The notes under the pieces: generated by a model
Seen by the model: only the letters and a program-made list of their open reading frames with translations
What the model was told of the DNA's origin: nothing
Database searches by the model: none
Assembly: GCA_026413945.1 (NCBI GenBank)
Contig: JAOAJX010000002.1
Span: 4,618-68,617 of the forward strand
Direction: 5' to 3'
DNA from: Candidatus Iainarchaeum sp.
GTDB lineage: Archaea > Iainarchaeota > Iainarchaeia > Iainarchaeales > DTGL01
Length of the DNA stretch: 64,000 nucleotides
Translations under genes and position numbers: made by a program
In this document: positions 1 through 64,000 of the stretch, in pieces
How positions within the stretch are numbered: the first letter of the stretch is position 1
How the letters are laid out: every line of letters starts with the position of its first letter

Positions 1-108
1 CAGTGCCTGAAGCAAAATGCGTTTCCGGCAAATGTGTGCACTCCGACTAATTTTTACCCGTTTTGCTTCCCCCAACATTTTTATTCTCCATTGCATTATT
101 ATTACTGC

Positions 109-1095
109 ATGGACATCCTGTGGAAAAAAGGCCTTTTGCTTTCAGATGGAATTTCTTTGGCAATTGACTGTAGCTATGCGGAGCACAGCATAGTTACGCA
201 CGCACACACAGACCATGTTTTTTCCTCAAAAGGCGCAGTTATTGGCTCAGAGGAAACGCTTAGGCTGATTGAGAAAGAAAAAAGCCGCTTTGCAAGAAAA
301 AAACCATTGAAAATTGGTGAAAGAACCGAGCTCGGTTCATTTGAAATCTCTCTTAAAAACTCAGGGCACATTCTTGGCTCAGCCCAAGTTTATATTGATG
401 CTTCCGAAAGAATTGCAATAACTTCTGATTTCAAACTCCAAGATTCTTTGATAACAGAGGGCGCAGAGATTTTGCAGTGCGATGCCTTAGTAATTGAAAC
501 AACATTTGGCTTGCCAGAATACGTTTTTCCGGAAAGGGAAAAAGTTTATCAAGAATTTGCATCTTGGGCAAACAAGCAACTTGCTAGTGGGCATTATCTG
601 ATACTTTCAGGCTATGCGCTTGGCAAAGCACAAGAGCTTACAGCATTTGCAAATGAATATTTGGGTGCATCACCAGTAGTGCATGAAGAGGTTTATAAGA
701 ACAACCAGATCTATGAAGAGTTTGGAGTTAAGCTTGGCACATATTTTAAGCTTGACCACAACCTTCGCGAGTCTAATGTGTTGATATTGCCACCATCTTT
801 ATGTAGCACGCATCTTTTTCAGGCAGTAGAATATTCGATAGGCAAGAAGGTTGCAAGCGCAAAGGCAAGCGGTTGGCCTTATAAGGGCTGCTTTGATAAG
901 ATTTTTCCTTTATCAGACCATGCTGATTTTGACCAGCTTATTACATATGTTAAAGAATCTGGTGCAAAGCAAGTCTATACGATGCATGGTTTTTCGAGGG
1001 AGTTTGCACAACACATCAGGCACAGGTTTGGCATTAACACAAAACAGTTGGACATAAATTCACAACAAAAGGCATTGTGGGAATCAGAAAAATAA
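109..1095 (+). CDS. MBL-fold/beta-CASP nuclease (RNA-processing or ligase-associated exonuclease family)
   Basis: Motifs THAHTDH, SGHILGS, TSDF, IETTFG and LSDHADF. Start moved to ATG 109 because the upstream extension is unconserved-looking. Confidence 0.85.
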   Translation: MDILWKKGLLLSDGISLAIDCSYAEHSIVTHAHTDHVFSSKGAVIGSEETLRLIEKEKSRFARKKPLKIGERTELGSFEISLKNSGHILGSAQVYIDASERIAITSDFKLQDSLITEGAEILQCDALVIETTFGLPEYVFPEREKVYQEFASWANKQLASGHYLILSGYALGKAQELTAFANEYLGASPVVHEEVYKNNQIYEEFGVKLGTYFKLDHNLRESNVLILPPSLCSTHLFQAVEYSIGKKVASAKASGWPYKGCFDKIFPLSDHADFDQLITYVKESGAKQVYTMHGFSREFAQHIRHRFGINTKQLDINSQQKALWESEK

Positions 1096-1143
1096 AAAAG
1101 AAAAAGGAAAAAAAATAAAAAGAATAGGAAAAATCCAATCAAA

Positions 1144-1170
1144 TTATTTTTTCTTTTTCTTTGCTGGCAA
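1144..1170 (-). CDS. candidate micropeptide MPAKKKKK (TTG start; alternative ATG at 1197 gives MEYFEKGGRLPAKKKKK)
   Basis: Minus strand reads AAGGGTGG-AAGA-TTG CCA GCA AAG AAA AAG AAA AAA TAA. TATA-like TTATTAAT at about 1217-1224; U-rich tract downstream (1096-1143). Confidence 0.45.
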   Translation of the reverse strand: MPAKKKKK

Positions 1171-1249
1171 TCTTCCACCCCTTTTCAAAATATTCCATTT
1201 CTATAAAAGTAAAAACTTATTAATAAGCTTTTCTATAAGGATTTTTTTC

Positions 1250-1936
1250 ATGCACTCATGCTCTGGTGCTGGACTAAAAAAACTTTTTTCAGAACTTTTT
1301 GAATTTTTTGGTGAGCAGCACTGGTGGCCAGCCAAAACAAAGTTTGAGGTCTGTGTTGGCGCAATACTAACACAGAATACCTCGTGGAAAAATGTAGAGA
1401 AATCAATCATGGAATTGAAAAAGAAAAGAAAACTCACCGTATCAGCAATGAATTCCACTAGCTTAAGAGATCTTACAAAACTTATAAGAAGCTCTGGCTA
1501 CTATAATCAGAAAGCAAAGACATTGAAAGATTTTTGTAAACATGTAGTTTGCAATTACCACGGCAATTTAAACTCATTTCTAAGCAAACCAAATGATGGG
1601 CTTCGTGAGGAGTTGCTTTCAATTAAAGGCATAGGCCCAGAAACTGCAGATTCAATAATACTATACGCTGCGAAAAAACCAAGCTTTGTGGTTGATGCAT
1701 ACACAGAAAGAGTAATGAATAGATTTTTTGGCTTGAAAATGAAAAGCAAAGTCGCACTTAAGGAGTTTCTCGAGAAAAATCTCAACAAAGATGTAGCGCT
1801 TTACAATGAATTTCATGCTCTTTTAGTTGCTTTGGGCAAAGAATTTTGCAGAAAAAAGCCACTTTGTTGCGATTGCCCAATTAATAAAAAATGTTCACAT
1901 TATGGATTTAATAAAAAAACAGCTGTGAAAATATGA
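1250..1936 (+). CDS. endonuclease III-like HhH-GPD DNA glycosylase with Fe-S cluster
   Basis: GAILTQNTSW, HhH LSIKGIGPETADSI, FVVDAY, C-terminal CRKKPLCCDCPINKKC. Confidence 0.9.
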   Translation: MHSCSGAGLKKLFSELFEFFGEQHWWPAKTKFEVCVGAILTQNTSWKNVEKSIMELKKKRKLTVSAMNSTSLRDLTKLIRSSGYYNQKAKTLKDFCKHVVCNYHGNLNSFLSKPNDGLREELLSIKGIGPETADSIILYAAKKPSFVVDAYTERVMNRFFGLKMKSKVALKEFLEKNLNKDVALYNEFHALLVALGKEFCRKKPLCCDCPINKKCSHYGFNKKTAVKI

Positions 1937-2682
1937 AAGTAACAGTTCTAGGTTCCGGCGCAATAATGTCTAGCACAAGAGCTTGTTCTGGATATTTGGT
2001 AGAATCAGAAAATGCAAAAGCCGTAGTTGACCTCGGTTCAGGCTCCTTTTTAAACCTTAAAAAAACATCTGATGTTCTAAGTATAGGAACTATTCTCTTA
2101 ACTCATTACCATCCGGATCACGCTTCAGAGTTGGCTTCTTTTCTAGCATATAAATTAGTCGCATTTAAATTTGGAGATAAAAGAAGCTTATCGCAGATAA
2201 ATTTGATAGGCCCAAAAGGCCTTAACGATTTTATTGAGAAAATAAGGGCTGCCTTTCCCATCCTGCAAGAAGCGCAGTACAGGATAATAACAAAGGAATT
2301 GGATAATGGCAAAATCGTAGTGCCAGGCTTCAAGGTAAAGTCCATGCCAATGGCTCATGATAACTGTATTGGCTATAGGCTTGAAGCTCAGGGCAGAAGT
2401 GTAACATTCTCTGGCGATACTGCTTATACAAAAAATTTAGTTTCACTTGCAAAGAATGTGGATCTCCTTGTTGCTGATTGCTCTTTTCCAGATTCTGTTG
2501 GCTCTGCTGTGCATATGACTCCATTGCAGTGTGCTAATATTGCAAAAGAAGCAGAAGCAAAAGCGCTGCTGCTTTCACATCTTTATCCTGCAGTTGAAAC
2601 AGAACCAATTTTAAAAATTGTTAAGTCAGTTTATAAAGGTAAAACATATGTCGCTAATGATCTTTTTGCTGTAGAGTTTTGA
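1933..2682 (+). CDS. MBL-fold metallohydrolase, RNase Z-like
   Basis: VLGSG, THYHPDH, FSGDT, DCSF, LLSHLYP. Confidence 0.85.
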   Translation: MKVTVLGSGAIMSSTRACSGYLVESENAKAVVDLGSGSFLNLKKTSDVLSIGTILLTHYHPDHASELASFLAYKLVAFKFGDKRSLSQINLIGPKGLNDFIEKIRAAFPILQEAQYRIITKELDNGKIVVPGFKVKSMPMAHDNCIGYRLEAQGRSVTFSGDTAYTKNLVSLAKNVDLLVADCSFPDSVGSAVHMTPLQCANIAKEAEAKALLLSHLYPAVETEPILKIVKSVYKGKTYVANDLFAVEF

Positions 2683-2694
2683 TGGGGTGTTTTT

Positions 2695-3456
2695 ATGGAT
2701 GAATATCTTAATGCTGCAATAAAAGCAGCAAAAGAAGCAGGTAGAATTGCATTGAGCAGAAGCTATGATTTAAAGGTTTCAAAGAAGAACTCGAAAGGCG
2801 AAATAGTTACAAATGCAGATCTTGAGGCAGAACAGGCCATAATTGCAAGGCTTTCTTGCGAATTTCCAGAGATTGGTTTTGTTGGGGAAGAAAAAGGCGT
2901 CTTGCCTTCAAAATCAGATTTTTTATGGATTGTTGATCCCATAGATGGTACGAGAAATTATTCCTTGGGCATTCCTTTCTACTGCACATCCATTGCTCTG
3001 GTAAAGAACAACGAGCCGCTGATAGGCGTTGTCTATGACCCAACAAAAGACGAGCTCTTTTACGCAATTAAAGGAAAGCATTCATACCTTAACAGCGAAT
3101 GGATCCATGTCTCAAAAAAAGAATCTCTTGATAAAGCGGTTGCATCGATGGGTTGCATCCTCGCAAAGAAAGTTCAGGAAATTGCCAAAGGAAAACTCTT
3201 TACAACATACAGGTATTTCGGGGCTATTGCACTAGAGCTTTGCTATGTTGCTTGTGGGCGGATTGATTTCATGCTTCATAATGACATAAATCCATGGGAT
3301 GGTGCTGCCGGAGCATTAGTAGTGCGCGAATCCGGCGGTGTTGTGGTTAACCATATTGGTAAGCAATGGCAACTTAATGATCGCTTTTTGCTTGCCTCAA
3401 ATCTAAAACTGCAAAAAGAATTTACGGCTAAACTTCCTCAAGAACAACTGATGTAA
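2695..3456 (+). CDS. suhB: inositol monophosphatase family protein
   Basis: VTNAD, GEE, WIVDPIDGTRNY, PWDGAAG; SD GGGGTG upstream. Confidence 0.88.
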   Translation: MDEYLNAAIKAAKEAGRIALSRSYDLKVSKKNSKGEIVTNADLEAEQAIIARLSCEFPEIGFVGEEKGVLPSKSDFLWIVDPIDGTRNYSLGIPFYCTSIALVKNNEPLIGVVYDPTKDELFYAIKGKHSYLNSEWIHVSKKESLDKAVASMGCILAKKVQEIAKGKLFTTYRYFGAIALELCYVACGRIDFMLHNDINPWDGAAGALVVRESGGVVVNHIGKQWQLNDRFLLASNLKLQKEFTAKLPQEQLM

Positions 3457-3871
3457 CTGTTTTGGCAACGCCGTCAACATTTCTAAGCTTGCTGGTAAGG
3501 AATGAGTTCAGTTCTTTTATAGACTTGAATCTTGCTTTTATTATCATGTCAATATCTCCTGTAACTATTGACACACTCTCAACGTTTGCAAACATTTTTT
3601 TAATATAAGTTGCAATTTCTTTCTGTGAGTATTTCTTTCCGTCAGGTGAGTTTTGCTGTATGCTTACAAGGATATATGCGCATATGCCGAAGCCGAGCTT
3701 TTCATGATCAATTTCTATGGTATATTTCCTTATGATTCCTTCTTTTTCCATCTTTTTTATCCTATGAAAGACAGTTGTAAGAGGCAGGCCCGATCTCTTG
3801 GCAATTTTTCTCTTTGAAAGTGCGCTGTTTTCATTTAATTCTTCTAAAATTTTTTCATCTATTTGATCCAT
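3428..3871 (-). CDS. Lrp/AsnC family transcriptional regulator
   Basis: MDQIDEKILEEL, HTH 'TVFHRIKKMEKEGII', RAM domain 'VTGDIDMII'. Confidence 0.93.
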   Translation of the reverse strand: MDQIDEKILEELNENSALSKRKIAKRSGLPLTTVFHRIKKMEKEGIIRKYTIEIDHEKLGFGICAYILVSIQQNSPDGKKYSQKEIATYIKKMFANVESVSIVTGDIDMIIKARFKSIKELNSFLTSKLRNVDGVAKTVTSVVLEEV

Positions 3872-3873
3872 AA

Positions 3874-3889
3874 TGGAACAAATGTTCCA
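3874..3889. promoter_or_regulatory. palindrome TGGAACA-AA-TGTTCCA, candidate Lrp operator
   Basis: Perfect 7-bp inverted repeat right upstream of the Lrp start, in a divergent promoter. A second repeat, TGTAA-TTT-TTACA, lies at 3917-3929. Confidence 0.55.
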
Positions 3890-3984
3890 AAAAGCTTTAA
3901 ATCATATGCATTATTTTGTAATTTTTACATAGATTTTTGCAAAAAATTTATATTAAATGATTGCGCTTTTATTAAAAAAAGCGA

Positions 3985-4977
3985 GTGATTTCTATGCGCC
4001 ATGATACTTGCATTGCAGAAATTGAGAAGATTGAAAAAAGGCACCTTTATTTTGGAGATAAGCAGACAAAAATGGCTTTAAAGGTACAATCAGATGCGTG
4101 CTTTTATCTAAGCAAATTTCTGAGGAAAAAGGGTTTTGTTGAGATAAGGCCCCCAATAATTTCAAGCTGCACTGATACTGGCATAAGAGGCGCTGGCACT
4201 GCAATCATTGATTTTTATGGTAGGCCTTACAAGGTTACAACAAGCATGATCCTGCACAAGCAGCTGGCAATAACTGCTTTTGAGAAAATATTTGCTTTTT
4301 CACCAAACGTTCGACTTGAGCCATTGGAAAGCATAGGAACCAAAAGGCATTTGGCGGAATTCACACAACTTGACCTTGAAGCAGCTTATCAAGATAGAGA
4401 CTATGTTATGGGTTTGGCTGAAGAGATGCTTTGCTACTGCATCAAAAAAGTAAGGAAAAGTTGTGAGGAAGAACTGCTTACACTGGAACGCAATTTAAAG
4501 AAGCCCAAGAAACCATTTAAAAGGATCTCTTATGCAAAAGCGTTGGATTTGCTTTCTTCAGAAGGATTTGGGGTTACTTATGGTTTAGAAATACCATGGA
4601 ATGGAGAAAAATTTTTATCAGGGCTTATCGGTGATTTTTTTTGGATAATTGATTACCCTGTGGGCTCAAGAGGTTTTTATGAAAAGCAAAACCGCGATTC
4701 TCTCATAGATTTCGATCTAATCTACCCTGAAGGCTACGGCGAGGCTATATCCGGCAGCGAAAGAGAGCACGACGTTGGCAAGGTAATACAAAAAATGCAA
4801 CAGGCCTCATTAAAGCTTGATGACTTTAAATGGTATGTTGAGCTGCTAGAGAAAGGAGTTCCACCTTCGGCTGGTTTTGGCTTGGGCATTGAACGGTTTA
4901 CAAGATATCTTTGTGGATTAGAGGCTGTTTGGCAGGCAGCAGCTTTCCCCAAGGTTCCGGGAATTTATTCACCATAG
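3985..4977 (+). CDS. archaeal asparagine synthetase (AS-AR; AsnRS/AspRS catalytic-core paralog without anticodon domain)
   Basis: Class II aaRS motifs (SPNVRLE...RHLAEFTQLDLE; GFGLGIERF), no N-terminal OB fold, adjacent to full-length AsnRS. Confidence 0.85.
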   Translation: MISMRHDTCIAEIEKIEKRHLYFGDKQTKMALKVQSDACFYLSKFLRKKGFVEIRPPIISSCTDTGIRGAGTAIIDFYGRPYKVTTSMILHKQLAITAFEKIFAFSPNVRLEPLESIGTKRHLAEFTQLDLEAAYQDRDYVMGLAEEMLCYCIKKVRKSCEEELLTLERNLKKPKKPFKRISYAKALDLLSSEGFGVTYGLEIPWNGEKFLSGLIGDFFWIIDYPVGSRGFYEKQNRDSLIDFDLIYPEGYGEAISGSEREHDVGKVIQKMQQASLKLDDFKWYVELLEKGVPPSAGFGLGIERFTRYLCGLEAVWQAAAFPKVPGIYSP

Positions 4978-5036
4978 CAAAAAGTCAACATTTTTATAAT
5001 TAAACCAGCATTCACTAATATTAGGAAGGTATTTTT

Positions 5037-6332
5037 ATGGGATTTATCAAAATTCTTGAAGCCATTAAAAAATGCCCACAAAAGGCAAAGATTCGTGGCT
5101 GGATAAAGAGAATGCGCGAGCACAAGGGCAAAATATTCTTTCTTTTGCGCGATGAAACCTCAGAGTTGCAGTGTGTTGCCGATTCAGAAAAAACAAACAA
5201 AGAGCTTTGGCAGATGTGCCTAAATGCAACAATAGAATCAAGCGTTGAACTTTCTGGTACGCTACGAAGAGATGAAAGAGCACCGCACGGCGTTGAGCTC
5301 TCAATCGAAGACTTTAAAATAATTGGTCTGGCAGAAAAATTTCCGATACAAAAAGATTTTTCAACAGAATTTCTTCTTGATGTGAGGCATTTATGGTTAA
5401 GAAGCGCAAAGATGAGGGATGCACTAAAAGTAAGAGACACTGTATTTAGAGCATTTAGAGAATTTATGAGGAAAGAATTAAATGCTTACGAAACTCAAGG
5501 CGCAATGTTTGTTTCTGGAATGGTTGAAGGCGGCTCAACCCTTTTTGAAGTGCCTTATTTCGGAAAGAAAATTTATCTTACGCAAAGCTCGCAATTTTAC
5601 CTTGAAGCTGTGATGTATTCCTTAGGCAATGTTTATACCATAGCCCCAAGCTTTCGTGCTGAGAAAAGCAAAACAACAAGGCATCTTACAGAATTCTGGC
5701 ATGCTGAGGGCGAATTTCCATGGATTGGTCTAAAAGAGTTGTTGGATATTGAAGAGAATATGATAAAATATATGGTTCGCGCTGTTCTTGAGCAGAACGA
5801 AATAGAACTCAAAGCATTAGGCAGAGAGCCTAAAACACTTGAACCTAGCGCTTATAAAAAATATGATCGTATGCGTTATGAGGAAGTGCTCAAAATCGTG
5901 CAAAAAAGGTTTCCATATTTAAAAGGAGCTACAGACTTCGGGGAAAAGGAGGAACGCGAAATTACTAAAGAGAGGAAAGTCCCATTGCTTGTGACCCACT
6001 ATCCTAAGGAGCTCAAGCCCTTTTATCACCGACTTGATCCAGAAGACAATAAGCATGTGCTTTGTTGCGATGTTCTTGCCCCAGAAGGTTATGGCGAAAT
6101 AATTGGCTCTGGCGAACGCATCTGGGAACTTAAGGAAATGCTTGAGAGAATGAAAGAAGAAGGCCTTAGCCCAGAGCAATATGGCTGGTATGTTGACTTG
6201 AGGCGCTACGGCTCTGTGCCGCATGCTGGCTTTGGCTTAGGCCTTGACAGATTTACTGCTTGGGTTACAAAAGCACAGCACATTAGAGATGTTGTGCCAT
6301 TTCCAAGAACATTAAATAGATACTATCCTTGA
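5037..6332 (+). CDS. asnS: asparagine--tRNA ligase
   Basis: N-terminal OB fold (IRGWI...FFLLRD), FRAEKSKTTRHLTEFWH, YGSVPHAGFGLGLDR. Confidence 0.93.
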   Translation: MGFIKILEAIKKCPQKAKIRGWIKRMREHKGKIFFLLRDETSELQCVADSEKTNKELWQMCLNATIESSVELSGTLRRDERAPHGVELSIEDFKIIGLAEKFPIQKDFSTEFLLDVRHLWLRSAKMRDALKVRDTVFRAFREFMRKELNAYETQGAMFVSGMVEGGSTLFEVPYFGKKIYLTQSSQFYLEAVMYSLGNVYTIAPSFRAEKSKTTRHLTEFWHAEGEFPWIGLKELLDIEENMIKYMVRAVLEQNEIELKALGREPKTLEPSAYKKYDRMRYEEVLKIVQKRFPYLKGATDFGEKEEREITKERKVPLLVTHYPKELKPFYHRLDPEDNKHVLCCDVLAPEGYGEIIGSGERIWELKEMLERMKEEGLSPEQYGWYVDLRRYGSVPHAGFGLGLDRFTAWVTKAQHIRDVVPFPRTLNRYYP

Positions 6333-6337
6333 TTGTA

Positions 6338-6412
6338 TGGGCATGGGCAGATTTGAACTGCCGACCTCCCGGTTATCAGCCGGGTGCTCCAGCCAAGCTA
6401 AGCTACATGCCC
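6338..6412 (-). tRNA. tRNA-Ile(GAT)
   Basis: Cloverleaf on minus strand; anticodon arm CCCGG-CTGATAA-CCGGG; T-loop GTTCAAAT. Confidence 0.96.
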
Positions 6413-6581
6413 ACTGCTATTTTACAGAATAAATTTATGCAGAGTATCATTTAAAATGATTATTTTTTGCTTTTTTTGCAAATGAGCCAAACATATTTGT
6501 TTTTATTAAGATTGGTGAGAGAAAATTATATAAATCGCTGTTTCTTAATTTGTGTTAAGCGAGTTTTGAATCTTAAATTAT

Positions 6582-7367
6582 ATGTGGGTGATTTGTTTGG
6601 TTTTAAATATACCAATAGAAGATAATAAAAAATTGAATGTAATAATAGATGCCTTGAAGAAAAGCCCAGAAATCGAACAGTATTGGGATTCAGCCAATAT
6701 GATTGCAGTAAACCGTATGAACATAAATGATCATGGCAAGGTCCATGCTGCAATTGTATCAAATATTGCGCTTCGCCTTCTTAGGTTGCTCACAGAATCA
6801 GGCCTCGAGCCAGCTATGGTAAAAGACCATAAGATGACAAAGCATGATTCAGAAGTTGTTGTTGTTTTGGCTGGCTTGTTGCACGATATTGGGCATGCTA
6901 TTCACAGAGACAAACACGCGGACTTTAGCATTGTGCTCGCATCAGGCATATTAGATAAACTTCTCAGCAAAGCTTACAATTCCAAAGAAGCTGTCATAGT
7001 GAAAAGCGAGATCCTGCATGCCATAATATGCCACCATGTTGATTATACCCCTTTGACGCTTGAAGCTGGCTGCGTAAGGATTGCTGATGCACTGGATGCT
7101 AAAGAAGGCCGCGCAAGAATACCCTTTGAAATGGGTCGCGTTTCAATACATTCTGTCAGTGCAATGGCAATAAAAGATATAAAAATAAGCAAAGGCAAGA
7201 GTGTGCCTGTTTCAATAGAAGTTGTGATGAAAAATTCAGCAGGCATATTCCAGGTTGATGAACTAATAAAAGCAAAGCTTACTAACTCAGGACTTGAGAA
7301 ATACATTGAGATTATCGCAAGGATTGAAGGCGAAGAAGAGAAGATCGTAAAGGAATTTAGGCTTTAA
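6582..7367 (+). CDS. HD-domain phosphohydrolase (conserved archaeal family)
   Basis: NDHGKVH, LLHDIGHAIHR, CHH, IADALD. Confidence 0.85.
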   Translation: MWVICLVLNIPIEDNKKLNVIIDALKKSPEIEQYWDSANMIAVNRMNINDHGKVHAAIVSNIALRLLRLLTESGLEPAMVKDHKMTKHDSEVVVVLAGLLHDIGHAIHRDKHADFSIVLASGILDKLLSKAYNSKEAVIVKSEILHAIICHHVDYTPLTLEAGCVRIADALDAKEGRARIPFEMGRVSIHSVSAMAIKDIKISKGKSVPVSIEVVMKNSAGIFQVDELIKAKLTNSGLEKYIEIIARIEGEEEKIVKEFRL

Positions 7368-8274
7368 TTCCTCTTTGCTTAGATCTATGGAGTTTTGAGC
7401 TCACATTTTTAGGCCAAAAATCCCCCCGCCGAATTCTTGCAGATACCCTTGTTTTTGCCCATCTGTATCCAGCAGATATTCTAGTTTTTAGAGGCAGTCC
7501 ACGACTAGTAGCAATTTTTGCCCTTAATTCAGCTAAAAAAGATCTTCGTCCTATAAGACCTAAAGCACTAAGCTGCATTTTTCCAGCTTCGAATCTTCTC
7601 ATTTGATTTTCGTAATCCTTAATGCTAAGAGGTGGTTTAAAATAAACCTTTGCACTAAAAACTTTCATGTATTGCTCCTTTGGAGTAACTGCCTGTATGT
7701 AGGCGTCCTCAATAAGAATATTATCTGGCATCTTCTTTGCAATTTCGAGAGCATGATTTCTGTTTATTCCATATAGAGCCCCAGAAAGGTGCTTTGGCTT
7801 ATTTTTAAGCACTCTTTTTCTATATGCCTCATTTATTTGTCGCATGCGTTGATCCTTAGTTTCTCTTACTCCAAACGGAACAGCGAAGCCGCCAACAAGC
7901 AAAATCCAAGGCTTTTCTTTGAAAGCGGCAGCTATTCTTTCAAGAGCATGATGATGCACAACAACATCAGCATCAACAAAAAATATTTTGGAAGCTGCTG
8001 GGCTCGAGCTATGAACTATTCTTTTCCAAGCTAATGCCTTGCTTTTTTCACTTATTTCTATCAACTTAATTTCAGGGTGTTCTTTTGAGATCTTTTTTAC
8101 AATGGCTGCAGTATTATCTGTGCAGCCATTTGCACAAATTATAATTTCTCTTCTATCTGGTGATGTTTTTTTCCACAATGTTTGCTTAAAAATGTGCTCA
8201 AGTGTCTTGGCTATACTTTCCTCTTCGTTATGTGCACATATGCCAATTGAAAGCATTTCAGGAACATTCTCCAT
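7357..8274 (-). CDS. glycosyltransferase family 2 with very basic C-terminal tail
   Basis: SIGICAHNEE, NGCTDNT, FVDAD (DxD), IEDA. Start placed at MENVPE. Confidence 0.8.
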   Translation of the reverse strand: MENVPEMLSIGICAHNEEESIAKTLEHIFKQTLWKKTSPDRREIIICANGCTDNTAAIVKKISKEHPEIKLIEISEKSKALAWKRIVHSSSPAASKIFFVDADVVVHHHALERIAAAFKEKPWILLVGGFAVPFGVRETKDQRMRQINEAYRKRVLKNKPKHLSGALYGINRNHALEIAKKMPDNILIEDAYIQAVTPKEQYMKVFSAKVYFKPPLSIKDYENQMRRFEAGKMQLSALGLIGRRSFLAELRAKIATSRGLPLKTRISAGYRWAKTRVSARIRRGDFWPKNVSSKLHRSKQRGIKA

Positions 8275-8328
8275 TAAATCCTCAATGTTATTTTCCTTAA
8301 TATTCTTTTTGGTAAAATGAATTCTGCA

Positions 8329-8344
8329 AATGTTTATAAACATT
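8329..8344. promoter_or_regulatory. 16-bp palindrome AATGTTTATAAACATT, probable bidirectional TATA box
   Basis: Perfect palindrome with TTTATAAA core between the divergent GT2 and PHP genes. Confidence 0.5.
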
Positions 8345-8363
8345 GAAATATTATATTCACTAT

Positions 8364-9221
8364 ATGCTTAAGGTTAAGCCTCTTAAAGCAGAGCTGCACG
8401 CCCATACTTGGTATTCTATGGGTGAAAAAATAAAGGTTGAAGGCATACATAGTCCAGAGCAACTGGTTAGGCATGCAAGCAGAGTGGGGCTTGATGTGTT
8501 GGCAATAACGGATCACAATGTTTTCAATGGCGCTATTGAGGCTGAAAAGGTTGCAAAAAAATATGGCATTGTTGTTATAAAAGGGGAAGAGATCGAAACT
8601 GCTGAGGGCAAGCATGTTATTGGTTTAGGTCTAAGTGAATATATTGCACCAAGAAAGACATTTTGGGAGACACTTGACACAATAAGGGAACAAGGTGGCA
8701 TAGCAATAGCGCCACACCCATTTGATATAGATAACAAAGGCGTTGGAAAGAAAGCATTGGCTTGTGATGCAATAGAAGTTTTTAACGCTATAAATAAGGA
8801 CAGATTTTCTAATATCAGGGCAAAGCGCCTCGCAAAAAAGAAAAATGTTCCAATGGTTGCAGGAAGTGACGCACATTGCGTAGAGATGCTTGGCTATGGT
8901 AAAACCGAGATTATATCAGAAGCTGATACTGAATCTGTCCTCAAAGCAATAAAAGATGGAAAAACAAAGGTTATGGGCAAATATGTGCCTGTTAGAATTA
9001 TTAAAGATTGGTCATTAAAAAGAGTAAACTACTCATATATTGCATTGACTCACTATATATATGAGAACTATGGTCTTCCAAAAAGGTTGATTAGTAAAAA
9101 ACTACTTCAACTCGCAAGGAAAAGCCCAAAAAAGGCTGATTTTCTTTTCTCTGCAATCGCTTATGCAGGTCTCTTCGGCGCAACTATTTACAGCGCCTTC
9201 AAAACGCCTTTGCGAAAGTGA
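8364..9221 (+). CDS. PHP-domain metallophosphoesterase
   Basis: ELHAHT, AITDHN, GEEI, APHPF, AGSDAH. Confidence 0.9.
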   Translation: MLKVKPLKAELHAHTWYSMGEKIKVEGIHSPEQLVRHASRVGLDVLAITDHNVFNGAIEAEKVAKKYGIVVIKGEEIETAEGKHVIGLGLSEYIAPRKTFWETLDTIREQGGIAIAPHPFDIDNKGVGKKALACDAIEVFNAINKDRFSNIRAKRLAKKKNVPMVAGSDAHCVEMLGYGKTEIISEADTESVLKAIKDGKTKVMGKYVPVRIIKDWSLKRVNYSYIALTHYIYENYGLPKRLISKKLLQLARKSPKKADFLFSAIAYAGLFGATIYSAFKTPLRK

Positions 9222-9272
9222 TTTGGCCAAGCAAAAAAATTTTAAACTATATTCTTACTATTCTTTTTGTGT

Positions 9273-9358
9273 AGCCCCGTGGTGTAGCGGCCAAGCATGC
9301 GAGGCTCTGGATCTTTAGGAGTAACCTCGCGACGGGAGTTCAAATCTCTCCGGGGCTA
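9273..9358 (+). tRNA. tRNA-Gln(CTG) with 13-nt intron (9311-9323) at position 37/38
   Basis: Acceptor, D and T arms match tRNA-Gln(TTG) at 17672. Insertion ATCTTTAGGAGTA forms a BHB (CTCT/GGAG helix with GGA and TAA bulges). Confidence 0.93.
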
Positions 9359-9362
9359 TTGC

Positions 9363-9839
9363 TTATTCCTTTCTTATTATCGGCATACCAGTGCGACGAT
9401 TTTCGTGAATTTTGTAACCAGTTGGCAGTGGCACAGCCCCCTCCGGAGACCTTGAGAAGAAGTAGAAATTTCCCTTGCGCTGCAAATAATATATTTCGCC
9501 TTTAGAGTTTATGTGAACATATGGCTTCTCAGCCTGTGCTGGCTTTTCAACTGCAGCTTTTATCTGCATCAGCTTGTCGTTCGTTGCGTTCTCAACATTT
9601 TTGGGCTCGGTTTCGAAATCTTTTTGTGTTTGTTCCTCAAGAAGCTTCAATGTGAATTTATATGCTTTTACAAGATCAGAAAGAGCAAGCTGCCTTTTAA
9701 TGCTTCTAGATGCTATTTCTTTGAAGTATATGCTCAGTAGTTCACAAGCAACCTTTGAATTGTGTTCTTTGTCTTCATTTGTGTTTGCAACAAAAATACC
9801 CTTTTCGAGCTTCTTTACTTTTACCTGTTTTTTTGCCAT
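9363..9839 (-). CDS. hypothetical two-domain protein
   Basis: Helical N-domain, acidic/Pro linker, compact basic beta-rich C-domain (YVHINSKGEIYYL...FFS...LPTGYKIHENRRTGMPIIRK); SD-like GGTG upstream. Confidence 0.7.
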   Translation of the reverse strand: MAKKQVKVKKLEKGIFVANTNEDKEHNSKVACELLSIYFKEIASRSIKRQLALSDLVKAYKFTLKLLEEQTQKDFETEPKNVENATNDKLMQIKAAVEKPAQAEKPYVHINSKGEIYYLQRKGNFYFFSRSPEGAVPLPTGYKIHENRRTGMPIIRKE

Positions 9840-9912
9840 TTAAACACCAAAAAAATAGTGGTGGCATTTTATTTAAAATTTAACGGTTTACAGTTAATCT
9901 TTTTTATTTTGT

Positions 9913-10716
9913 CTAACCCAGGTTTTCTATACCACAAATTCCTTGTGCGCATTCTGTTATCATATTGTAGAAGCCTTGAATTGATGATCCGCCTTCTTTA
10001 ATATAGAGCCGACCTCCTTTTTCTTCGGCCTTGCAAGAAGCTACCAGTTCAAGCGCTTTCAATAGCGCTGGCCCGGAACAATTCCATATGTACTTTTCAT
10101 TTGAGAGCCTTATGAACCTTTCAAAGTCATCACTTATGCTAATCGCGCCTAATTTTTGTAGGTCTATTTGAAATTTCTTTGATAGCACAAAAAGATGCTT
10201 ACTTCCATTTATGTATAAGAATACACCAGCCCTAAGCTCTCTCTTATCGTTAAGGATTGCATTTCTAATAGCATTTTCTCCAGAAAATGTTGTTACCTTT
10301 ACTCCTTCTATGCACACAACCATAGAGTCCAAGACAGGCATTTTAAATATATTCTCTATTGAGCCACCATCTGTTGCAAAATTGTCCAAAATTATTATGT
10401 TTGGCTTAAATTCAGCTGTAAGTTCTTTGATCTTTGCAACGAACTCAGCATCACAATTTTCCTTAGAACCACCTTTTTTGCTTGTAAAAAGCTTTCTATC
10501 AAATGACCTATAGTATATGTTTTTCATATCGATTGTTTTTATGCCTGTGGCGCGCACGTTATCTGTAGCAGAGCCAACTATAGAAAATAATCCTTTCATT
10601 GCAGAATTTTTCTCTATCTCTGATATTACATACAATGATGACGATAAACTATTGCTGAAAAGCAAAAGCACCCTTGCTTGACCTGATGGCAATGCAACTC
10701 TTGGCTTGAAGAACAT
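9913..10716 (-). CDS. PurN/formyltransferase-fold protein, catalytically degenerate
   Basis: VLLLFS, SATDN..A.GI, FKPNIIIL, FSGENAIRNAI and WNCSGPALLKALELV align by eye to archaeal GAR transformylase-like proteins; NxH and DxGP motifs are absent. Confidence 0.65.
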   Translation of the reverse strand: MFFKPRVALPSGQARVLLLFSNSLSSSLYVISEIEKNSAMKGLFSIVGSATDNVRATGIKTIDMKNIYYRSFDRKLFTSKKGGSKENCDAEFVAKIKELTAEFKPNIIILDNFATDGGSIENIFKMPVLDSMVVCIEGVKVTTFSGENAIRNAILNDKRELRAGVFLYINGSKHLFVLSKKFQIDLQKLGAISISDDFERFIRLSNEKYIWNCSGPALLKALELVASCKAEEKGGRLYIKEGGSSIQGFYNMITECAQGICGIENLG

Positions 10717-10769
10717 ACGCAAATAATATGCACTACGGATATAAAAATTTTTTGTCTCAAGCAATTTCT

Positions 10770-11411
10770 ATGCTAAAAAATTTTTTTTCAAAGCCATTTT
10801 TTGAGATTTGGCTTGAGCAAGCCGATGGCGAAATTAAAGATTGGTTTCAAAAAGAAATTTGCTATCTGGAAGAGAATATAAAACCAAAAGCAAAAATTTT
10901 GGATGTTGGTTGTGGTTTTGGGAGACATATTGAAATATTGGCTAATTCCTCAAAAGAAGTCATTGGCGTTGACATCAACCCAGCTATGATCCAAAGAGCG
11001 AAAAAAACTATCGGCATCCAAAAACGTAAAGCTACTTGTAATGGATGCAAAGAAGCTGGATTTTAAGAATGACTATTTCGATTATGTGATTTGCATGGGT
11101 AATACTTTTGGTGTTTTTCCAAAAATAAAAAAGCGTGTTTTAAAAGAAATGGTTCGGGTATGTAAAAAAGCGGCAAAGTAATAATATCCGTTTATAATGA
11201 CAAGTCATTAGAGGTTAGGAAGAGATCTTACAAAAGAGTTGGCTTACATATAAATCGGATTAGAAAAGGTATTGTTTATACTAAAGAGGGTCTGATTTCT
11301 GAACATTTCTCAAAATTGCAGCTTAAAAGATTGTTTGACACACTAAAATTGAATAGCAAAATTATAGAGCTAAATGAAATTAGCTTCCTATGTGAATTAC
11401 AAAAGCGGTGA
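10770..11411 (+). pseudogene. class I SAM-dependent methyltransferase disrupted by two compensating frameshifts
   Basis: ILDVGCGFGRH, then one extra base at the A7 run (11001-11007), then KLLVMDAKKLDFKNDYFDYVICMGNTFG, then one missing base near 11170, then GKVIISVY... to TGA 11411 back in the original frame. Confidence 0.85.
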
Positions 11412-11490
11412 TTCAAAAATCACAAAAAACAAGAAATGATCGCATAGATAACATTTAAATACGCAAAAAACAAACTAAATATGAGCAGCC

Positions 11491-12135
11491 ATGGTGGAAA
11501 TGTTTTTTTTGAATAGTAAATTCTTATTAGCCATGTTTCTTCTTATTATTCTTTCTCTTTTTTCATTTGCTCTTTTTTGGCCTAAGTCTTTTTCATACAC
11601 CGACTGCGGTAATTGTGAGATGCTTGGAGTAAAGAAAAATATAGAGAGAATTGTTTCAATCCGCAAAAATTTTTTTGGCTACGAAATCAAAGTTATTGCA
11701 AACACTTGTTGTGGAATCAAGTTGGCACCTAAAACCCAGATCTCTAAGGGCATAATAAGACTCCATTTAAATGCACTTGGCAGTAACTGTCCTATGGGTT
11801 GTTTATGTGACAAAGAATTAAAAATCAACATTCCATCCAGCCAAGAGCTTAAGGTTATTGAGTTTTACATTGATGACATCCTTATAGACAAAAGAAGCGT
11901 TTACGGTGATAAACTGAGCAATGGAGAGGAGTTTTGCGAGCAAATTCCTAGTTACAAGGAAAGGTGCTATACTCGTGTGGCTTTCATAAAAAAAGATTTA
12001 AACTTATGCAACATCAGTGGTAATAAAGAGTGCTTTCTGGAGCTTCAAGAATACTTGCTTTTAAGCTGCCTTTCACAAAAAATAAAGAGTTGTAAAGAAA
12101 TATTCTCAGAAAATTATAAGCAAGAGACAATATAG
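11491..12135 (+). CDS. Cys-rich exported/membrane-anchored hypothetical protein
   Basis: N-terminal TM segment; many Cys; C..I......CY..VA motif. Confidence 0.65.
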   Translation: MVEMFFLNSKFLLAMFLLIILSLFSFALFWPKSFSYTDCGNCEMLGVKKNIERIVSIRKNFFGYEIKVIANTCCGIKLAPKTQISKGIIRLHLNALGSNCPMGCLCDKELKINIPSSQELKVIEFYIDDILIDKRSVYGDKLSNGEEFCEQIPSYKERCYTRVAFIKKDLNLCNISGNKECFLELQEYLLLSCLSQKIKSCKEIFSENYKQETI

Positions 12136-12150
12136 CAATTATAAATGCAA

Positions 12151-12351
12151 CTATTTCAAAGCAAGCCTTATATCCTCAGCAGTTATTGTCTTTCTTTTTG
12201 CATGCTCTGCCAATACTTTTGCCTTTAATGAGATTCTTATGCCTTCTTCTTCAAGTATTTTTGCAAGTTCTACTGCTGCGGAGTTGCTTACTCTAAGACC
12301 ACTTCCTTTTCTAATTATTCTATCAACCGCCGCTACTGGAAGTTCAGTCAT
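12151..12351 (-). CDS. archaeal histone (HMfA/B type)
   Basis: ELPVAAVDRIIRK...RVS...AEHAKRKTITAEDIRLA; SD GGTGA-TATT-ATG. Confidence 0.96.
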   Translation of the reverse strand: MTELPVAAVDRIIRKGSGLRVSNSAAVELAKILEEEGIRISLKAKVLAEHAKRKTITAEDIRLALK

Positions 12352-12482
12352 AATATCACCAATAAAAGTAAAGTATTAAAGAATTTAAAGCTTTCTTTTG
12401 CCTTTCTTTTGTTCTTTAATATTTATAAACTGAAAAAAAACTCAGAAATACGTATTTTTTGCTGTTTAAAGCTTTTTGGGCC

Positions 12483-13937
12483 TTAATATCCCTTTCCAAC
12501 AAGCAAGATTTTTTCTGTTGGCTTTGTACAGATACAGCAAGAAGAGTTTTTGTGCTCATGCAAAATGCTGCCAGCTGCGTCCAAACCTTCGTCCATTGAA
12601 ACTATTTTTTCATAGCATTGAATATTTTCACACCATGGTACTTTAGCAGCACCGCCCTTTTTTATCCATTTAAGCGCATCGACTATGTTTTCAAAATACT
12701 TTATTTTTTCTTCAGCAAGTCTTTTTGTTTTTTCGTAGAGTTCTTTTGGAATCTCTTCATCAAGAAGTTTTTTCACGAATTTGCATAGTTGTGCTTTTTC
12801 AACTAAAATCCTCTCTTTTGTATCTCTCCTGAAAACAGTGAACTTACCGCAATTGAGTTCTTTTTCTCCAATTTCTATACGCAGGGGCACACCTTTTATA
12901 TCCCACACGTAGAATTTTTCTCCAGCACTCTTGTCTTTTCTCGCGTCAACATTTGCAACAACCCCATTTCTTTTAAGCTCATCAGCAACCTCATTTGCAA
13001 TTTTTTCTATTTCCGTGGAGTTTTTCTTAAATATTGGTATTATTATAACTTGGATTGGTGCTAGTGCTGGTGGCAACACAAGACCTCTTTCATCACCGTG
13101 CAAAGCGATTGTTGATACTAAATAACGAGCGCCGTTGCCAGTACATATTTGCCAACAATATTGTTTTTTCCCATTGGCATCTTCAAACACAAGACCAAAT
13201 TTTTTCGCATACGCTTGTCCAAGGTTGTTAACTGAGCCGTTCTCAAGTAAGCGACCATCCGGCAAAAGAACGTAAAATTCTATTGCTGATTCTGCTCCTG
13301 GGAAAAGCTCATACTTGGGCTTTTCAATCTTTATTGTGTAGCAGCACAACAGCTTCCAAATGTTTTCATTTATTTTTATGTGCTTTTGCATTTCTTCATA
13401 TGCTTCTTCCCTTGTCTTGTGCGCAGTGTGTATCTCATACCAATAAGTTATCTCACGGTCTCTTATCATTGCATGTGTTTTTTTGCCCTCTAGCCTAAAT
13501 GAAGATACAGTTTCATAGATCTTTATAGGAAGCTTGCCGTCTCTAATCCAAAGCTTGAACATAGGGTACATTGCAGGCTCTCCAGTTGGCCTTATAATAA
13601 GTTTTTCTTGTGCATTATCACCCAGAAATGGAACAGCAGCATATAGATTTTTCTTGAAGCCCTCAAACCAAGAGTCATTCTGTTCGGCATATTTGAGCGG
13701 CACAAAAAGCGGAAAGTATGTTTCCTCAATTCCAGCTTCTTCAAAGAGTCTATCCCAAGTACGGACAAGTTTTTTCATTATCTTGAGGCCATATGGCATC
13801 CATACAAAAGTGCCTTTTACACCATAGCGCCTATCTATTACCTCTGCTAGCTCAATGACTTTATTGTACCAATCAATGAAATTTTTCCTGGACGGCAATC
13901 TTTCAGGCAAAATTTCTTTTTTTTCCTTATCTTTCAT
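12483..13937 (-). CDS. proS: proline--tRNA ligase (archaeal type)
   Basis: YGVKGTFVWMPYG, IIRPTGE, HGDERGLVLPP, IQVIIIPI anticodon domain. Confidence 0.93.
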   Translation of the reverse strand: MKDKEKKEILPERLPSRKNFIDWYNKVIELAEVIDRRYGVKGTFVWMPYGLKIMKKLVRTWDRLFEEAGIEETYFPLFVPLKYAEQNDSWFEGFKKNLYAAVPFLGDNAQEKLIIRPTGEPAMYPMFKLWIRDGKLPIKIYETVSSFRLEGKKTHAMIRDREITYWYEIHTAHKTREEAYEEMQKHIKINENIWKLLCCYTIKIEKPKYELFPGAESAIEFYVLLPDGRLLENGSVNNLGQAYAKKFGLVFEDANGKKQYCWQICTGNGARYLVSTIALHGDERGLVLPPALAPIQVIIIPIFKKNSTEIEKIANEVADELKRNGVVANVDARKDKSAGEKFYVWDIKGVPLRIEIGEKELNCGKFTVFRRDTKERILVEKAQLCKFVKKLLDEEIPKELYEKTKRLAEEKIKYFENIVDALKWIKKGGAAKVPWCENIQCYEKIVSMDEGLDAAGSILHEHKNSSCCICTKPTEKILLVGKGY

Positions 13938-13941
13938 AAAA

Positions 13942-15072
13942 CTACTTCCTTGTGAGCCACTCTACCTCTTGAAGCATTTTTGATTGCCTAGGTTTTTTAA
14001 AGTGCTTTCTTGCAGGCTCAAGTATCTCAATTATTTTCTCAGCAACCGCGTTTTTTAGGTCAAGTGGATGCAATTTTTTTTCCAAGAAATCTTTCTCGAG
14101 TAAATCATAGGATTTATAAGTTACATTGCCACCAAATTTAGCGGGCCTCTTAATAATTAGCTCTGCATTTTGCTTTGCAAATATTATATTTTTTGCCCAA
14201 TTGAGTATTGGGTTGTAGCAAACTTCGCCTGCACAGCAGAATGCATTTGAAAGCTTCCTGCGTATTTCTTCTTCAGTATCGTGTATGAAAATACAACTGT
14301 CCGGCTGTGATTTACTCATTTTTAGTTCTGAAAGCATTTCTTTTGCTTTCTCTCTAGGAATCGGCCAAATAGGCGGCTTACAAAGCCCGGCCAATAGAGG
14401 CGTGTGTATTGCAACAGGCTTTATCTTATTGCCATTATTATCAAGCAAAGGCCTGATCTTAAGCTTTAGGGCTACCTCTCTTGCAATCACATGTGCCTTT
14501 CTTTGGTCTATTCCTGCATGAGCTATGTTAATTCCCTGGAAATATATGTCCGCAACCTGCATTGGTGGATATATTAGCTTTGCGAAATCAATCGCTGAAC
14601 CTTCTTTTCTACCCATTATCGTTATGCTTCTCATTATTCGCGCAAGCGTACAGTTTTTGCTAACATCAACTACTGTTGCCCAATATTCATCATTTTCTTT
14701 GTAGAGGTCTGATGCAAGTACAAATTTTACTTTTTTTGGGTCTCCGCCATTGCACTTTATGCCTGCAATTAAACTCTCTTTAAAGTAGCCCTTAGCAACC
14801 TTTATTATTGTTTCCCTATCACCGCCAAGCTTGTCATTTATCCATGTGTGCCAGTCAGCAAGAAAAATAGAAACATCAACATTGGCTTTAATAAGATCTA
14901 CAACCTTTGACATTGTTAATAGACCAGTACCAAGGTGTACCCTGCCAGAGATTTCAAAGCCAATGTAGTGCTTAAGTTTCAAACCAGCCTCAATATATTG
15001 TCTAAGATCTTCGGCAGTTAGAACCTCTTCAGTGTTCCTTGTTATTAGTTCAAAAACTCTTTCTGAATCCAT
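13942..15072 (-). CDS. tyrS: tyrosine--tRNA ligase
   Basis: YIGFEISGRVHLG (HIGH-like), YPPMQVADI, GIDQRKAH, KMSKS. Confidence 0.95.
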   Translation of the reverse strand: MDSERVFELITRNTEEVLTAEDLRQYIEAGLKLKHYIGFEISGRVHLGTGLLTMSKVVDLIKANVDVSIFLADWHTWINDKLGGDRETIIKVAKGYFKESLIAGIKCNGGDPKKVKFVLASDLYKENDEYWATVVDVSKNCTLARIMRSITIMGRKEGSAIDFAKLIYPPMQVADIYFQGINIAHAGIDQRKAHVIAREVALKLKIRPLLDNNGNKIKPVAIHTPLLAGLCKPPIWPIPREKAKEMLSELKMSKSQPDSCIFIHDTEEEIRRKLSNAFCCAGEVCYNPILNWAKNIIFAKQNAELIIKRPAKFGGNVTYKSYDLLEKDFLEKKLHPLDLKNAVAEKIIEILEPARKHFKKPRQSKMLQEVEWLTRK

Positions 15073-15082
15073 CTAAATCCTC

Positions 15083-15679
15083 TTAATTGCTTATTTTAAA
15101 AAACCTCCTAATTGCGGTAGCAGCAATCTCAAAAACATCATCAGCATCAAGATTATCTGTTTTTATTACAAGGTCAAACGGAGACCTATCGCTAATAATA
15201 TCTACATTGTAAAGCTTTTTGTATATTTTGGCATCAGTTTTTAAGCGCTTTTCCATCGCTTTGGCAACCTCGCAAATTTTTTTCCGATCGCGCTTAGCTA
15301 TTCTTTTTGCTCTCACATTTGGACTAGCGTCAACCCAAATTCTAAATGCATCTTTGCCTTTGTAAAGCCATGCCATCATCCGGCTATCAAAAATAGCCCT
15401 ATTCTCTTTTTCTGCTATACTCAAAAGCCTCTTATCGAGCTCGATGTCATAATAAAAATTCTTTTGCCTTTCCTTAACAAGCTTCTTTCCTGCATCAGAT
15501 TCCCAAAATCCTGTGCCTTTAGATGCTTTTTCAATATCAATATTTGCTTCTTCCTTAATTTGTTTCATTATTCCAGATGCAAAAATCCTTTTAAGCTTAA
15601 ATTCTTCTGCTAGGCGCTCGGTTAATGTGCTTTTTCCCGAACCAGGAGTTCCAGAAATCAATATAAAGAGCTTTTTCAT
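15083..15679 (-). CDS. cmk: cytidylate kinase (archaeal type)
   Basis: ISGTPGSGKST, DSR, RAKRIAKRD, YKKLYNVDI. Confidence 0.88.
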   Translation of the reverse strand: MKKLFILISGTPGSGKSTLTERLAEEFKLKRIFASGIMKQIKEEANIDIEKASKGTGFWESDAGKKLVKERQKNFYYDIELDKRLLSIAEKENRAIFDSRMMAWLYKGKDAFRIWVDASPNVRAKRIAKRDRKKICEVAKAMEKRLKTDAKIYKKLYNVDIISDRSPFDLVIKTDNLDADDVFEIAATAIRRFFKISN

Positions 15680-15867
15680 AAAAACACCTTTGAGCTCAAT
15701 TTATAAATTTTGAACAGCAACAAATAAATAATTATATCAGCATGCGTTATTTTGAAAATGTTGCTATTAGAGGTAAATAGTTTTTTTATCTAAAAAAAGC
15801 CCCTGAGCAAAGTTAGTTTTGCAAAACTACATGTTTTATATATAAGGTTTGCTAATATAATATTATT

Positions 15868-15949
15868 GGGTGGTGGGAAGCAATCCGACTTCTTTCCCAA
15901 AGGAGGAGGCAAAAGGCAAAGGAGGGGCTCTGCTCCTCCTCTAATTTTT
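15868..15949 (+). ncRNA. candidate structured small RNA
   Basis: GC-rich intergenic island with two hairpins; TTTTATATATAA box at 15834-15845; T-tract at the 3' end. Family not recognised. Confidence 0.4.
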
Positions 15950-15977
15950 ACGCAAGTTCCCAGAGAAGTGTGAGGTA

Positions 15978-16328
15978 TTAATTCCAAGATAGAATATCTC
16001 CAATATCTGCAGCATCAATTTTCTCTGCTGGCAGTTCAACTATATATTTGCTGGGTTTTTTTGGAGTGTAATTTAATGCAAAGGGTTTCATTAGTTTTTT
16101 ATCAACAACTTTCTTGCGGCTATCGAGAAAAAAAACTGCAATCGGAAAAAATACAAACAGCATGTGTATGCTTGCTTTAATCCGCGATTCTTCGTCTAAG
16201 CATAGCACGAGAGCATAATCAAATTTTTTTTTGTGCTCAAACATCAAGCCGCGCATTTTTGAAAAGTAGTTATCTGCGATACGCACTTTTCCTGCTATGT
16301 TGTTTTTTTTGCTTGTATTTTTGAGCAT
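15978..16328 (-). CDS. DUF192 family protein
   Basis: ADNYFSKMRGLMF, IHMLFVFFPI.V.FLD, YIVELP. Confidence 0.85.
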   Translation of the reverse strand: MLKNTSKKNNIAGKVRIADNYFSKMRGLMFEHKKKFDYALVLCLDEESRIKASIHMLFVFFPIAVFFLDSRKKVVDKKLMKPFALNYTPKKPSKYIVELPAEKIDAADIGDILSWN

Positions 16329-16337
16329 TAAATCAGC

Positions 16338-16571
16338 CTATTTTCCTTTGAGTATCTTAAGCGGAGGCACATCTATAAGTTCTAAAAAGGGCTCATTCTT
16401 TTTTGAAAAGAAAGACTGCCTTTCAACTCTTGCGTTTTCTCTTGCCTTATTTATGATTTCCATTTCTTTCTGCAGGTTGTCTAAAAGACCTTTTAACTCA
16501 TCATGTTTTTCTTCAATCCTCTTTATTACTTTTTCCTGCTGTTTTTTTGGCAATAGTAACTCTTCTGGCAT
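16338..16571 (-). CDS. small coiled-coil hypothetical protein
   Basis: 77-aa ORF co-oriented with neighbours; heptad-like helix. Confidence 0.55.
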   Translation of the reverse strand: MPEELLLPKKQQEKVIKRIEEKHDELKGLLDNLQKEMEIINKARENARVERQSFFSKKNEPFLELIDVPPLKILKGK

Positions 16572-16916
16572 GTAATAGAGTAGAATTAAACCAGTATTTA
16601 AAGATTTGCTTGGCTAGTTATGATAGGCCATCTTTCTGGTTCGGCTCAAATGAAGTAACAAAAACGAAGTAACAAGTTTGCGCTTGTTTTAATTACTCCA
16701 CATTGCTTTCCGATACTTTGTGCTGAGTAAATTTTTAGGTATTTTGTTCATATTACCTTTGTAAGCAGAAACTACTATATAAACTTTGTTGGACTGAGCT
16801 AATGGCAAATAAGCCTAAACGTAACTGAAAATTCTACAAAATAATATTTTAAAAACAATCTTTGGAAGATTCTAATATAACTAGGCAGCTACCCTTGTTG
16901 CAAGTGGGAGATTTTG

Positions 16917-17612
16917 ATGCTAAAGTCCATCGCTTTTATCCCAGATGGTAATCGCCGTTTTGCCAAAGAAAGCGGCATGTCATTGGCAAAAGCCTATAGT
17001 TTGGGCGTTAAAAAAGCTTGGCAAACTTTGGAGTGGCTTGAAGAATATCCATCCATAAGAGTTGGAAGTTTTTATGCTCTTTCTCTGAAAAATTTGGAGA
17101 GAAGCAAGAGGGAATTAAATCTATTATTTAAAATATTTGACAAGGAATTCTTGTCCATAAAGAAAAAAAATTATCTTAGAGATAAAGGGATTAGAGTAAA
17201 GTTTATAGGTAGGTTGGATCTTTTGGGTAAACACATTAGGAAACATATATTAGATATTGAAAGTAAAACTGCAGACTTAAACAATAAGCTAATAAACATA
17301 GCTATAGGCTATGATGGGCGGCGCGAAATTGTTGATGCTGCTGTAAATATTGCTAGAGAAGTTAGCGAAGGTAAGCTTAGGGCAAACGAAGTAGATGAAA
17401 AAGTATTCTCAAACTATCTTTATGGAAATTTTCAAGAACCCGACTTAATAATAAGGACGAGTGGTGAACAAAGATTGAGCGGCTTTTTGACATATCTTTC
17501 TGCATACTCTGAGCTATACTTTTGTCAAAAATATTGGCCTGAGTTTGAAAAGAGAGACCTTGATGAAGCAATAGCTGAGTATTCTAGGAGAGAAAGGCGG
17601 TTTGGGAAATAA
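16917..17612 (+). CDS. uppS: cis-prenyltransferase (undecaprenyl diphosphate synthase)
   Basis: IPDGNRRFA, YALSLKNLER, GYDGRREI, DLIIRTSGEQRLSGFL. Confidence 0.93.
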   Translation: MLKSIAFIPDGNRRFAKESGMSLAKAYSLGVKKAWQTLEWLEEYPSIRVGSFYALSLKNLERSKRELNLLFKIFDKEFLSIKKKNYLRDKGIRVKFIGRLDLLGKHIRKHILDIESKTADLNNKLINIAIGYDGRREIVDAAVNIAREVSEGKLRANEVDEKVFSNYLYGNFQEPDLIIRTSGEQRLSGFLTYLSAYSELYFCQKYWPEFEKRDLDEAIAEYSRRERRFGK

Positions 17613-17671
17613 ATTGTGTAGCAATTTTTAAAATTTGTGCAATACTAATAATATTGACTACAATTTCTTTT

Positions 17672-17744
17672 AGCCCCGTGGTGTAGCGGCCAAGCATCCT
17701 GGCCTTTGGAGCCAGGGACGGGAGTTCAAATCTCTCCGGGGCTA
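17672..17744 (+). tRNA. tRNA-Gln(TTG)
   Basis: AGCCCCG acceptor; anticodon arm CTGGC-CTTTGGA-GCCAG; GTTCAAAT T-loop. Confidence 0.96.
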
Positions 17745-18193
17745 ATTTTTTTATTTAGGATTTTTTTTGCAAAGTCCTCGGCTTTAGCCAAATCATCTTT
17801 GTTTGGCCGCCCTTTATTGAGTCCACCGAAGAGCTTAAATATTGCAAAAGTATCATAACCCGGACATGCAAATTCTCCAATTACTTTGTTTCCCTTTGAT
17901 TCTAGCGTTTTTTTCAGTGTCTTGTGATATTTAGCATTTCCACTGCCAGATGTTGAAAAAATAAAAAAGCTAGATTTTAGCTTTGGAATCTTGCATGCAA
18001 GCTCCAAAATCTCCTTATCATGCTTAAAAGCATAAATGCCGGAGCCAAGACCTATGAAATCATATTCTTCAAGTTTCTTTGTTTTAACATCTTTTGGCTC
18101 GAAAATATCTGCTTTTAGAATTTTTGCCATCGCTTTAGCTATTTTTTTCGTGTTGCCATGGTGCTTTGAAACGCATATTATGGCTGTTTTCAT
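17726..18193 (-). CDS. flavodoxin family protein
   Basis: SKHHGNTKKIA, GLGSGIY, FSTSG, GEFACPG, NKGRP. Confidence 0.9.
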   Translation of the reverse strand: MKTAIICVSKHHGNTKKIAKAMAKILKADIFEPKDVKTKKLEEYDFIGLGSGIYAFKHDKEILELACKIPKLKSSFFIFSTSGSGNAKYHKTLKKTLESKGNKVIGEFACPGYDTFAIFKLFGGLNKGRPNKDDLAKAEDFAKKILNKKISPGEI

Positions 18194-18197
18194 AACA

Positions 18198-19334
18198 CTA
18201 CCTAAATCTTAATAGCATTGGCAGAAAGCCCCAAAATCTAGGTTTAGAGAGCATCTTTGGAATAAATCTACTTGGCCAATCCATATCTCCATGCTCTGAC
18301 AAAAATTCACCGAGGTTTGCTTTCTGCGCTCTTATAAATAGTTTGTCTAACGTATTTTCGCTTAATTTGTTAAGATATGAGCGCATCTTCCAGTGTAAAA
18401 TAAGCTCTTTTGTGATTGGTTTAAGCAAAAATTTGTAGTTTTCCAAGCCAGTATTATTTCTGAAGTTACTGTCAATTGCCCGAGCGCAAATTTTTGCTGC
18501 ATTAAGGCCCATTATAATGCCTCCGCCGGTTGTTGCCTTTGCATGGAAGGCTGCATCACCCACGAGTAAAATATTATTATTTATCGGCTCATTAATTGGT
18601 GGCCCGCAGGGTATCTTAAAAGATGATTCTTCTATTTTTTCAAAATCAAGCAAATATTTCTTTTTAAATTCATCAAAAGCTTCTTTAGGGTTAATGCCAA
18701 ATGATGTTGCAATGCCAATCCTTGCAATTGAATTATTTTCAGGTATAATCCAAGCAAAAAAACCTTTAGCAAAAGAGCCCAAGTAAAGCTTCACTTTTTT
18801 GCTCTCAAAAGAACCATTTGCACGAATTTGGTATGAATTAAGATAGTGGCTTTTGTCTGGTTTTACACCAATGATTTCCCTAGTGCGAGAATTAACTCCG
18901 TCTGCGCCAACAACAACCTTTGCCTTTCTAAGTTCGCCTCTGTTCTTCTTTTGAATGAAAATATTCTCTTTGCGAACATCAATAAGCTTCGACTCAAATT
19001 CAACTTTAACACCATTTTTGATTGCATCCTTAAGAAGCATTAAATCAAATTCTTTGCGTGAAATAACCAAAGCCACGGGCACATCTTTTTCAACTAAGAT
19101 TTTGTGCCCAGAAGGAGAAAAGATTTCTGCACCATTTATCTCGTTTACTGTGCAATTATTTGCATTAATACCAAGCTCTCTAAGGCCAGTCACGGAAAGT
19201 AATCCGGCGCAATGTTCTGGTGTACCAACATTTGGGTGTTCTTCGATGAGAGTAACATCCCAACCATTTTTTGATAGTTCAGAAGCTGTCATAATGCCGG
19301 CAGGACCAGCACCGGCTACAAACACAGCACACAT
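18198..19334 (-). CDS. geranylgeranyl reductase family (digeranylgeranylglycerophospholipid reductase)
   Basis: GAGPAG, PEHCAG, GADG, FAWIIP, LVGDAA...TGGGI. Confidence 0.9.
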   Translation of the reverse strand: MCAVFVAGAGPAGIMTASELSKNGWDVTLIEEHPNVGTPEHCAGLLSVTGLRELGINANNCTVNEINGAEIFSPSGHKILVEKDVPVALVISRKEFDLMLLKDAIKNGVKVEFESKLIDVRKENIFIQKKNRGELRKAKVVVGADGVNSRTREIIGVKPDKSHYLNSYQIRANGSFESKKVKLYLGSFAKGFFAWIIPENNSIARIGIATSFGINPKEAFDEFKKKYLLDFEKIEESSFKIPCGPPINEPINNNILLVGDAAFHAKATTGGGIIMGLNAAKICARAIDSNFRNNTGLENYKFLLKPITKELILHWKMRSYLNKLSENTLDKLFIRAQKANLGEFLSEHGDMDWPSRFIPKMLSKPRFWGFLPMLLRFR

Positions 19335-19391
19335 ATATTCATTAGAAAAGAAAAAAATTAAATGTGTGCTGCCGAGAATATTTCTATCAGT

Positions 19392-22300
19392 TTAGCCCCT
19401 ATATGCCCATCTTGGGCCTCTTCTTTGAGTTTCTGCTTTTCCACCACCAAAGCTGCTGTTCTTTCGCTTTAGAATATATAAGATTATAAGCCCAACTATA
19501 AGCAACAAAAAGAGTATTACTACTGCATAAAGAATTACTTCTAAGATGCCCCCTCCAGGCAATTGCTGCTCAAGCACTAATGCAAATGCTGTTGGCTCAA
19601 ATGCATTTTTAGCTTTTAGCGCTTGGTATTCAGCTGCGTTTATTGGTGTTTTAAGGTAGTATTCCACTATAATATCTTCAGAATCCTTTTTTTGTGGCTT
19701 AAACAGCAACACAGGATCATCTTTTATGACTTCAAAGGCTACGTCAGATTTTATTTGGGAAGCATTTTTTGCAAGATCTTTTGGAATGTTTTCCCATAAA
19801 AGGATTTTATCATCCGATGACTTGAATTGCAAAAATACTTTTATATAATATTTTGTAACATTTTTATCTTTTATCATTAAAACCTTTATTATTTTCTTTG
19901 CTGATAACTCAACAGTTTTCTTTGCCGCTTCCTCGGCAGCATCATTAGCAAAACCATTTGCCAAAAGAAGTTCTTTTGCTATATCTTTGCTTATCTCAAG
20001 CACTTTTGTTTCAGCCTCTGAGAAACCGTAGTTTTCAAACAGAGCATTCAGTTTTGCGGATGCTTCATTTGCCTTTTCAATGGCGCTGTCATAATCGCCT
20101 TTGCTGTAATTTGTGTTTGCATCGAATATTGCTTGAAGCACCGCATTGTAAAGATCAGTTGCTTCTTTGCTTATTTCAAGATTGTAGCTCCTTATGCTTT
20201 GCAACATATTTGCAGCTTCCGTTCTTTTTGTCATTATATCTGATATTTTTTTCTCGGCTTCAGTTTTCTTTGGCGGCTGCGTTGAAGTAATCCCAATACC
20301 GACGTTTACTGTTGCTAAAGCTTCATTGCCTGCTTTGTCTAAAGCAACTGCCTTGAGGGTGTAACTTCCTTTTGGTAAATTTGCAGTATTCCAACTATGT
20401 GACCAATAAAGTCCTTCCTCAGAGGCTGTTGTAAGCGTTGTTATTTTGTTATTGTCAATGTAAAATGTGACACTTTCCATTTTTGTTTGTGACTCATTAA
20501 TCTTAACCTTAAGCAAATAAGTGCCATCAATAGAAGCCCCTTGCTCTGGCGCAATCCAGACTATTTCAGGCTTTTTTGTATCTATTTCGAAAGTTTTTAT
20601 TGTTTCTTCAAGATTATCCGCAATAACTCTTATTTTTGCAACACCATCATCTCCACTTTCAACAGTAAATGTTGCAGTGAAGTCATCATCAGTAATGGGG
20701 CCTTTAATCTTAATCCAGTCGCTATCTGATGCTTTTTTTATGTAAACATATGCATCTATAAGCTCATCAGTAGATCTAATCCTAACGCTTTTGCTTCCTG
20801 CATTTACATATTGTGATATGTCAACTACGACTTTTGCTGCAGCTGTAGCAATATTAACGCTAGCAATGTCGCTCTCATTGCCAGCATTATCAATTGCAAG
20901 TACTTTGTAGTAGTATTTTGTTCCACTGCTTGTTTTTGTATCAGTCCATGTTGTATCAACAAGAATTGCTCGCCTGTTATTTTCATCTATATTAAAATCG
21001 CTTGCCGTACCTCTGTAAACGCGGTATTCCTTTATGCCGCTTCTTGCATCTGTCGAGGCATTCCAAGTAAGTTTTACATTGTTGTTATCAATTACTGCTC
21101 CAAGGTTGCTCGGCTTACTGGGCTTTGTAAAGTCGATCTTCACAGTGAATGTAGCAACATTGCTGCAAATGCCATTGGCATCACATGCGCGAACTTTCAA
21201 ATAATATACGCCTTCATTTAAATTTTTTAAATCTAAGCGCCTATTTGAACAATAGCTGTTTGAATCTATTACTTTGTCAGGTTCTTTCGCAGCTGAAGTA
21301 TCCCAAGTGCATGAATAACCTATTGCTCCAGGTATCGCATTCCAAGTTATTATAACATTTCTGTCTTTGCTCCAAACATTGTTTTTGTGTGTATTTGATG
21401 AAAATTCAGGCAAAGATGGGAGTATACGTATATTTGGTTTTATTTTGTTGCAATCTGAGAGTTCGCTTTCATTGCCGCTAAAATCAACAGCGGAAATCCT
21501 AAAATAATAGTTTAGATCGCTATTGAGATCTTGTAAAACATAATTTGTTCTGGTTGTAAAACCAGCAAATGTGCCAGTCGCCTTTGTGAAGTTGCAATCA
21601 TTTGTTCTATAGTATATCTTGTAGCCATTCAGATCATAATCTGTATTAGCACTCCATGTAAGTGTTATTGAGCCAGGCCCAGCATATGTAATTAAGCGCA
21701 ATGGCTTAGCTGGTGGGGTGTTGTCTGAGTAGTGAAAGATTACATTGCAGTCCGCACTATTTCTCGTTTCTGATTGGTTCAAAGCACGATCATAAGCAAA
21801 AGCCCTGGTGTTATAACTTCCAGTTCGATCTATGGCTAACTCATTGTAATCACAAACATATGTTCTGCCGCCATCCGCTGTGGAGCAGGCATTTGAAAAG
21901 TTGAAGCTACTGTTCCTTTGTATACCTATTATTGCTATTGTTGCGGTTGCTACACCACTTGCAGTATCGCTTAAGGTGAACTTTAAATTGTTGCTTGTTA
22001 TGTTTGTATTACTATTACAGTTAACATCTGGTGAGGTAAATTTGATTGTTGGTGGAGTATTATCAACATAAAAAACCTTGGAAGATATCTTATTGAAGTC
22101 ATTTATTGTATTAACTTGTTTTTCATAAAAATTCATGTCCAAGAAATAATTGCCATCTGAAATTATAGGTAATGTTATATTAACAAAACATCTCACAAAG
22201 CTCGTAAAATTTGGGCTTTGGCAAAAACCTAAGTTTTGATCTGAAAGATTGTGTGAGCTTATAAAATTTTGGAATTGTCCTTGAACATTGCTATAATAGA

Positions 22301-22517
22301 AATCAACCAATAACTCTTTATCGGTGCTGCCATTTATATCTGAGTCCATTACGTTGAAATCAACCCTTTGTAATCCACTTTTAAAGTACACTCCTTCCAT
22401 GGGCGCAATTAGCTGTATTGCTGGCTCTGCACCAATTGCTGAAGTCGTAAAAATAGCACAAATAATGAGTAAAACAAATACCTTTTTTAAACAAAATTTT
22501 GAATTTCCTTTAACCAA
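19392..22517 (-). CDS. large cell-surface protein with Fn3/Ig-like repeats, C-terminal TM anchor and RWAYRG tail
   Basis: Signal-like N-terminus; Fn3 motifs (LTW..N...GYKIYY; YYFRISAVD..GNES; DKAGN); TM near the C-terminus. TTG start after SD GGGTGA. Confidence 0.8.
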   Translation of the reverse strand: MVKGNSKFCLKKVFVLLIICAIFTTSAIGAEPAIQLIAPMEGVYFKSGLQRVDFNVMDSDINGSTDKELLVDFYYSNVQGQFQNFISSHNLSDQNLGFCQSPNFTSFVRCFVNITLPIISDGNYFLDMNFYEKQVNTINDFNKISSKVFYVDNTPPTIKFTSPDVNCNSNTNITSNNLKFTLSDTASGVATATIAIIGIQRNSSFNFSNACSTADGGRTYVCDYNELAIDRTGSYNTRAFAYDRALNQSETRNSADCNVIFHYSDNTPPAKPLRLITYAGPGSITLTWSANTDYDLNGYKIYYRTNDCNFTKATGTFAGFTTRTNYVLQDLNSDLNYYFRISAVDFSGNESELSDCNKIKPNIRILPSLPEFSSNTHKNNVWSKDRNVIITWNAIPGAIGYSCTWDTSAAKEPDKVIDSNSYCSNRRLDLKNLNEGVYYLKVRACDANGICSNVATFTVKIDFTKPSKPSNLGAVIDNNNVKLTWNASTDARSGIKEYRVYRGTASDFNIDENNRRAILVDTTWTDTKTSSGTKYYYKVLAIDNAGNESDIASVNIATAAAKVVVDISQYVNAGSKSVRIRSTDELIDAYVYIKKASDSDWIKIKGPITDDDFTATFTVESGDDGVAKIRVIADNLEETIKTFEIDTKKPEIVWIAPEQGASIDGTYLLKVKINESQTKMESVTFYIDNNKITTLTTASEEGLYWSHSWNTANLPKGSYTLKAVALDKAGNEALATVNVGIGITSTQPPKKTEAEKKISDIMTKRTEAANMLQSIRSYNLEISKEATDLYNAVLQAIFDANTNYSKGDYDSAIEKANEASAKLNALFENYGFSEAETKVLEISKDIAKELLLANGFANDAAEEAAKKTVELSAKKIIKVLMIKDKNVTKYYIKVFLQFKSSDDKILLWENIPKDLAKNASQIKSDVAFEVIKDDPVLLFKPQKKDSEDIIVEYYLKTPINAAEYQALKAKNAFEPTAFALVLEQQLPGGGILEVILYAVVILFLLLIVGLIILYILKRKNSSFGGGKAETQRRGPRWAYRG

Positions 22518-22622
22518 AATTATCACCCTCACCAAATAAATATTTAGATAAAATCTTTCTTATACTAAAATCTCCTCTAAAAATGTTTTTAATACTTTTT
22601 AAAGTGTTTTATTATTGATAGT

Positions 22623-23306
22623 ATGCTTGGGGTGTTGGGGGGCACTGTTTTCCTAAAGAAAAACTTACTTGGTTTCTACTCAGAGAAAAAAATAAAGACA
22701 AGTTATGGAACAACTATTGTAAGAATTGGTGATGGTTTTGCATTTGTGCAGCGCCATGGAAAAGAAAATCTGCCGCCACACAAAACAAACCATTACGCTA
22801 ATATTCTTGCTTTTAAAAAATTAGGTATTAAGGAAATATTGGCCATCAACTCAGTGGGTAGCCTTAAACGCAGGATAAAGCCGGGTTCACTTGTTGTGCC
22901 TCATGATTATATTCAATTTTTTCCAAAGACTTATTTCAATGACCACATGTATTGCATAACTCCAGCGCTTTGTGAAGAAATGAGGGCTAAAATTTTAAGA
23001 GCATGTGATTTTCTTGGCTATCCTGTAATTTGCAAGGCAATCTATTTCCAAACAATAGGGCCGAGGCTTGAAACCGTTTCTGAAGTAAAATTCATAAGGC
23101 GCTTTGCCGATATTGTTGGGATGACGCTTGCAGATGAAGCAACGCTTGCTCAAGAACAAGGTTTGTGTTATGCTAGCATTTGCACAGTAGATAATTATGC
23201 TCATGGAATTTCAAAGTCATTGACATATGAAGAAATCGTAAGCAATGCGTCAAAGAATGTAGAAACTATAGCCAATATCATTTATGCGTTGGTGAGAACA
23301 AAATGA
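22623..23306 (+). CDS. mtnP: 5'-methylthioadenosine/inosine phosphorylase (MTAP family)
   Basis: RHG...PPHKTNHYANI, SVGSL, GPRLET..E, VGMT, VDNYAHG. Confidence 0.88.
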   Translation: MLGVLGGTVFLKKNLLGFYSEKKIKTSYGTTIVRIGDGFAFVQRHGKENLPPHKTNHYANILAFKKLGIKEILAINSVGSLKRRIKPGSLVVPHDYIQFFPKTYFNDHMYCITPALCEEMRAKILRACDFLGYPVICKAIYFQTIGPRLETVSEVKFIRRFADIVGMTLADEATLAQEQGLCYASICTVDNYAHGISKSLTYEEIVSNASKNVETIANIIYALVRTK

Positions 23307-24535
23307 CTATTTTTATCAAAGGGGCTTTGCTGCCAAATGGAAAGCGCTCAAACATACTAATTGAAGACAATAAGATCTCAGCAATGGGCAAGGGCGTGAT
23401 TGACAAAAGTGATGTTGTAATTGATGGTAAAGAGCTTGCTGCAATACCTGGATTCTTCAATATGCATACACACGCTGCAATGTCATTGCTAAAAGGTTTT
23501 GCCGATGATTTTGAGTTACACACTTGGCTAACAGAGTACATATTTCCAATTGAAGCGAAAATGAAGCCAAAGCATGTTTATTACGGCACAATGCTCGCTT
23601 GCGCAGAGATGATACGCTCTGGCACGACTTGTTTTAATGATATGTATTTCTTCGAAGAAGAAGGAGCCAAAGCCGCAAGCAAAGCTGGTTTGAGAGCAAT
23701 TATAAGCAAAGTTATTACAAATAAATTAAATGAAAGTGATGTGAAAAAGTCCATTAATGTGCTTGGCCGATATAAAAACATAATACCTGCGCTTGGACCT
23801 CATGCCATTTATACGACAACGGAAGATGTTTTACTTGGAGCAAAATCACTTTCAGAAGAGCTTTCTGTGCCAATACATTTTCACTTAAGCGAAACTCAAA
23901 AAGAAGTATCTGATTGCTTAAAAGAAAAGAACATGAGGCCTGTGGAATACCTTGCGCATATTGGCTTCTTGAACAAAAATCTTTTCAACGCACACTGCGT
24001 TTGGTTAAATGAAAAGGAAATAAAGTTGTTGGCTAAAAATTGTGCTAAAGCAATTAGTTGTCCAACCTCAAACTTAAAGCTTGCCAGCGGCATAGCACCA
24101 CTAAAGATGCTTCTGGACAACAAGGTTTTGCTGATGCTTGGCACAGATGGGTCAGCAAGCAACAATTCTTTAAACATGTTTGAAGCAATGAAGTTCGCAT
24201 CGTTATTGCAAAAGCACAAGCAGAACGATGCATCTGTGCTTAATGCCCAATGTACATTTAAGCTATCAAATATCAATGCAGCAGAGGCGCTAAACATTGA
24301 TTGTGGTAAATTATTTGTTGGATGCCTTGCAGATATCTCTCTTATTGATCTTAACCACATATCAATGGTGCCGTGCCACAATCTCCTATCAAATATAGTT
24401 TATTCTGCTGAACCAAATGCTGTTCATACAGTGATATGCGACGGTGAAATACTAATGGATGCAAGAGTAATTAGTTGGGAAGATAAGATTAAGAAAAAGG
24501 CATCTAAGGAGGCATTAAAGTTAGCGAAACATTAA
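23303..24535 (+). CDS. mtaD: MTA/SAH/adenosine deaminase (amidohydrolase)
   Basis: NMHTHAAM, HFHLSET, AHCV, LGTDGSASNN. Confidence 0.85.
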   Translation: MTIFIKGALLPNGKRSNILIEDNKISAMGKGVIDKSDVVIDGKELAAIPGFFNMHTHAAMSLLKGFADDFELHTWLTEYIFPIEAKMKPKHVYYGTMLACAEMIRSGTTCFNDMYFFEEEGAKAASKAGLRAIISKVITNKLNESDVKKSINVLGRYKNIIPALGPHAIYTTTEDVLLGAKSLSEELSVPIHFHLSETQKEVSDCLKEKNMRPVEYLAHIGFLNKNLFNAHCVWLNEKEIKLLAKNCAKAISCPTSNLKLASGIAPLKMLLDNKVLLMLGTDGSASNNSLNMFEAMKFASLLQKHKQNDASVLNAQCTFKLSNINAAEALNIDCGKLFVGCLADISLIDLNHISMVPCHNLLSNIVYSAEPNAVHTVICDGEILMDARVISWEDKIKKKASKEALKLAKH

Positions 24536-24572
24536 TGCTAAATCGGTAAGTATAATTGCAAGAGGTGATATT

Positions 24573-24614
24573 ATGGCTGGTTGCTGCGGAGCAAAAACCA
24601 AAAAAGGAAAGTAA
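24573..24614 (+). CDS. candidate micropeptide MAGCCGAKTKKGK
   Basis: GAGGTGA-TATT-ATG, with the 12-mer GGTGATATTATG identical to the histone RBS; T-rich tract follows the stop. Confidence 0.6.
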   Translation: MAGCCGAKTKKGK

Positions 24615-24651
24615 ATGTGCTTTTCCATAAATTTTCTTTTTTTCTTTATTT

Positions 24652-25287
24652 TTACTTCTTTAAAAGCTCTTTTCTTATCACTACTATTTCTGGAAGGCCG
24701 CGGTAATGTCCAGCATAATCTAAACCATAACCGCCTACAAACACGCGTGGTATTTGAAATCCAACGAAGTCAACTTGCACATCTTTTGCAATTCCTTTAT
24801 CAAGTAGCACGCATGTCTTAAACCTTTTTGCATTTTTGCCAATCATTTCTTGAAGAATTTTGAGTGTTTTACCAGTATCAACAATATCCTCTATAAGTAA
24901 TACGTTTTCACCCTGCAGTTCATCTATCTTATAGAGATCAACTTTGCCACTAGATTTTGAGCTGTTTCCGTAGCTGGAACATTTTATAAAATCAAGCTTT
25001 GTCCTAATATCACTTTGCTCATCGAGTGCTCTAATTAAATCTGCGGCAAAAAACATGCCTCCTTTAAGAATTACATAGCAGTCAAGTTCTTTAATTCTCT
25101 TAAATGTTGCACTTATTTCCAATGCAAGAGCCGTTATTCTTGCTTCAAGGCAACCTTTGGTTATGAGTATGCGATCGATTTCTTGTTCATATTTTTTCCT
25201 AACAACAGGCTCTGGCTCATTTTTTAGCTTTATGCCCTCTTCAGGCACAATTACTTTCCTTGAAAAGTTAGTTACTATTGTATGCAT
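24652..25287 (-). CDS. hpt: hypoxanthine phosphoribosyltransferase (bacterial-type)
   Basis: ILKGGMFFAADL, IKCSSY, LLIEDIVDTGKTL, FVGGYGLDY...YRGLP. Confidence 0.92.
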   Translation of the reverse strand: MHTIVTNFSRKVIVPEEGIKLKNEPEPVVRKKYEQEIDRILITKGCLEARITALALEISATFKRIKELDCYVILKGGMFFAADLIRALDEQSDIRTKLDFIKCSSYGNSSKSSGKVDLYKIDELQGENVLLIEDIVDTGKTLKILQEMIGKNAKRFKTCVLLDKGIAKDVQVDFVGFQIPRVFVGGYGLDYAGHYRGLPEIVVIRKELLKK

Positions 25288-26035
25288 CGAACCACCTTCT
25301 AAAAAATGTTGCTTTTTTTATTGCAATCTCATACTTTTCAGGCGTATCTGTTGGGAACCATTGGCCCACGCATTTGCAACCATAAAGACTTTGCTCGAAT
25401 GAAAGCACAGGAAAAACATCCCTTTCTAAGCTATAGCGTCTTTTTTTAGGTATCATTCTTAAAATCTTGTTGGATAATGCATATGCGCCCGCATTTACTA
25501 TTCTGCTTTCCGTTTCCCATGATTTTGGTTTTTCTATGAACCTAAGAACTTTATTACCTTCAAGCTCGACAACGCCAAAGTTTTCAATGTTTTTAAGTTT
25601 TTTTAGTGCAATAACGCCAAGTGCTTTTTTCTTTTCAAGCAAAAGTGCCATTTTGCTATAATTTACATCTTTTACTTCATCACCATTGCAAACAAAGAAG
25701 CTCTTGCCTTTTAAGTATTTTTCCGCATTTTTTAGAGCACCCGCAGTACCCAGGAGTTTTTCTTCTTTGCAATAGGTTATTCTTGCACCATCAAACTTTT
25801 TGCCAAAATAGTCATTTATTACTTCATTTTTGTGGCTAACGCCGAGGATGATTTGCTTTACGCCATGCTCTATAAGGTTCCTTATATTGTATTCGAGTAT
25901 AGGCCTGCCTTTCACAAGAAGCATTGGCTTTGGTATTTCGAGAGTGAATGGTCTTAGGCGCAATCCCATGCCGCCAGCAAGCACAAATGCTTTTCTTGTT
26001 TTTGTTTTTTCATTTATTGCATTTTCTTTTTTCAT
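25268..26035 (-). CDS. NDP-sugar pyrophosphorylase (nucleotidyltransferase)
   Basis: LAGGMGLRLRP...PKPM, LGTAGAL, NGD, FIEKP, NAGAY. Confidence 0.9.
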   Translation of the reverse strand: MKKENAINEKTKTRKAFVLAGGMGLRLRPFTLEIPKPMLLVKGRPILEYNIRNLIEHGVKQIILGVSHKNEVINDYFGKKFDGARITYCKEEKLLGTAGALKNAEKYLKGKSFFVCNGDEVKDVNYSKMALLLEKKKALGVIALKKLKNIENFGVVELEGNKVLRFIEKPKSWETESRIVNAGAYALSNKILRMIPKKRRYSLERDVFPVLSFEQSLYGCKCVGQWFPTDTPEKYEIAIKKATFFRRWFDAYNSN

Positions 26036-26077
26036 ATGCGTTTATGTATGCGATATGTTTATAATTTGGAGTTATGC

Positions 26078-26905
26078 TCACAAAAGAATATTTGCTTTCT
26101 CAATATCTAATCTTTTGTTTATATTCAAGTACAGGCCTTGAAATGGATACCCATAAACTATGCCCTGCCTTGACAATCTAGGAAGAATATCCCTTTCAAT
26201 GCTTTTATCTGTTGGCTGTATGTAAGAGAATATCGTTGGCTCTATTATAAAATAACCAGAGTTTACAAGATAGCTTTCAACCTTTGATTTTGGCTTTTCA
26301 ACAAAATTCCTTATCTTTGGGCCTTCCATAACAGCAACACCATATTTTTTTGGTTCATCCACACTTGTTAGCGCAATAGTCATTATGCTTGAATGGTCTT
26401 TATGGAAAGCGTACATGCTTCCCAAATCCACCCTACATATTGTGTCGCCATATGCAAGTAAAAAAGATTCTCTAATATAGTCCTTTGCCATAAGCAAAGG
26501 CCTTACCGTGCCGCTCGCCCTTTCCGCATTTATAAATGTGATGTTATATGGTTTACTCAAAGCACTGAAATAATTGACAATTTCTTCTTTTTTGTAGTCT
26601 AAATACACAATGAACCTGTTTATGCCAAAACCATGTAAATGGTCTAACACATGCTCTAGCAAAGCCTTTTTGCCAATCTGAACCATGAACTTTATTTTAC
26701 CATCAATGCTTATATCACTTGGTTTTCCACCAGCTAGCACTAGTGCAGTGCTTAGCTTATCAGAGAGCGCCTTGGTGAGCACGTATTCAACAGCTTGGCT
26801 TCTGCTCCTTATCGATAGGCCATCAACTAAAGAATCTACTTTCGAAAGTATATCTTCGCTTATAGAAATGGTGGTCCTTGTTCTTCTTTTAGGAGTTTTT
26901 ATCAT
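26078..26905 (-). CDS. ribbon-helix-helix DNA-binding domain fused to degenerate sugar-nucleotidyltransferase domain
   Basis: RTRTTISISEDILSKVD...SRSQAVEYVL, then LAGG lacking GTRL; YGDT, FVEKP. Confidence 0.8.
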   Translation of the reverse strand: MIKTPKRRTRTTISISEDILSKVDSLVDGLSIRSRSQAVEYVLTKALSDKLSTALVLAGGKPSDISIDGKIKFMVQIGKKALLEHVLDHLHGFGINRFIVYLDYKKEEIVNYFSALSKPYNITFINAERASGTVRPLLMAKDYIRESFLLAYGDTICRVDLGSMYAFHKDHSSIMTIALTSVDEPKKYGVAVMEGPKIRNFVEKPKSKVESYLVNSGYFIIEPTIFSYIQPTDKSIERDILPRLSRQGIVYGYPFQGLYLNINKRLDIEKANILL

Positions 26906-26909
26906 AATC

Positions 26910-26928
26910 TTTCATACTATTTATGAAA
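26910..26928. promoter_or_regulatory. inverted repeat TTTCATA-N5-TATGAAA, candidate RHH operator
   Basis: Perfect 7-bp arms 4 nt upstream of the RHH-fusion start. A second repeat, ATTTAAATG-N5-CATTTAAAT, lies at 26938-26960. Confidence 0.55.
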
Positions 26929-26961
26929 CATTCATTTATTTAAATGTTATGCATTTAAATC

Positions 26962-28257
26962 TTGCTGGATTATATGCGCATCGCAATGATAGGAACAGGT
27001 TATGTTGGCTTAGTAACTGGCACATGCTTAGCACAAATTGGACATAATGTTGTCTGCGTTGACATCGATGAGAAAAAAATAAAGATGCTTAAGGCTGGCA
27101 TATGCCCCATTTATGAACCACAATTAGAAGCAATGATTAGAGAGAACCTTAAAAATGGAAGATTAAAATTTACCACAGACACAAAAAGAGCAGTTCAGGA
27201 GTCTTATGTAGTTATGATTGCTGTCTGTACACCACAGACTAAAAATGGCAAAGCGGATCTCAGCTCTTGGAAGAAAGCTGCCTGCACTATAGCTGAAGCA
27301 ATAAATGAGGAAAAAGTAATTGTTAATAAGAGCACTGTGCCTGTTGGCACTGCAGAACTATTGAAAAAAATAATCAACGCAAGATACAAAGGTAAATTTT
27401 ATGTTGTATCGAATCCAGAGTTTCTTAGAGAGGGAAATGCAGTTAATGATTTTATGAAACCCGACAGAATTGTTGTTGGTTATGAAAGTACAAAAGCTAA
27501 GAAAGCAATGCAGGAACTTTATAGAAATATAAAATGTAAAAAGTTTTACACTGATTTGCGTACAGCAGAACTAATAAAATATGCATCAAACGCGCTTCTT
27601 GCAATAAAAATTTCATTCATAAATGAGATTGCAATGCTTTGCGATAAAGTTGGTGCAAACGTTGTTTCTGTCTCAAAAGGCGTTGGGATGGATAGAAGGA
27701 TAGGCCCCTATTTTCTCAATGCTGGTTGTGGCTGGGGCGGGTCTTGTTTTCCAAAGGATGTAAGTGCGCTTGTTTATATGGGTAAAAGAAACAAAGCAGC
27801 ACAGAGCATTGCCAGAGCAGCACATATTTCTAATGAAAGAGCGAAGCTTCAGCCAGTATTAAAGCTTAAGAAGCACCTTGGAAAATTGAACGGCAAGAAG
27901 ATTGCCTTGCTTGGCCTTTCATTCAAGCCGAATACTGATGATGTTAGGAGCGCTAGTAGCTTAACAATAATTGGGGCACTTAAAAAAGAAGGCGCAATTA
28001 TTCGTGCTTATGATCCAGCAGCCATGAAAAACACAAAGCCCTTATTTCCAGATATTCGTTATTGCAAAAACGCTTATGATGCAACAAAAGGTGCTGATGC
28101 TATAATAATTATTACTGAATGGCGAGAATTCGCTAATCTTGACTATAAGAAAATCCATAATTCAATGAAAAAACCATTGATAATAGACGGCAGAAACCTT
28201 TTAAATAGGAAAAACATTACTGATATTGGCTTTGTTTATGAGGGAATTGGGGTATAA
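26962..28257 (+). CDS. ugd: UDP-glucose 6-dehydrogenase
   Basis: GTGYVG, PIYEP, KSTVP, NPEFLREG, GGSCFPKD, FKPNTDDVR. Confidence 0.94.
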   Translation: MLDYMRIAMIGTGYVGLVTGTCLAQIGHNVVCVDIDEKKIKMLKAGICPIYEPQLEAMIRENLKNGRLKFTTDTKRAVQESYVVMIAVCTPQTKNGKADLSSWKKAACTIAEAINEEKVIVNKSTVPVGTAELLKKIINARYKGKFYVVSNPEFLREGNAVNDFMKPDRIVVGYESTKAKKAMQELYRNIKCKKFYTDLRTAELIKYASNALLAIKISFINEIAMLCDKVGANVVSVSKGVGMDRRIGPYFLNAGCGWGGSCFPKDVSALVYMGKRNKAAQSIARAAHISNERAKLQPVLKLKKHLGKLNGKKIALLGLSFKPNTDDVRSASSLTIIGALKKEGAIIRAYDPAAMKNTKPLFPDIRYCKNAYDATKGADAIIIITEWREFANLDYKKIHNSMKKPLIIDGRNLLNRKNITDIGFVYEGIGV

Positions 28258-28281
28258 AATGCATATTAAGGAGGTGTATAG

Positions 28282-29397
28282 ATGGGGTTAATTACTGTGT
28301 CTTGCATAAAAGCAGATGTTGGAAGCCTTTCTGGGCATATCACAGTATTGCCGGAAATGATAAAAATGATGGAGGACCATCTTGATGCAGCTAAAAAAGT
28401 GGGCACAATAGTAGACTACCATGTTTTTAATTGTGGTGATGACCTTGAAACCGTGATGACCCACAGAAAAGGGCGTGATAATGCTGAAGTGCATAAACTA
28501 GCTTGGGATGGATTCATGAAGGTTGCAAATTATGCAAGAAGCAAGAAGCTTTACGCTGCAGGTCAAGATCTACTGAGCGACTCTTTCTCAGGCAATGTAA
28601 GAGGCCAAGGTCCAGGTATTGCGGAAATGACTTTCATGGAAAGAAAGTCAGATCCAGTGCTTATATTTGCTTGTGATAAGACAGAGCCGGCTGCTTTTAA
28701 CCTGCCGCTTTTCAAAGTATTTGCTGATCCCTTTACTACCGCAGGTCTTGTCATTGACCCGAAAGCAACTGCTGGTTTTTCATTTGAAATAATGGATGTC
28801 TATAAGCATTTGAAGGCAACACTGCATTGTCCTGAAGAAATGTATGCACTTTTGGCGCTCATAGGCACCACAAGTACTTATGCAATCAAGCGCATTTACA
28901 AAAAGGGCAGTGAATCACCAGAAGAGAGGATTGCTGCAGAGGTTTGCACTGAAAAGCTTAATGTTCTAGCAGGACAATATGTTGGCAAAGATGACCCAGT
29001 CTGCATTGTAAGAGCACAGAGCGGATTTCCATCAGTTGGTGAAGTTATTGAAGGCTTTACCTTAGGGCATTTAGTGAGCGGCTGGATGAGAGGTTCTCAT
29101 AAGGGTCCTTTAATGCCAGTGTCACTTAAGTATGCGACACCAACACGGTTCGATGGCCCACCGAGAGTTGTTGGCCTCGGCTTCCAGATTTGCAATGGAG
29201 AACTAATAGGTCCAAAGGATTTGTTTGACGATGTAAGCTTTGATCATGTAAGGGAAAGATGCAATTTGATAGCAGACTATATGCGAATGCACGGTCCATT
29301 TGAGCCACACAGAGTTAGCGAAAAAGAGCTTGAATATACAACACTACCAGATGTCCTAAAAAAGCTTGAGCAGAGGTTTAAGCCGACAGAGGAATAG
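28282..29397 (+). CDS. fbp: fructose-1,6-bisphosphate aldolase/phosphatase (class V)
   Basis: KADVGS..GH, GDD, YAAGQDLL, GNVRGQGP, YVGKDDP, GWMRGSH, TRFDGPP; SD GGAGGTG. Confidence 0.96.
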   Translation: MGLITVSCIKADVGSLSGHITVLPEMIKMMEDHLDAAKKVGTIVDYHVFNCGDDLETVMTHRKGRDNAEVHKLAWDGFMKVANYARSKKLYAAGQDLLSDSFSGNVRGQGPGIAEMTFMERKSDPVLIFACDKTEPAAFNLPLFKVFADPFTTAGLVIDPKATAGFSFEIMDVYKHLKATLHCPEEMYALLALIGTTSTYAIKRIYKKGSESPEERIAAEVCTEKLNVLAGQYVGKDDPVCIVRAQSGFPSVGEVIEGFTLGHLVSGWMRGSHKGPLMPVSLKYATPTRFDGPPRVVGLGFQICNGELIGPKDLFDDVSFDHVRERCNLIADYMRMHGPFEPHRVSEKELEYTTLPDVLKKLEQRFKPTEE

Positions 29398-29401
29398 TTC
29401 C

Positions 29402-30154
29402 ATGAAAGCAATAATACCCGCAGCCGGCTATGGCACAAGGCTGCGGCCTTTAACTTATTACATACCAAAAGCACTCATTGATATTGCTGGGAGGCCTGTG
29501 ATTGAGCACATACTCGACAAAATAGTTGAGCTTGGCTGTATTGATTCAGTTTATATAATATCAAACAATTATTACTATGATGTATTTGCAAAATGGCTTA
29601 AAGGAATAAGTATTAACAGCAATTATCCATTTCACATAGAAATAATCAATGATGGTACCAACAATGAGCAAGAGCGCTTAGGCGCAATAGGTGACAAATT
29701 GCTAGCAATAAGGCAGAATGGACTTGAATGCGAACTTCTAGACATAAGCAGTGATAATATATTCGATTTCTCACTTTTGCCAATCTACGATTTATATAAA
29801 AAGAAGAAAAGCTGTGTTTTGGGTGCCTATGATGTTGGCTCAATAGAGTTAGCAAAAAAATATGGGGTTTTAGCAGTTGACAAAAACTGGAAAATAATAG
29901 AATTCCAAGAAAAACCACCAGAACCAAAATCAACGCTTGCTAGCACAGGCATATACTTCTATACAAAAAAGATAGTAAAACTCTTTGAAGAGTATGCTAA
30001 TGCGGGCCATTGTCTTGATGCACCCGGTACTTTCATTCAGTGGCTACACAAAAAAGAAGATAGTTACGCTTATAATTGTAAAGGAAAATGGTTTGATATT
30101 GGCTCAATGGAATCTCTTGAAATAGCTAGGAGGGAGATGAAATGCGTGCCTTAG
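29402..30154 (+). CDS. sugar-phosphate nucleotidyltransferase
   Basis: MKAIIPAAGYGTRLRPLT..PKAL, FQEKP, WFDIGS. Start at MKAII. Confidence 0.9.
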   Translation: MKAIIPAAGYGTRLRPLTYYIPKALIDIAGRPVIEHILDKIVELGCIDSVYIISNNYYYDVFAKWLKGISINSNYPFHIEIINDGTNNEQERLGAIGDKLLAIRQNGLECELLDISSDNIFDFSLLPIYDLYKKKKSCVLGAYDVGSIELAKKYGVLAVDKNWKIIEFQEKPPEPKSTLASTGIYFYTKKIVKLFEEYANAGHCLDAPGTFIQWLHKKEDSYAYNCKGKWFDIGSMESLEIARREMKCVP

Positions 30155-31086
30155 TTACTGGCTGTGCAGGTTTTCTTGGCTCACATCTTTCAGAATATCT
30201 CATAGCCAATGATTACTATGTAATTGGCATTGATAACCTTTGTACTGGATCAGCAGAAAACATAAGGAATTTACCAAAAAAGAAATTCAAATTCGTAAAA
30301 GGGGATATAACAAAAAAAATTAAAGTGGCTGGTAAAATTGACGAAATATATAATCTTGCATCGCCAGCATCACCTTTGCATTACCAGCGCATGCCAATAG
30401 AGACTATGTTTGCAAACTCATTGGGTGTAAAAAACTTATTAGAGCTTGCAATAAAAAAAGATGCAGCTTTTCTACACACTTCAACTTCTGAGGTTTATGG
30501 CAACCCACTTATTCATCCACAGGTTGAGAGTTATTTTGGCAACGTAAATCCAATAGGGCCAAGGGCATGCTATGATGAATCAAAACGTTTTGCAGAGGCT
30601 TTAATCATAAACTATCAGCAGAGATTTGGCATGAAAACGAGGATTGCGAGGATATTCAATACATATGGCCCCAGAATGGCTATAAATGATGGTAGAGTTA
30701 TGCCAAATTTTATTATGCAGGCCATAAATAACGAACCGATAACTGTTTATGGTAAAGGTGAGCAAACAAGATCTTTTTGCTATGTAAGTGATACTATTGA
30801 AGGCCTTTACCGGCTAATGAAATGCAATTATTCAATGCCTGTAAATATCGGCAATCCACAAGAAAATAAGATTATTGAACTTGCAGAAATTATAATAAAG
30901 CTCACCGGATCGAAATCTAAAATAATTTACAAAGACATGCCAAAAGATGATCCTGAAAGAAGAAAACCTGACATTTCTTTGGCAAAAAAGCTTCTTTCTT
31001 GGGAACCAAAGATTGGGCTTGAAGAAGGGCTTTCAAAAACAATACCTTGGTTTAGACAATTTGTTAGAAAACAACCAAAACGTTAA
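30142..31086 (+). CDS. UDP-glucuronate decarboxylase (UDP-xylose synthase), extended SDR
   Basis: TGCAGFLGSH, LASPASP, STSEVYG, CYDESKR, FNTYGPRM, DDPERRKPDI. Confidence 0.92.
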   Translation: MRALVTGCAGFLGSHLSEYLIANDYYVIGIDNLCTGSAENIRNLPKKKFKFVKGDITKKIKVAGKIDEIYNLASPASPLHYQRMPIETMFANSLGVKNLLELAIKKDAAFLHTSTSEVYGNPLIHPQVESYFGNVNPIGPRACYDESKRFAEALIINYQQRFGMKTRIARIFNTYGPRMAINDGRVMPNFIMQAINNEPITVYGKGEQTRSFCYVSDTIEGLYRLMKCNYSMPVNIGNPQENKIIELAEIIIKLTGSKSKIIYKDMPKDDPERRKPDISLAKKLLSWEPKIGLEEGLSKTIPWFRQFVRKQPKR

Positions 31087-31115
31087 TATTAAAAAGAGTT
31101 TAATTTTTCATATGT

Positions 31116-32654
31116 TTGGTAATTATGTCTGATCTGCGTGAGAGAATAAGCAATTTGAACTTTTATCTAAGTTCTTGGCTTGATCTCTCGCATGGTTTAC
31201 ACAGCTATATTGTAGACCCCATCAGAAGTCAGCTTGCTTTCATTGATCCTGATAGTGCTTCTCAAGGTGCGCTATTGCTTGGCTATTTAAAGCTATATGA
31301 AAAGACCGCTGTGCAAGAATATTTAGACAGTGCATTGAAATGTGGTGAATGGCTGGTCGCAAACTATATATGGGAAGCAAACATATTCTACAACTCCTGT
31401 TTTGAGCATAAGCCCGGCAATGATGAGAACTATGCATCACTTTTCGGAAACGCTTACGCAACCCTTGCACTGACAAGGTTGTGCAGCGTATTAAAAAAAC
31501 AGAACATGAATTATAACAGGTTTTTCAATGTTGCAAAAAACAACATTGAGCGCTTTATAATAGCAAAGTGTTGGGACTATAAGAGATCGTTTTTAGAGTT
31601 TAGCCATAATAGTCAATTATTTAATCTTCCGGCAGCTGCAACAACAATCCGTGCAATTATGCGTTATTCGCTTTTGGTTGATGAACCTTCTATGATCACA
31701 GACTATTGCATTCCAACAGCTATACAACTACTTAAATTTCAATATAAAGATGGCTGTTTTGCAATGGATGAAAAAGATGAAATTTCCCCACTTTTCAGGT
31801 GTGCCTTTACAATAAAGGGTCTTGCTGAAATGTGTGAAGTAAGACAAGATGAAAAAGTTGTTGAGCGCCTAAAGGATGCTGTCTCTTTTTTGAACAAGAG
31901 CGTGCATCCTACAGAAAAGCTCTATTATTATGGATACAGAGGAAACACATTCCTTAAGTATCCACTTTATGTTGCGCATAGTGCTGTAATTGCTTCCACA
32001 ATCAAACAATTGGCACCATTAGGAATTAACAGCAATGTTGCTGATAGTGTTATTGAGAGCGTTTTATCAAGGCAATATTCTAATGGCGCTTTGCCTTCTT
32101 ACATTGGCTTTTGTAATGTTCTTTCTGAAATTTGTGAGAAGCCAAAGCAACCACTTTGGCAAGATGTCTTGCCTTGCCCAGCATGGAATGCTTTTGCCTT
32201 TGAATCATTAGCAAATCTCTTGCCGATTAAGGCAGAGCTACCACTAACAAACGCAGATTTTCCTTGCACATACGAGTCGAAGGATTATTCCATAACAGAA
32301 AGAAATTCTACGGTAATATTTTTTGCAAAAGATGGAAGCATAGCTGCAAAATGGTTTAAAGGTCACAGTAATTGGCTTTTTGGGAAGCTTTATATTACAG
32401 CAACTGAAGAAAAGAAAAAAAGCTCAAAGAAAATGCTTAAAAAAAGCGAAGCGACAACAAAAAAGAAGGCAAAGGTTTCTAAGAAAGCAGCCAAAGTTGA
32501 AGTAAAGGCAAACGTAGCCAAATTAGTGGAACAGAAGCAAAAAGAGCTTCAGCCAACGCAGCCAACACAAGAGCCTGAGAAACCTGCACAAACCCAACCA
32601 GTAATTCAAACAGAGAAACCAAAACGCTTTTTGTTTGGGCTTTTTAGGAGATAG
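31116..32654 (+). CDS. (alpha/alpha)-toroid protein with Lys-rich and Q/P linker and amphipathic C-terminus
   Basis: Helical repeats with Q..DG.F and Q..NG motifs; tail KRFLFGLFRR. Confidence 0.55.
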   Translation: MVIMSDLRERISNLNFYLSSWLDLSHGLHSYIVDPIRSQLAFIDPDSASQGALLLGYLKLYEKTAVQEYLDSALKCGEWLVANYIWEANIFYNSCFEHKPGNDENYASLFGNAYATLALTRLCSVLKKQNMNYNRFFNVAKNNIERFIIAKCWDYKRSFLEFSHNSQLFNLPAAATTIRAIMRYSLLVDEPSMITDYCIPTAIQLLKFQYKDGCFAMDEKDEISPLFRCAFTIKGLAEMCEVRQDEKVVERLKDAVSFLNKSVHPTEKLYYYGYRGNTFLKYPLYVAHSAVIASTIKQLAPLGINSNVADSVIESVLSRQYSNGALPSYIGFCNVLSEICEKPKQPLWQDVLPCPAWNAFAFESLANLLPIKAELPLTNADFPCTYESKDYSITERNSTVIFFAKDGSIAAKWFKGHSNWLFGKLYITATEEKKKSSKKMLKKSEATTKKKAKVSKKAAKVEVKANVAKLVEQKQKELQPTQPTQEPEKPAQTQPVIQTEKPKRFLFGLFRR

Positions 32655-35600
32655 TTAGGATTTCCTCTCTTTTATCTTTGTTATAAACATTATAACTATT
32701 GCTATAATTAAGACAAAATAAATATTTAGCTCGGCTGCTGCGGTTTCTTTAGGTTGACTTACAACTGAAATATATTTTCCTTGTTTACAATCAGAAGTTT
32801 TGCAAATACTATATCCTGGAATATCTAATTCTGCTTCAATATAATAAACACCTGGTTCTTGCACCGTACCAATTGCGACGTAATCTTTATTACACTTCAT
32901 TTTTATGTTTTGCAATACTGGTTTTGAACCCTTTATTGTTCCATCAGTTGGCCATAAACTAATTTTCAGGTTTAGATCGGCTGTGCAAGTTACACTAACT
33001 TCAATTGGTTCACCGACTTTTGTATTTTTTGCATTCAAAGATTTTATTGCATAAACTTCATTTGGAAATAAGTCAAAGGTTATACTTTTAATTCCTTGGT
33101 TTTTTTTGCACGAAATAGTGTAGCCATTATAAGAATAATAGATATCTATCCTTGGTTTTATTGTAAAAACTATTGACTCAATTATCACATCTGTTGCTTC
33201 ACCAGGCTTTAATATTATGCCCTTGCCTTGGATTACGCTTAGTTGTCCTTTTGGTTCTTTTAGTTCAATAGAATCTATTTTTACTGGATATTTATCTGTG
33301 TTTGTTACCCTAAACTTGGTAATTACTTTTTCCCAGCCACCAGTTGTTTGGAATCTAGTGTGTGTGACGTCAGATATTTCAATTTTATCAGTGTTGAAGA
33401 GAGTATTAGGGTCTACAACATTAAGAGTAACTTCCCCACTTAATGTAGCTGGCAAGAGGTTTTTATAAGGCGGTAATCCGACAGGGCCAGGAGAGCGGCT
33501 ATATGAATTTAGTTTTACATAGTGAGGCCTATTCCAGCAAAAGCCCAAAAAATAACCGCTATAACCAAGACAATCAACATCTAATGTTGCTTTTATTTTG
33601 TACTCTGAAGCGCCGGCTGGAACATTAAAGGATGTGCTCGGTGGAGCACTTGTTATGTCAAAACTTTGTTTTACTGAATTATTTTCATATATTTTTACAT
33701 TACCTTTGCAGAATATATTCCATGTGCTTAGTTGAGAACCTGGCGTAGTTACTCGACAAGTGTAGCAAGGAATATTGTTATGTTGGCCGGCTGGCTGTGG
33801 TTGACCTGATGGCACTGTACATTTAGCACACTTATATTCAAGCGGTTGACCAAGTACGTTATATTTACCAGTTGGTGAGTACAGGCAATCTTCACACGTT
33901 ATATTTTCAAGCGTATTTACACCTATTTGACAACCATTGCAGAGAGCATAGCTTTTTCCGTTTAATATTAGTTGTGGTTGAACTATATTAGCATTGCAGT
34001 ACTCGTTTATCCCATGTCCATAAAACATATCCCAAGATGAAATTTTATCGTAATCGCTTATTTTTTTCCATGCAATAGGCGGGCAAGAAGTATACCCCCC
34101 AGCAATCATAAAGTCTCCAGAAACACTTGAGTTCATGTCAAACTTTATTTGACCACCTTCTCCTTCACAATAAAGTACATTCCCACTTATAACTTTCCCA
34201 TCTAATGTAGTAAAAGTTGGTTCCCAACTGATACGCATATATGCCTTAACATAACTTTCCCAACAGGCTGGATCAGCAACATCTGGCGTTGTTGGGCAAA
34301 AAAGCTGAAATCCATCTATTTCAGCAGCCCTATGGGTTTCCATTAAACCAAGGAAAATTGACAATAAAATAAATAAAAAAGCCATTTTTATGACTTTTTT
34401 TTGTCTTAAATACTTCAATAAGAGTAATGATAACAAAGCAACTAATGCAAAGGTTGCAAAACTAATTCCAATTATCATGGACATACTCATACCTTTATTT
34501 CCAACATCTTTTACTACAATACCGGGAGTTATGTTTTCGTTTTTAATATTTGGAGTTTCTTGAATTTCTTTACTTTTTATTTCAGCTTCGGCAGTTATGG
34601 AATTGTTTTCTGCGAGTACTGCTCTTATAATATAGCTTTCTGTTACTATTGGCAAAATGACTTCGGTATTTCCAACGCAATCTGAAAGTTTAATTGTCTT
34701 TGTTGTAATTGGTTTAAGATCTTTCTTATTTATAACAATAAGGTTTACATTTTTTTCAAGTTTGCATCTGCTGCCAATGTCATCGACCAATTCTATCTCT
34801 GCAGCAACTTTGGGGCCATCCTCTATAAATTTGCAATTAATATTTAGTTTCATTTTTACATCAGCATACTTGCTGTAATCGTAATACGTTTCTTCAATAT
34901 CATGGAGACGCCCATTAATATCCCACAGTTTGGTTATTAGCTTACCTCTTGAGAGGTTTTTTTCTGCCTTAAATGGAACCTCAACAGCTCTCATTTCGTC
35001 TATTATCAGTATCGGTTTCACAGTTTCATGCAAAAGAGATTTTCCGCTTTCGTCTTGAAATTCAAATTCTATGCTGCCAAGCGTTGAAAAAGAATTAAAA
35101 TCGTTTATTGATACTTCACCAGGTTCTTTACCATCACCAACATAAACAGATTCAGAAAGAGTTTCACGTATGGTTGTTGATATTGAAAAACATGCACCAA
35201 TTGTTGTACTTTCACCTGCAGCTAAAGGAAACTTTGCTATTGAAGCGAAAGCTATTCTTGCTTTGGTTCCATGTATTGGGACTCGAATTGGCATAACACT
35301 CTTCTGCTGTGTTGCTTTATTCTCTGCAGTTATTATAACCATGTAAGCCTCTGGTGGTAATAGACCAAGTTCATATTTTATATCTTTTGTTGAGTCAGCA
35401 CCAATTTCGAACTCTTCAGTTTTCTGAAGGCCGCTAACTGCTTTCAGTTCAGCAATTATTGGACTATTTTCAGGAATAGCACCTTTTTTATTCAACTCTA
35501 ATAATCGCGGATATTTTACGTCATCCCACAAGTAAATTCTTTTTGTGACAATTACATCTTTTGCTTTACCAATATTTTTTAATGGAATTTTTATTGTCAA

Positions 35601-36221
35601 TGGTATGCCATATTCATACTCTGGCAAAAAGAAGTTTGGATTATACTGGGTTTCATTCACAAATACGGCTGTTCGATCAAAATATATATAGCTAACATCA
35701 TTGCTTTCTTTAACCTTAAATGTTATTCCAGTAGAATATAGACCTGTTACATCTGAGTGTCCTCCAAGACTATAAGAAGACATGTAGTAATAGAAAGCTA
35801 TTTTGTACCTTCCAGATGGAAGCCCATTGGGAATTTTCCAGTTAAAATCTACATGTTGCTGGCTATATGTTTTAAAACTTATTTCGTCTGGAATAAAAAA
35901 TTCATCAACAACGTCTTCACCAAAACCGAAACTACCTCTAAAGTAAGTCAGTACTTGTATTTTTATTTTACCTTCTGACATAGGATGTTCTATTGCACCA
36001 ACGATATCAAATGACCCAAAAATAGTTTCACCAGGCAAATATTCCAATTTATCTATAGTCAAATTTTCAAAGCGAACAGAAAAAGATCTGTGATATTTTT
36101 CACAAGGCACACAGCGACCTTTAACTCTAGCACAAATTGGTTCTTCCTCGGCACTAACAAAGGAATTCAATAAAATCAAGTAAATAAATAATATCAAAAA
36201 TAGCCACACTTTCGAAGCCAT
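32655..36221 (-). CDS. large surface protein, apparent fusion of two exported modules
   Basis: Signal peptide; TM plus basic patch, then internal signal-like MAFLFILLSIFLG at 34385; Cys-rich domain; C-terminal TM + KKR-type sorting-like tail. SD GGTGA-TTTT-ATG. Confidence 0.75.
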   Translation of the reverse strand: MASKVWLFLILFIYLILLNSFVSAEEEPICARVKGRCVPCEKYHRSFSVRFENLTIDKLEYLPGETIFGSFDIVGAIEHPMSEGKIKIQVLTYFRGSFGFGEDVVDEFFIPDEISFKTYSQQHVDFNWKIPNGLPSGRYKIAFYYYMSSYSLGGHSDVTGLYSTGITFKVKESNDVSYIYFDRTAVFVNETQYNPNFFLPEYEYGIPLTIKIPLKNIGKAKDVIVTKRIYLWDDVKYPRLLELNKKGAIPENSPIIAELKAVSGLQKTEEFEIGADSTKDIKYELGLLPPEAYMVIITAENKATQQKSVMPIRVPIHGTKARIAFASIAKFPLAAGESTTIGACFSISTTIRETLSESVYVGDGKEPGEVSINDFNSFSTLGSIEFEFQDESGKSLLHETVKPILIIDEMRAVEVPFKAEKNLSRGKLITKLWDINGRLHDIEETYYDYSKYADVKMKLNINCKFIEDGPKVAAEIELVDDIGSRCKLEKNVNLIVINKKDLKPITTKTIKLSDCVGNTEVILPIVTESYIIRAVLAENNSITAEAEIKSKEIQETPNIKNENITPGIVVKDVGNKGMSMSMIIGISFATFALVALLSLLLLKYLRQKKVIKMAFLFILLSIFLGLMETHRAAEIDGFQLFCPTTPDVADPACWESYVKAYMRISWEPTFTTLDGKVISGNVLYCEGEGGQIKFDMNSSVSGDFMIAGGYTSCPPIAWKKISDYDKISSWDMFYGHGINEYCNANIVQPQLILNGKSYALCNGCQIGVNTLENITCEDCLYSPTGKYNVLGQPLEYKCAKCTVPSGQPQPAGQHNNIPCYTCRVTTPGSQLSTWNIFCKGNVKIYENNSVKQSFDITSAPPSTSFNVPAGASEYKIKATLDVDCLGYSGYFLGFCWNRPHYVKLNSYSRSPGPVGLPPYKNLLPATLSGEVTLNVVDPNTLFNTDKIEISDVTHTRFQTTGGWEKVITKFRVTNTDKYPVKIDSIELKEPKGQLSVIQGKGIILKPGEATDVIIESIVFTIKPRIDIYYSYNGYTISCKKNQGIKSITFDLFPNEVYAIKSLNAKNTKVGEPIEVSVTCTADLNLKISLWPTDGTIKGSKPVLQNIKMKCNKDYVAIGTVQEPGVYYIEAELDIPGYSICKTSDCKQGKYISVVSQPKETAAAELNIYFVLIIAIVIMFITKIKERKS

Positions 36222-36256
36222 AAAATCACCCATTTTTGATATATAACTATTTATAT

Positions 36257-36729
36257 CTAATTAATAATTATTTCCTTTTCCAATATTATTTCTAAGTTTT
36301 GGATTTCTTTCAAAGTGTAACCCATACAATTAAAAAAGCTAACTGCAACAGCATTGCTTCTTTCAACCACTGCGATTAGTTTTTTGATCCCTTTCAGCTT
36401 GGCTTTTTCCTCAATCGAACTATGCAATTTTTTTGCCAATGCCTTGCCTCTGGTATTTGTCAGTAACAACAACGGCAACTTCAGCGATGCCTCTTTTTAT
36501 TATTGTGGCTCTAGCAACACCAACAAGGTGTTTAGTGGGCAATTCTACAACTATTGCAAACTCTTTTCTTTCGTCTAAAATGCAATAACGCTTGAGCATT
36601 TCGTAGCTCATTTCCTTTATTTTTTCAAAAAATCTTTTGCGAACAGTTTCTTTTGAGAATGACTTAAAAAGCAAGCATCTTTGGAATATCTTCGGGAGTT
36701 ATTTCCCTCAGCAAAAGCCCCTTCACCAT
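36257..36729 (-). pseudogene. GNAT acetyltransferase disrupted by two frameshifts
   Basis: MVKGLLLREITPEDIPKMLAF | FKSFSKETVRKRFF...EVAVVVTDKYQRQGIGKK | LHSSIEEKAKLKGIKKL. Shifts at T5 (36666-36670) and A7 (36428-36434). Confidence 0.85.
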
Positions 36730-36781
36730 AAGCTATTTTTCTTTAAATCAAATTTAAATTTTGATTTGTTCAAATACTTAT

Positions 36782-37759
36782 ATGTCTAGGTTAAAAAGAT
36801 TAAAGGAAATACCTTTGGAAAAGCTCAATGCTAAAAAATTTATCTTAGAAAAAACAAAAGAAATTCAAGCAAAGGTTGGCGCTGAAAAAGCCATTTGTGC
36901 GCTTTCGGGCGGCGTTGACTCTGCAGTTGTTGCAATGCTTGGCCATAAAGCAATTGGCAATAGAATGAAAACCTATTTTGTTGACTCTGGCTTAATGAGA
37001 GATGGTGAAAAGGAGGAAGTTATTGAGACTTTTAAGCAACTTGGAATTCATGTTAATACCATACAAGCCAGCAAAATTTTCTTTAATAGATTAAAAGGTA
37101 TTAAAGATCCAGAAAAAAAGAGGGAGGCAATAACATTCGCTTTTTACAGAGACGTATTCCCAAAAATAATGAAAAGGGAAGGCACAAAGTTTCTGCTGCA
37201 TGGCACAAATTATACTGACATTGAAGAAACAGTGAAAGGCATAAAAAGACAGCACAATATCCTATCGCAAATAGGCCTTAACACAATCAAAGAATTTGGT
37301 TGTATTGTGCTTGAGCCATTGGCTGAGCTTAGAAAACCAGCAATTCGTGTTATAGCAAAAGAGCTTGGCTTACCAAAAGAAATCTATGAAAGAGTGCCAT
37401 TTCCGGGGCCAGCGCTTGCAGCTCGTGTCATTGGTGAAGTAACGCTGCAAAAAATAGCCGTGGTGAGAAAAGCCACAAAGATTGTTGAAGAAGAGCTTAG
37501 AGAAACAAATGCTTTCCAATATTTAGCCATATTGCACGAAGATAAGATTACTGGCATAAAAGAAAATAAACGAGTTTTTGGCAATCAGATTGAAGTGAGG
37601 TGCTGGGAAAGTGAAGATGCTTCAAAAGCAAGGCCAACTGAGCTAAGCTATCAAAAGCTGGCAAGGATTGCTCAAAGAATTACGAATGAGATTCCAAGTG
37701 TTGTGAGTGTTACTTATAATATTTCAAAAAAGCCGCCCTCAACAATAGAAGCAGTTTAG
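36782..37759 (+). CDS. guaAB: GMP synthase ATP-pyrophosphatase subunit B
   Basis: ALSGGVDSAV, HGTNYTDIEE, PFPGPALA, YNISKKPPSTIE. Confidence 0.9.
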   Translation: MSRLKRLKEIPLEKLNAKKFILEKTKEIQAKVGAEKAICALSGGVDSAVVAMLGHKAIGNRMKTYFVDSGLMRDGEKEEVIETFKQLGIHVNTIQASKIFFNRLKGIKDPEKKREAITFAFYRDVFPKIMKREGTKFLLHGTNYTDIEETVKGIKRQHNILSQIGLNTIKEFGCIVLEPLAELRKPAIRVIAKELGLPKEIYERVPFPGPALAARVIGEVTLQKIAVVRKATKIVEEELRETNAFQYLAILHEDKITGIKENKRVFGNQIEVRCWESEDASKARPTELSYQKLARIAQRITNEIPSVVSVTYNISKKPPSTIEAV

Positions 37760-38244
37760 CGGCTTGACCAAGGATAAACAACCCAGCCGTCTGCTTCTTT
37801 TGCAAAATAATCTGGCCTGAATTTAGACCAGGGTTTCCAATGCACTGTTAAGAACTTTACTTGCTCCGGTTTTTGCCTTTCTATGTAATTTTTTACTGCA
37901 ATGCAAGTAGCTCCACTATCAGAGACTTCGTCCACAACTAAAACCTTCTTGCCCTTAATGCTTTTATTGAGTTTTTGTACAATCACCGGCTTTTTGTTTG
38001 TTTTCATGCCATTTTTTACTATATCGTCTTTATAATATTCCACTTTTATTACATAAAGTTCATTATTCTTGAGTTCATGCGATATTATTTGAGCTGGCAC
38101 AAGACCGCCGCGACTGACAGCAATTATAACATCTGGTGAAAAACCATCGCTCTTTATTTGAGAAACAAGTTGCCTACAGAGCAAGTCAAATTCATCCCAA
38201 GAAACAGAAATCTTTTTTTCTATGTTTTTTTCGTTGGCACCCAT
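37756..38244 (-). CDS. type I phosphoribosyltransferase (xanthine/guanine PRT-like)
   Basis: AVSRGGLVPA, VLVVDEVSDSGAT, WVVYPW. Confidence 0.88.
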   Translation of the reverse strand: MGANEKNIEKKISVSWDEFDLLCRQLVSQIKSDGFSPDVIIAVSRGGLVPAQIISHELKNNELYVIKVEYYKDDIVKNGMKTNKKPVIVQKLNKSIKGKKVLVVDEVSDSGATCIAVKNYIERQKPEQVKFLTVHWKPWSKFRPDYFAKEADGWVVYPWSSR

Positions 38245-38247
38245 ATT

Positions 38248-39612
38248 TTATTTAGCACGAAAAACAATAAATTTTTTTCTGCAGATTGCAGAAATAGCCC
38301 TTTTTGTACTTTTAATTATAAATGATAAGAAATAAATCAAATCTTCCAAATTAGGCAAAATTTCTATCTTAAAGCCAAGGATTCTGTATTTTAAGTATAG
38401 ATACACAAAGCCAATGTATGTGCTTGCTATCTGCGATGCCAACAATCCATAAACGCCAAAGTTTTTAGTAAGCGCTAAGCCTAAAACCAAAGTAACTATG
38501 AGTGATATAATTGAGCTTTTGATAGATAAATCAATCCTTTTTAGCATTGTGCATACACAATTGGCCATTATTAAAAGAGAAGCACCAAAAAGCCAAGCCA
38601 TGAAAAGAGGCAACAGCAAATATGCCTCATTATACTTTGGCAAAAATATGTTAAGTATTAGCGGCGCAAAAATCAACGCAAAAAAGCCGAGAGTTACACT
38701 TGCTATCAGAGAAAATTTAAGACCTTTTGATACCAAGCTGGCCAAATCTCTTCTGCTTTTTGCCCTTTGGCTTGCGAATGGCACTATAACATCAATTAGT
38801 GCTAATGTTGGTATTTGCACAGCATAAACAGAAATTTTCTCGGCAATATAGTAAAGACCCATTGTTGCAGAGCTTAAAAATAGACCCATGTAAAAAAGAA
38901 CAGCTTGTATATTTGCCCTCTGTAAAATGTTTGAGACAAAAAGTTCTTTAGCACATTTTTTAATTTCTTTGAATTCTATGTCTTTTTCCTCAAACTTTTG
39001 CTTGCTAAACATTGCGATATAAAATATGAAGCCAATTGTTACTGAAATTATTTTAGCGTAAATTGGTCCCGAAACATTGTACCCCAAAAAAACTACAAAA
39101 ATAAATGCAAACGCAAAGCTAAGGAAGTTCTCGATAGCGGTAACTATCATTACTTTGCCAAAGCTTTTCAAGCCCTTGAAAAGTGCTTCAAAGAGAAGAT
39201 AAAACGGAAAGAAAAGGAAGAGTACGGATGCAGTGCTAAATAGCTTAGCATCACCTCTGCCAATGAGAGAAAGCAAGTGCCCGGAAAAAAGATAAAATAC
39301 AATGAACATAAAAAAGAAAATTGGTATTAGAACTTTTGCAAAGAATAAGAAAAGCGCTCTTGATCTTGCCCTTGGAATATAAACGCAAAGCAGCTGGTAA
39401 AAGACATCAGCGCCAAAAACGTAAACAATATTTCCAATAAATGCAAGCACAAACATTGCTATGCCATATTGTGTAGGCCCAAGGGCATTTGCAATTATAT
39501 AATTGTATAAAAGGCCCGTGACAAGCATTGCAATTCTTGTAGCATAGGAAAATGCTGTGCTTTTGGCAAAAAGCCAAGATTCATCGTTACTCATAAGATT
39601 ACCATTTCTCAA
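38248..39612 (-). CDS. polysaccharide/oligosaccharide flippase (Wzx/MOP family)
   Basis: About 12-14 TM segments; LGPTQYG, GLYYIAEKI; adjacent glycosyltransferases. Confidence 0.8.
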   Translation of the reverse strand: MRNGNLMSNDESWLFAKSTAFSYATRIAMLVTGLLYNYIIANALGPTQYGIAMFVLAFIGNIVYVFGADVFYQLLCVYIPRARSRALFLFFAKVLIPIFFFMFIVFYLFSGHLLSLIGRGDAKLFSTASVLFLFFPFYLLFEALFKGLKSFGKVMIVTAIENFLSFAFAFIFVVFLGYNVSGPIYAKIISVTIGFIFYIAMFSKQKFEEKDIEFKEIKKCAKELFVSNILQRANIQAVLFYMGLFLSSATMGLYYIAEKISVYAVQIPTLALIDVIVPFASQRAKSRRDLASLVSKGLKFSLIASVTLGFFALIFAPLILNIFLPKYNEAYLLLPLFMAWLFGASLLIMANCVCTMLKRIDLSIKSSIISLIVTLVLGLALTKNFGVYGLLASQIASTYIGFVYLYLKYRILGFKIEILPNLEDLIYFLSFIIKSTKRAISAICRKKFIVFRAK

Positions 39613-39618
39613 AAAAAT

Positions 39619-40653
39619 TTACTCTTCAATTATTTTAAGGAACTTTTTCTCCCATTCCACAACATCGTTGTTCCTTTTTATGAAGTTCCTACATTTTTTT
39701 GATATCTTTGAACGATTTTCCAAAATATAGGAAATCTTCTCAGTTATTTCTGCAGTATCATCAGGTTTATTTAAAATTATTTCGGGTATCGCATCAGCTA
39801 TTTCATCACCATACCCAGTTCTAGTAAAAATTGGCGGCGTGCCACAAGCCATAGCTTCGGCTACAGCATAACCGAAACCTTCATGATAAGCTGGATGCAA
39901 TAATATATCTGCACAGTTATATAGCAAAGGCATTTCGCTATCTTTCACGCTCTTAATCCACTGTACTTTTTCGCTCTCGGGGTCAGCCCTGCTCAAGAAT
40001 ACTACTTTATAAAAATCAGCTGTTTTAATAACTGTTTCAACATTTTTCCAGGGCGCATTACTTCCAACATAAAGCAAGAAGTTTTTTGGTAGATCTAAAG
40101 AAAGCTTACTTCTTGCATTTTTGATTGGTCTGAACTTTCTTGTATCAATTCCATGATGTATTAAGATAGGCTCTTTCAAACCTCTGCTCGTGACATAGTC
40201 CTTGACGTGACGGCTAAAGACAACAACAATATCGCTTTTTTTCATTGATTTTTCTTGTAGATGCCCAAGGTGTTGTCCCCAAAGGTAATATGGATATGAT
40301 ATTTTGTGCCTTATAGACTCAAATATGTCACGATAGCAATCATGCAAAAGCATTATCTTTTTTGGTGCTTTTGCATAGTAACCATAATAGTCACTGCTTA
40401 TCACCACATCAAAGCCATTGTTTTTCTTATTAAAATGCGCCCCTAAAAGTTTGGCTTTATAGAGTTCTCTATAGGGAAAAAACCTCATAGCGGAAAGAAT
40501 TATTTTCTGAGATAAATTGAGTTTAAGATCAGAGAAAGCAAATACGCTCACTTCATGGCCATGTCTTTTAAGCGCATCAGCAAGCATCTTTACAAATACT
40601 TCTGCACCACCAATGAAATTCAAGGAATTTGGCAGAATAAAAGCGATTTTCAA
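39619..40653 (-). CDS. glycosyltransferase family 4
   Basis: GGAE, HHGID, LLYVGS, HEGFGYAVAEAMACGTP. Confidence 0.92.
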   Translation of the reverse strand: MKIAFILPNSLNFIGGAEVFVKMLADALKRHGHEVSVFAFSDLKLNLSQKIILSAMRFFPYRELYKAKLLGAHFNKKNNGFDVVISSDYYGYYAKAPKKIMLLHDCYRDIFESIRHKISYPYYLWGQHLGHLQEKSMKKSDIVVVFSRHVKDYVTSRGLKEPILIHHGIDTRKFRPIKNARSKLSLDLPKNFLLYVGSNAPWKNVETVIKTADFYKVVFLSRADPESEKVQWIKSVKDSEMPLLYNCADILLHPAYHEGFGYAVAEAMACGTPPIFTRTGYGDEIADAIPEIILNKPDDTAEITEKISYILENRSKISKKCRNFIKRNNDVVEWEKKFLKIIEE

Positions 40654-41606
40654 CTAACTCCCCCCCTTGCCTTTAAAGTTGTCCAATAATAAATGAAAAC
40701 AAAAAAATTTATGAGATACCACAAGTAAAGAAAGAAGGAATAAGCTGCTAACTCTTTTATGGTGTACTTTCTCTTGCGTGCTTTTGAAGCTAAATAGATT
40801 ATGCCGGTGACTGACAGTGATAAAGCAATTATTAGAAAAGGAAACATCTTGATACCGAGCAAATATGAGAAAAATATGCCCCAAGCAATACAGCCATATG
40901 CTAACTCCCTAAAAATGCTGTAACCGAAATGCTCATGATAGAGTTTAGGAAACTTTTTGTAAAGCAACAGCGTATTCCTTGTTATATGCTGATTTTTTAA
41001 AAAGTTGATTGGGTTTACCAATTTTGCAGGATGAAAAACCCTGACGGTTGGGCTAAAAACTATTTTGTATCCCTTTGAGATTATTTTGAATGCTAGGTCC
41101 GTATCCTCTGCAAAATAACAATATCTTTCATCAAAGCCACCTACTGCTTCAAGAGCAAATTTTTTGAAAGCATAGTTTGCGGATATATATCTCCCACCAG
41201 TGAGGTTTTCGGGAGCTTGTTCGTACAAGTGGTTAAAGTTGCTGTATATCAAGCCTTCCACGCCGGCTATGTCTTCATTTTTTTTGAAAATTTTATCTAT
41301 TTCTTCAAGCCAATCTTTATCTGGAATGCAATCATCGTCAGTGAATGCAATTATTTTTCCTTTTGCTTTTTTTATTCCATAATTCCTCTTTACATCACAG
41401 CACTTGTTTTTGATCTTATAAAACTTTACTTTGTGCTTTCTAAATTTTTTGCTAATTGAACCAAAAGTATTATCTTTGGTGTCACTAATAACCAATACTT
41501 CGTATTTTTCTTTAGGATAAGTCTGCTGCAATAAAGAACCCAGCGCTATGCTTAGCTTATCGGGTCTTTTATGCGTAGGAATCACCACGCTTATTTCAGG
41601 TTGCAT
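40650..41606 (-). CDS. glycosyltransferase family 2 with C-terminal TM helices
   Basis: SVVIPTH, RNYG, AFTDDDC, GGFDE, EDTDL. Confidence 0.92.
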   Translation of the reverse strand: MQPEISVVIPTHKRPDKLSIALGSLLQQTYPKEKYEVLVISDTKDNTFGSISKKFRKHKVKFYKIKNKCCDVKRNYGIKKAKGKIIAFTDDDCIPDKDWLEEIDKIFKKNEDIAGVEGLIYSNFNHLYEQAPENLTGGRYISANYAFKKFALEAVGGFDERYCYFAEDTDLAFKIISKGYKIVFSPTVRVFHPAKLVNPINFLKNQHITRNTLLLYKKFPKLYHEHFGYSIFRELAYGCIAWGIFFSYLLGIKMFPFLIIALSLSVTGIIYLASKARKRKYTIKELAAYSFFLYLWYLINFFVFIYYWTTLKARGGVS

Positions 41607-41676
41607 CTATAACACCCAACAAATTATCTATGGTTATCAACGAAACTTTTAAATAGGGAAAAAGTATGGGTTATAT

Positions 41677-42522
41677 ATGCCAAAAACTCCAAAAAGATTC
41701 CCTAGAGGCGGCAGAAAAGCTGAAATACCTGTTGATAGACCTAGAGAGAAAAAAACAGCCGAGTCAATAATGATGGAATGCGTGCAGATCCTCAAAAGCA
41801 ATTCGCCCAGAGAAAAGAAAGCAGAGTTGATATCTGTTCAGTCAGCCATTATATTGAATCACATTAAAAATGGCATTATTCCTTGGAAGACCGGCAGGCG
41901 CATATTGAGGGCATTGCAACTAAAGACTGAAAAAGCACTTAAGTCAGAAAATTTAGCATTAGCATATGCTGGTGCATATGAGCCAAAAGTTTTTTTAGAA
42001 GTTGAATCACTTGTAAAGAGCAGAGCCCTAAGCAAGCCAGCTGCAGCGCGCCTTGTAGCCGACTATCTAAAAAACCTGTTCTCAAGCAAGAAAATGTTGC
42101 ACGATCTTGTTGTTTCAGAAAAGCCGCTTGATTGGAAGCTTAAATTCATCGAATTGAACAAAGGACTTTCAGAAACAAAAGCAAAACAATTTGGCCTTAC
42201 CCAAGCAATGAAAGATGAAATATCAAGAAAGCTTGCTCGCATTACGGATGCTGTGCTTGACTATGAAGCAAGAAAAACCACTCATATCGTAAATACCGAA
42301 ATCTTTGGTGCAATCGAGCATGCTGCAAAAAAAGGTCTTATTACAGAAGAACAAAAAAACGCATTAAGACATACGGCAATAAAGAGCCAACTTACTAGCA
42401 TGTTGGTTGGCAGAACAAAAACATACAATTATGTTTCCCTCGAATTTGAGATTAGGCAATTGCCTCCTGATATGCGGGCTGATTTAATAGATCTTATAAA
42501 GAAGTTAAGGGCAAGTTTTTAA
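41677..42522 (+). CDS. orphan basic alpha-helical protein
   Basis: 281-aa ORF with Pro/Arg/Lys-rich leader MPKTPKRFPRGGRK; no recognisable motif. Confidence 0.65.
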   Translation: MPKTPKRFPRGGRKAEIPVDRPREKKTAESIMMECVQILKSNSPREKKAELISVQSAIILNHIKNGIIPWKTGRRILRALQLKTEKALKSENLALAYAGAYEPKVFLEVESLVKSRALSKPAAARLVADYLKNLFSSKKMLHDLVVSEKPLDWKLKFIELNKGLSETKAKQFGLTQAMKDEISRKLARITDAVLDYEARKTTHIVNTEIFGAIEHAAKKGLITEEQKNALRHTAIKSQLTSMLVGRTKTYNYVSLEFEIRQLPPDMRADLIDLIKKLRASF

Positions 42523-43173
42523 CTTCTGTTCTTTAGAGTATAAAAAATAAGAGTATATAAAAAGCAGAGCTATTGAAATAATTATTGAAAAGACTGATGC
42601 CAAAATAATTTCTGGTGCCATGTTAGCAAAAATGGCTGCAAAAAGTAATATGGCACCTTGAAAGAGAAAAAGAAAGCTCCCAAGGCGGTGCGTTTTTTCC
42701 CAAACAGTATCGCTGCTTAAAGTCCATGGTGTCCTTATGCCAATGAACCAATTGCGTTTTGATTTTTTTAACAAAAAGGAGAGATAAATAAAGAGCAGAC
42801 TGAGTGCCATGAGCAAAAGTTGGTTAATATTTATTTTGTAACCTAAACCAAAAGAGAGCAAAATGATATGAATGTATAGAAAAAAAAGAATAATAACTAT
42901 CACAAAACCCTTAAAATAAGGCATGAAAAATGAATAATTTTCCTTTAAGGGATCTATTTTTGGGAGATATGCAAGCAGAAGCACAATTATAAAGGAGGAC
43001 AGAGGCATGATCATCAGTGCAAATTCCTTTTGCATATAACCATCTACCTCGCCCTTTATGTTCCAATGGATTGGCATCTTGTCTGGCAGATAAGGAAAAA
43101 AATACGCGCTCAGTACAAAAAAAGAGACTAATATCAAAAAAATTAAAAGCCAGAAATTATCAATGTTTAACAT
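42505..43173 (-). CDS. SdpI/DUF1648 family membrane (immunity) protein
   Basis: PDKMPIHWNIKGEVDGY, RNWFIGIRTPWTLSSDTVWEKTHR. Confidence 0.92.
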   Translation of the reverse strand: MLNIDNFWLLIFLILVSFFVLSAYFFPYLPDKMPIHWNIKGEVDGYMQKEFALMIMPLSSFIIVLLLAYLPKIDPLKENYSFFMPYFKGFVIVIILFFLYIHIILLSFGLGYKININQLLLMALSLLFIYLSFLLKKSKRNWFIGIRTPWTLSSDTVWEKTHRLGSFLFLFQGAILLFAAIFANMAPEIILASVFSIIISIALLFIYSYFLYSKEQKLKTCP

Positions 43174-44176
43174 TTCGTTCAATCCCCAAAAGCTTTTTCA
43201 TTTCTTCATATTTTGGTGGCAAACGATAGCCAATGGCAACAATTATGCGCCTTTTTTCATTAGGATCTCTTATACCAAACCTTTCAAATGCTTTTTCAAA
43301 GTTTGCGGCTTCTTTATTAAAGATTGTACTTCTTAAAAGCTCCCACTCATCTTTGCTCATGCCTCTGAAAATTTTCATTTGTAAAGATTTCAAAGCCTTT
43401 TTATCACCAAAAAAAATTCCTGAAAAAATTTTTTCCAATATGATGGGCCTTTCTCTAGGCATTACCGCCTTGGGATTTATTAATCGTGTTGCGGCATCAA
43501 GCTTTAATCCGTATTTTCTGCAGAGCTGAAGCGCCTTCATTTCTAGCCTTGGAGCAGTGCCGATAAAGACAACATCTATGTCGGATTGCGGAACAAAATA
43601 CCCTTTGGCCATGCTGCCACGTACAATCATACCAACATAGCCTCTGCCAAATTTCAACTTTAATTGATTGTTTATTGCTTTTAGCTTGTTAGCTTTTTCG
43701 AAAAAACTTTTTATGAAAGGGGTTGCTAAATAGGGCTTACGTCTTGTCAAAAGATATTTCTTTGTTTGGTGCTCTGGCAAATCTTGAGCTTTAATCTTGC
43801 CCATTTCAATATGTTCTTTTGACGTTATGCTTTCACTAACAAATGCAAGCTCGCTCTGTATTCTTGCTCTTTGCTCTGGAGCAAAGCTCTCCAAGGCTTT
43901 TGGGACATGCTTCATTAGAAATGATTGGCTTTTTGTGGAAAGGGCACTAATAGCAGCTGAGCGCAAAGCGGGATTTGTGCCTATAAGTGCAGCAAGTGCA
44001 ATTTTAAGCGGCAGTCTTCTTCGTCCAAGCGCACGATAAAATGCAGCATCTTGGCTTTTATTCCAAATATTCGCATACCCTATCCTTATGCCTGCTTTTT
44101 TAGCGCATCTCAGCTGTTCTGCAGCAACCTTAAGCTGCTCAGCGTATTTTGTTGTCATTTTCCTTTGCGCTCGCAT
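43160..44176 (-). CDS. Pol-beta superfamily nucleotidyltransferase with long basic N-terminal extension
   Basis: RGSMAKG...SDIDVVF (GS-DxD) at about residues 185-205. Confidence 0.75.
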   Translation of the reverse strand: MRAQRKMTTKYAEQLKVAAEQLRCAKKAGIRIGYANIWNKSQDAAFYRALGRRRLPLKIALAALIGTNPALRSAAISALSTKSQSFLMKHVPKALESFAPEQRARIQSELAFVSESITSKEHIEMGKIKAQDLPEHQTKKYLLTRRKPYLATPFIKSFFEKANKLKAINNQLKLKFGRGYVGMIVRGSMAKGYFVPQSDIDVVFIGTAPRLEMKALQLCRKYGLKLDAATRLINPKAVMPRERPIILEKIFSGIFFGDKKALKSLQMKIFRGMSKDEWELLRSTIFNKEAANFEKAFERFGIRDPNEKRRIIVAIGYRLPPKYEEMKKLLGIERNVKH

Positions 44177-44236
44177 TGTAACCTTTTTCCATTATAGTTT
44201 TTTTATTTTTTAATGCTTTTGTTTAATTGTTTAATT

Positions 44237-44521
44237 ATGAAGATAACTAATTATGGCTTTTTCGGAGCCCTGTCCTCAAAAAAAAGGTTTTCAATTATTA
44301 AAGCGTTAATGAAAGAAGAACTTTCTGTAAAAGAGATATGCACAAAACTGCGCTGTGAACAAACAAATGTATCGCATCAGCTAAAAATTCTTCAAAATTA
44401 TGGCATTGTTTTTTCCAAAAGAGCTGGTAAGAAAAAGATTTATTCAATCAATGAGGAGTTGAGGCCAATTATTAGACAAGCACAAAGGTTCGTAAGAAAA
44501 AATTGCATAAATAAAGCTTAA
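44237..44521 (+). CDS. ArsR/SmtB family regulator
   Basis: FFGALS...RFSII, ELSVKEI, VSHQLKIL...V...RAG....YS. Confidence 0.88.
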   Translation: MKITNYGFFGALSSKKRFSIIKALMKEELSVKEICTKLRCEQTNVSHQLKILQNYGIVFSKRAGKKKIYSINEELRPIIRQAQRFVRKNCINKA

Positions 44522-45084
44522 ATTTGGTGGGCTTTTAGCCAGAGGGCAAGCTTTTCTGCTGCTAAGGCTCTATGAGATATTTCGTTTTTTTCACTGCGGG
44601 CCATCATGCATAATGGCTTCTTACCATTAAACGGGATGAATATTCTTTCGTATGGCATTACCTTTTTGCTCTTACACCATACACGTTGTGATATTCTTCC
44701 TTTGAGCTTCCCAACGAAAACTTTGGTTTTTTTTCCATCTGTATAGCATATTGCTGTCTTAAAATAAGCTAAGTTTGATTTCTTTGCAGCCATTTTCAAG
44801 AGACCTTCATAGCCGATTTTCTCAAATATGCGCTTAGCCATTACTCCTGGAAAATTAGAATAGCCTTGGAAAAACACGCCAGTATCTTCGACTATTAGCG
44901 GCTTACCAAAGATCTTGTATGCTTCAGCGGCTTTTTGTCTGGCTATCGCCTCAACATTTTTTGCGCCATCTTCAGAAAGCTCTGCCTTTTGCCACATTAG
45001 CTTTACTCCATGCTTTGCCAAAATCTTTTTTAGCTCGAGAAATTTGTGCCTATTGCTTGAGACAAAGATTAGCAAAAGCGACAC
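44518..45084 (-). CDS. rdgB: non-canonical purine NTP pyrophosphatase (Ham1/RdgB family)
   Basis: SSNRHK, EDTG, FPG, KNEISHR. The FGYDPIF motif appears as MPYERIF. Confidence 0.85.
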   Translation of the reverse strand: MSLLLIFVSSNRHKFLELKKILAKHGVKLMWQKAELSEDGAKNVEAIARQKAAEAYKIFGKPLIVEDTGVFFQGYSNFPGVMAKRIFEKIGYEGLLKMAAKKSNLAYFKTAICYTDGKKTKVFVGKLKGRISQRVWCKSKKVMPYERIFIPFNGKKPLCMMARSEKNEISHRALAAEKLALWLKAHQI

Positions 45085-45339
45085 CTAAAAAAAACCTTTT
45101 CTTTTTTCAGGGTATAAACCGGAAACAAAGAACATAAACGCACCAAAAAATATGAAAAAAAAGCCAATAGCGTAAAAAAATTTTAAATTTGCTGCCAATG
45201 CTAAAGACTTATTTGCAGGTAACTCATTCGTTCTTTTCCCATTACTCAAAAATGGCTCCATAAAAAAGTAAGCCAGAACAATAAAAAAAATTCCTGTGAC
45301 ATAGAAAAATAAAGCATTAGTTTTTGTTAAGAATGGCAT
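45085..45339 (-). CDS. small two-TM hypothetical membrane protein
   Basis: Two hydrophobic segments; co-oriented in the operon. Confidence 0.5.
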   Translation of the reverse strand: MPFLTKTNALFFYVTGIFFIVLAYFFMEPFLSNGKRTNELPANKSLALAANLKFFYAIGFFFIFFGAFMFFVSGLYPEKRKGFF

Positions 45340-45351
45340 AATTTTATAAAA

Positions 45352-45939
45352 CTACAAAAAAGCTTTAAAGACAACAAGGTCTTCAAAGAAAAAATGCTTT
45401 CTCGTAAGAACATTATATTTAAACCCAACATATTTAAGCTTTTGTTTAGTTTCTGCTTCATTGGTAATGCTGCTTTGAATAAAGTAAGCGCTGCCATTTT
45501 TTTTAAGAAATCTAGGCAAATGTTCAATAAATCTGAATAAAAGCTCGTTTCCTTTTTTGCCACCGTCAAGAGCTTTGTCTTCTTTGCCATTATTCGGCAG
45601 ATAAGGCGGATTAAAAACAATGCAATCAAACTTTTTACCTTTGACTGGCTCGAATAAGTCACCATACAATATCTTTGCGTTTGAGGAAAAGCCAAGGCGC
45701 TTTATGTTTTCTTCTGTATTTTTTAAAGCATATTTGTTTATATCAGTCGCTGTAACTATTGCTCCTTGCCTAAGTAGATTTATTGCTTGAATTCCACAAC
45801 CACAGCCAATATCAAGTGCACTTGTGCCTGGCATAACTCTTACATTTTCAGCCAAAAGATAGGAATCCTCAAAAGGCTCGTAAACTGAATCATAGACAAT
45901 AAGCTCAAAACCATGAAAAAACACTTTCCTCATCCGCAT
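45352..45939 (-). CDS. HemK2/PrmC-like N5-glutamine methyltransferase
   Basis: VYEPFEDSYLL, DIGCGCG, FNPPYLP, DGGKKG. Confidence 0.9.
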   Translation of the reverse strand: MRMRKVFFHGFELIVYDSVYEPFEDSYLLAENVRVMPGTSALDIGCGCGIQAINLLRQGAIVTATDINKYALKNTEENIKRLGFSSNAKILYGDLFEPVKGKKFDCIVFNPPYLPNNGKEDKALDGGKKGNELLFRFIEHLPRFLKKNGSAYFIQSSITNEAETKQKLKYVGFKYNVLTRKHFFFEDLVVFKAFL

Positions 45940-45987
45940 AAGCTAATAAACCAAACAAATTTAAACATTGGCACACTTAAGTTAATA

Positions 45988-46063
45988 GCGGATTGGCAGC
46001 CTGGTTTGATTGGTTTAAAGACCAGCAAAACCAACTCTCTTAGCAGCATACTGCCAATCCGCA
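45988..46063 (+). ncRNA. candidate ~75-nt structured small RNA with a 12-bp closing stem
   Basis: GCGGATTGGCAG / CTGCCAATCCGC perfect inverted repeat with nested hairpins; ATTTAAAC box about 22 nt upstream; T-rich tail. Confidence 0.45.
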
Positions 46064-46143
46064 TTTTCACTTCTTCTTAGTATAAGAAAAGTATAAATAA
46101 TACCTCTGACATTTATATCTTAACTAAAAAAGGAGGTATTGCT

Positions 46144-46593
46144 GTGTTAGGATTTGGAAAAGGAAAAATTGATTTGCAGCTAGAAAAGTTTAATTATCGC
46201 CCAGGAGAAACAATCCGCGGCAAGATTGTTCTTGCGCTCAATAAGCCGGTAAAGGCAAGGCGACTTAAAGTGAGGTTTTTTGGTGTGAGAGAAGGAAGAA
46301 AAACAGTAGTTATCGGTGGTGGTAGATCAGCGGACTACAGCAATGATATTGTATATTCTTTTGAAATGAATCTCGATGGTGAAAAGGAATACACTGGTGG
46401 TGAATATGACTTTGAGATCATTGTTCCTCAGGATTTACTGACAAAGGTTGATCTAAGCGGTACAGGAGCTTTAGGTGCGCTGATGCAGTTTGTAATGTTA
46501 ATGGCACCTAGGCCTAAATGGTATGTTGAAGCTGCTTTAGATGTGCCAATGGGCCTTGATGTAAGCAAAAGGGTTCAGATAAACATTGGTTGA
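46144..46593 (+). CDS. Spo0M/arrestin-N-like protein
   Basis: YRPGETIRGKI.L..P..ARRL.V.F.G, EYDFEIIVP, WYVEAALD; SD GGAGGT. Confidence 0.7.
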   Translation: MLGFGKGKIDLQLEKFNYRPGETIRGKIVLALNKPVKARRLKVRFFGVREGRKTVVIGGGRSADYSNDIVYSFEMNLDGEKEYTGGEYDFEIIVPQDLLTKVDLSGTGALGALMQFVMLMAPRPKWYVEAALDVPMGLDVSKRVQINIG

Positions 46594-46597
46594 TAAT

Positions 46598-47266
46598 TTA
46601 AAGCCATTTTTTGGCCCAATTACAAAATCCACAGTTTTTATTAGGCTCTGGGGGCTCTTTTAGGCATAATAAGGCGAGTGCCCTCTTGAAAACTTCTGCA
46701 CCTCGTTCTGGGTTTGTCATAACTTTAACAAGATCGGATTCAAAAACGATTTCCCCAGTTTCCTTTATTTCTTTAGGATAATAAAATAAAAGATATCCAT
46801 AATCTTCAGTTTCGTAGCCGTTCTTTCTGAGCAAAAGGTTGTATATGTCAAGTTGCAGCTCATAATACGAAGCACTATCTTCTTTTGGTGCAGAGCCACG
46901 TGTTTTAAAGTCAAGTACAATAAGCTTTCCATTATGTTCTAAAATGCTGTCAATCGCACCAGCAAGCACAATTCCAGAGTTATCTATGTATTGCAACCCT
47001 CTTCTCGAATTGCGCCACTCTCGAAGCTTTTCCTTATCACTAAAAAGCTTGAAACCATCACAAAGCGCATTTTTTCTTATTTCGGGTGGCAATACGCCTT
47101 TGTCAATGTATCTGTCAAAATGCTCTTTAATTATTTTATCCATGCCGCTTTGCAAAGAGGGAAATACAAAATCAGGCCTTTTAATGCCTTTCACAAAGTG
47201 AAGCCAAAAGCACCTCTCACATTCAAGAAACAATGCTAAAGTTGTTGGCGAAAGCCTACACTCCAT
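46598..47266 (-). CDS. Cas4-like/RecB-family PD-(D/E)XK nuclease with 4-Cys cluster
   Basis: LSPT..CERCFW, GAID, LDFKT, QLDIY, C-terminal CGFC. Confidence 0.82.
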   Translation of the reverse strand: MECRLSPTTLALFLECERCFWLHFVKGIKRPDFVFPSLQSGMDKIIKEHFDRYIDKGVLPPEIRKNALCDGFKLFSDKEKLREWRNSRRGLQYIDNSGIVLAGAIDSILEHNGKLIVLDFKTRGSAPKEDSASYYELQLDIYNLLLRKNGYETEDYGYLLFYYPKEIKETGEIVFESDLVKVMTNPERGAEVFKRALALLCLKEPPEPNKNCGFCNWAKKWL

Positions 47267-47318
47267 GATTTTCTTCTTGTGCAATCTTCATAAAAAACTT
47301 TTACTTTATTCTGATTTT

Positions 47319-48053
47319 ATGCTTGCGGATATTCATTGCCATCTTGATGAGTTTTCAAAGCCGGAAGATCAAATAAAAAATGCAGAAAAAATGGGAGTAT
47401 GCTTAATTCTTACCAATTCTGTTGATCTTAAAAGCATGCGAAAGAACATGGAAATTTCGGAAAAATTTCGTTCGGTAAAGTGTGCATTTGGTATTCATCC
47501 AAATGAGATAATTAAAATGACAAATGATGAAATCCTTTCAACTATCACCTTTATTGAAAAAAATATTTCGCTTTGCTCAGCCATTGGCGAAACCGGCCTT
47601 GACTTTAAGTACGCTAACGAAAGGCAAAAAGCACAGCAAAAATCTATATTTGCAAGACACATCGAAATAGCCAAAAATGCAAAAATGCCAATTATTGTGC
47701 ACTCGCGCATGGCACGTGAGGATTGCCTAAAAATCCTTGAGAAATATGAAGCAAGAAAGGTTGTGCTACATTGGTTTGTTTCTTGTGAAAATTTGCTTAA
47801 AAAAGCGATTTCGCTTGGTTATTATATCTCAATAGGACCAAGCGTGCTTTTTGAAAAGCATGTTCAAGAATTTGCTAAGCTTGTACCTGTGGAAAGCGTG
47901 CTTTTTGAGACAGACGCTCCGGTAGAATACAATGGAAAAAAATCCGAACCGGCTTGGATAAAAGATGTTGCTACTAAAGTTGCTGAAATAAGTGGTTTAA
48001 GCTATGGAGAGATTTGCCACATTGCGAAAAAAAATTTAGAGAAATTATTTTAG
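47319..48053 (+). CDS. tatD: TatD family deoxyribonuclease
   Basis: DIHCHL, GIHP, IGETGLD, HSR, LHW, FETDAP. Confidence 0.93.
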   Translation: MLADIHCHLDEFSKPEDQIKNAEKMGVCLILTNSVDLKSMRKNMEISEKFRSVKCAFGIHPNEIIKMTNDEILSTITFIEKNISLCSAIGETGLDFKYANERQKAQQKSIFARHIEIAKNAKMPIIVHSRMAREDCLKILEKYEARKVVLHWFVSCENLLKKAISLGYYISIGPSVLFEKHVQEFAKLVPVESVLFETDAPVEYNGKKSEPAWIKDVATKVAEISGLSYGEICHIAKKNLEKLF

Positions 48054-48100
48054 TCTGTTTTTGGCAAAACCTTTTATATGCCTTTTACCTAATAGTTTGC

Positions 48101-50800
48101 ATGGACTGGCATTCGATGAGTGCTTCTGATGTCCTAAAAGCCTTAAAAACAAGTTCTTCGGGCTTAACTGAAAGTGAAGTTGAGAGGCGCCTCTGCCAAT
48201 ATGGCAAAAATTTAATTGAGTCAGAGTACAAGATAAATCCAATAAAAATATTCCTCAAACAATTCACAGATTATTTGATTCTTATTCTAATTGCTGCTGC
48301 AGTTGTCTCATTCATAATGAGTTTACTTCCTGGCGGGGAAGGTCACGAGATTGATGCAATTCTAATTGCAATAATATTAATAGCAAATGCAACTATTGGA
48401 TTTTTTCAGGAATATAAAGCCGAAAAGAGCATTCTTGCGTTGAAAAAACTTGCTGCCCCTAATGCAGTAGTTTTACGTGAGGGTTTTGAAAAAATAGTGC
48501 CTGCGGAACTAATTGTACCAGGAGATATAATAGTTCTAGAAGCCGGATCAAAAGTCCCTGCAGACGCAAGGATTATCGAGCATGTAAATCTGCAAGTTGA
48601 CGAATCGATGCTAACCGGTGAAAGCATGCCTGTTTCAAAAGACTTGGAGGCGCTTCCAGAAGAAACTGTTTTGGCTGAGAGAGCAAACATGCTTTACATG
48701 AATACGTTCATAATCAGCGGCAAGGCAAAGGCGGTTGTTGTCGCCATTGGCAAGGAAACAGAAATAGGAAAAATCGCAAAGATGCTTTCAGAAGTGAAGG
48801 AAAGACCAACTCCATTTCAGGTTGAGGTTGATAAACTCGGAAAAGCAATTGGCCTTGGCGTAATTGCAATAATCTCTTTTGTGGCTGTTTTGCAATTTGC
48901 AGTAATAAATGACACTCCATTTGAGATCTTCTTAAGATCAGTTTCTTTAGCAGTGGCTGCAGTCCCGGAAGGTCTGCCAGTCGTTGTAAGTGTTGTGCTC
49001 ACTTTAGGGATAAGAAAAATGGCAAAGAAGAGAGCACTTGCAAGAAAGCTTCCTGTTGCAGAAAGCTTAGGATCTGTGAATGTAATATGTACTGACAAAA
49101 CTGGCACGCTAACAGAGAATAAAATGACTGTTAGGAAAATATATTTCAATGGCCATACATATGATGTTACTGGCACTGGTTACGACGAAAAAGGACATTA
49201 CAGTGGGGATAAAGCTATAGATGAAAATGAATTGAGGCCTTTGCTTCTTTGTGGTGTCCTTTGCAATGATGCAAAGGAGCACGTATTTCAAGATAAAAAA
49301 GAGTATTTTGGGGACCCGACTGAAATAGCCCTATTAATTGCAGCCAAAAAGGGGCATATAGAACCAGCTGTTGAAAATTCAAAAAATACACGCATTTACG
49401 AAGTACCCTTTACTAGTGAAAGGAAAATGATGAGTGTTGTTTGCAAAAGCAATAATGAACTAGTTGTTTATACCAAGGGGGCCCCAGAGATCTTGCTTGA
49501 GCATTGTAGCCATGTTTTTATAAATGGCAAGGAAGTAAAAATGACCACAGAAATAAAAGAAAAAATAATTAACGAGAACAAAGAGATGGCTAAAAATGCA
49601 TTGAGGGTTCTTGCCTTCGCTACTAAAAAAATTAGCGCTTTGGATCTCAACGAAAAAACTATTGAAAAAAATCTTGTTTTTTTGGGTTTGCAAGGTATGA
49701 TAGATCCACCAAGAGCCGGTGTCAAAGAAGCACTTGAGGATTGCAGAAGAGCTGGTATAAAAGTAATAATGGTAACCGGTGACAACCTTGATACTGCAAT
49801 TGCAATAGGAAAAGAGCTTGGCTTTAATGTCAAAAATGCTACAAGCAGCAAAGATCTTGAAAATATGGGTGATGAAGAACTAAAAAGCAAAATTGATTCA
49901 GTAGAGATTTTTGCAAGAGTTACACCAATACAAAAGGTAAGGATTGTGGATGCGCTACACGCTAAAAACTACATTGTAGCAATGACTGGTGATGGTGCAA
50001 ATGATGCTTTAGCTTTAAAAAAAGCTGATGTTGGCATTTCGATGGGCATACGTGGCACAGATGTTGCTAAAGAAGTAAGTGATCTTGTTTTGCTTGATGA
50101 CAATTTTGTCACTATAAGAGATGCTGTAGAAGAGGGTCGTGCCATATTCGACAACATAAAGAAGTTTGTGACTTACATGCTATCAGCAAACTTGGGCGAA
50201 GTACTTGTAGTTTTTTTCTTTACAATTATGCAATTATTCCACAGCTTTGGCGATAATGTCGCGATACTAACAGCAGCACAGCTATTGTGGATTAACATGC
50301 TAACAGACAGTATGCCAGCAATTGCACTCGGTCTAGACCCAGCTGCAAAGAATATAATGGAAAGAAAGCCGAGAAAAGCGGAGGAAGGTGTTATAGACCA
50401 AAAAGTTCTTTTCTCAATAATTAGCATAGGGCTTATTATGTCTGTAATTATACTTTTGACTTTTATGTATGCCTTCTTATATTCAACAGATAAAACAAAT
50501 CGTTTCTTAAGGGCGCAAACAATTGCTTTTACGAGCGTAGTCGTTTTTGAATTGGTGCGTGCAAATATTGTAAGAGCAAATTATAAAATAAACATACTCG
50601 CAAACAAATGGCTTTGGGCTTCTCTGATATTTGCTATGATTTTGCAATTTATTATATTGTACACTCCATTAAATACAGTTTTCAAAATAGTGCCATTGTC
50701 TTTCTACGACTGGCTTCTGATTTTAGTTTCTACTATAATATTTACAGCAATAATGTTTTTAGTCACCAAAGCAGAAAAAATAATTTTTGTTGGTGAGTAA
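48101..50800 (+). CDS. P-type ATPase, P2A (Ca2+-type)
   Basis: TGES, VPEGL, CTDKTGTLT, KGAPE, MVTGD, TGDGAND, INMLTD. Confidence 0.95.
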   Translation: MDWHSMSASDVLKALKTSSSGLTESEVERRLCQYGKNLIESEYKINPIKIFLKQFTDYLILILIAAAVVSFIMSLLPGGEGHEIDAILIAIILIANATIGFFQEYKAEKSILALKKLAAPNAVVLREGFEKIVPAELIVPGDIIVLEAGSKVPADARIIEHVNLQVDESMLTGESMPVSKDLEALPEETVLAERANMLYMNTFIISGKAKAVVVAIGKETEIGKIAKMLSEVKERPTPFQVEVDKLGKAIGLGVIAIISFVAVLQFAVINDTPFEIFLRSVSLAVAAVPEGLPVVVSVVLTLGIRKMAKKRALARKLPVAESLGSVNVICTDKTGTLTENKMTVRKIYFNGHTYDVTGTGYDEKGHYSGDKAIDENELRPLLLCGVLCNDAKEHVFQDKKEYFGDPTEIALLIAAKKGHIEPAVENSKNTRIYEVPFTSERKMMSVVCKSNNELVVYTKGAPEILLEHCSHVFINGKEVKMTTEIKEKIINENKEMAKNALRVLAFATKKISALDLNEKTIEKNLVFLGLQGMIDPPRAGVKEALEDCRRAGIKVIMVTGDNLDTAIAIGKELGFNVKNATSSKDLENMGDEELKSKIDSVEIFARVTPIQKVRIVDALHAKNYIVAMTGDGANDALALKKADVGISMGIRGTDVAKEVSDLVLLDDNFVTIRDAVEEGRAIFDNIKKFVTYMLSANLGEVLVVFFFTIMQLFHSFGDNVAILTAAQLLWINMLTDSMPAIALGLDPAAKNIMERKPRKAEEGVIDQKVLFSIISIGLIMSVIILLTFMYAFLYSTDKTNRFLRAQTIAFTSVVVFELVRANIVRANYKINILANKWLWASLIFAMILQFIILYTPLNTVFKIVPLSFYDWLLILVSTIIFTAIMFLVTKAEKIIFVGE

Positions 50801-51298
50801 ATGGATTTCTTCGAAGTTGTTAATAGAAGGTTTTCTGCAAGAAAATACTTACAAAAAAGCATGGATAAACACTTACTTGATACAATCCTAGAAACCGTAA
50901 CAAAAGCACCAAGTGCAGGAAACCTTAAAGCATATAAAATTCTTGCATTAAATAATAAAGAAATCAAGAGCGAACTTGCTAAAGCTGCATTTAACCAAAA
51001 TTTCATTTTTGAGGCACCTGTAGTTTTAGTTTTTTGCGCATTACCTGAAATAAGTTCGGCAGTATACGGCAAAAGAGGCGCAGAACTTTATAGCATACAA
51101 GACGCAACAATTGCTGCAAGCTATGCGCAGTTAGCTGCAACAGCAGTTGGTTTAGCGACATGTTGGGTTGGTGCGTTTGATGAAGATTTGGTCAAGAAGA
51201 TTCTCGGACTAGTTAATGAAAGGCCTATAGTTTTGATGCCAATTGGATTTGCCGCAGAAAATAAAATAAGCAAGAAAAATTATATAAAAAATAAATAA
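50801..51298 (+). CDS. nitroreductase family protein
   Basis: RRFSARKY, APSAGN, QDATIAA, GLATCWVGAF. Confidence 0.9.
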   Translation: MDFFEVVNRRFSARKYLQKSMDKHLLDTILETVTKAPSAGNLKAYKILALNNKEIKSELAKAAFNQNFIFEAPVVLVFCALPEISSAVYGKRGAELYSIQDATIAASYAQLAATAVGLATCWVGAFDEDLVKKILGLVNERPIVLMPIGFAAENKISKKNYIKNK

Positions 51299-51318
51299 AA
51301 GTTTAAGTAAAATCTAAA

Positions 51319-51351
51319 TTACTTCTTCTTTGCCTTCTTCTTTGCCGCCAC
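51319..51351 (-). CDS. candidate micropeptide MAAKKKAKKK
   Basis: GGGGGTGA-AGTG-GTG GCG GCA AAG AAG AAG GCA AAG AAG AAG TAA; BRE/TATA AAAACAA-TTAAATA at 51401-51414; T-rich tract downstream. Confidence 0.6.
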   Translation of the reverse strand: MAAKKKAKKK

Positions 51352-51445
51352 CACTTCACCCCCTTGCTAATTTAGATACACCAATAGATGTAAGAACAAC
51401 TATTTAATTGTTTTGGTAAGAAAACAAGTTTTGGGAGAAAAAAGT

Positions 51446-51465
51446 ATATGAAAAATTTTTCATAT
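51446..51465. repeat. perfect 20-bp palindrome ATATGAAAAATTTTTCATAT
   Basis: Directly visible, between the ABC operon 3' end and the micro-ORF promoter. Confidence 0.7.
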
Positions 51466-51475
51466 GTAAATTTTT

Positions 51476-52621
51476 TCATTCTGCCCTTAGCGCTTCAATT
51501 GGGTCAAACTTACTTGCCTTCCAAGCTGGGTAAAGCCCTGCAAACAAGCCTATAAGTACAGCAAAAAGAAAGGACTCAATAGCCAATGCTGGCGATATAT
51601 ACAATCTTACAGGTATTTTTCCATATAAATAATCAGCAATCAATACGCCAAACATAAGCCCTAGCACACCACCAAACACTCCAATTATGGTAGACTCATA
51701 GAGGATCATCTTTATTATTGTACCATTGGTCCACCCAGATGCTTTCAGAATGCCAATTTCCTTGTAGCGCTCCATAACGCTCATAAGCATTGTGTTGAGT
51801 ATGCCAACTGCAGCCACTAATGAGGCTATTGATGCAACAGCCATCACAAGTAGCCTGATGTTTCCTAAGACACCAGATAATGACTCAGTAAACTGGCTTG
51901 AACTCACTACACGATAATTGTCACCAAGCTTAAATTTTATAAGTTTTGCCATTTTTTCTGAATTTTCTGGATTTTCGAGTTCTACGCTTATCTGCGTAAC
52001 CTTATTCTTTGGAAAACTTATTAGGTCGCGCAATTCATCAATGTCCATCAGAATACCATAGTTGAATAGCTTTGAACCAGTTCTGTAAACACCAACGATA
52101 ACAAATTGCTTATCATTTATCTTTATTTTGTTTCCAACAAATTTTCGGTAATCATCAGATATGCCTTCCCCTATAACAACACTTCCTTTTTCACCCGGTT
52201 GTAGATTCCTGCCCTTAAGAATTTCGCCGGTTACTCCGCCGACTGTCTGACCGCTTTTTTCAAAAACCGTACCAAAAAGCCTTATGGTGCCGGTCATACT
52301 CATCGAACCCAGTGGTGTTTCCTTGCCATCTATGCTTCTAGTAAGCGCAGTTATAACCGGTGTTGCCTTTTTTATACCAGGCATTCTTCTCAATTCGTAA
52401 ACTATTTTTTCGTCAGTTTGCGCATATATTGGGCCATAAGCACTTCTTTCAAAAACAATTATGCCCTGAACCTGAGAAATTGTATTTTTTATCTCAAGAA
52501 AGAGACCATCTGCCAATGCAGTCATTAAGATTATCGCAAGTACTCCAACTGCTATCATTCCAACTGAAAGAAATGTTCGCAACTTTTTTCGTTGCAGGTT
52601 CATCAAGGCTGTCTTAAACAC
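51476..52621 (-). CDS. ABC transporter permease (MacB/FtsX/SalY type)
   Basis: RKKLRTFLS, GILNTMLMSVMERYKEIGILKASGW, FDPIEALR. Confidence 0.9.
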   Translation of the reverse strand: MFKTALMNLQRKKLRTFLSVGMIAVGVLAIILMTALADGLFLEIKNTISQVQGIIVFERSAYGPIYAQTDEKIVYELRRMPGIKKATPVITALTRSIDGKETPLGSMSMTGTIRLFGTVFEKSGQTVGGVTGEILKGRNLQPGEKGSVVIGEGISDDYRKFVGNKIKINDKQFVIVGVYRTGSKLFNYGILMDIDELRDLISFPKNKVTQISVELENPENSEKMAKLIKFKLGDNYRVVSSSQFTESLSGVLGNIRLLVMAVASIASLVAAVGILNTMLMSVMERYKEIGILKASGWTNGTIIKMILYESTIIGVFGGVLGLMFGVLIADYLYGKIPVRLYISPALAIESFLFAVLIGLFAGLYPAWKASKFDPIEALRAE

Positions 52622-52622
52622 C

Positions 52623-53315
52623 TTATCTTTCCTCCATTTTATCAATAAGGCCATCTTTTATGTAAAGAATTCTATTGCCATATTTTGTAAGGGACAAGTC
52701 ATGTGTTACTATTATGAAAGTTTTATTTTTTTCCTTGTTCATCTTTTGCAATGTATCCATTATTTGCATAGTTGTTTTGCTGTCAAGGTTTCCTGTTGGT
52801 TCATCAGCAAGTACAATTTTAGGATCGTTTATTAAGGCCCTTGCAATTGCTACTCTTTGTGATTCACCACCGCTAAGCTCTGTGGGTTTGTGGAACATTC
52901 TATGTTCAACACCCACTATTTTGAGCAACTCCTTGGCTCTCTTAATCTTTTCGATATCATCGATTTTAGTTGGCTCGAGAGGTAGCATTACATTTTCCAA
53001 GGCATTAAGAGTCGGAATCAAGTGAAAAGATTGGAATACAAAGCCAATGAATTTCCTCCTAAGCATAGCTAAGCCCCAATCGTCAAGTGTTTGCAAATCC
53101 TTTCCGTTTATAAAAACTTTTCCTGAGCTCGGTTTATCGAGAGCACCCATCAAATGCAACATAGTGCTTTTTCCGGAGCCACTAGGGCCTATTATCACAA
53201 TGAAGTCGCCTTCGTATACATCGAGGGTGACGCCGCAGAGTGCCTTTACTTTTACCTTTCCCATGGTGTATTCTTTACAGACATTTTTCATTTCAATAAC
53301 CTTTTTTTTAGGCAC
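52623..53315 (-). CDS. ABC transporter ATP-binding protein (LolD/MacB type)
   Basis: GPSGSGKST, LSGGESQRV, LADEPTGNLD, VTHD. Confidence 0.95.
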   Translation of the reverse strand: MPKKKVIEMKNVCKEYTMGKVKVKALCGVTLDVYEGDFIVIIGPSGSGKSTMLHLMGALDKPSSGKVFINGKDLQTLDDWGLAMLRRKFIGFVFQSFHLIPTLNALENVMLPLEPTKIDDIEKIKRAKELLKIVGVEHRMFHKPTELSGGESQRVAIARALINDPKIVLADEPTGNLDSKTTMQIMDTLQKMNKEKNKTFIIVTHDLSLTKYGNRILYIKDGLIDKMEER

Positions 53316-54450
53316 CCCTCATCGCCTCCACAGGATCCAGCTTTGCTGCTCGATATGCAGGATACGCTCCTGCAAATAAACCCACAAAAAATGCAAAAAG
53401 CGCAGCTTGGACAACTGAGTTTGTAGTTACTAGGGTTGGTATTCCAAAATAAGTGTCTATATAATGTGCTATTGCTATGCCGATAAATATTCCAATGAGG
53501 CCTCCAAGCAAACCCATAAATGCAGATTCTAGCAAGATCAATTTCATTATGCTCCAGCTAGTCCAACCGGATGCTTTTAAAGTGCCTATTTCTTTATAGC
53601 GCTCCATAACGCTCATCAGTATAGTATTAATTATGCCCATTGCCGCAACAAAAGCAGATATTGCTGCAATTGCAAATGCAACTATGTTAAAGTTTCCAAG
53701 CATGTTAGAGACGGTTTCAGAAAAATCGCTAGTTGCCATTGCTTCAACTTGAGAACCATATAAGAAATTTATAAGCTGTGCAACTTTTTTGTCTTCTTTT
53801 GGGTCTTCAAGTTCAACATAGAATGTGTTAACTTTATCTTTACTTATGCCTGCAAGTTCTCTAGCAACATCTATATCCATCACAATTATATTGCCATAAA
53901 GTTCAGACTCTGTCTTTAATATGCCCTTTACCTTAAACTGTTTCTCATTCACTCTTATATTGGAGCCTACAAACTTTTTTCTGTCATCAGCTATGTTTTT
54001 TCCCAAGAGAACATAACTTTTGTCATTGCTGCCTAGCATTTCGCCACGCTCTAATTCACCAATCCACCCAGAACCGCGAAGTTTTTTGTATTGTGCCGGA
54101 TCTATGCCATATATAAAGACAAAAGAAGACATTGAGGTAAACCTCAATGGTTGATTATCTATGGACTTTGGAGCAGCCCATATCTCAGAAACTACTGTTC
54201 TTACACCTTGCACATTTGTTAGCTTTTGCCCCAATGATTCTTCAAGCCTAGAAAAAGGCTGGTCCGCAACGCCTTTTTGCATTACCATTACGCCTTGAAA
54301 AGAGCCAAAAACAGAGGTCATCTCATTGTATATCCCGTCTATGACTGCAGTCAGTGTTATAAGCGCAGTTATGCCTATCACAATGCCCAGCACTGCTAAA
54401 AATGTCCTTATTTTTCTCCTGAAAAGGTTGAAGAAAGCTAACTTTATCAT
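53308..54450 (-). CDS. ABC transporter permease (MacB/FtsX/SalY type), second paralog
   Basis: RRKIRTFLA, GIINTILMSVMERYKEIGTLKASGW, LDPVEAMR. Confidence 0.9.
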   Translation of the reverse strand: MIKLAFFNLFRRKIRTFLAVLGIVIGITALITLTAVIDGIYNEMTSVFGSFQGVMVMQKGVADQPFSRLEESLGQKLTNVQGVRTVVSEIWAAPKSIDNQPLRFTSMSSFVFIYGIDPAQYKKLRGSGWIGELERGEMLGSNDKSYVLLGKNIADDRKKFVGSNIRVNEKQFKVKGILKTESELYGNIIVMDIDVARELAGISKDKVNTFYVELEDPKEDKKVAQLINFLYGSQVEAMATSDFSETVSNMLGNFNIVAFAIAAISAFVAAMGIINTILMSVMERYKEIGTLKASGWTSWSIMKLILLESAFMGLLGGLIGIFIGIAIAHYIDTYFGIPTLVTTNSVVQAALFAFFVGLFAGAYPAYRAAKLDPVEAMRGA

Positions 54451-54468
54451 CTTCTATCATCGGCCAAA

Positions 54469-55698
54469 TTAGAGCTTCCTTAAAGCAAGTTGTCTTATTA
54501 TCAGCTTTATTATGATATAAACAAGAACTAATATTATGATTATGAATACATAGTGCATGTATTGGCTTGGTTCTGGGGCTGCTGCAACATAAACAGAGTA
54601 GGCAGTATGCAACTTCTGCTCTTTTTGCATTTCATCGAGGTATGTTATTGTTATCTTTATTTCATGGTAGCCAATGGTTGCGTTTTTATCCACGCTCAAA
54701 TCAAAAATGGCTGATCCGGAATCCTCACTTTTTATTTCACCAATGTATGCGCTTTTGGAGCCAACAAGTGACGAATCGTTTTCTATATTCACTATGACCT
54801 TTTTTGCACTCTCTTTACCAAGATTATCAAGCTGCACTGCAAGTGAAATATTGTCACCTTGCATTATTTTTTTATCGTCTCTACCTGAAATTGAGTAATC
54901 TATGCCGGAGATTATAATGTCAGGTCTGCCGTATAAGTGTATGGAAAAAATCTGTGTCTTCGTTTCGCAGTCCCTACAGCCAGCGCTCAGTTTAAAGGCA
55001 TAAGTGCCTGGCTTTGATGCCTCGCTTGCAGTTATTTCAAATGCAATTTTTTTTGATTCTCCCACAGTCATATTTCCAAGTTCTTGCCTCATGTCTGACT
55101 GCAATATGAAGCCCGGCGCCGTATTTGCGCCCAAAATAGATAGCTCAGCATAAACATTTCTTGCTTCTAATGAGCCAGCATTTACTATATCTGCGCTTAT
55201 AACAATTTTATCACCAATATGTGGGAAATAATTTGAAGATCTTACGTTTGAGATAGAAACATCATATATGTCAGATATAAGCAAGTTTATGTACCTGTTG
55301 TCATTTATGTCAATAATACCACTTTTATATTTCATAAAAAGAGTTAAAGTATAAGTGCCAGAAGGCAAATCTCGCGGTGTATCAAAAACAAACACCACTG
55401 TTTTTTTCTCTTTCGGTTTTATGGCATCAACAATTTGTTCAACCGCACCTCTCTTAAACTGAGCTGGAAATAAAAGCTGAAGTTTAATATTTTCAGCAGT
55501 TGTGTAAAGCCCTATATTTTCTAGAGTTATGGCTAAGTTTACTGAATTGCCTGGATAAGCCACAGTTGGTTTCTGTAAAGTAGAATCAATTCTAAGTAGA
55601 TAATAAGGGTCTGCCGGCTGTTGTGCCAAGGAGATATTTGGATAGATAAGAACAAATAAAATTAATATCAAATAACTATGCTTACAGCTGCTTACCAT
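54469..55698 (-). CDS. COG1361-type S-layer-domain protein
   Basis: Signal peptide; repeated Ig-like CARDB modules (YPG..V.L.I.LEN.G; N.G...A.NV); C-terminal TM. Confidence 0.8.
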   Translation of the reverse strand: MVSSCKHSYLILILFVLIYPNISLAQQPADPYYLLRIDSTLQKPTVAYPGNSVNLAITLENIGLYTTAENIKLQLLFPAQFKRGAVEQIVDAIKPKEKKTVVFVFDTPRDLPSGTYTLTLFMKYKSGIIDINDNRYINLLISDIYDVSISNVRSSNYFPHIGDKIVISADIVNAGSLEARNVYAELSILGANTAPGFILQSDMRQELGNMTVGESKKIAFEITASEASKPGTYAFKLSAGCRDCETKTQIFSIHLYGRPDIIISGIDYSISGRDDKKIMQGDNISLAVQLDNLGKESAKKVIVNIENDSSLVGSKSAYIGEIKSEDSGSAIFDLSVDKNATIGYHEIKITITYLDEMQKEQKLHTAYSVYVAAAPEPSQYMHYVFIIIILVLVYIIIKLIIRQLALRKL

Positions 55699-55738
55699 CT
55701 TAATCACATTTAATTTTAACATGGGTATTATTTTAAAC

Positions 55739-55755
55739 ATATCGGAATCCGATAT
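55739..55755. promoter_or_regulatory. palindrome ATATCGGA-A-TCCGATAT, candidate PadR operator
   Basis: Perfect 8-bp arms between TTTTAAAC (55731) and the PadR ATG, in the divergent promoter. Confidence 0.6.
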
Positions 55756-55759
55756 AATT

Positions 55760-56278
55760 ATGCCTGAAAACGACTCCAAAATAATAAAAATGCTTTTCAA
55801 GGGACATCTTAAATATCTTGTACTAAAAGCACTAAAGCAAAAGAAATTGCATGGCTATGCTCTTGACAATGCATGTTTTGAGCTTACAAACCGCATGTGG
55901 AAGCCATCTTTCGGTTCCTTATACCCAGTGCTTGCAAAGCTTGAAAAAAACGGGCTTATAAGAAGCTCTGCTGAGAATAAGGGAAGAAAAATAAAGCAGT
56001 ATTCTTTAACTCGCAAAGGGAGAAGAGAGCTAGGCAAAATAGAAAAAAGCATGGACTGCTTAAAGCAGCTTGTAAAAGTAAAGGAAAGAACAAGAGAAAG
56101 CATAATAGAGGGCTTGTCTAAAGTGGCTTGCAAAGAGCTACAAAAACTACAAAAAAGCTTTCTTAGTCTCTCCATATTGGCAAATGAGGGAAAGCTTAGT
56201 AACAGTCAGATAAGAGAAATCCGTGCTGAAATGAACGAATTTAACAATAGAATAAAAGAGATAGCAAAAATGAGTTAG
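55760..56278 (+). CDS. PadR family transcriptional regulator
   Basis: LKYLVLKAL...LHGY, PSFGSLYPVLAKLEKNGLI, K.YSLTRKG. Confidence 0.92.
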   Translation: MPENDSKIIKMLFKGHLKYLVLKALKQKKLHGYALDNACFELTNRMWKPSFGSLYPVLAKLEKNGLIRSSAENKGRKIKQYSLTRKGRRELGKIEKSMDCLKQLVKVKERTRESIIEGLSKVACKELQKLQKSFLSLSILANEGKLSNSQIREIRAEMNEFNNRIKEIAKMS

Positions 56279-56337
56279 CTTTTATGCGATGCATTTTATA
56301 ATTTAGTTTAATACTATTTTATAGCACACCAATAAAT

Positions 56338-56421
56338 GCACGGGTGTCCGAGTGGCCAAAGGAGCAGGGCTTAGGACCCTGCGGCTTAGTGCCTTCCCAG
56401 GTTCGAATCCTGGCCCGTGCA
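56338..56421 (+). tRNA. tRNA-Leu(TAG)
   Basis: Anticodon arm CAGGG-CTTAGGA-CCCTG, long variable arm, GTTCGAAT. Confidence 0.96.
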
Positions 56422-56458
56422 TTTTAACTATAAATGAAAGAGAATGTAATGCGCACAG

Positions 56459-57670
56459 TCATCTTAAAAGCTCTGGCGCAAAAAGCAAAATAAGGCCAAG
56501 CAGTATAAGTATTGCTCCGCCAATTCCCTTGCAGTATCTTGCGTATTTTTCCCCGAGTTTGCTGCTTAATGCAAAGGCAGCAGTACCAAAAATTAACAGA
56601 TCATCGAGCATGAAAAAGAAAACATAAAGCGTTATATAAAAATAGCGCTCTATTGAAGCAATGGCACTTAAAGCGAGGATTTGAGTAAAAACAGCAGGTA
56701 AAGCAGAGCTACACACAAATTCAATAGAATTTACGACAAAAGCCAAGGCAAAAATACCAAAAATCACAGCAATTGAAAGGGGTTTTGAAACAAGTTCCTC
56801 AATTCTGCTAATTGTTTTTTCATGCGATTTTTCATCGCCAACTTTGCATGTTATTGTGCCTTTAGTGGTTAAGAAATCTTTTAAGCCATATATGCCCCCG
56901 CCAAGTGCAACAAGCCCTATCAATATTGTTACAGACCTAAGATATCCAACAAACAAGAACAAATTAAGCCATGCGGTCATAAACAAGAAATAAAGTATGC
57001 CTGAAGCAAGCACGAAGCTTCCAACAATTAGCCATATCTTTTTTCTCTCCCCGATGCCAACCAAAAGCGCTATTAAATATACAAGAACCCACATAGCACA
57101 GGGATTAAAGCCATCAATCAGGCCGAGAATTATTGCTAAAACTGGAAGAGAAAATGAAGTAAGATCCGTTTTTCCGAGAAATGGCAGTTTAAACTCTTTA
57201 AGATTCTCTTCAAGGCCTTGCGACTTGTGATGGCTAACTTGACCTGCTTGTGCGCGCTTGCATTCCTCAATGCACTCTAGTATTGTGCTTCTTATTTCCT
57301 CTTTAGAATGCACACCAATTAAGGCCCTTATATGATCTTTACCAACAAATATTGCTGGAACTCTGACTCTGGGTTCTAGGCCTACTTCAGAGGCAAGTTT
57401 GTGATAAAGAGAAAGCCCTTCAGGTGTTGAAGCATCATGGAAAAAAAAATTTATATCGCGCATTTCTTTTTGAAGTTCGAGAACAATTGGCCTTTGCTCA
57501 GCGCAATGCGGGCATGTTGGAAGATAAAAGTAATGAACTGCAAAGCCCTCTATTGTTGTGGGCTGGCTTGTCTGTTGGTATAATAAAAGAAAAGTGCCCA
57601 GCATGGCAAGAGCTAAGAAAAGAACCAAATTGAACCTTGAGCCGAAAAAACTCTTTATAGAAGAGAGCAT
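56459..57670 (-). CDS. thioredoxin/glutaredoxin (CPHC) fused to CcdA/DsbD-like TM domain
   Basis: PTCPHC; DGFNPCAMWVL; EFVCSSALP. Confidence 0.85.
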   Translation of the reverse strand: MLSSIKSFFGSRFNLVLFLALAMLGTFLLLYQQTSQPTTIEGFAVHYFYLPTCPHCAEQRPIVLELQKEMRDINFFFHDASTPEGLSLYHKLASEVGLEPRVRVPAIFVGKDHIRALIGVHSKEEIRSTILECIEECKRAQAGQVSHHKSQGLEENLKEFKLPFLGKTDLTSFSLPVLAIILGLIDGFNPCAMWVLVYLIALLVGIGERKKIWLIVGSFVLASGILYFLFMTAWLNLFLFVGYLRSVTILIGLVALGGGIYGLKDFLTTKGTITCKVGDEKSHEKTISRIEELVSKPLSIAVIFGIFALAFVVNSIEFVCSSALPAVFTQILALSAIASIERYFYITLYVFFFMLDDLLIFGTAAFALSSKLGEKYARYCKGIGGAILILLGLILLFAPELLR

Positions 57671-57714
57671 ATTGAGATATTTAGATTAAATGTTTAAATA
57701 ACCTTCTTTTTTTT

Positions 57715-58224
57715 ATGATAAGTATGTATTGCAAATATTCAAAAAAAGCCTTTTTGCTTTTTATTCTGAGCTTCACTATATTTTTGTTAGCTATTGTACT
57801 TAGCGGCTGCATCGAGGAAACAAAAAAAGAGATTAATGCATCAGAGCAAGAAAATATTACCAACTATGGCCAAATTTCACCACAAAAAACCCATGTTGCT
57901 TTATCAATCGAAACCGACAAGAAAGAATACTCATCCAATGAAAATGCAAAGATTAACGTTATTGCGATATCTTCTGCCAGCATTCCAAATGTAAAGGTAA
58001 AAATCTGGGGAATAGAAACTTACACTAGAAATTACATTCAAGATGAAAGAATAGTAAATCTAAAAATCGGGGATAATAGAATAGAGTTCAATACAAAAAT
58101 GCCTTATTGCACTTCTGGCTGTGGTGGCGTATATCCCGGAGCATATTTAATACATGCAACTTTAGAGGCCCAAGGCAATGAAATTGCGCAGGCCAAGACA
58201 GAAATTTTGCTCCTAAATAAATAA
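57715..58224 (+). CDS. putative lipoprotein
   Basis: Hydrophobic stretch ending VLSGCI; Ig-like body with CTSGCGG. Confidence 0.65.
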   Translation: MISMYCKYSKKAFLLFILSFTIFLLAIVLSGCIEETKKEINASEQENITNYGQISPQKTHVALSIETDKKEYSSNENAKINVIAISSASIPNVKVKIWGIETYTRNYIQDERIVNLKIGDNRIEFNTKMPYCTSGCGGVYPGAYLIHATLEAQGNEIAQAKTEILLLNK

Positions 58225-58226
58225 CC

Positions 58227-58460
58227 TTAATCGTGTTCCTCGAAGGCTTTCGCTTGCTCTGGATCATTCTTTTGAATCCATTCCATCAGCATTGCAACAT
58301 GCTCTTTTTCTTCATCCCTGTTGTGCTCCAATATTCTCTTTAGTTTTGTATCTTTTGTGCTAACAATTCTTGTCTCATACCAATTTATTGCCTCAAGCTC
58401 TTCAATCAAGCTTTGCCTTGCCATCTTTAAATCTGTATTTTCAACTTCCTTGGAATACAT
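58227..58460 (-). CDS. short ferritin-like protein (encapsulated-ferritin family)
   Basis: SLIEELEAINWY, ILEHNRDEEKEHVAML.EW. Confidence 0.88.
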   Translation of the reverse strand: MYSKEVENTDLKMARQSLIEELEAINWYETRIVSTKDTKLKRILEHNRDEEKEHVAMLMEWIQKNDPEQAKAFEEHD

Positions 58461-58473
58461 AAATTCACCCCCT

Positions 58474-59256
58474 TTATACCAACATCACAAGCGTAATACC
58501 CATTACGGCACAGCCAACAAAAAAGCCAAAGGTCATTATATGCTGCTTTTCAGACACGCAATCATATGCAACTGGGAGAAGCTCATCTATACAAATATAA
58601 ACCATTATCCCAGCAACAATGGCAAGCGAAGCGCCTATAAGTTGCGCTGACAATAAAGGAACTAAGAAAACTGCAGCAATAACAGCACCTAGCGGCTCAG
58701 CAATGCCGGAAAGAAATGACGCCAAAAAGGCTTTCTTTCTGCTCTTTGTTGCATAATAAACAGGCATAGAAACAGCAAAACCTTCTGCTATGTTGTGTAT
58801 TGCAATCGCTAACGCAATGACAATACCGAGCTTAATAGAACTTAAGCTTGCGGCGAATATTGCAAAGCCTTCTGGAAGGTTGTGTATGGAAACACCGAGT
58901 GCAACGAGCACGCCTATTCTAAACAACCTTTTTTCAGAAACTTTTCCTTTATTTTCATCCTCAAGAAGATAGCTGTGTGGCACAAAAAAGTCAGTAAAAA
59001 AAGCAATGCATGAACCTACAAAGAAAAGAGTTAGTGCAGTTCCATAGCCAAGCACTTCAATGCCTGCTGGCAAAATCTCAACAAATGAAACCATTAGCAT
59101 TACGCCAGTTGCAAAGGCCAGTGAAAAGCCCAAATAATATTTTTTAAAGTCCCTAATAAGAAAAATTAATAAGCCACCAACAGCGGTGCTAATGCCAGCA
59201 AAAAAAGCCAAAAGAAAGCCATTCAGCATACTATGAAAAATTACTGCCAAGAACAT
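58474..59256 (-). CDS. zupT: ZIP family zinc/metal transporter
   Basis: GVMLMVSFVE, IHNLPEG, IHNIAEG, SGIAEP, DELLP. Confidence 0.93.
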   Translation of the reverse strand: MFLAVIFHSMLNGFLLAFFAGISTAVGGLLIFLIRDFKKYYLGFSLAFATGVMLMVSFVEILPAGIEVLGYGTALTLFFVGSCIAFFTDFFVPHSYLLEDENKGKVSEKRLFRIGVLVALGVSIHNLPEGFAIFAASLSSIKLGIVIALAIAIHNIAEGFAVSMPVYYATKSRKKAFLASFLSGIAEPLGAVIAAVFLVPLLSAQLIGASLAIVAGIMVYICIDELLPVAYDCVSEKQHIMTFGFFVGCAVMGITLVMLV

Positions 59257-59314
59257 TTAAAATAATAATTAGTAAAATAAGATAATAGGGTTTGCCGTCA
59301 AATGGGGTTATAAG

Positions 59315-59512
59315 ATGGAATGCAAAAAGGAAAGAAATCTTAAGAATTGTCCATGCTCTTATCAAGGTTGTTCAAGAAAAGGCATTTGCTGTGAATGCCT
59401 TAAGCATCATCGTGAAAATGGTGAATTGCCTGCATGCTATTTTTCTAAAGAAGCAGAAAAAAAATATGATAGGAGCATTGAGGCATTTATAGAAGATTGG
59501 AAAAAGCGCTGA
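59315..59512 (+). CDS. small Cys-rich metal-binding protein (DUF6485-like)
   Basis: [19 protein letters not shown]....LPACYF. Confidence 0.75.
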
Positions 59513-59522
59513 TAGAATTTCT

Positions 59523-60182
59523 TTAGTGAGAGCGATTCTCAAGTATTTTATTTAGTGCGTTAATTTCCATCTGCAGCAAATCCCGAATTTCACCTTTTGC
59601 GCTCTTTATTTCTTGTTTTAATCGTTCCATTTCAGCTTTAATTTCATTTCCTGGCTTTTGTGACCAACTATTAAATTTCTCAAGATAAGCTTTGATAAGT
59701 TTTCTCTGCCTTGGATCATGAAGCTCTTGTGCAGCATGTGGCGTTTTCCTCAATAAGGAAATGGCCTCCCTTTCATGCCAACTGCCAGTTGCTTTAATTT
59801 CACCAATAACGGTTCTTATTGATTGTTCTCCAACTTTAAGCTTTCTAGCAAGCTCTCCTTTACTCCTAACGCCTTTTAATATTTGTTCTACAACTTTTTG
59901 TCTAAGAGCAGCTAGTCTTCTTCTTTCTTTAATAATAATTGCCCTTTTATGCTCAGCAACAATCGACATTGTTTCTGGCTCTAAAGATAAGCGGAAAAGA
60001 TCTCTTTGTACAGCGTCTTGGCTTATTCCCAGCATTGTCGCGAGTTCTTTTGTTGGTATTCCTGGCCTTCTAGTTATAATTTCAATCAATTTCTTGCGCC
60101 TTTCCGCAATGTCTGACCGCCTCAATTTTGGCAACCTGAAAGGCTCTTTTGATGTCATTCCACGATTCTTGCTTATTGGCAT
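59523..60182 (-). CDS. orphan tandem-HTH protein (paralog A)
   Basis: HTH1 PGIPTKELATMLGISQDAVQRDL; HTH2 SKGELARKLKVGEQSI; shared C-terminal helical hairpin. Confidence 0.7.
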   Translation of the reverse strand: MPISKNRGMTSKEPFRLPKLRRSDIAERRKKLIEIITRRPGIPTKELATMLGISQDAVQRDLFRLSLEPETMSIVAEHKRAIIIKERRRLAALRQKVVEQILKGVRSKGELARKLKVGEQSIRTVIGEIKATGSWHEREAISLLRKTPHAAQELHDPRQRKLIKAYLEKFNSWSQKPGNEIKAEMERLKQEIKSAKGEIRDLLQMEINALNKILENRSH

Positions 60183-60183
60183 C

Positions 60184-61209
60184 CTATTTTCTCCTTATTA
60201 GATCACCCAAGCTAAAGCGCTTTTTTTCTTCTGGCTCTTTTTCTTTTTGATCGCCCTTATATGCCCAGCGACCGCCTGCTTGCACATCCTCGGTAATTAC
60301 GTCTTCAAGCACTTCACTGGTGTCTTTATGGCTTTCTGTCTCAAATAAGCTTCTGCGCTTGCTTTTCTTCTTTGCGATTGACAAAGCAAGGAAGATGGCA
60401 ACAACCAGCAAAACCAAGGTTAAGAAAATAGCACTATTTTCAAGAGTAAGAAAACCAAATGCTGGAGTCTTTTTTTCTTCCATTTTTTCCTCAACCTTTC
60501 CGACTCTTTCTGTCAAAACAGTAATTTGTTCATTTAGATCATTATACTGAGCTTTTGCTTCTGAAAGCGATGCCTTTTGCTCATTAAGTGAATCATTTGT
60601 GCTTGAAAGGCTTGTGCTTAGCTGATCAACCTCAGCTTCCAAATCTTGCAATGATTTAGACAATGACTGCAGCTCATTTTTGAGCGATGAAACTTCTGCT
60701 TCATTATTGCTTAGTTTGGTTTCGAGTGATGATGTTTTATCTTTAACCGCATTTATTTCACTCTTAAGGGAATTCAGCTCTGATTTAAGTGAGCTTACAT
60801 CTCTGTTCAAAGCATCAAAATTCGAGGCACTTGCAACCTTGAAAACATTAAAAGTTACAGAATCTTTGCTTTTAGTTGAATTAGCTGCTAAAAGACGTAT
60901 TTCAAGCTCATATTTTCCTGCCTTTAAGGGATTTAGCAGAAGCACAAGGCTTTTATCCCCCAAAGGCGAATATTCCTTATAATAGGCAACATATTCTGCA
61001 TTTGTCTCAACACCTAGCTTTTGAGTGAATATAACCTTATCACCCAAAAGCACACGTATCTCATCAAAGCCGGTTTCGGAAATTTTAGCAAAAGCTGAGA
61101 AACTCGTGCCTTCTGGAACATTTTCTGGCAAAATAAGATTCAATGCAAAAGCATTGGTTAGGAAAAACCATAAAACAAATAATACAAAAGCCCTTTTTAA
61201 AAAAACCAT
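60184..61209 (-). CDS. exported Ig-like plus coiled-coil protein with TM anchor and RWAYKG tail
   Basis: Signal peptide, about 120-aa heptad region, TM, cytoplasmic tail; SD GGTGA-TTTT-ATG. Confidence 0.75.
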   Translation of the reverse strand: MVFLKRAFVLFVLWFFLTNAFALNLILPENVPEGTSFSAFAKISETGFDEIRVLLGDKVIFTQKLGVETNAEYVAYYKEYSPLGDKSLVLLLNPLKAGKYELEIRLLAANSTKSKDSVTFNVFKVASASNFDALNRDVSSLKSELNSLKSEINAVKDKTSSLETKLSNNEAEVSSLKNELQSLSKSLQDLEAEVDQLSTSLSSTNDSLNEQKASLSEAKAQYNDLNEQITVLTERVGKVEEKMEEKKTPAFGFLTLENSAIFLTLVLLVVAIFLALSIAKKKSKRRSLFETESHKDTSEVLEDVITEDVQAGGRWAYKGDQKEKEPEEKKRFSLGDLIRRK

Positions 61210-61285
61210 AAAATCACCCTCCTGATTTGAGCTCATTGCTGCTTTGTTTGTGAAAAACCACTATAATTAAGATATGAGGTATTTA

Positions 61286-61316
61286 ATATATCTTACGGAA
61301 ATTATGCTAAATTTCC
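61286..61316 (-). promoter_or_regulatory. TATA plus upstream palindrome GGAAATT-N6-AATTTCC
   Basis: Perfect 7-6-7 inverted repeat at 61297-61316 abutting the TATA region; near-copy at 62065-62098. Confidence 0.6.
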
Positions 61317-61333
61317 TGTAGCAATAAAAAGCG

Positions 61334-62044
61334 CTAATCTCGCCTCTTCTCGAGTATTTTTTTTAGGGCGTTGACCATCATCTGAAGCTTGTCACGCTCT
61401 TCACCACTGGCTCTTTTAATTTCCAAATTAAGTCTTTTTATCTCGCCATCAATGGCTGGTGTTGGTCTATCCTTCCATTCGGCAAATTTCTCAAGGTAAG
61501 TAGTTAATAGCATTCTTTGCCTCTTATCCATTAATGGCATTTCTCCAACGGCTGATCTTGCAAAGTTTAGTCTTGCTACAAGTTCCTTTTCATAATCGCT
61601 TCCTTTTGTCATAATCTCCCTTACTAAGCTATGAAGAAACTCCTTGCCTATGCCCAGGGCTTTAATGAGTTCTTCCTGACTTAAAATATTGCGCCTTATC
61701 AATTCAAGCAGCTCTCTTTTTTTTATTTCCCTCTTCAAACGTTTATTCAATTCCTTGGCTCTCTTACTCTCTAAAACTACTTGCTTTGTTCTCGGATCAT
61801 TTAATAGCTTAGCTATATAAGACTCAACTGTTGACTTTGGCATACCAAGCATTTGTGCAAGTTCTCTGTGTGTTATCGTTGGTCTTTCACGCAAGATTTC
61901 AATAATTTGCATGCATCTCTGCTCTGCTTCTGCCTTGTTGGCCATTCTTCTCCCAAGAGGTTTTCCTTTTCCATGACTATTTGGGCCTAATGGCATCCTT
62001 CTCATCGATGCTGACATAATCATGGCCTCACTAAAAATCAGCAC
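61334..62044 (-). CDS. orphan tandem-HTH protein (paralog B); true start probably further downstream (62023-61996)
   Basis: HTH1 PTITHRELAQMLGMPKSTVESYI; HTH2 SQEELIKALGIGKEFL; C-terminus RQR.L..YLEKF..W...RD.LQM..NAL.KILE shared with paralog A. Confidence 0.7.
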   Translation of the reverse strand: MLIFSEAMIMSASMRRMPLGPNSHGKGKPLGRRMANKAEAEQRCMQIIEILRERPTITHRELAQMLGMPKSTVESYIAKLLNDPRTKQVVLESKRAKELNKRLKREIKKRELLELIRRNILSQEELIKALGIGKEFLHSLVREIMTKGSDYEKELVARLNFARSAVGEMPLMDKRQRMLLTTYLEKFAEWKDRPTPAIDGEIKRLNLEIKRASGEERDKLQMMVNALKKILEKRRD

Positions 62045-62064
62045 AATTATATTCGAAGTAATTT

Positions 62065-62098
62065 ATATATTTAACGGGAAATTGGCTGATAACTACCC
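62065..62098 (-). promoter_or_regulatory. second copy of the promoter motif (ATATATTTAACGGGAAATT-N7-AACTACCC)
   Basis: Aligns with 61286-61316; the second arm has 2 mismatches. Confidence 0.5.
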
Positions 62099-62137
62099 AA
62101 TATCCTTTTATTTTTTATTTTTCATTGTAGCTCAATA

Positions 62138-62209
62138 GGGCCTGTGGTCTAGTGGTATGACGCCACCTTCACACGGTGGAAGTCAGCGGTTCAATTCCGC
62201 TCAGGCCCA
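62138..62209 (+). tRNA. tRNA-Val(CAC)
   Basis: Anticodon arm CCACC-TTCACAC-GGTGG; GGTTCAATTCC. Confidence 0.96.
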
Positions 62210-62358
62210 TTTTTAGTTTTTGCTTTTTGGAAAAGGAGTTGACTTGACTATGCCTCTATGCTGCCTCTGGACAAAAAATACGCGGTTGAGTAAAATGTTA
62301 TGCACATCTCAATGGCGTATATAAAAAAGCCACCTCTTTTTCCTCTTCCAAACAAGGA

Positions 62359-63909
62359 CTATTTTGCCACAATTACTTTTCCCTTGTGGCCATTTTCCTT
62401 TATTTCAGTGAGCACGGACAAAAGCTGCCATGTTGACCCGGCATAGGCCTTAACAAGAATTATGCTTCTATCACCATATTCAAAGCGCTTCATCACTTCT
62501 ATATCAGCAAATTTATCGCCGATATACTGCCTTGAGTCAGTATTCTTATCCCAGTAGATGTAAATCGACTCGTAAAAAGGCCTCAATGCAGTTTCATCAG
62601 CATAAAGATAAGTTTCTGGCTTTAGTTTTTGCCTTAGATAATCGGCAACCTCTTTATCTGTAACAATGCCATTGGGCATTATTTTAGCAAAAGCAACCCA
62701 CCCAGTCTTGTTTAGCTCAAGCACTGTGCCAAAATTCTCAAGCTCCTGTTTTAAAGCTCCTTCATTCAATTCCCTTGGGAGCCCATAGATGAAAAGGCCG
62801 GCACCTGGCTCAATATCAGCATATATTTTTGAATAATCAACAAGTATCTTGCCATTAGCATATGGCAAAAGTGTCCTGTAAATTTCGGCCCAAGAAAAAT
62901 AAAGAAGCACAACTGAAACAAAAAAAACCACGGCTTCTTTCTTATGCGAAAACAAAAATGAAAACTTATTTGTTTTTTCTTTGCCTTTAATTATTTGGAA
63001 AAGCTCATAAGCACTGAAGTAAGTCATATAAGCAAAGGCCATAAAAAACACTAAGCCAAGCTGGAAATTGCTCACTGGAATATAATAGTCAAAGATTGCA
63101 ACGCTCAAGTAATTTATGGCAAAGGTTATTGCAAGTGCAAATATTGCTTTTGAAATATGGCCTTTGCAGAAATTAAAATAGCGCCTTGCAATAAAAAGAA
63201 TGAAAAGGAAAATAACGCTACTTATGGGTGCTGCTGCAATGCCACCATCAATTATGTATATTAGAAACCCAAGCGCTGATGCGCTTAAGATGAAAAAGTC
63301 AAAGAATGAAAGCTTTGAGGATATTGAAAAAAAGTATGCGATTAGCAAAAGCATAGAAAGAAGCACTATTGAAAGGTAAAGCTTTGCGTAAAGTTCTGCA
63401 TCGGGCAATACCTCAAACCAAGGCCTACCATCATCGTATTTTTGCCCAAAATCAAGACCGATGAGGTTAGCAACATAGTAAACCGAAACCTTTGGAAAGT
63501 GGTTATGGTAGAACTTGCTTGCCTCCCAGTTCTTGTAGTTATCTTCGTAGATTATTGAACCAAACATCCATCTTGGCTTATATTTCACACCAAAGCTTAT
63601 GAATTGGAAAGCGCCTAGGTAAAAGCCAAATGATATTAACACGAGAAAACACACAAGCAACGCTTTTTCATATCGTGAGAAAAAAGTGTGGAGCTTAAAA
63701 AAATAGCCAAAAGCCAAAATCAGCGCGGACAATATAAGCCACGCAAAAGTAACTATGAGCTTTCCCAATGAATAGCCGCTGTAATATGATTTATTTATCG
63801 CATAAAGAGCATTTAGCAATGGCTCATAACTCAGTGCGATTGCAAATAAAAACGCAGCTACTACTGTGAAAACTACAAGCTGAAAGTCAAGCCTTTCCAG
63901 AAGCTTCAT
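62359..63909 (-). CDS. polytopic membrane protein with C-terminal soluble domain, function unknown
   Basis: About 10-11 hydrophobic segments; loop motifs YHNHFPK, DDGRPW, IIDGG. Confidence 0.7.
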   Translation of the reverse strand: MKLLERLDFQLVVFTVVAAFLFAIALSYEPLLNALYAINKSYYSGYSLGKLIVTFAWLILSALILAFGYFFKLHTFFSRYEKALLVCFLVLISFGFYLGAFQFISFGVKYKPRWMFGSIIYEDNYKNWEASKFYHNHFPKVSVYYVANLIGLDFGQKYDDGRPWFEVLPDAELYAKLYLSIVLLSMLLLIAYFFSISSKLSFFDFFILSASALGFLIYIIDGGIAAAPISSVIFLFILFIARRYFNFCKGHISKAIFALAITFAINYLSVAIFDYYIPVSNFQLGLVFFMAFAYMTYFSAYELFQIIKGKEKTNKFSFLFSHKKEAVVFFVSVVLLYFSWAEIYRTLLPYANGKILVDYSKIYADIEPGAGLFIYGLPRELNEGALKQELENFGTVLELNKTGWVAFAKIMPNGIVTDKEVADYLRQKLKPETYLYADETALRPFYESIYIYWDKNTDSRQYIGDKFADIEVMKRFEYGDRSIILVKAYAGSTWQLLSVLTEIKENGHKGKVIVAK

Positions 63910-64000
63910 AAAAGACTATATAAACATGAATATTTTAAATCGCTGCCCATAATAGTAATTTATGCTTACAAAAGAAAATGTGTTTCTAGCAGGAATTTTT

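Follow-up and report, generated by a model that had tools for sequence, protein, structure and literature searches.

A rare gene cassette of Iainarchaeota-type archaea pairs a membrane stalk protein with a putative double helix-turn-helix regulator

We describe a rare and previously undescribed gene cassette in which the gene of a membrane protein, here called MID, is directly followed by a gene, A, for a basic double helix-turn-helix (HTH) protein. It was found in a 64,000-nt stretch of archaeal DNA (the window; Table 1), in which a third gene, B, encodes a paralog of A. Judged by the loci compared, the conserved unit is MID followed by A and not the A-B pair, and among the lineages found the unit seems limited to Iainarchaeota-type DPANN archaea. 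What is new, as far as gene order and sequence can tell, is a DNA-binding family of apparently lineage-specific kind, which is probably co-expressed, by gene coupling, with a surface stalk behind a promoter element of its own. We tentatively propose that A and B are autoregulated, lineage-specific regulators of this surface-protein cassette, possibly controlled via the conserved tail of MID, a reading that we regard as quite possible though short of probable. That the host is an archaeon follows from a gene at 12151-12351, which we take by eye to encode a histone, and from a syntenic relative titled Candidatus Iainarchaeum archaeon.

Table 1. Features of the cassette and its surroundings in the window
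Feature	Residues	Position	Strand	Description
tail of a surface protein		19392..19421	-	C-terminal ...RRGPRWAYRG of an unrelated 1047-aa Fn3/Ig surface protein
DUF6485 gene		59315..59512	+	65 aa, Cys-rich, convergent on A; adjacent at every HTH-family locus found
gene A		59523..60182	-	219-aa double-HTH protein, net charge +21, without TM
A HTH1	~27-66	59985-60104
A HTH2	~94-133	59784-59903
A conserved C-terminal helical domain	~155-219	59526-59720
gene MID		60184..61209	-	341-aa type-I membrane protein; maximal ORF 60184-61236, 350 aa
MID signal peptide	1-22
MID beta-rich ectodomain	~23-128
MID single long helix	130-246	60472-60822		~117 residues
MID P..GF motif and TM	~250-283
MID cytoplasmic tail	283-341	60187-60363		~60 residues
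MID tail motif GRWAY		60259-60273
MID tail terminal RFSLGDLIRRK		60187-60219
MID-A operon promoter block		61253..61316	-	AATTTCCGTAAGATATATTAAATACCTCATATCTTAATTATAGTGGTTTTT at 61253-61303
perfect inverted repeat		61297-61316		GGAAATT-N6-AATTTCC, upstream in MID promoter
T-run		61321..61333	-	CGCTTTTTATTGC, directly after B stop
gene B		61334..61996	-	220-aa paralog of A
B promoter block		62033..62083	-	AATTTCCCGTTAAATATATAAATTACTTCGAATATAATTGTGCTGATTTTT, paralogous copy of MID promoter
tRNA-Val(cac)		62138..62209	+	head-to-head with B

The three ORFs are all found on the minus strand at the positions of Table 1, and MID, with its hydrophobic N-terminal signal and single TM segment, is indeed the exported coiled-coil membrane protein that the original prediction had placed between two co-oriented paralogs. 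A and B are collinear, with 37-38% identity and an E-value of 3e-38; the end-to-end alignment covers 198 residues with 38% identity and contains the predicted C-terminal motif D.RQR.L..YLEKF..W...P...I..E..RL..EIK.A.GE.RD.LQM..NAL.KILE.R. Both proteins possess the anticipated basic leader and two related tri-helical HTHs separated by a long helix. The conserved C-terminal element was likewise recovered as a domain, built of three helices and not of the hairpin originally described. B retains every family-invariant residue. Its maximal ORF (61334-62044, 236 aa) begins at GTG, and the most likely start is M17 (61996, MPLGPN...), which aligns with MPISKN of A and leaves a promoter-to-start distance equal to that of MID.

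The double-HTH architecture is upheld by Pfam matches, by profile comparison and by structure prediction. HTH1 scores above the Pfam cut-offs (HTH_11, 33.4 bits in A; HTH_24, 35.7 bits in B). HTH2 of A is borderline (HTH_28, 24.8 bits against a cut-off of 25) and passes the cut-offs in orthologs (HTH_23, HTH_28 and HTH_29 in protein P0003; HTH_28 in the ortholog from the closest relative, locus L007). The profiles of HTH1 and HTH2 match each other with a probability of 95% (E 4e-8), pointing at an internal duplication as the probable origin of the two HTHs. The AlphaFold2 model of B (mean pLDDT 81.8) is all-helical without any strand and is arranged as HTH1, a long helix (84-117), HTH2 and three C-terminal helices (174-235). 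Neither protein has a hydrophobic segment, the maximal 19-residue Kyte-Doolittle score being 0.38 for A and 0.71 for B.

The family is sparsely distributed. Among 1.84 billion representative proteins we found only four other full-length relatives, and a fifth was read from a relative's contig. No Pfam, NCBIfam, PDB-fold or viral-fold entry and, in the Foldseek and profile searches, no characterised family covers the whole A/B protein, while its HTHs hold structurally. The label "orphan" given to the pair is therefore apt in that no family has been described, and not in that relatives exist in five other lineages. A word-index protein search with B, which requires several shared 5-mers, returned only B itself. 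Scans of JGI metagenomes gave no relatives of either the HTH family or MID, the GTDB genome scan for the HTH family gave only the contig of locus L001, and exact look-ups of A and of the DUF6485 protein of locus L005 had no match. In sequencing runs, the locus was present in one DNA run, a hot-spring metagenome, and in no RNA run.

At all these loci (the window, L007, L001, L002/L003, L004 and L005), a spacer of 0-9 nt separates a MID homolog from the HTH gene that follows it, so the neighbourhood conservation is real, with the same order and spacing in all five other lineages found. In the window, the start codon of A is 1 nt past the stop of MID, and A is probably translationally coupled to it. 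In each of the other five lineages, the HTH gene moreover has a convergent DUF6485 neighbour. Orthologs of A are 59% (L007) and 33% (P0003 in L001) identical to it; the MID homologs P0145, P0140 and P0147 reach 68-69%, 56-58% and 33%, respectively. On the other side, the window, L007 and L008 share tRNA-Val as the upstream border of the cassette; L008 is a locus in which MID has no adjacent A. Rfam models matched only tRNA over the window locus.

The comparison with L007 bears on the status of B. This locus contains tRNA-Val, MID and A, and lacks B; tblastn detected no remnant of B in its spacer, and no other lineage holds a B ortholog. The sandwich of two paralogs around MID is consequently not a property of the family. 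In the tree, B groups with A of the window and A of L007 (support 93/97) on a long branch. B is a young, rapidly evolving duplicate of A, and with it came a copy of the cassette promoter and 5' leader.

The promoter block of the MID-A operon AATTTCCGTAAGATATATTAAATACCTCATATCTTAATTATAGTGGTTTTT consists of a BRE/TATA-like core and ~26 conserved downstream nucleotides, and its copy AATTTCCCGTTAAATATATAAATTACTTCGAATATAATTGTGCTGATTTTT stands before B without the perfect upstream inverted repeat. The T-run CGCTTTTTATTGC is likely an archaeal oligo-T terminator dividing the B and MID-A transcription units. A scan for the 20-mer CCGTWARATATATWAAWTAC with up to three mismatches, for which 0.08 matches are expected in 64 kb, returned the B and MID promoters and only one other site in the window, at 39281 with three mismatches; by itself, the 9-mer AATTTCCGT shows no enrichment over the 64 kb. 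The orthologous promoter of L007 bears a related 16-mer, TTTCCGTWARATATAT. Counted from the alignment, 43 of the 51 nt of the MID block are the same in the L007 block (1205-1255), with unalignable spacer around it. Inverted repeats of TTCC/GGAA half-sites occur just upstream in two of the three promoters compared (window MID, window B and L007) and are candidate operators. At L008, the promoter block is absent along with the adjacent A.

MID itself most likely starts at 61209, after GGAGG, yielding the 341-aa product that is also the one given by the gene caller. Its AlphaFold2 model is confident only for the single long helix (130-246) and the TM segment, the beta head having a pLDDT below 50. 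The protein is best pictured as a single-pass type-I surface protein with a small, probably beta-rich head on a rod of ~117 residues; the original suggestion of a filament protein gives way to such a stalk. Its tail combines an acidic patch (charge -5 to -9), GRWAY and a terminal RFSLGDLI(K/R)R, and the tails at the HTH-family loci all retain LFE, G[RK]WA[YF] and the terminal motif. The MID of L008 retains these motifs as well. The only other [RK]WA[YF] match among window ORFs of at least 60 aa is the C-terminal tail of the unrelated surface protein in Table 1. Together, the tail of L008 MID and this second GRWAY-like ending suggest that the tail has at least one partner besides A. A P..GF(F/L) motif precedes the TM segment, as in substrates of the PGF-CTERM/archaeosortase system; we rejected such an assignment, since ~60 residues follow, where those substrates have a short basic end, and no CTERM or other sorting-signal model matched MID above its cut-off.

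In the mechanism that we propose, A, and in this genome also B, would bind the promoter block and thereby autoregulate the cassette. The C-terminal domain of A may mediate dimerisation or binding to the MID tail, and the state of MID could tune the amount of free regulator that reaches the DNA. Matches to HTH_11, HTH_24, HTH_23, HTH_28 and HTH_29 above cut-off, together with the basic charge, argue for proteins of DNA-binding type. The promoter block common to the B and MID-A units fits a dedicated, probably autoregulatory module. The recognition helix in HTH2 of A is nearly the same in the window (GEQSIRTVIGEI) and L007 (GEQSIRNVISEI), which matches the conservation of the promoter, and the correlated absence of block and adjacent A at L008 likewise argues for a regulator. 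The dedicated regulatory module foreseen originally hence gains from the linkage to MID and the common promoter block, while regulation of MID by A or B is what we infer from them. Several observations point the other way. The most conserved part of the family is the C-terminal domain and not the recognition helices, which differ among orthologs and, in B, are unlike those of A. The missing perfect inverted repeat at B counts against an operator, and the block before B may simply have been carried along when the gene was duplicated. At L008, A is lost jointly with DUF6485, Zip and EncFtn, which hints that it belongs with those genes instead.

A more elaborate version, which we consider rather unlikely, takes MID and A as a split trans-envelope signalling pair: the stalk would sense contact, clustering or cleavage, and the tail would hold or release A, which acts on the cassette promoter. 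Such a pair would parallel anti-sigma/sigma control in an archaeon, with unrelated parts, and B would be a newly freed copy evolving another DNA specificity.

Much of the same evidence can be read without any transcriptional control. A and B might be non-specific basic nucleic-acid binders docked by the acidic, motif-bearing tail of MID, so that DNA or RNA is anchored to the envelope below the surface stalk. The extreme net charge of the family (+17 to +32 over ~215 aa) is more than one expects of a sequence-specific factor and agrees with such a binder, as do the disordered, Lys/Arg/Pro-rich leader, the variable recognition helices beside a conserved, protein-interaction-like C-terminal domain, and the charge of the MID tail. 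The 0-9 nt coupling suggests stoichiometric co-production, and other proteins carry the HTH1 type as tandem arrays of 6-10 copies. A membrane-nucleoid tether nevertheless leaves unexplained both the specific promoter block shared by B and MID-A and the near-identical HTH2 recognition helices of the two closest A proteins, and L008 keeps an intact tail without an adjacent A; we think it has a minor chance of being correct. Lower still is our estimate for a role of A in repressing its DUF6485, Zip and EncFtn neighbours, as a MarR/ZitR-like protein without a wing, its coupling to MID being incidental. ZitR and AdcR are the best matches in the PDB profile search (E 4.6e-6 over HTH2 and the C-terminal helices), and every locus found has DUF6485 convergent with the HTH gene, with Zip and EncFtn coming next in three genomes and the whole metal block missing jointly with A at L008. 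The known ZitR metal ligands, E41/H42, E107/H108 and H112, align in our own mapping to Lys, Asp, Arg and Gln, though, and the family conserves neither His nor Cys at any position, which argues against a ZitR/AdcR-type zinc sensor. The beta-hairpin wing that follows the recognition helix in the MarR family is missing: the model of B has no strand, and the ZitR alignment has a 7-residue gap. MarR_2 itself reaches 27.1 bits in B (cut-off 27; profile positions 8-45 of 61 only) and 16.7 bits in A, and the match in B falls on HTH1, not on the ZitR-aligned region. Foldseek searches with the B model against PDB and BFVD gave no match at E 0.001 or better and only local HTH similarity; MntR tops the list at non-significant E-values of 0.8 or worse. 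Moreover, A is co-transcribed, by gene order, with MID and not with metal genes, and the conserved DUF6485-Zip intergenic region has neither a TTTCCGT block nor a shared operator.

The two paralogs with a common promoter in this genome, together with weak Sigma70_r4 matches, speak for an obligate A-B heterodimer or for a sigma-like initiation factor with two HTHs that serves the surface gene. As a family property, this reading is already contradicted. B lacks orthologs elsewhere, even in the closest relative, so a single copy suffices for the family and a heterodimer cannot be its normal state. Archaea use TBP and TFB and not sigma factors. Sigma70_r4/r4_2 models reach 14-20 bits against cut-offs of 24-26, TIGR02937 reaches 12-13 against 42.9, and no match to sigma region 2 was obtained; the reading is highly improbable. 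We assign a similarly slight likelihood to a mobile-element relic, in which the double HTH would be a DNA-binding module of transposase or excisionase type that arrived beside tRNA genes and was domesticated. The transposase-type models HTH_23, HTH_28 and HTH_29 match HTH2, HTH_Tnp_1 matches HTH1 of P0003, the cassette lies between tRNA-Val and tRNA-Leu, and the block from A to a 403-aa gene is an indel relative to L008. Against this stand the location on the 5' side of tRNA-Val, the even GC content across the region, the synteny with housekeeping neighbours kept in three genomes, and the lack of an integrase, DDE domain or repeats. An IS3/IS630-type transposase is rejected, as only the four HTH models match and the protein ends at 219 aa without a DDE catalytic domain. 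Phage and defence readings were dismissed as well, since PHROGs, PADLOC and BFVD returned nothing beyond generic HTH or coiled-coil matches.

Within the autoregulatory reading that we prefer, the cassette offers a small and tractable candidate for a link between the cell surface and gene control, which is essentially unexplored in DPANN archaea with their tiny genomes, few recognisable regulators and frequent attachment to other cells. The candidate link comprises two short proteins, one 51-nt DNA block and one 11-residue tail peptide, and the fresh duplication of regulator and promoter in the window may be a clean natural example of a regulatory circuit starting to branch. Should A be only a generic basic DNA binder, the finding shrinks to one more uncharacterised HTH family.

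Several known systems resemble parts of this arrangement. Paralogous archaeal regulators of a surface structure, as we propose for A and B, exist in ArnR/ArnR1, which are transmembrane transcription regulators. The S-layer stalk SlaB of Sulfolobales shares with MID a signal peptide, a beta-sandwich domain, a long coiled coil and a C-terminal TM segment. MID matches the SlaB model NF040788 only weakly (33 bits against a cut-off of 700), a match that rests on coiled-coil similarity only; unlike SlaB, it has a conserved 60-residue cytoplasmic tail and a coupled HTH gene, and its locus holds no slaA-like partner. HTH1 superposes locally on Lrp/AsnC proteins (PDB 2dbb, 2ia0, 1i1g; Foldseek) at 0.5-0.6 Å over ~40 residues, and the Lrp/AsnC N-terminal HTH is present by HTH_24 (35.7 bits in B and 25.4 in A; cut-off 21.9). 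Membership is rejected, as no RAM domain (AsnC_trans_reg) matched in Pfam and the model is all-helical. From these proteins and from the many uncharacterised tandem-HTH repeat proteins, A and B differ in having exactly two HTHs and a family-specific C-terminal domain, with no RAM or effector domain. ZitR and AdcR (PDB 5yhx, 3tgn) have a similar helical layout around one HTH; to this, A and B add an N-terminal HTH and a long helix, without the beta wing, the metal ligands or a global Foldseek match.

Closer in organisation are systems that tie a regulator genetically to a membrane protein with one TM segment and an extracytoplasmic domain, such as ToxR/ToxS, TcpP/TcpH and CadC (PMC10269533; TcpP/TcpH, PMC11323476). 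Transmembrane transcription regulators unite a DNA-binding domain with one or more TM regions in a single polypeptide (PMC10269533), and A and B do not qualify, as the TM segment resides on the separate MID protein. In contrast to the ToxR/CadC type, the ectodomain here is a stalk and not a known sensor domain, and there is no sequence relationship. ECF sigma/anti-sigma pairs differ in other respects: the host is an archaeon without sigma factors, no region 2 or 4 model matches above cut-off, and the topology of MID is reversed relative to an anti-sigma factor, N-out and C-in, with only a disordered 60-residue tail inside. In both arrangements, the gene of a soluble, DNA-directed factor shares a transcript with that of a single-pass membrane protein, whose cytoplasmic portion could sequester the factor; ECF pairs typically autoregulate from their own promoter.

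The interval 59523-62044 is filled by three co-oriented minus-strand ORFs, which encode the double-HTH proteins A and B and, between them, the type I membrane stalk protein MID; this layout beside tRNA-Val agrees with the original prediction. Alignment with A (MPISKN...) points to M17 at 61996 (MPLGPN...) as the likely start of B, giving proteins of 220 (B) and 219 aa (A). The start of B then lies 81 nt from its promoter core, close to the distances for MID of the window (89 nt) and MID of L007, the locus of the closest relative (83 nt). MID likely starts at 61209, after GGAGGGTGA, and the resulting 341-aa product is the same as the public gene call. As A starts 1 nt past the MID stop, MID and A form an operon. 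Downstream of B, a T-run is followed by a separate promoter.

Features of the window and of related loci (L001-L005, L007), with the distance from the MID stop to the HTH start
Feature	Locus	Position or distance	Strand	Remark
B	window	61334-62044	-	236 aa as maximal ORF
MID	window	60184-61236	-	maximal ORF
A	window	59523-60182	-	219 aa
tRNA-Val(cac)	window	62138-62209	+	head-to-head with B
Promoter block	window	61253-61303	-	upstream of MID
Promoter block	window	62033-62083	-	upstream of B
G.RWAY[KR]G	window	60259-60273	-	MID cytoplasmic tail; one of two [RK]WA[YF] ORFs
G.RWAY[KR]G (RRGPRWAYRG)	window	19392-19421	-	extreme C-terminus of unrelated 1047-aa Fn3/Ig surface protein
DUF6485 gene	window	59315-59512	+	
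DUF6485 gene	L001	1694-1891		
DUF6485 gene	L007	2996-3202		
DUF6485 gene	L005	1021-1221		
DUF6485 gene	L002-L004	ends		
MID stop to HTH start	window	1 nt		
MID stop to HTH start	L007	1 nt		
MID stop to HTH start	L001	4 nt		
MID stop to HTH start	L002/L003	9 nt		
MID stop to HTH start	L004	9 nt		
MID stop to HTH start	L005	0 nt		

A and B are collinear paralogs, 38% identical over their full length by BLASTP (E 3e-38) and 37% by MAFFT, and the C-terminal motif previously read from them is present in the full-length alignment. HTH1 lies above Pfam cut-offs in both (HTH_11, 33.4 bits in A; HTH_24, 35.7 bits in B). HTH2 of A is borderline (HTH_28, 24.8 against a cut-off of 25) and exceeds the cut-off in orthologs, namely the full-length relative P0003 (HTH_23, HTH_28, HTH_29) and the L007 protein (HTH_28). 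The profiles of the two regions align with each other (95% probability, E 4e-8), indicating that a single tri-helical HTH was duplicated within the protein. The AlphaFold2 model of B, built on a two-sequence alignment only, has a mean pLDDT of 81.8 and no strands. Behind a basic leader modelled as disordered, helices at 30-53, 59-66 and 70-82 form HTH1; a long helix spans 84-117, helices at 123-130 and 134-147 belong to HTH2, and the C-terminal domain has three more (174-190, 195-211, 214-235). With a pTM of 0.52, the relative placement of the domains is uncertain. Pfam, the profile comparison and this model bear out the expected order from leader to HTH2; the expected C-terminal hairpin is conserved, but is modelled as three helices. 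Neither A nor B contains a hydrophobic segment. Residues invariant in the family concentrate in the C-terminal domain (R158, L162, L188, D201, Q204, M205, N208, A209 and L214 in A numbering) and not in the recognition helices.

The family is rare. A word-index search of 5.8 billion clusters recovered B alone, and a HMMER search of 1.84 billion representatives with an A and B profile gave 139 hits, among which only P0003, P0013, P0031 and P0034 (the last without HTH1) cover the whole protein beyond A and B themselves. The remaining hits carry 2-10 tandem HTH copies and align to HTH1 alone or to both HTHs, but to no other part. A fifth relative, the A ortholog, was read from contig L007. The sole match in a GTDB species scan was JAWANJ010000049, a Candidatus Iainarchaeum archaeon MAG, and two JGI metagenome scans yielded no relatives; the window sequence stems from a hot-spring metagenome. 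The comparison covers only seven family sequences and three promoters, with four of the relatives on contigs of ~1 kb. P0004-P0012 and others are uncharacterised proteins with 6-10 tandem HTH copies closely resembling HTH1, such as the six repeats of ...DPTLT.(K/R)ELA.KLN(I/V)S...V..YLR.LS. in P0004, and in some, such as P0009, a hydrophobic segment lies at the N-terminus. The 66-aa product of 12151-12351 (minus strand; MTELPVAAVDRIIRK...), recognised by eye, is presumably an archaeal histone and serves here only to show that the host is archaeal.

The conserved unit is MID followed by an HTH gene. An A-MID-B sandwich had been proposed, but the other loci show MID and then the HTH gene. Tail motifs are found in every MID homolog of L007, L001, L002/L003, L004 and L005, and a convergent DUF6485 gene faces the HTH gene at every HTH-family locus. 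Judged by identity, the HTH protein evolves much faster than its membrane partner: A is 33% and MID 56-58% identical to the L001 proteins, and 59% and 68-69% to those of L007, where the neighbouring 516-aa protein reaches 80%. The DUF6485 protein is Cys-rich (CPC..GC..G.CC.CL.HH....LP.C), is by eye much better conserved than the HTH protein or MID, and is not mentioned in the literature searched. The divergent DUF6485/Zip intergenic region (window 59247-59324, 58 nt; L007 3193-3281; L001 1882-1986) has conserved elements, AACC.C...TTTGA...TACC and TTAAATGTTCT, unrelated to the cassette promoter.

The N-terminus of MID is hydrophobic and signal-like, and a single TM segment lies near residues 250-283. 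Its AlphaFold2 model shows seven strands within residues 21-109 at low confidence and a single unbroken helix (130-246, pLDDT >90), after which come the TM and a disordered tail that ends in a short helix, as anticipated for an exported coiled-coil membrane protein. The many Pfam and NCBIfam matches (to tropomyosin, SMC, SlaB and others) score far under the cut-offs and are no more than coiled-coil noise. In an alignment of six homologs, all keep P..GF(F/L) before the TM, LFE right behind the basic anchor, an acidic patch, G(R/K)WA(Y/F) in the tail and a terminal (R/H)F(S/G)LGDLI(K/R)R. The first of these, P(A)..GF(F/L) at aa 248-256 (window ~60442-60468), directly precedes the TM/basic anchor. 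A six-frame regular-expression scan of the window found [RK]WA[YF] in just two ORFs of at least 60 aa. One is MID, and the second is the single-pass Fn3/Ig surface protein at 19392-22535, where RRGPRWAYRG again lies just past the TM; its gene adjoins those for geranylgeranyl reductase and flavodoxin, and no HTH protein. As this protein is unrelated to MID, the motif probably serves generally for docking or sorting on the cytoplasmic side of surface proteins in this organism, and does not speak for binding to A. The terminal RFSLGDLI(K/R)R was found in MID homologs only, within the searches run.

The regions upstream of B and MID have in common a block of ~51 nt, AATTTCC(C)GT-A-ATATAT-AA-TAC...TAATT-T..TG-TTTTT. 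The degenerate pattern of its 20-nt core matches exactly only at these two places in 64 kb; a third match, at 39281, has three mismatches (0.08 chance matches expected at three or fewer). Being nearly unique, the core indicates that the block is distinct from a generic promoter of the organism. The same block stands upstream of MID in L007, with 43/51 nt identical to the window MID promoter (counted from the alignment), within spacer that is unalignable. From a BRE/TATA-like core, the block extends ~26 nt downstream, over the expected transcription start, a common site of archaeal repressors. Just upstream lies a perfect inverted repeat at the window MID (GGAAATT-N6-AATTTCC), TTCCGC-N6-GCGGAA in L007, and no more than an imperfect repeat at B.

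In L007, the gene for the 516-aa protein is followed in order by tRNA-Val, ~330 nt of non-coding spacer, the promoter, MID and A; B is absent, with no trace of it by tblastn. The family tree places B with A of the window and A of L007, leaving P0003 outside (support 93/97), on a branch over twice the length of the one leading to A of the window (1.63 against 0.6). This grouping and branch length identify B as a recent, fast-evolving duplicate of A, which keeps every family-invariant residue.

A more distant MID homolog, P0147 (L008, GCA_029258755.1; 33% identity), retains the tail GRWAYKG...RFSLGDLIRR and lies between tRNA-Val and tRNA-Leu, adjoining PadR. The window segment 56422-60182, from MID to tRNA-Leu(tag), holds A, DUF6485, Zip, EncFtn, a 169-aa gene and a 403-aa membrane gene. 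This block is absent as a unit at the syntenic L008 7026-7107, where MID abuts tRNA-Leu. The 13-kb L008 locus contains no sequence of the HTH family, and the representative-protein search gave no further HTH-family cluster. Upstream of this MID, which A does not adjoin, the promoter block is absent; a different perfect palindrome (AATCCTT-N5-AAGGATT, within 5905-6000) lies upstream of a TATA-like box.

Our leading, still tentative explanation is a surface-protein gene with a dedicated double-HTH regulator, with B as a recent duplicate under the same type of promoter. The sequence comparisons establish the anatomy and rarity of the proteins, the coupling, the history of the duplication, and how specific and conserved the promoter is. 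The double-HTH protein would bind the promoter block, closing an autoregulatory loop on the cassette's own promoter in a direction we infer, and the conserved C-terminal domain of A may contact the MID tail. The net charge of the family (+17 to +32) would also suit a non-specific basic DNA or RNA binder docked under the stalk, which we consider unlikely beside so specific a promoter. Zip and EncFtn come next at all three loci whose contigs reach far enough, and a regulator of the adjacent metal genes is conceivable, if still less probable.

The block missing from L008 makes up an indel of 3.8 kb with tRNA genes at its borders, and no recombinase was seen there. We regard a relic of a mobile element as very improbable. 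Equally little speaks for the heterodimer or sigma-like factor of the original prediction: A stands alone behind MID in L007, and both proteins lack a defining feature of Sigma-70. What endures of the dedicated regulatory module is the coupling of the HTH gene to MID and the specific shared promoter, not the sandwich or the sigma-like or heterodimeric form.

The suspicion that A and B belong to no recognised family was justified, as no characterised family covers the whole protein. No Pfam or NCBIfam family spans more than one HTH, and Foldseek against PDB and BFVD returned nothing at E ≤0.001, the best local matches being Lrp/AsnC HTHs (0.5-0.6 Å over ~40 residues). PHROGs and PADLOC gave nothing specific. 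Lrp/AsnC, transmembrane transcription regulators (PMC10269533), transposases, SlaB and PGF-CTERM were each set aside, a defining feature being absent. The P(A)..GF(F/L) of MID resembles the PGF-CTERM archaeosortase signal, but ~60 residues follow it in MID, and CTERM models do not match. The seven-sequence profile matches the MarR-type zinc regulators ZitR and AdcR (E 4.6e-6) over HTH2 and the helices behind it. Membership is excluded, as A and B have no wing and, in our own mapping, do not conserve the metal ligands. The second half of A and B is possibly distantly MarR-like.

Follow-up and report, generated by a model that had tools for sequence, protein, structure and literature searches.

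A duplicated, conserved promoter block ahead of two double-HTH genes in a genome of Candidatus Iainarchaeum

Background

To our knowledge, gene regulation in DPANN archaea is almost entirely unexplored. In a genome of Candidatus Iainarchaeum (0.95 Mb, 37.7% G+C, 21 contigs; hereafter G000), two transcription units that carry genes for double-HTH proteins, here called A and B, begin with closely similar upstream sequences, and the question arises whether these sequences hold an operator through which the HTH proteins control their own genes, or whether the likeness is that of a basal promoter. A first-pass annotation of the locus had proposed an operator of the double-HTH proteins with a GGAAATT-N6/7-AATTTCC palindrome at both promoters, and had offered as an alternative that the promoter was duplicated together with the HTH gene before a middle gene was inserted. 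In the following we examine the shared element within the window, i.e. the whole stretch of 64,000 nucleotides that was analysed (C14:4618-68617), in the remainder of the genome and in related genomes and metagenomic contigs. Positions are those of the window unless a contig is named.

Results and discussion

The locus and its genes

The minus strand carries the genes B, M and A, and tRNA-Val(CAC) (62138..62209), the ancestral neighbour of the M promoter, lies on the plus strand, divergent from B. Gene B (61334..62023, minus strand) encodes a double-HTH protein that is a paralogue of A (37-38% identity), and its start is likely either ATG 62017 (with the SD GTGAGG, N8) or ATG 62023 (leaderless). 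Directly after the B stop codon, and preceding the promoter of M, the sequence has a T5 run (61326..61330, minus strand), which is a probable archaeal terminator of B; AGCGCTTTTT is also found downstream of A. Gene M (60184..61209, minus strand) encodes a protein with a signal peptide, a beta-rich ectodomain, a coiled coil, a TM helix and a cytoplasmic tail, and its SD is GGAGGGTGA (61214-61222). The start codon of gene A (59523..60182, minus strand), which encodes the other double-HTH protein, lies 1 nt past the M stop (TAG-G-ATG), which argues that A is cotranscribed with M and probably translationally coupled to it. An Rfam search returned tRNAs as the sole matches.

B matches the Pfam family HTH_24 with 35.7 bits (cut-off 21.9) and A matches HTH_11 with 33.4 bits (cut-off 25), while the second HTH of A scores 24.8 against HTH_28, slightly below the cut-off of 25. 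An AlphaFold model of A (pLDDT 81) consists of two three-helix HTH units without a beta wing, a long joining helix and a C-terminal three-helix bundle. When this model was searched against the PDB with Foldseek, nothing was found at E below 0.1, the best match being MgaSpn (E 0.2). The presumed recognition helices of A and B are strongly different, so that recognition of one and the same sequence by both proteins is doubtful. Both genes are driven by the promoter block described below, and they are the sole members of their family in G000.

Some features of the surrounding genes may be recorded here. The HTH unit of A and B matches long tandem-HTH proteins, which have 5-12 repeats and reach about 1480 aa (P0004-P0010, others). 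Even distant homologs of M retain GRWAYKG and KRFSLGDLI(R/K)R as motifs of the cytoplasmic tail. The genes of the M-A operon are separated by a gap of 1-9 nt (L002, L024-L027, L041, L045; TAG-G-ATG in G000), and downstream of the pair come a convergent 65-aa Cys-rich gene, a ZIP transporter and an EncFtn-like gene. Throughout the genus, tRNA-Val and M are adjoined by a multi-pass membrane protein of 516 aa (62359-63909), whose C-terminal soluble domain is conserved (...WQLLSVLTEIKENG.KGK..VAK) and which no Pfam or NCBIfam family matched.

A promoter block specific to the locus

The two elements aligned in the first-pass annotation, ATATATCTTACGGAAATT (61286-61303) and ATATATTTAACGGGAAATT (62065-62083), match in 16/18 positions with one extra G/C, and a re-reading of the sequence bore out all of its letters and coordinates for both. 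It was likewise right in placing each element, one per transcription unit, directly 5' of AT-rich TATA-like boxes on the minus strand. The elements belong to a longer block of ~51 nt, in which AATTTCC(C)GT is followed by TATA-like box 1, TATA-like box 2 and TG(G/A)TTTTT. We refer to the conserved promoter block of M-A (61253..61303; minus strand AATTTCCGTAAGATATATTAAATACCTCATATCTTAATTATAGTGGTTTTT) as P_M and to its paralogous copy ahead of B (62033..62083, minus strand; AATTTCCCGTTAAATATATAAATTACTTCGAATATAATTGTGCTGATTTTT) as P_B. Read on the minus strand together with the sequence in front of it, P_M is GGAAATT TAGCAT AATTTCC GT AAGATATATTAAATA... and P_B is GGTAGTT ATCAGCC AATTTCC CGT TAAATATATAAATTA....

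The non-TATA part of the P_M block is the box AATTTCCGT (61295..61303, minus strand), a candidate half-site for a regulator, and its counterpart in P_B is AATTTCCCGT. Box 1 of P_M (ATATATTAAATA) occupies 61280..61291 and box 2 (ATCTTAATTATA) 61262..61273, both on the minus strand and about 18 nt apart. Counted from the respective gene start, the ATTAAATA (P_M and the sister-species contig L045, see below) and ATCTTAATTATA / ATATAATT boxes are found at -81/-64 for M and at -51/-31 for B, distances that suit a TATA-like octamer. P_M and P_B are identical in 38/52 columns (73%), and a similarity score as high as theirs was reached by 94 of 20000 random pairs of upstream regions of G000 (p about 0.005).

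Beyond P_M and P_B, no further site for AATTTCC(C)GTWARATATAT was found in the 0.95-Mb genome at up to 2 mismatches, and in motif scans the shared 18/19-mer was also missing from 12 related genomes and from G004, the only other one of 215 Iainarchaeota genomes with a gene of the A/B family (see below). Intergenic matches to AATTTCC.?GT number only 6 in G000, 3 of them at this locus. A motif scan had been proposed as a way to define a regulon; run with the 18/19-mer, AATTTCC(.)GT and the palindrome, it yielded no regulon outside the two promoters in G000. The suspicion that the element might simply be the BRE found at most promoters of this genome can be laid aside, because the generic promoter of G000 is of the TTTAAATA type, with a weak A-rich BRE and without the TTTCCGT box. 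The two elements are a conserved, duplicated composite promoter block that is specific to the locus.

Conservation in a sister species

The comparison of orthologous M-A promoters rests on one promoter, that of L045, a Logan contig from SRR8371833 that represents a sister species (M 69% and A 59% identical to G000) and carries M-A without B; the Logan contigs L024-L027 and L041 stop short of the M promoter. The M promoter of L045, GGAATTTCCGTTAAATATATTAAATACTTATCATCTTATTTATACTGGTTTTTT, is identical to P_M of G000 in 43/51 positions (84%), and the runs kept between the two include AATTTCCGT (9/9) and ATATATTAAATAC (13/13). When the L045 spacer was compared by BLAST with the whole G000 genome, the P_M block was the best match (E 2.4e-9). 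By contrast, the flanks of the block, the tRNA-Val promoter and the ZIP/65-aa promoter fail to align between the two genomes, and identity at four-fold sites in M and A is only 44-48%. An identity of 84% against this background shows the block to be under purifying selection, which would have kept both of its copies.

The copy ahead of B supports a similar reading. Its 5' 19 nt equal the L045 M promoter, one extra C aside, an indication that the copy is old and has changed little. The four-fold sites of A and B are 29.5% identical, that is, saturated, while P_M and P_B are still 73% identical, and this difference implies that constraint has continued or that gene conversion has acted. The HTH helices of A from G000 and from L045 are nearly identical, in parallel with the conserved box.

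A predicted binding site upstream of the TATA-like boxes

As our leading hypothesis, which we consider credible but hold tentatively, we propose autoregulation by the double-HTH proteins through the duplicated and selected promoter block. The two blocks would be paralogous copies of one regulated promoter of ~51 nt, which drives M-A and, as a second copy, B. The AATTTCC(C)GT box together with the adjoining AT-rich stretch would form the predicted binding site of a specific regulator, for which the operon's own double-HTH protein A, possibly also B, would be the most economical candidate ligand; binding of A or B to the element is plausible. By geometry the box lies upstream of either TATA-like box; relative to the start site, AATTTCC(C)GT would lie at about -45 to -37 with box 1 in use and at about -66 to -58 with box 2. 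A position upstream of the TATA-like box in use would fit recruitment or activation rather than occlusion. Through the shared block, B and M-A would be tied to one signal.

Probable descent from the tRNA-Val/M intergenic region

The strongest rival to autoregulation, itself possible but in our view doubtful, is that the block is a conserved and duplicated basal promoter without any operator for A or B, kept for its basal strength or bound by an unrelated factor. It would be an old bidirectional tRNA-Val/M promoter, in which box 1 was the reverse TATA of the tRNA, box 2 is the TATA of M and AATTTCC was situated between the TATA and the start of the tRNA, and B would have inherited a copy of it. 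Relatives of the same genus that lack A bear on this reading. Box 2 aligns with their M TATA box ATCTTTAAAAA (-58/-59 from the M start codon), of which it is the positional ortholog, and is found at -64 from the M start codon in G000 and at -57 in L045. Box 1 (ATTAAATAC) aligns with AATTAAAAAC / ATTTAAAAC of the A-less relatives, where this box lies 27-36 nt from the tRNA-Val 5' end, a geometry that makes it probably the TATA of tRNA-Val in reverse; box 1 of the block may be a relic of it. G006 is placed nearest among the A-less relatives by a tree built on the adjacent membrane protein (moderate support, 82/86). There AATTTCCC occurs in the same register, 30 nt upstream of ATCTT, and box 1, box 2 and AATTTCC(C) can be aligned with those of G000 in every column; boxes 1 and 2 align with the A-less G001, G003 and G005 too. 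Judging by these alignments, the block descends from a compact tRNA-Val/M intergenic promoter of the genus. The presence of the heptamer in a genome apparently without A suggests that it may predate A or be independent of it. The difference between the HTH helices of A and B, and the absence of a regulon elsewhere in G000, are further points in favour of a basal promoter.

Three observations weigh against basal function as a sufficient account. In G000 and L045 the tRNA has its own TATA and stands 65-430 nt off, and yet box 1 and the heptamer are still the best conserved parts of the block (the runs of 9/9 and 13/13 above). No such conservation between G000 and L045 is seen at other promoters of the locus. 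Finally, the CGT and ATATAT features are missing from G006 and restricted to the lineage that carries A.

The inverted repeat

The first-pass annotation had envisaged a dimeric regulator on a 7-N6/7-7 palindrome, GGAAATT...AATTTCC, at both promoters. At P_M the inverted repeat GGAAATT-N6-AATTTCC (61297..61316) is indeed a perfect 7-6-7 repeat, whose proximal arm is the conserved box and whose distal arm lies at 61310-61316; it is the only intergenic copy of the perfect motif in G000, the only other perfect palindrome (C11:162124, N8) lying inside a MinD/ParA-like coding sequence, and an extended symmetry, TAC(A)GGAAATT...AATTTCCGTA, can be read there. At P_B the corresponding site, GGAAATT-N7-AACTACC (62077-62097), does have two mismatches as described, but it is at chance level: its degenerate distal arm (62091..62097) matches in 5/7 positions across a different spacer of 7 (p about 0.05-0.09), and the claim of a palindrome at both promoters was not upheld. 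Partner arms of 5/7 stand beside 5.5% of AATTTCC heptamers genome-wide at N6/7 and beside 8.8% at N5-8, and about 50 two-mismatch versions of the palindrome exist in the genome. Perfect inverted repeats (arms of at least 7 bp, spacer 3-9) are present in 38/347 upstream regions of G000 (11%), so that even the repeat at P_M has many equals. In L045 the proximal box is kept 9/9, but the distal arm is missing and is replaced by TTCCGC-N6-GCGGAA, shifted by 4 nt, and repeats of that quality are present in a third of the upstream regions of G000. The palindrome is neither the shared nor the conserved unit, which leaves the reading as a palindromic operator unsupported and a dimer on such a site improbable; on this comparison the distal arm would be a lineage-specific addition or an accident, and not part of a conserved operator.

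The palindrome was also considered as a terminator and rejected, as no T-run follows it and its RNA fold is unremarkable (z = -1.4). Outside the window, other upstream regions of G000 hold stronger perfect repeats (C15:47763-49107, C11:76764), namely a 10-6-10 repeat (AAATAATAGTGCACCTACTATTATTT) in a divergent promoter and a 9-7-9 repeat, TAAATTGGGTTTGTTGCCCAATTTA; these are better operator candidates than the 7-6-7 repeat at P_M.

TATA boxes are nearly symmetric, and this near-symmetry, together with the homology of box 1 to the putative reverse TATA of tRNA-Val in the relatives, would allow box 1 to act in reverse, as in the ancestral tRNA promoter, and to drive an antisense or divergent RNA with its start in the palindrome. 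Such an RNA would run antisense to the 3' end of B at P_M and towards tRNA-Val at P_B. We think it quite improbable: no conserved ORF or Rfam RNA is found on that side, beyond the box G000 and L045 share no conserved sequence, and the hairpin is weak.

History of the locus

Orthologs of M adjoin tRNA-Val in 18 of 31 related genomes. In G001, G003, G005 and G006, all of the same genus, the 516-aa membrane protein, a divergent tRNA-Val and M follow one another in this order, with an HTH gene on neither side. The A/B family itself is confined to G000 and G004 among 215 Iainarchaeota genomes, and G004 is also the sole other carrier among GTDB genome contigs; scans of JGI metagenome contigs and of IMG/VR found no member. 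A search of 1.84 billion representative proteins gave P0003 (from G004), P0011, P0014 and P0040 as the only further full-length members, to which an alignment search added P0151. The M-A pair recurs in G004, L024-L027, L041 and L045, and since the HTH gene directly follows a homolog of M in every locus recovered, M-A is the conserved unit.

B is different in that it occurs in G000 only, with no ortholog found elsewhere. L045 has M-A without B, its spacer yielded no remnant of B in blastn and tblastx searches, and in the assembly of G004, M-A is present but B is found nowhere. Traces of the A start region remain in B: AGGATGCCAWTARGC is common to both, and codons 8-12 of B (AGGATGCCATTAGGC) match AGGATGCCAATAAGC at the A start. 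B is, as far as these comparisons reach, a diverged duplicate of A, a newcomer set between tRNA-Val and M together with a copy of the promoter. The idea that the promoter was copied along with the HTH gene thus agrees with the paralogy of A and B and with their shared blocks, but the insertion of a middle gene has to be reversed, because M is ancestral beside tRNA-Val, M-A is conserved and B is found in G000 only. The likeliest route would be a tandem duplication of promoter-M-A, followed by the loss of the first M.

What stands between tRNA-Val and M varies between genomes. In G004 (L022, C46:1-3100) this slot contains, in place of B, an HExxH membrane protein of 311 aa and a restriction-enzyme-like ORF of 415 aa and looks like a variable island beside tRNA-Val, and in L045 it consists of 430 nt of non-coding DNA. 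Part of the latter (L045:912-1071) resembles two stretches of G000 (C16:38205-38258 and 39082-39178; 74-78%) that form both flanks of a tyrosine-recombinase (Xer-like) gene; the gene is missing in the L045 spacer, for which a mobile-element remnant or a MITE-like insertion may be considered. In four independent assemblies a break falls at the 5' part of M or within it (at the starts of G004:C49 and L041, and at G001:C9/C50 and G005:C36); contig C49 of G004 begins 16 nt ahead of the M start codon, and its start has no overlap with any other contig. These breaks may reflect strain-level variability of the surface protein or of its promoter.

The variability of the slot and the place of B between two direct copies beside a tRNA gene could suggest att-like repeats of a mobile element, or the likeness of two AT-rich promoters could be due to chance, but both are very improbable, the former given that the 0.8-kb segment has no integrase, that the repeats lie outside the tRNA, at least 55 nt upstream of its 5' end, and that B is a paralogue of the resident gene A, the latter given the p of about 0.005 and the independent retention of the block in the ortholog L045.

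Autoregulation through the shared block remains the leading hypothesis, and it can be extended. The family counts about 8 sequences among 1.8 billion representatives, and its A-type genes always stand directly after that of M, a coiled-coil membrane protein of the surface, to which they would be translationally coupled; the exception is B, which has a promoter copy of its own. A and B might represent a new and very rare archaeal double-HTH family that controls its own operon via a site exapted from the tRNA-Val promoter, with the copied promoter keeping both paralogues on one circuit; taken as a whole, this extended scenario strikes us as rather unlikely.

Comparison with known systems

The closest parallels to the proposed site are the upstream sites of archaeal activators, such as Ptr2 of Methanocaldococcus, EarA at the fla promoter of Methanococcus maripaludis (PMC5512572) and Sta1 of Sulfolobus (PMC1635249). 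Like them, the present locus would have a short specific element directly 5' of BRE/TATA, also at the operon of the candidate regulator itself; unlike theirs, this putative site has only one conserved half. A and B form an orphan double-HTH family, in which they differ from Lrp, EarA and Sta1. The genes of autoregulated HTH repressors and activators with palindromic operators (MarR, ArsR, TrmB and Lrs14 types) are similarly preceded by an inverted repeat in their own promoters, but at the present locus the inverted repeat is neither conserved nor shared, and the proteins differ from these types in that they combine a pair of tri-helical HTH units with a helical bundle at the C-terminus and show no wing in the model.

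With respect to its origin, the locus recalls segmental duplication with subfunctionalisation, in that A and B each stand behind the same block and B keeps traces of the A start. It departs from the usual duplication of a promoter with its gene in that the promoter copies (73%) are far better preserved than the genes. Finally, the homology of the block to a tRNA-Val/M region with two facing TATA boxes resembles the compact bidirectional promoters of archaea, although in G000 and L045 the block has been parted from the tRNA and is still conserved.

Conclusions

The locus is a small but useful case, which leaves current models unchallenged. It provides a compact cis-element of 9 specific bases plus an AT-rich box, in two natural variants and one ortholog, and supplies with A and B an obvious pair of candidate regulators. 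It also illustrates how a promoter duplicated together with a regulator gene can afterwards be conserved much more strongly than that gene.
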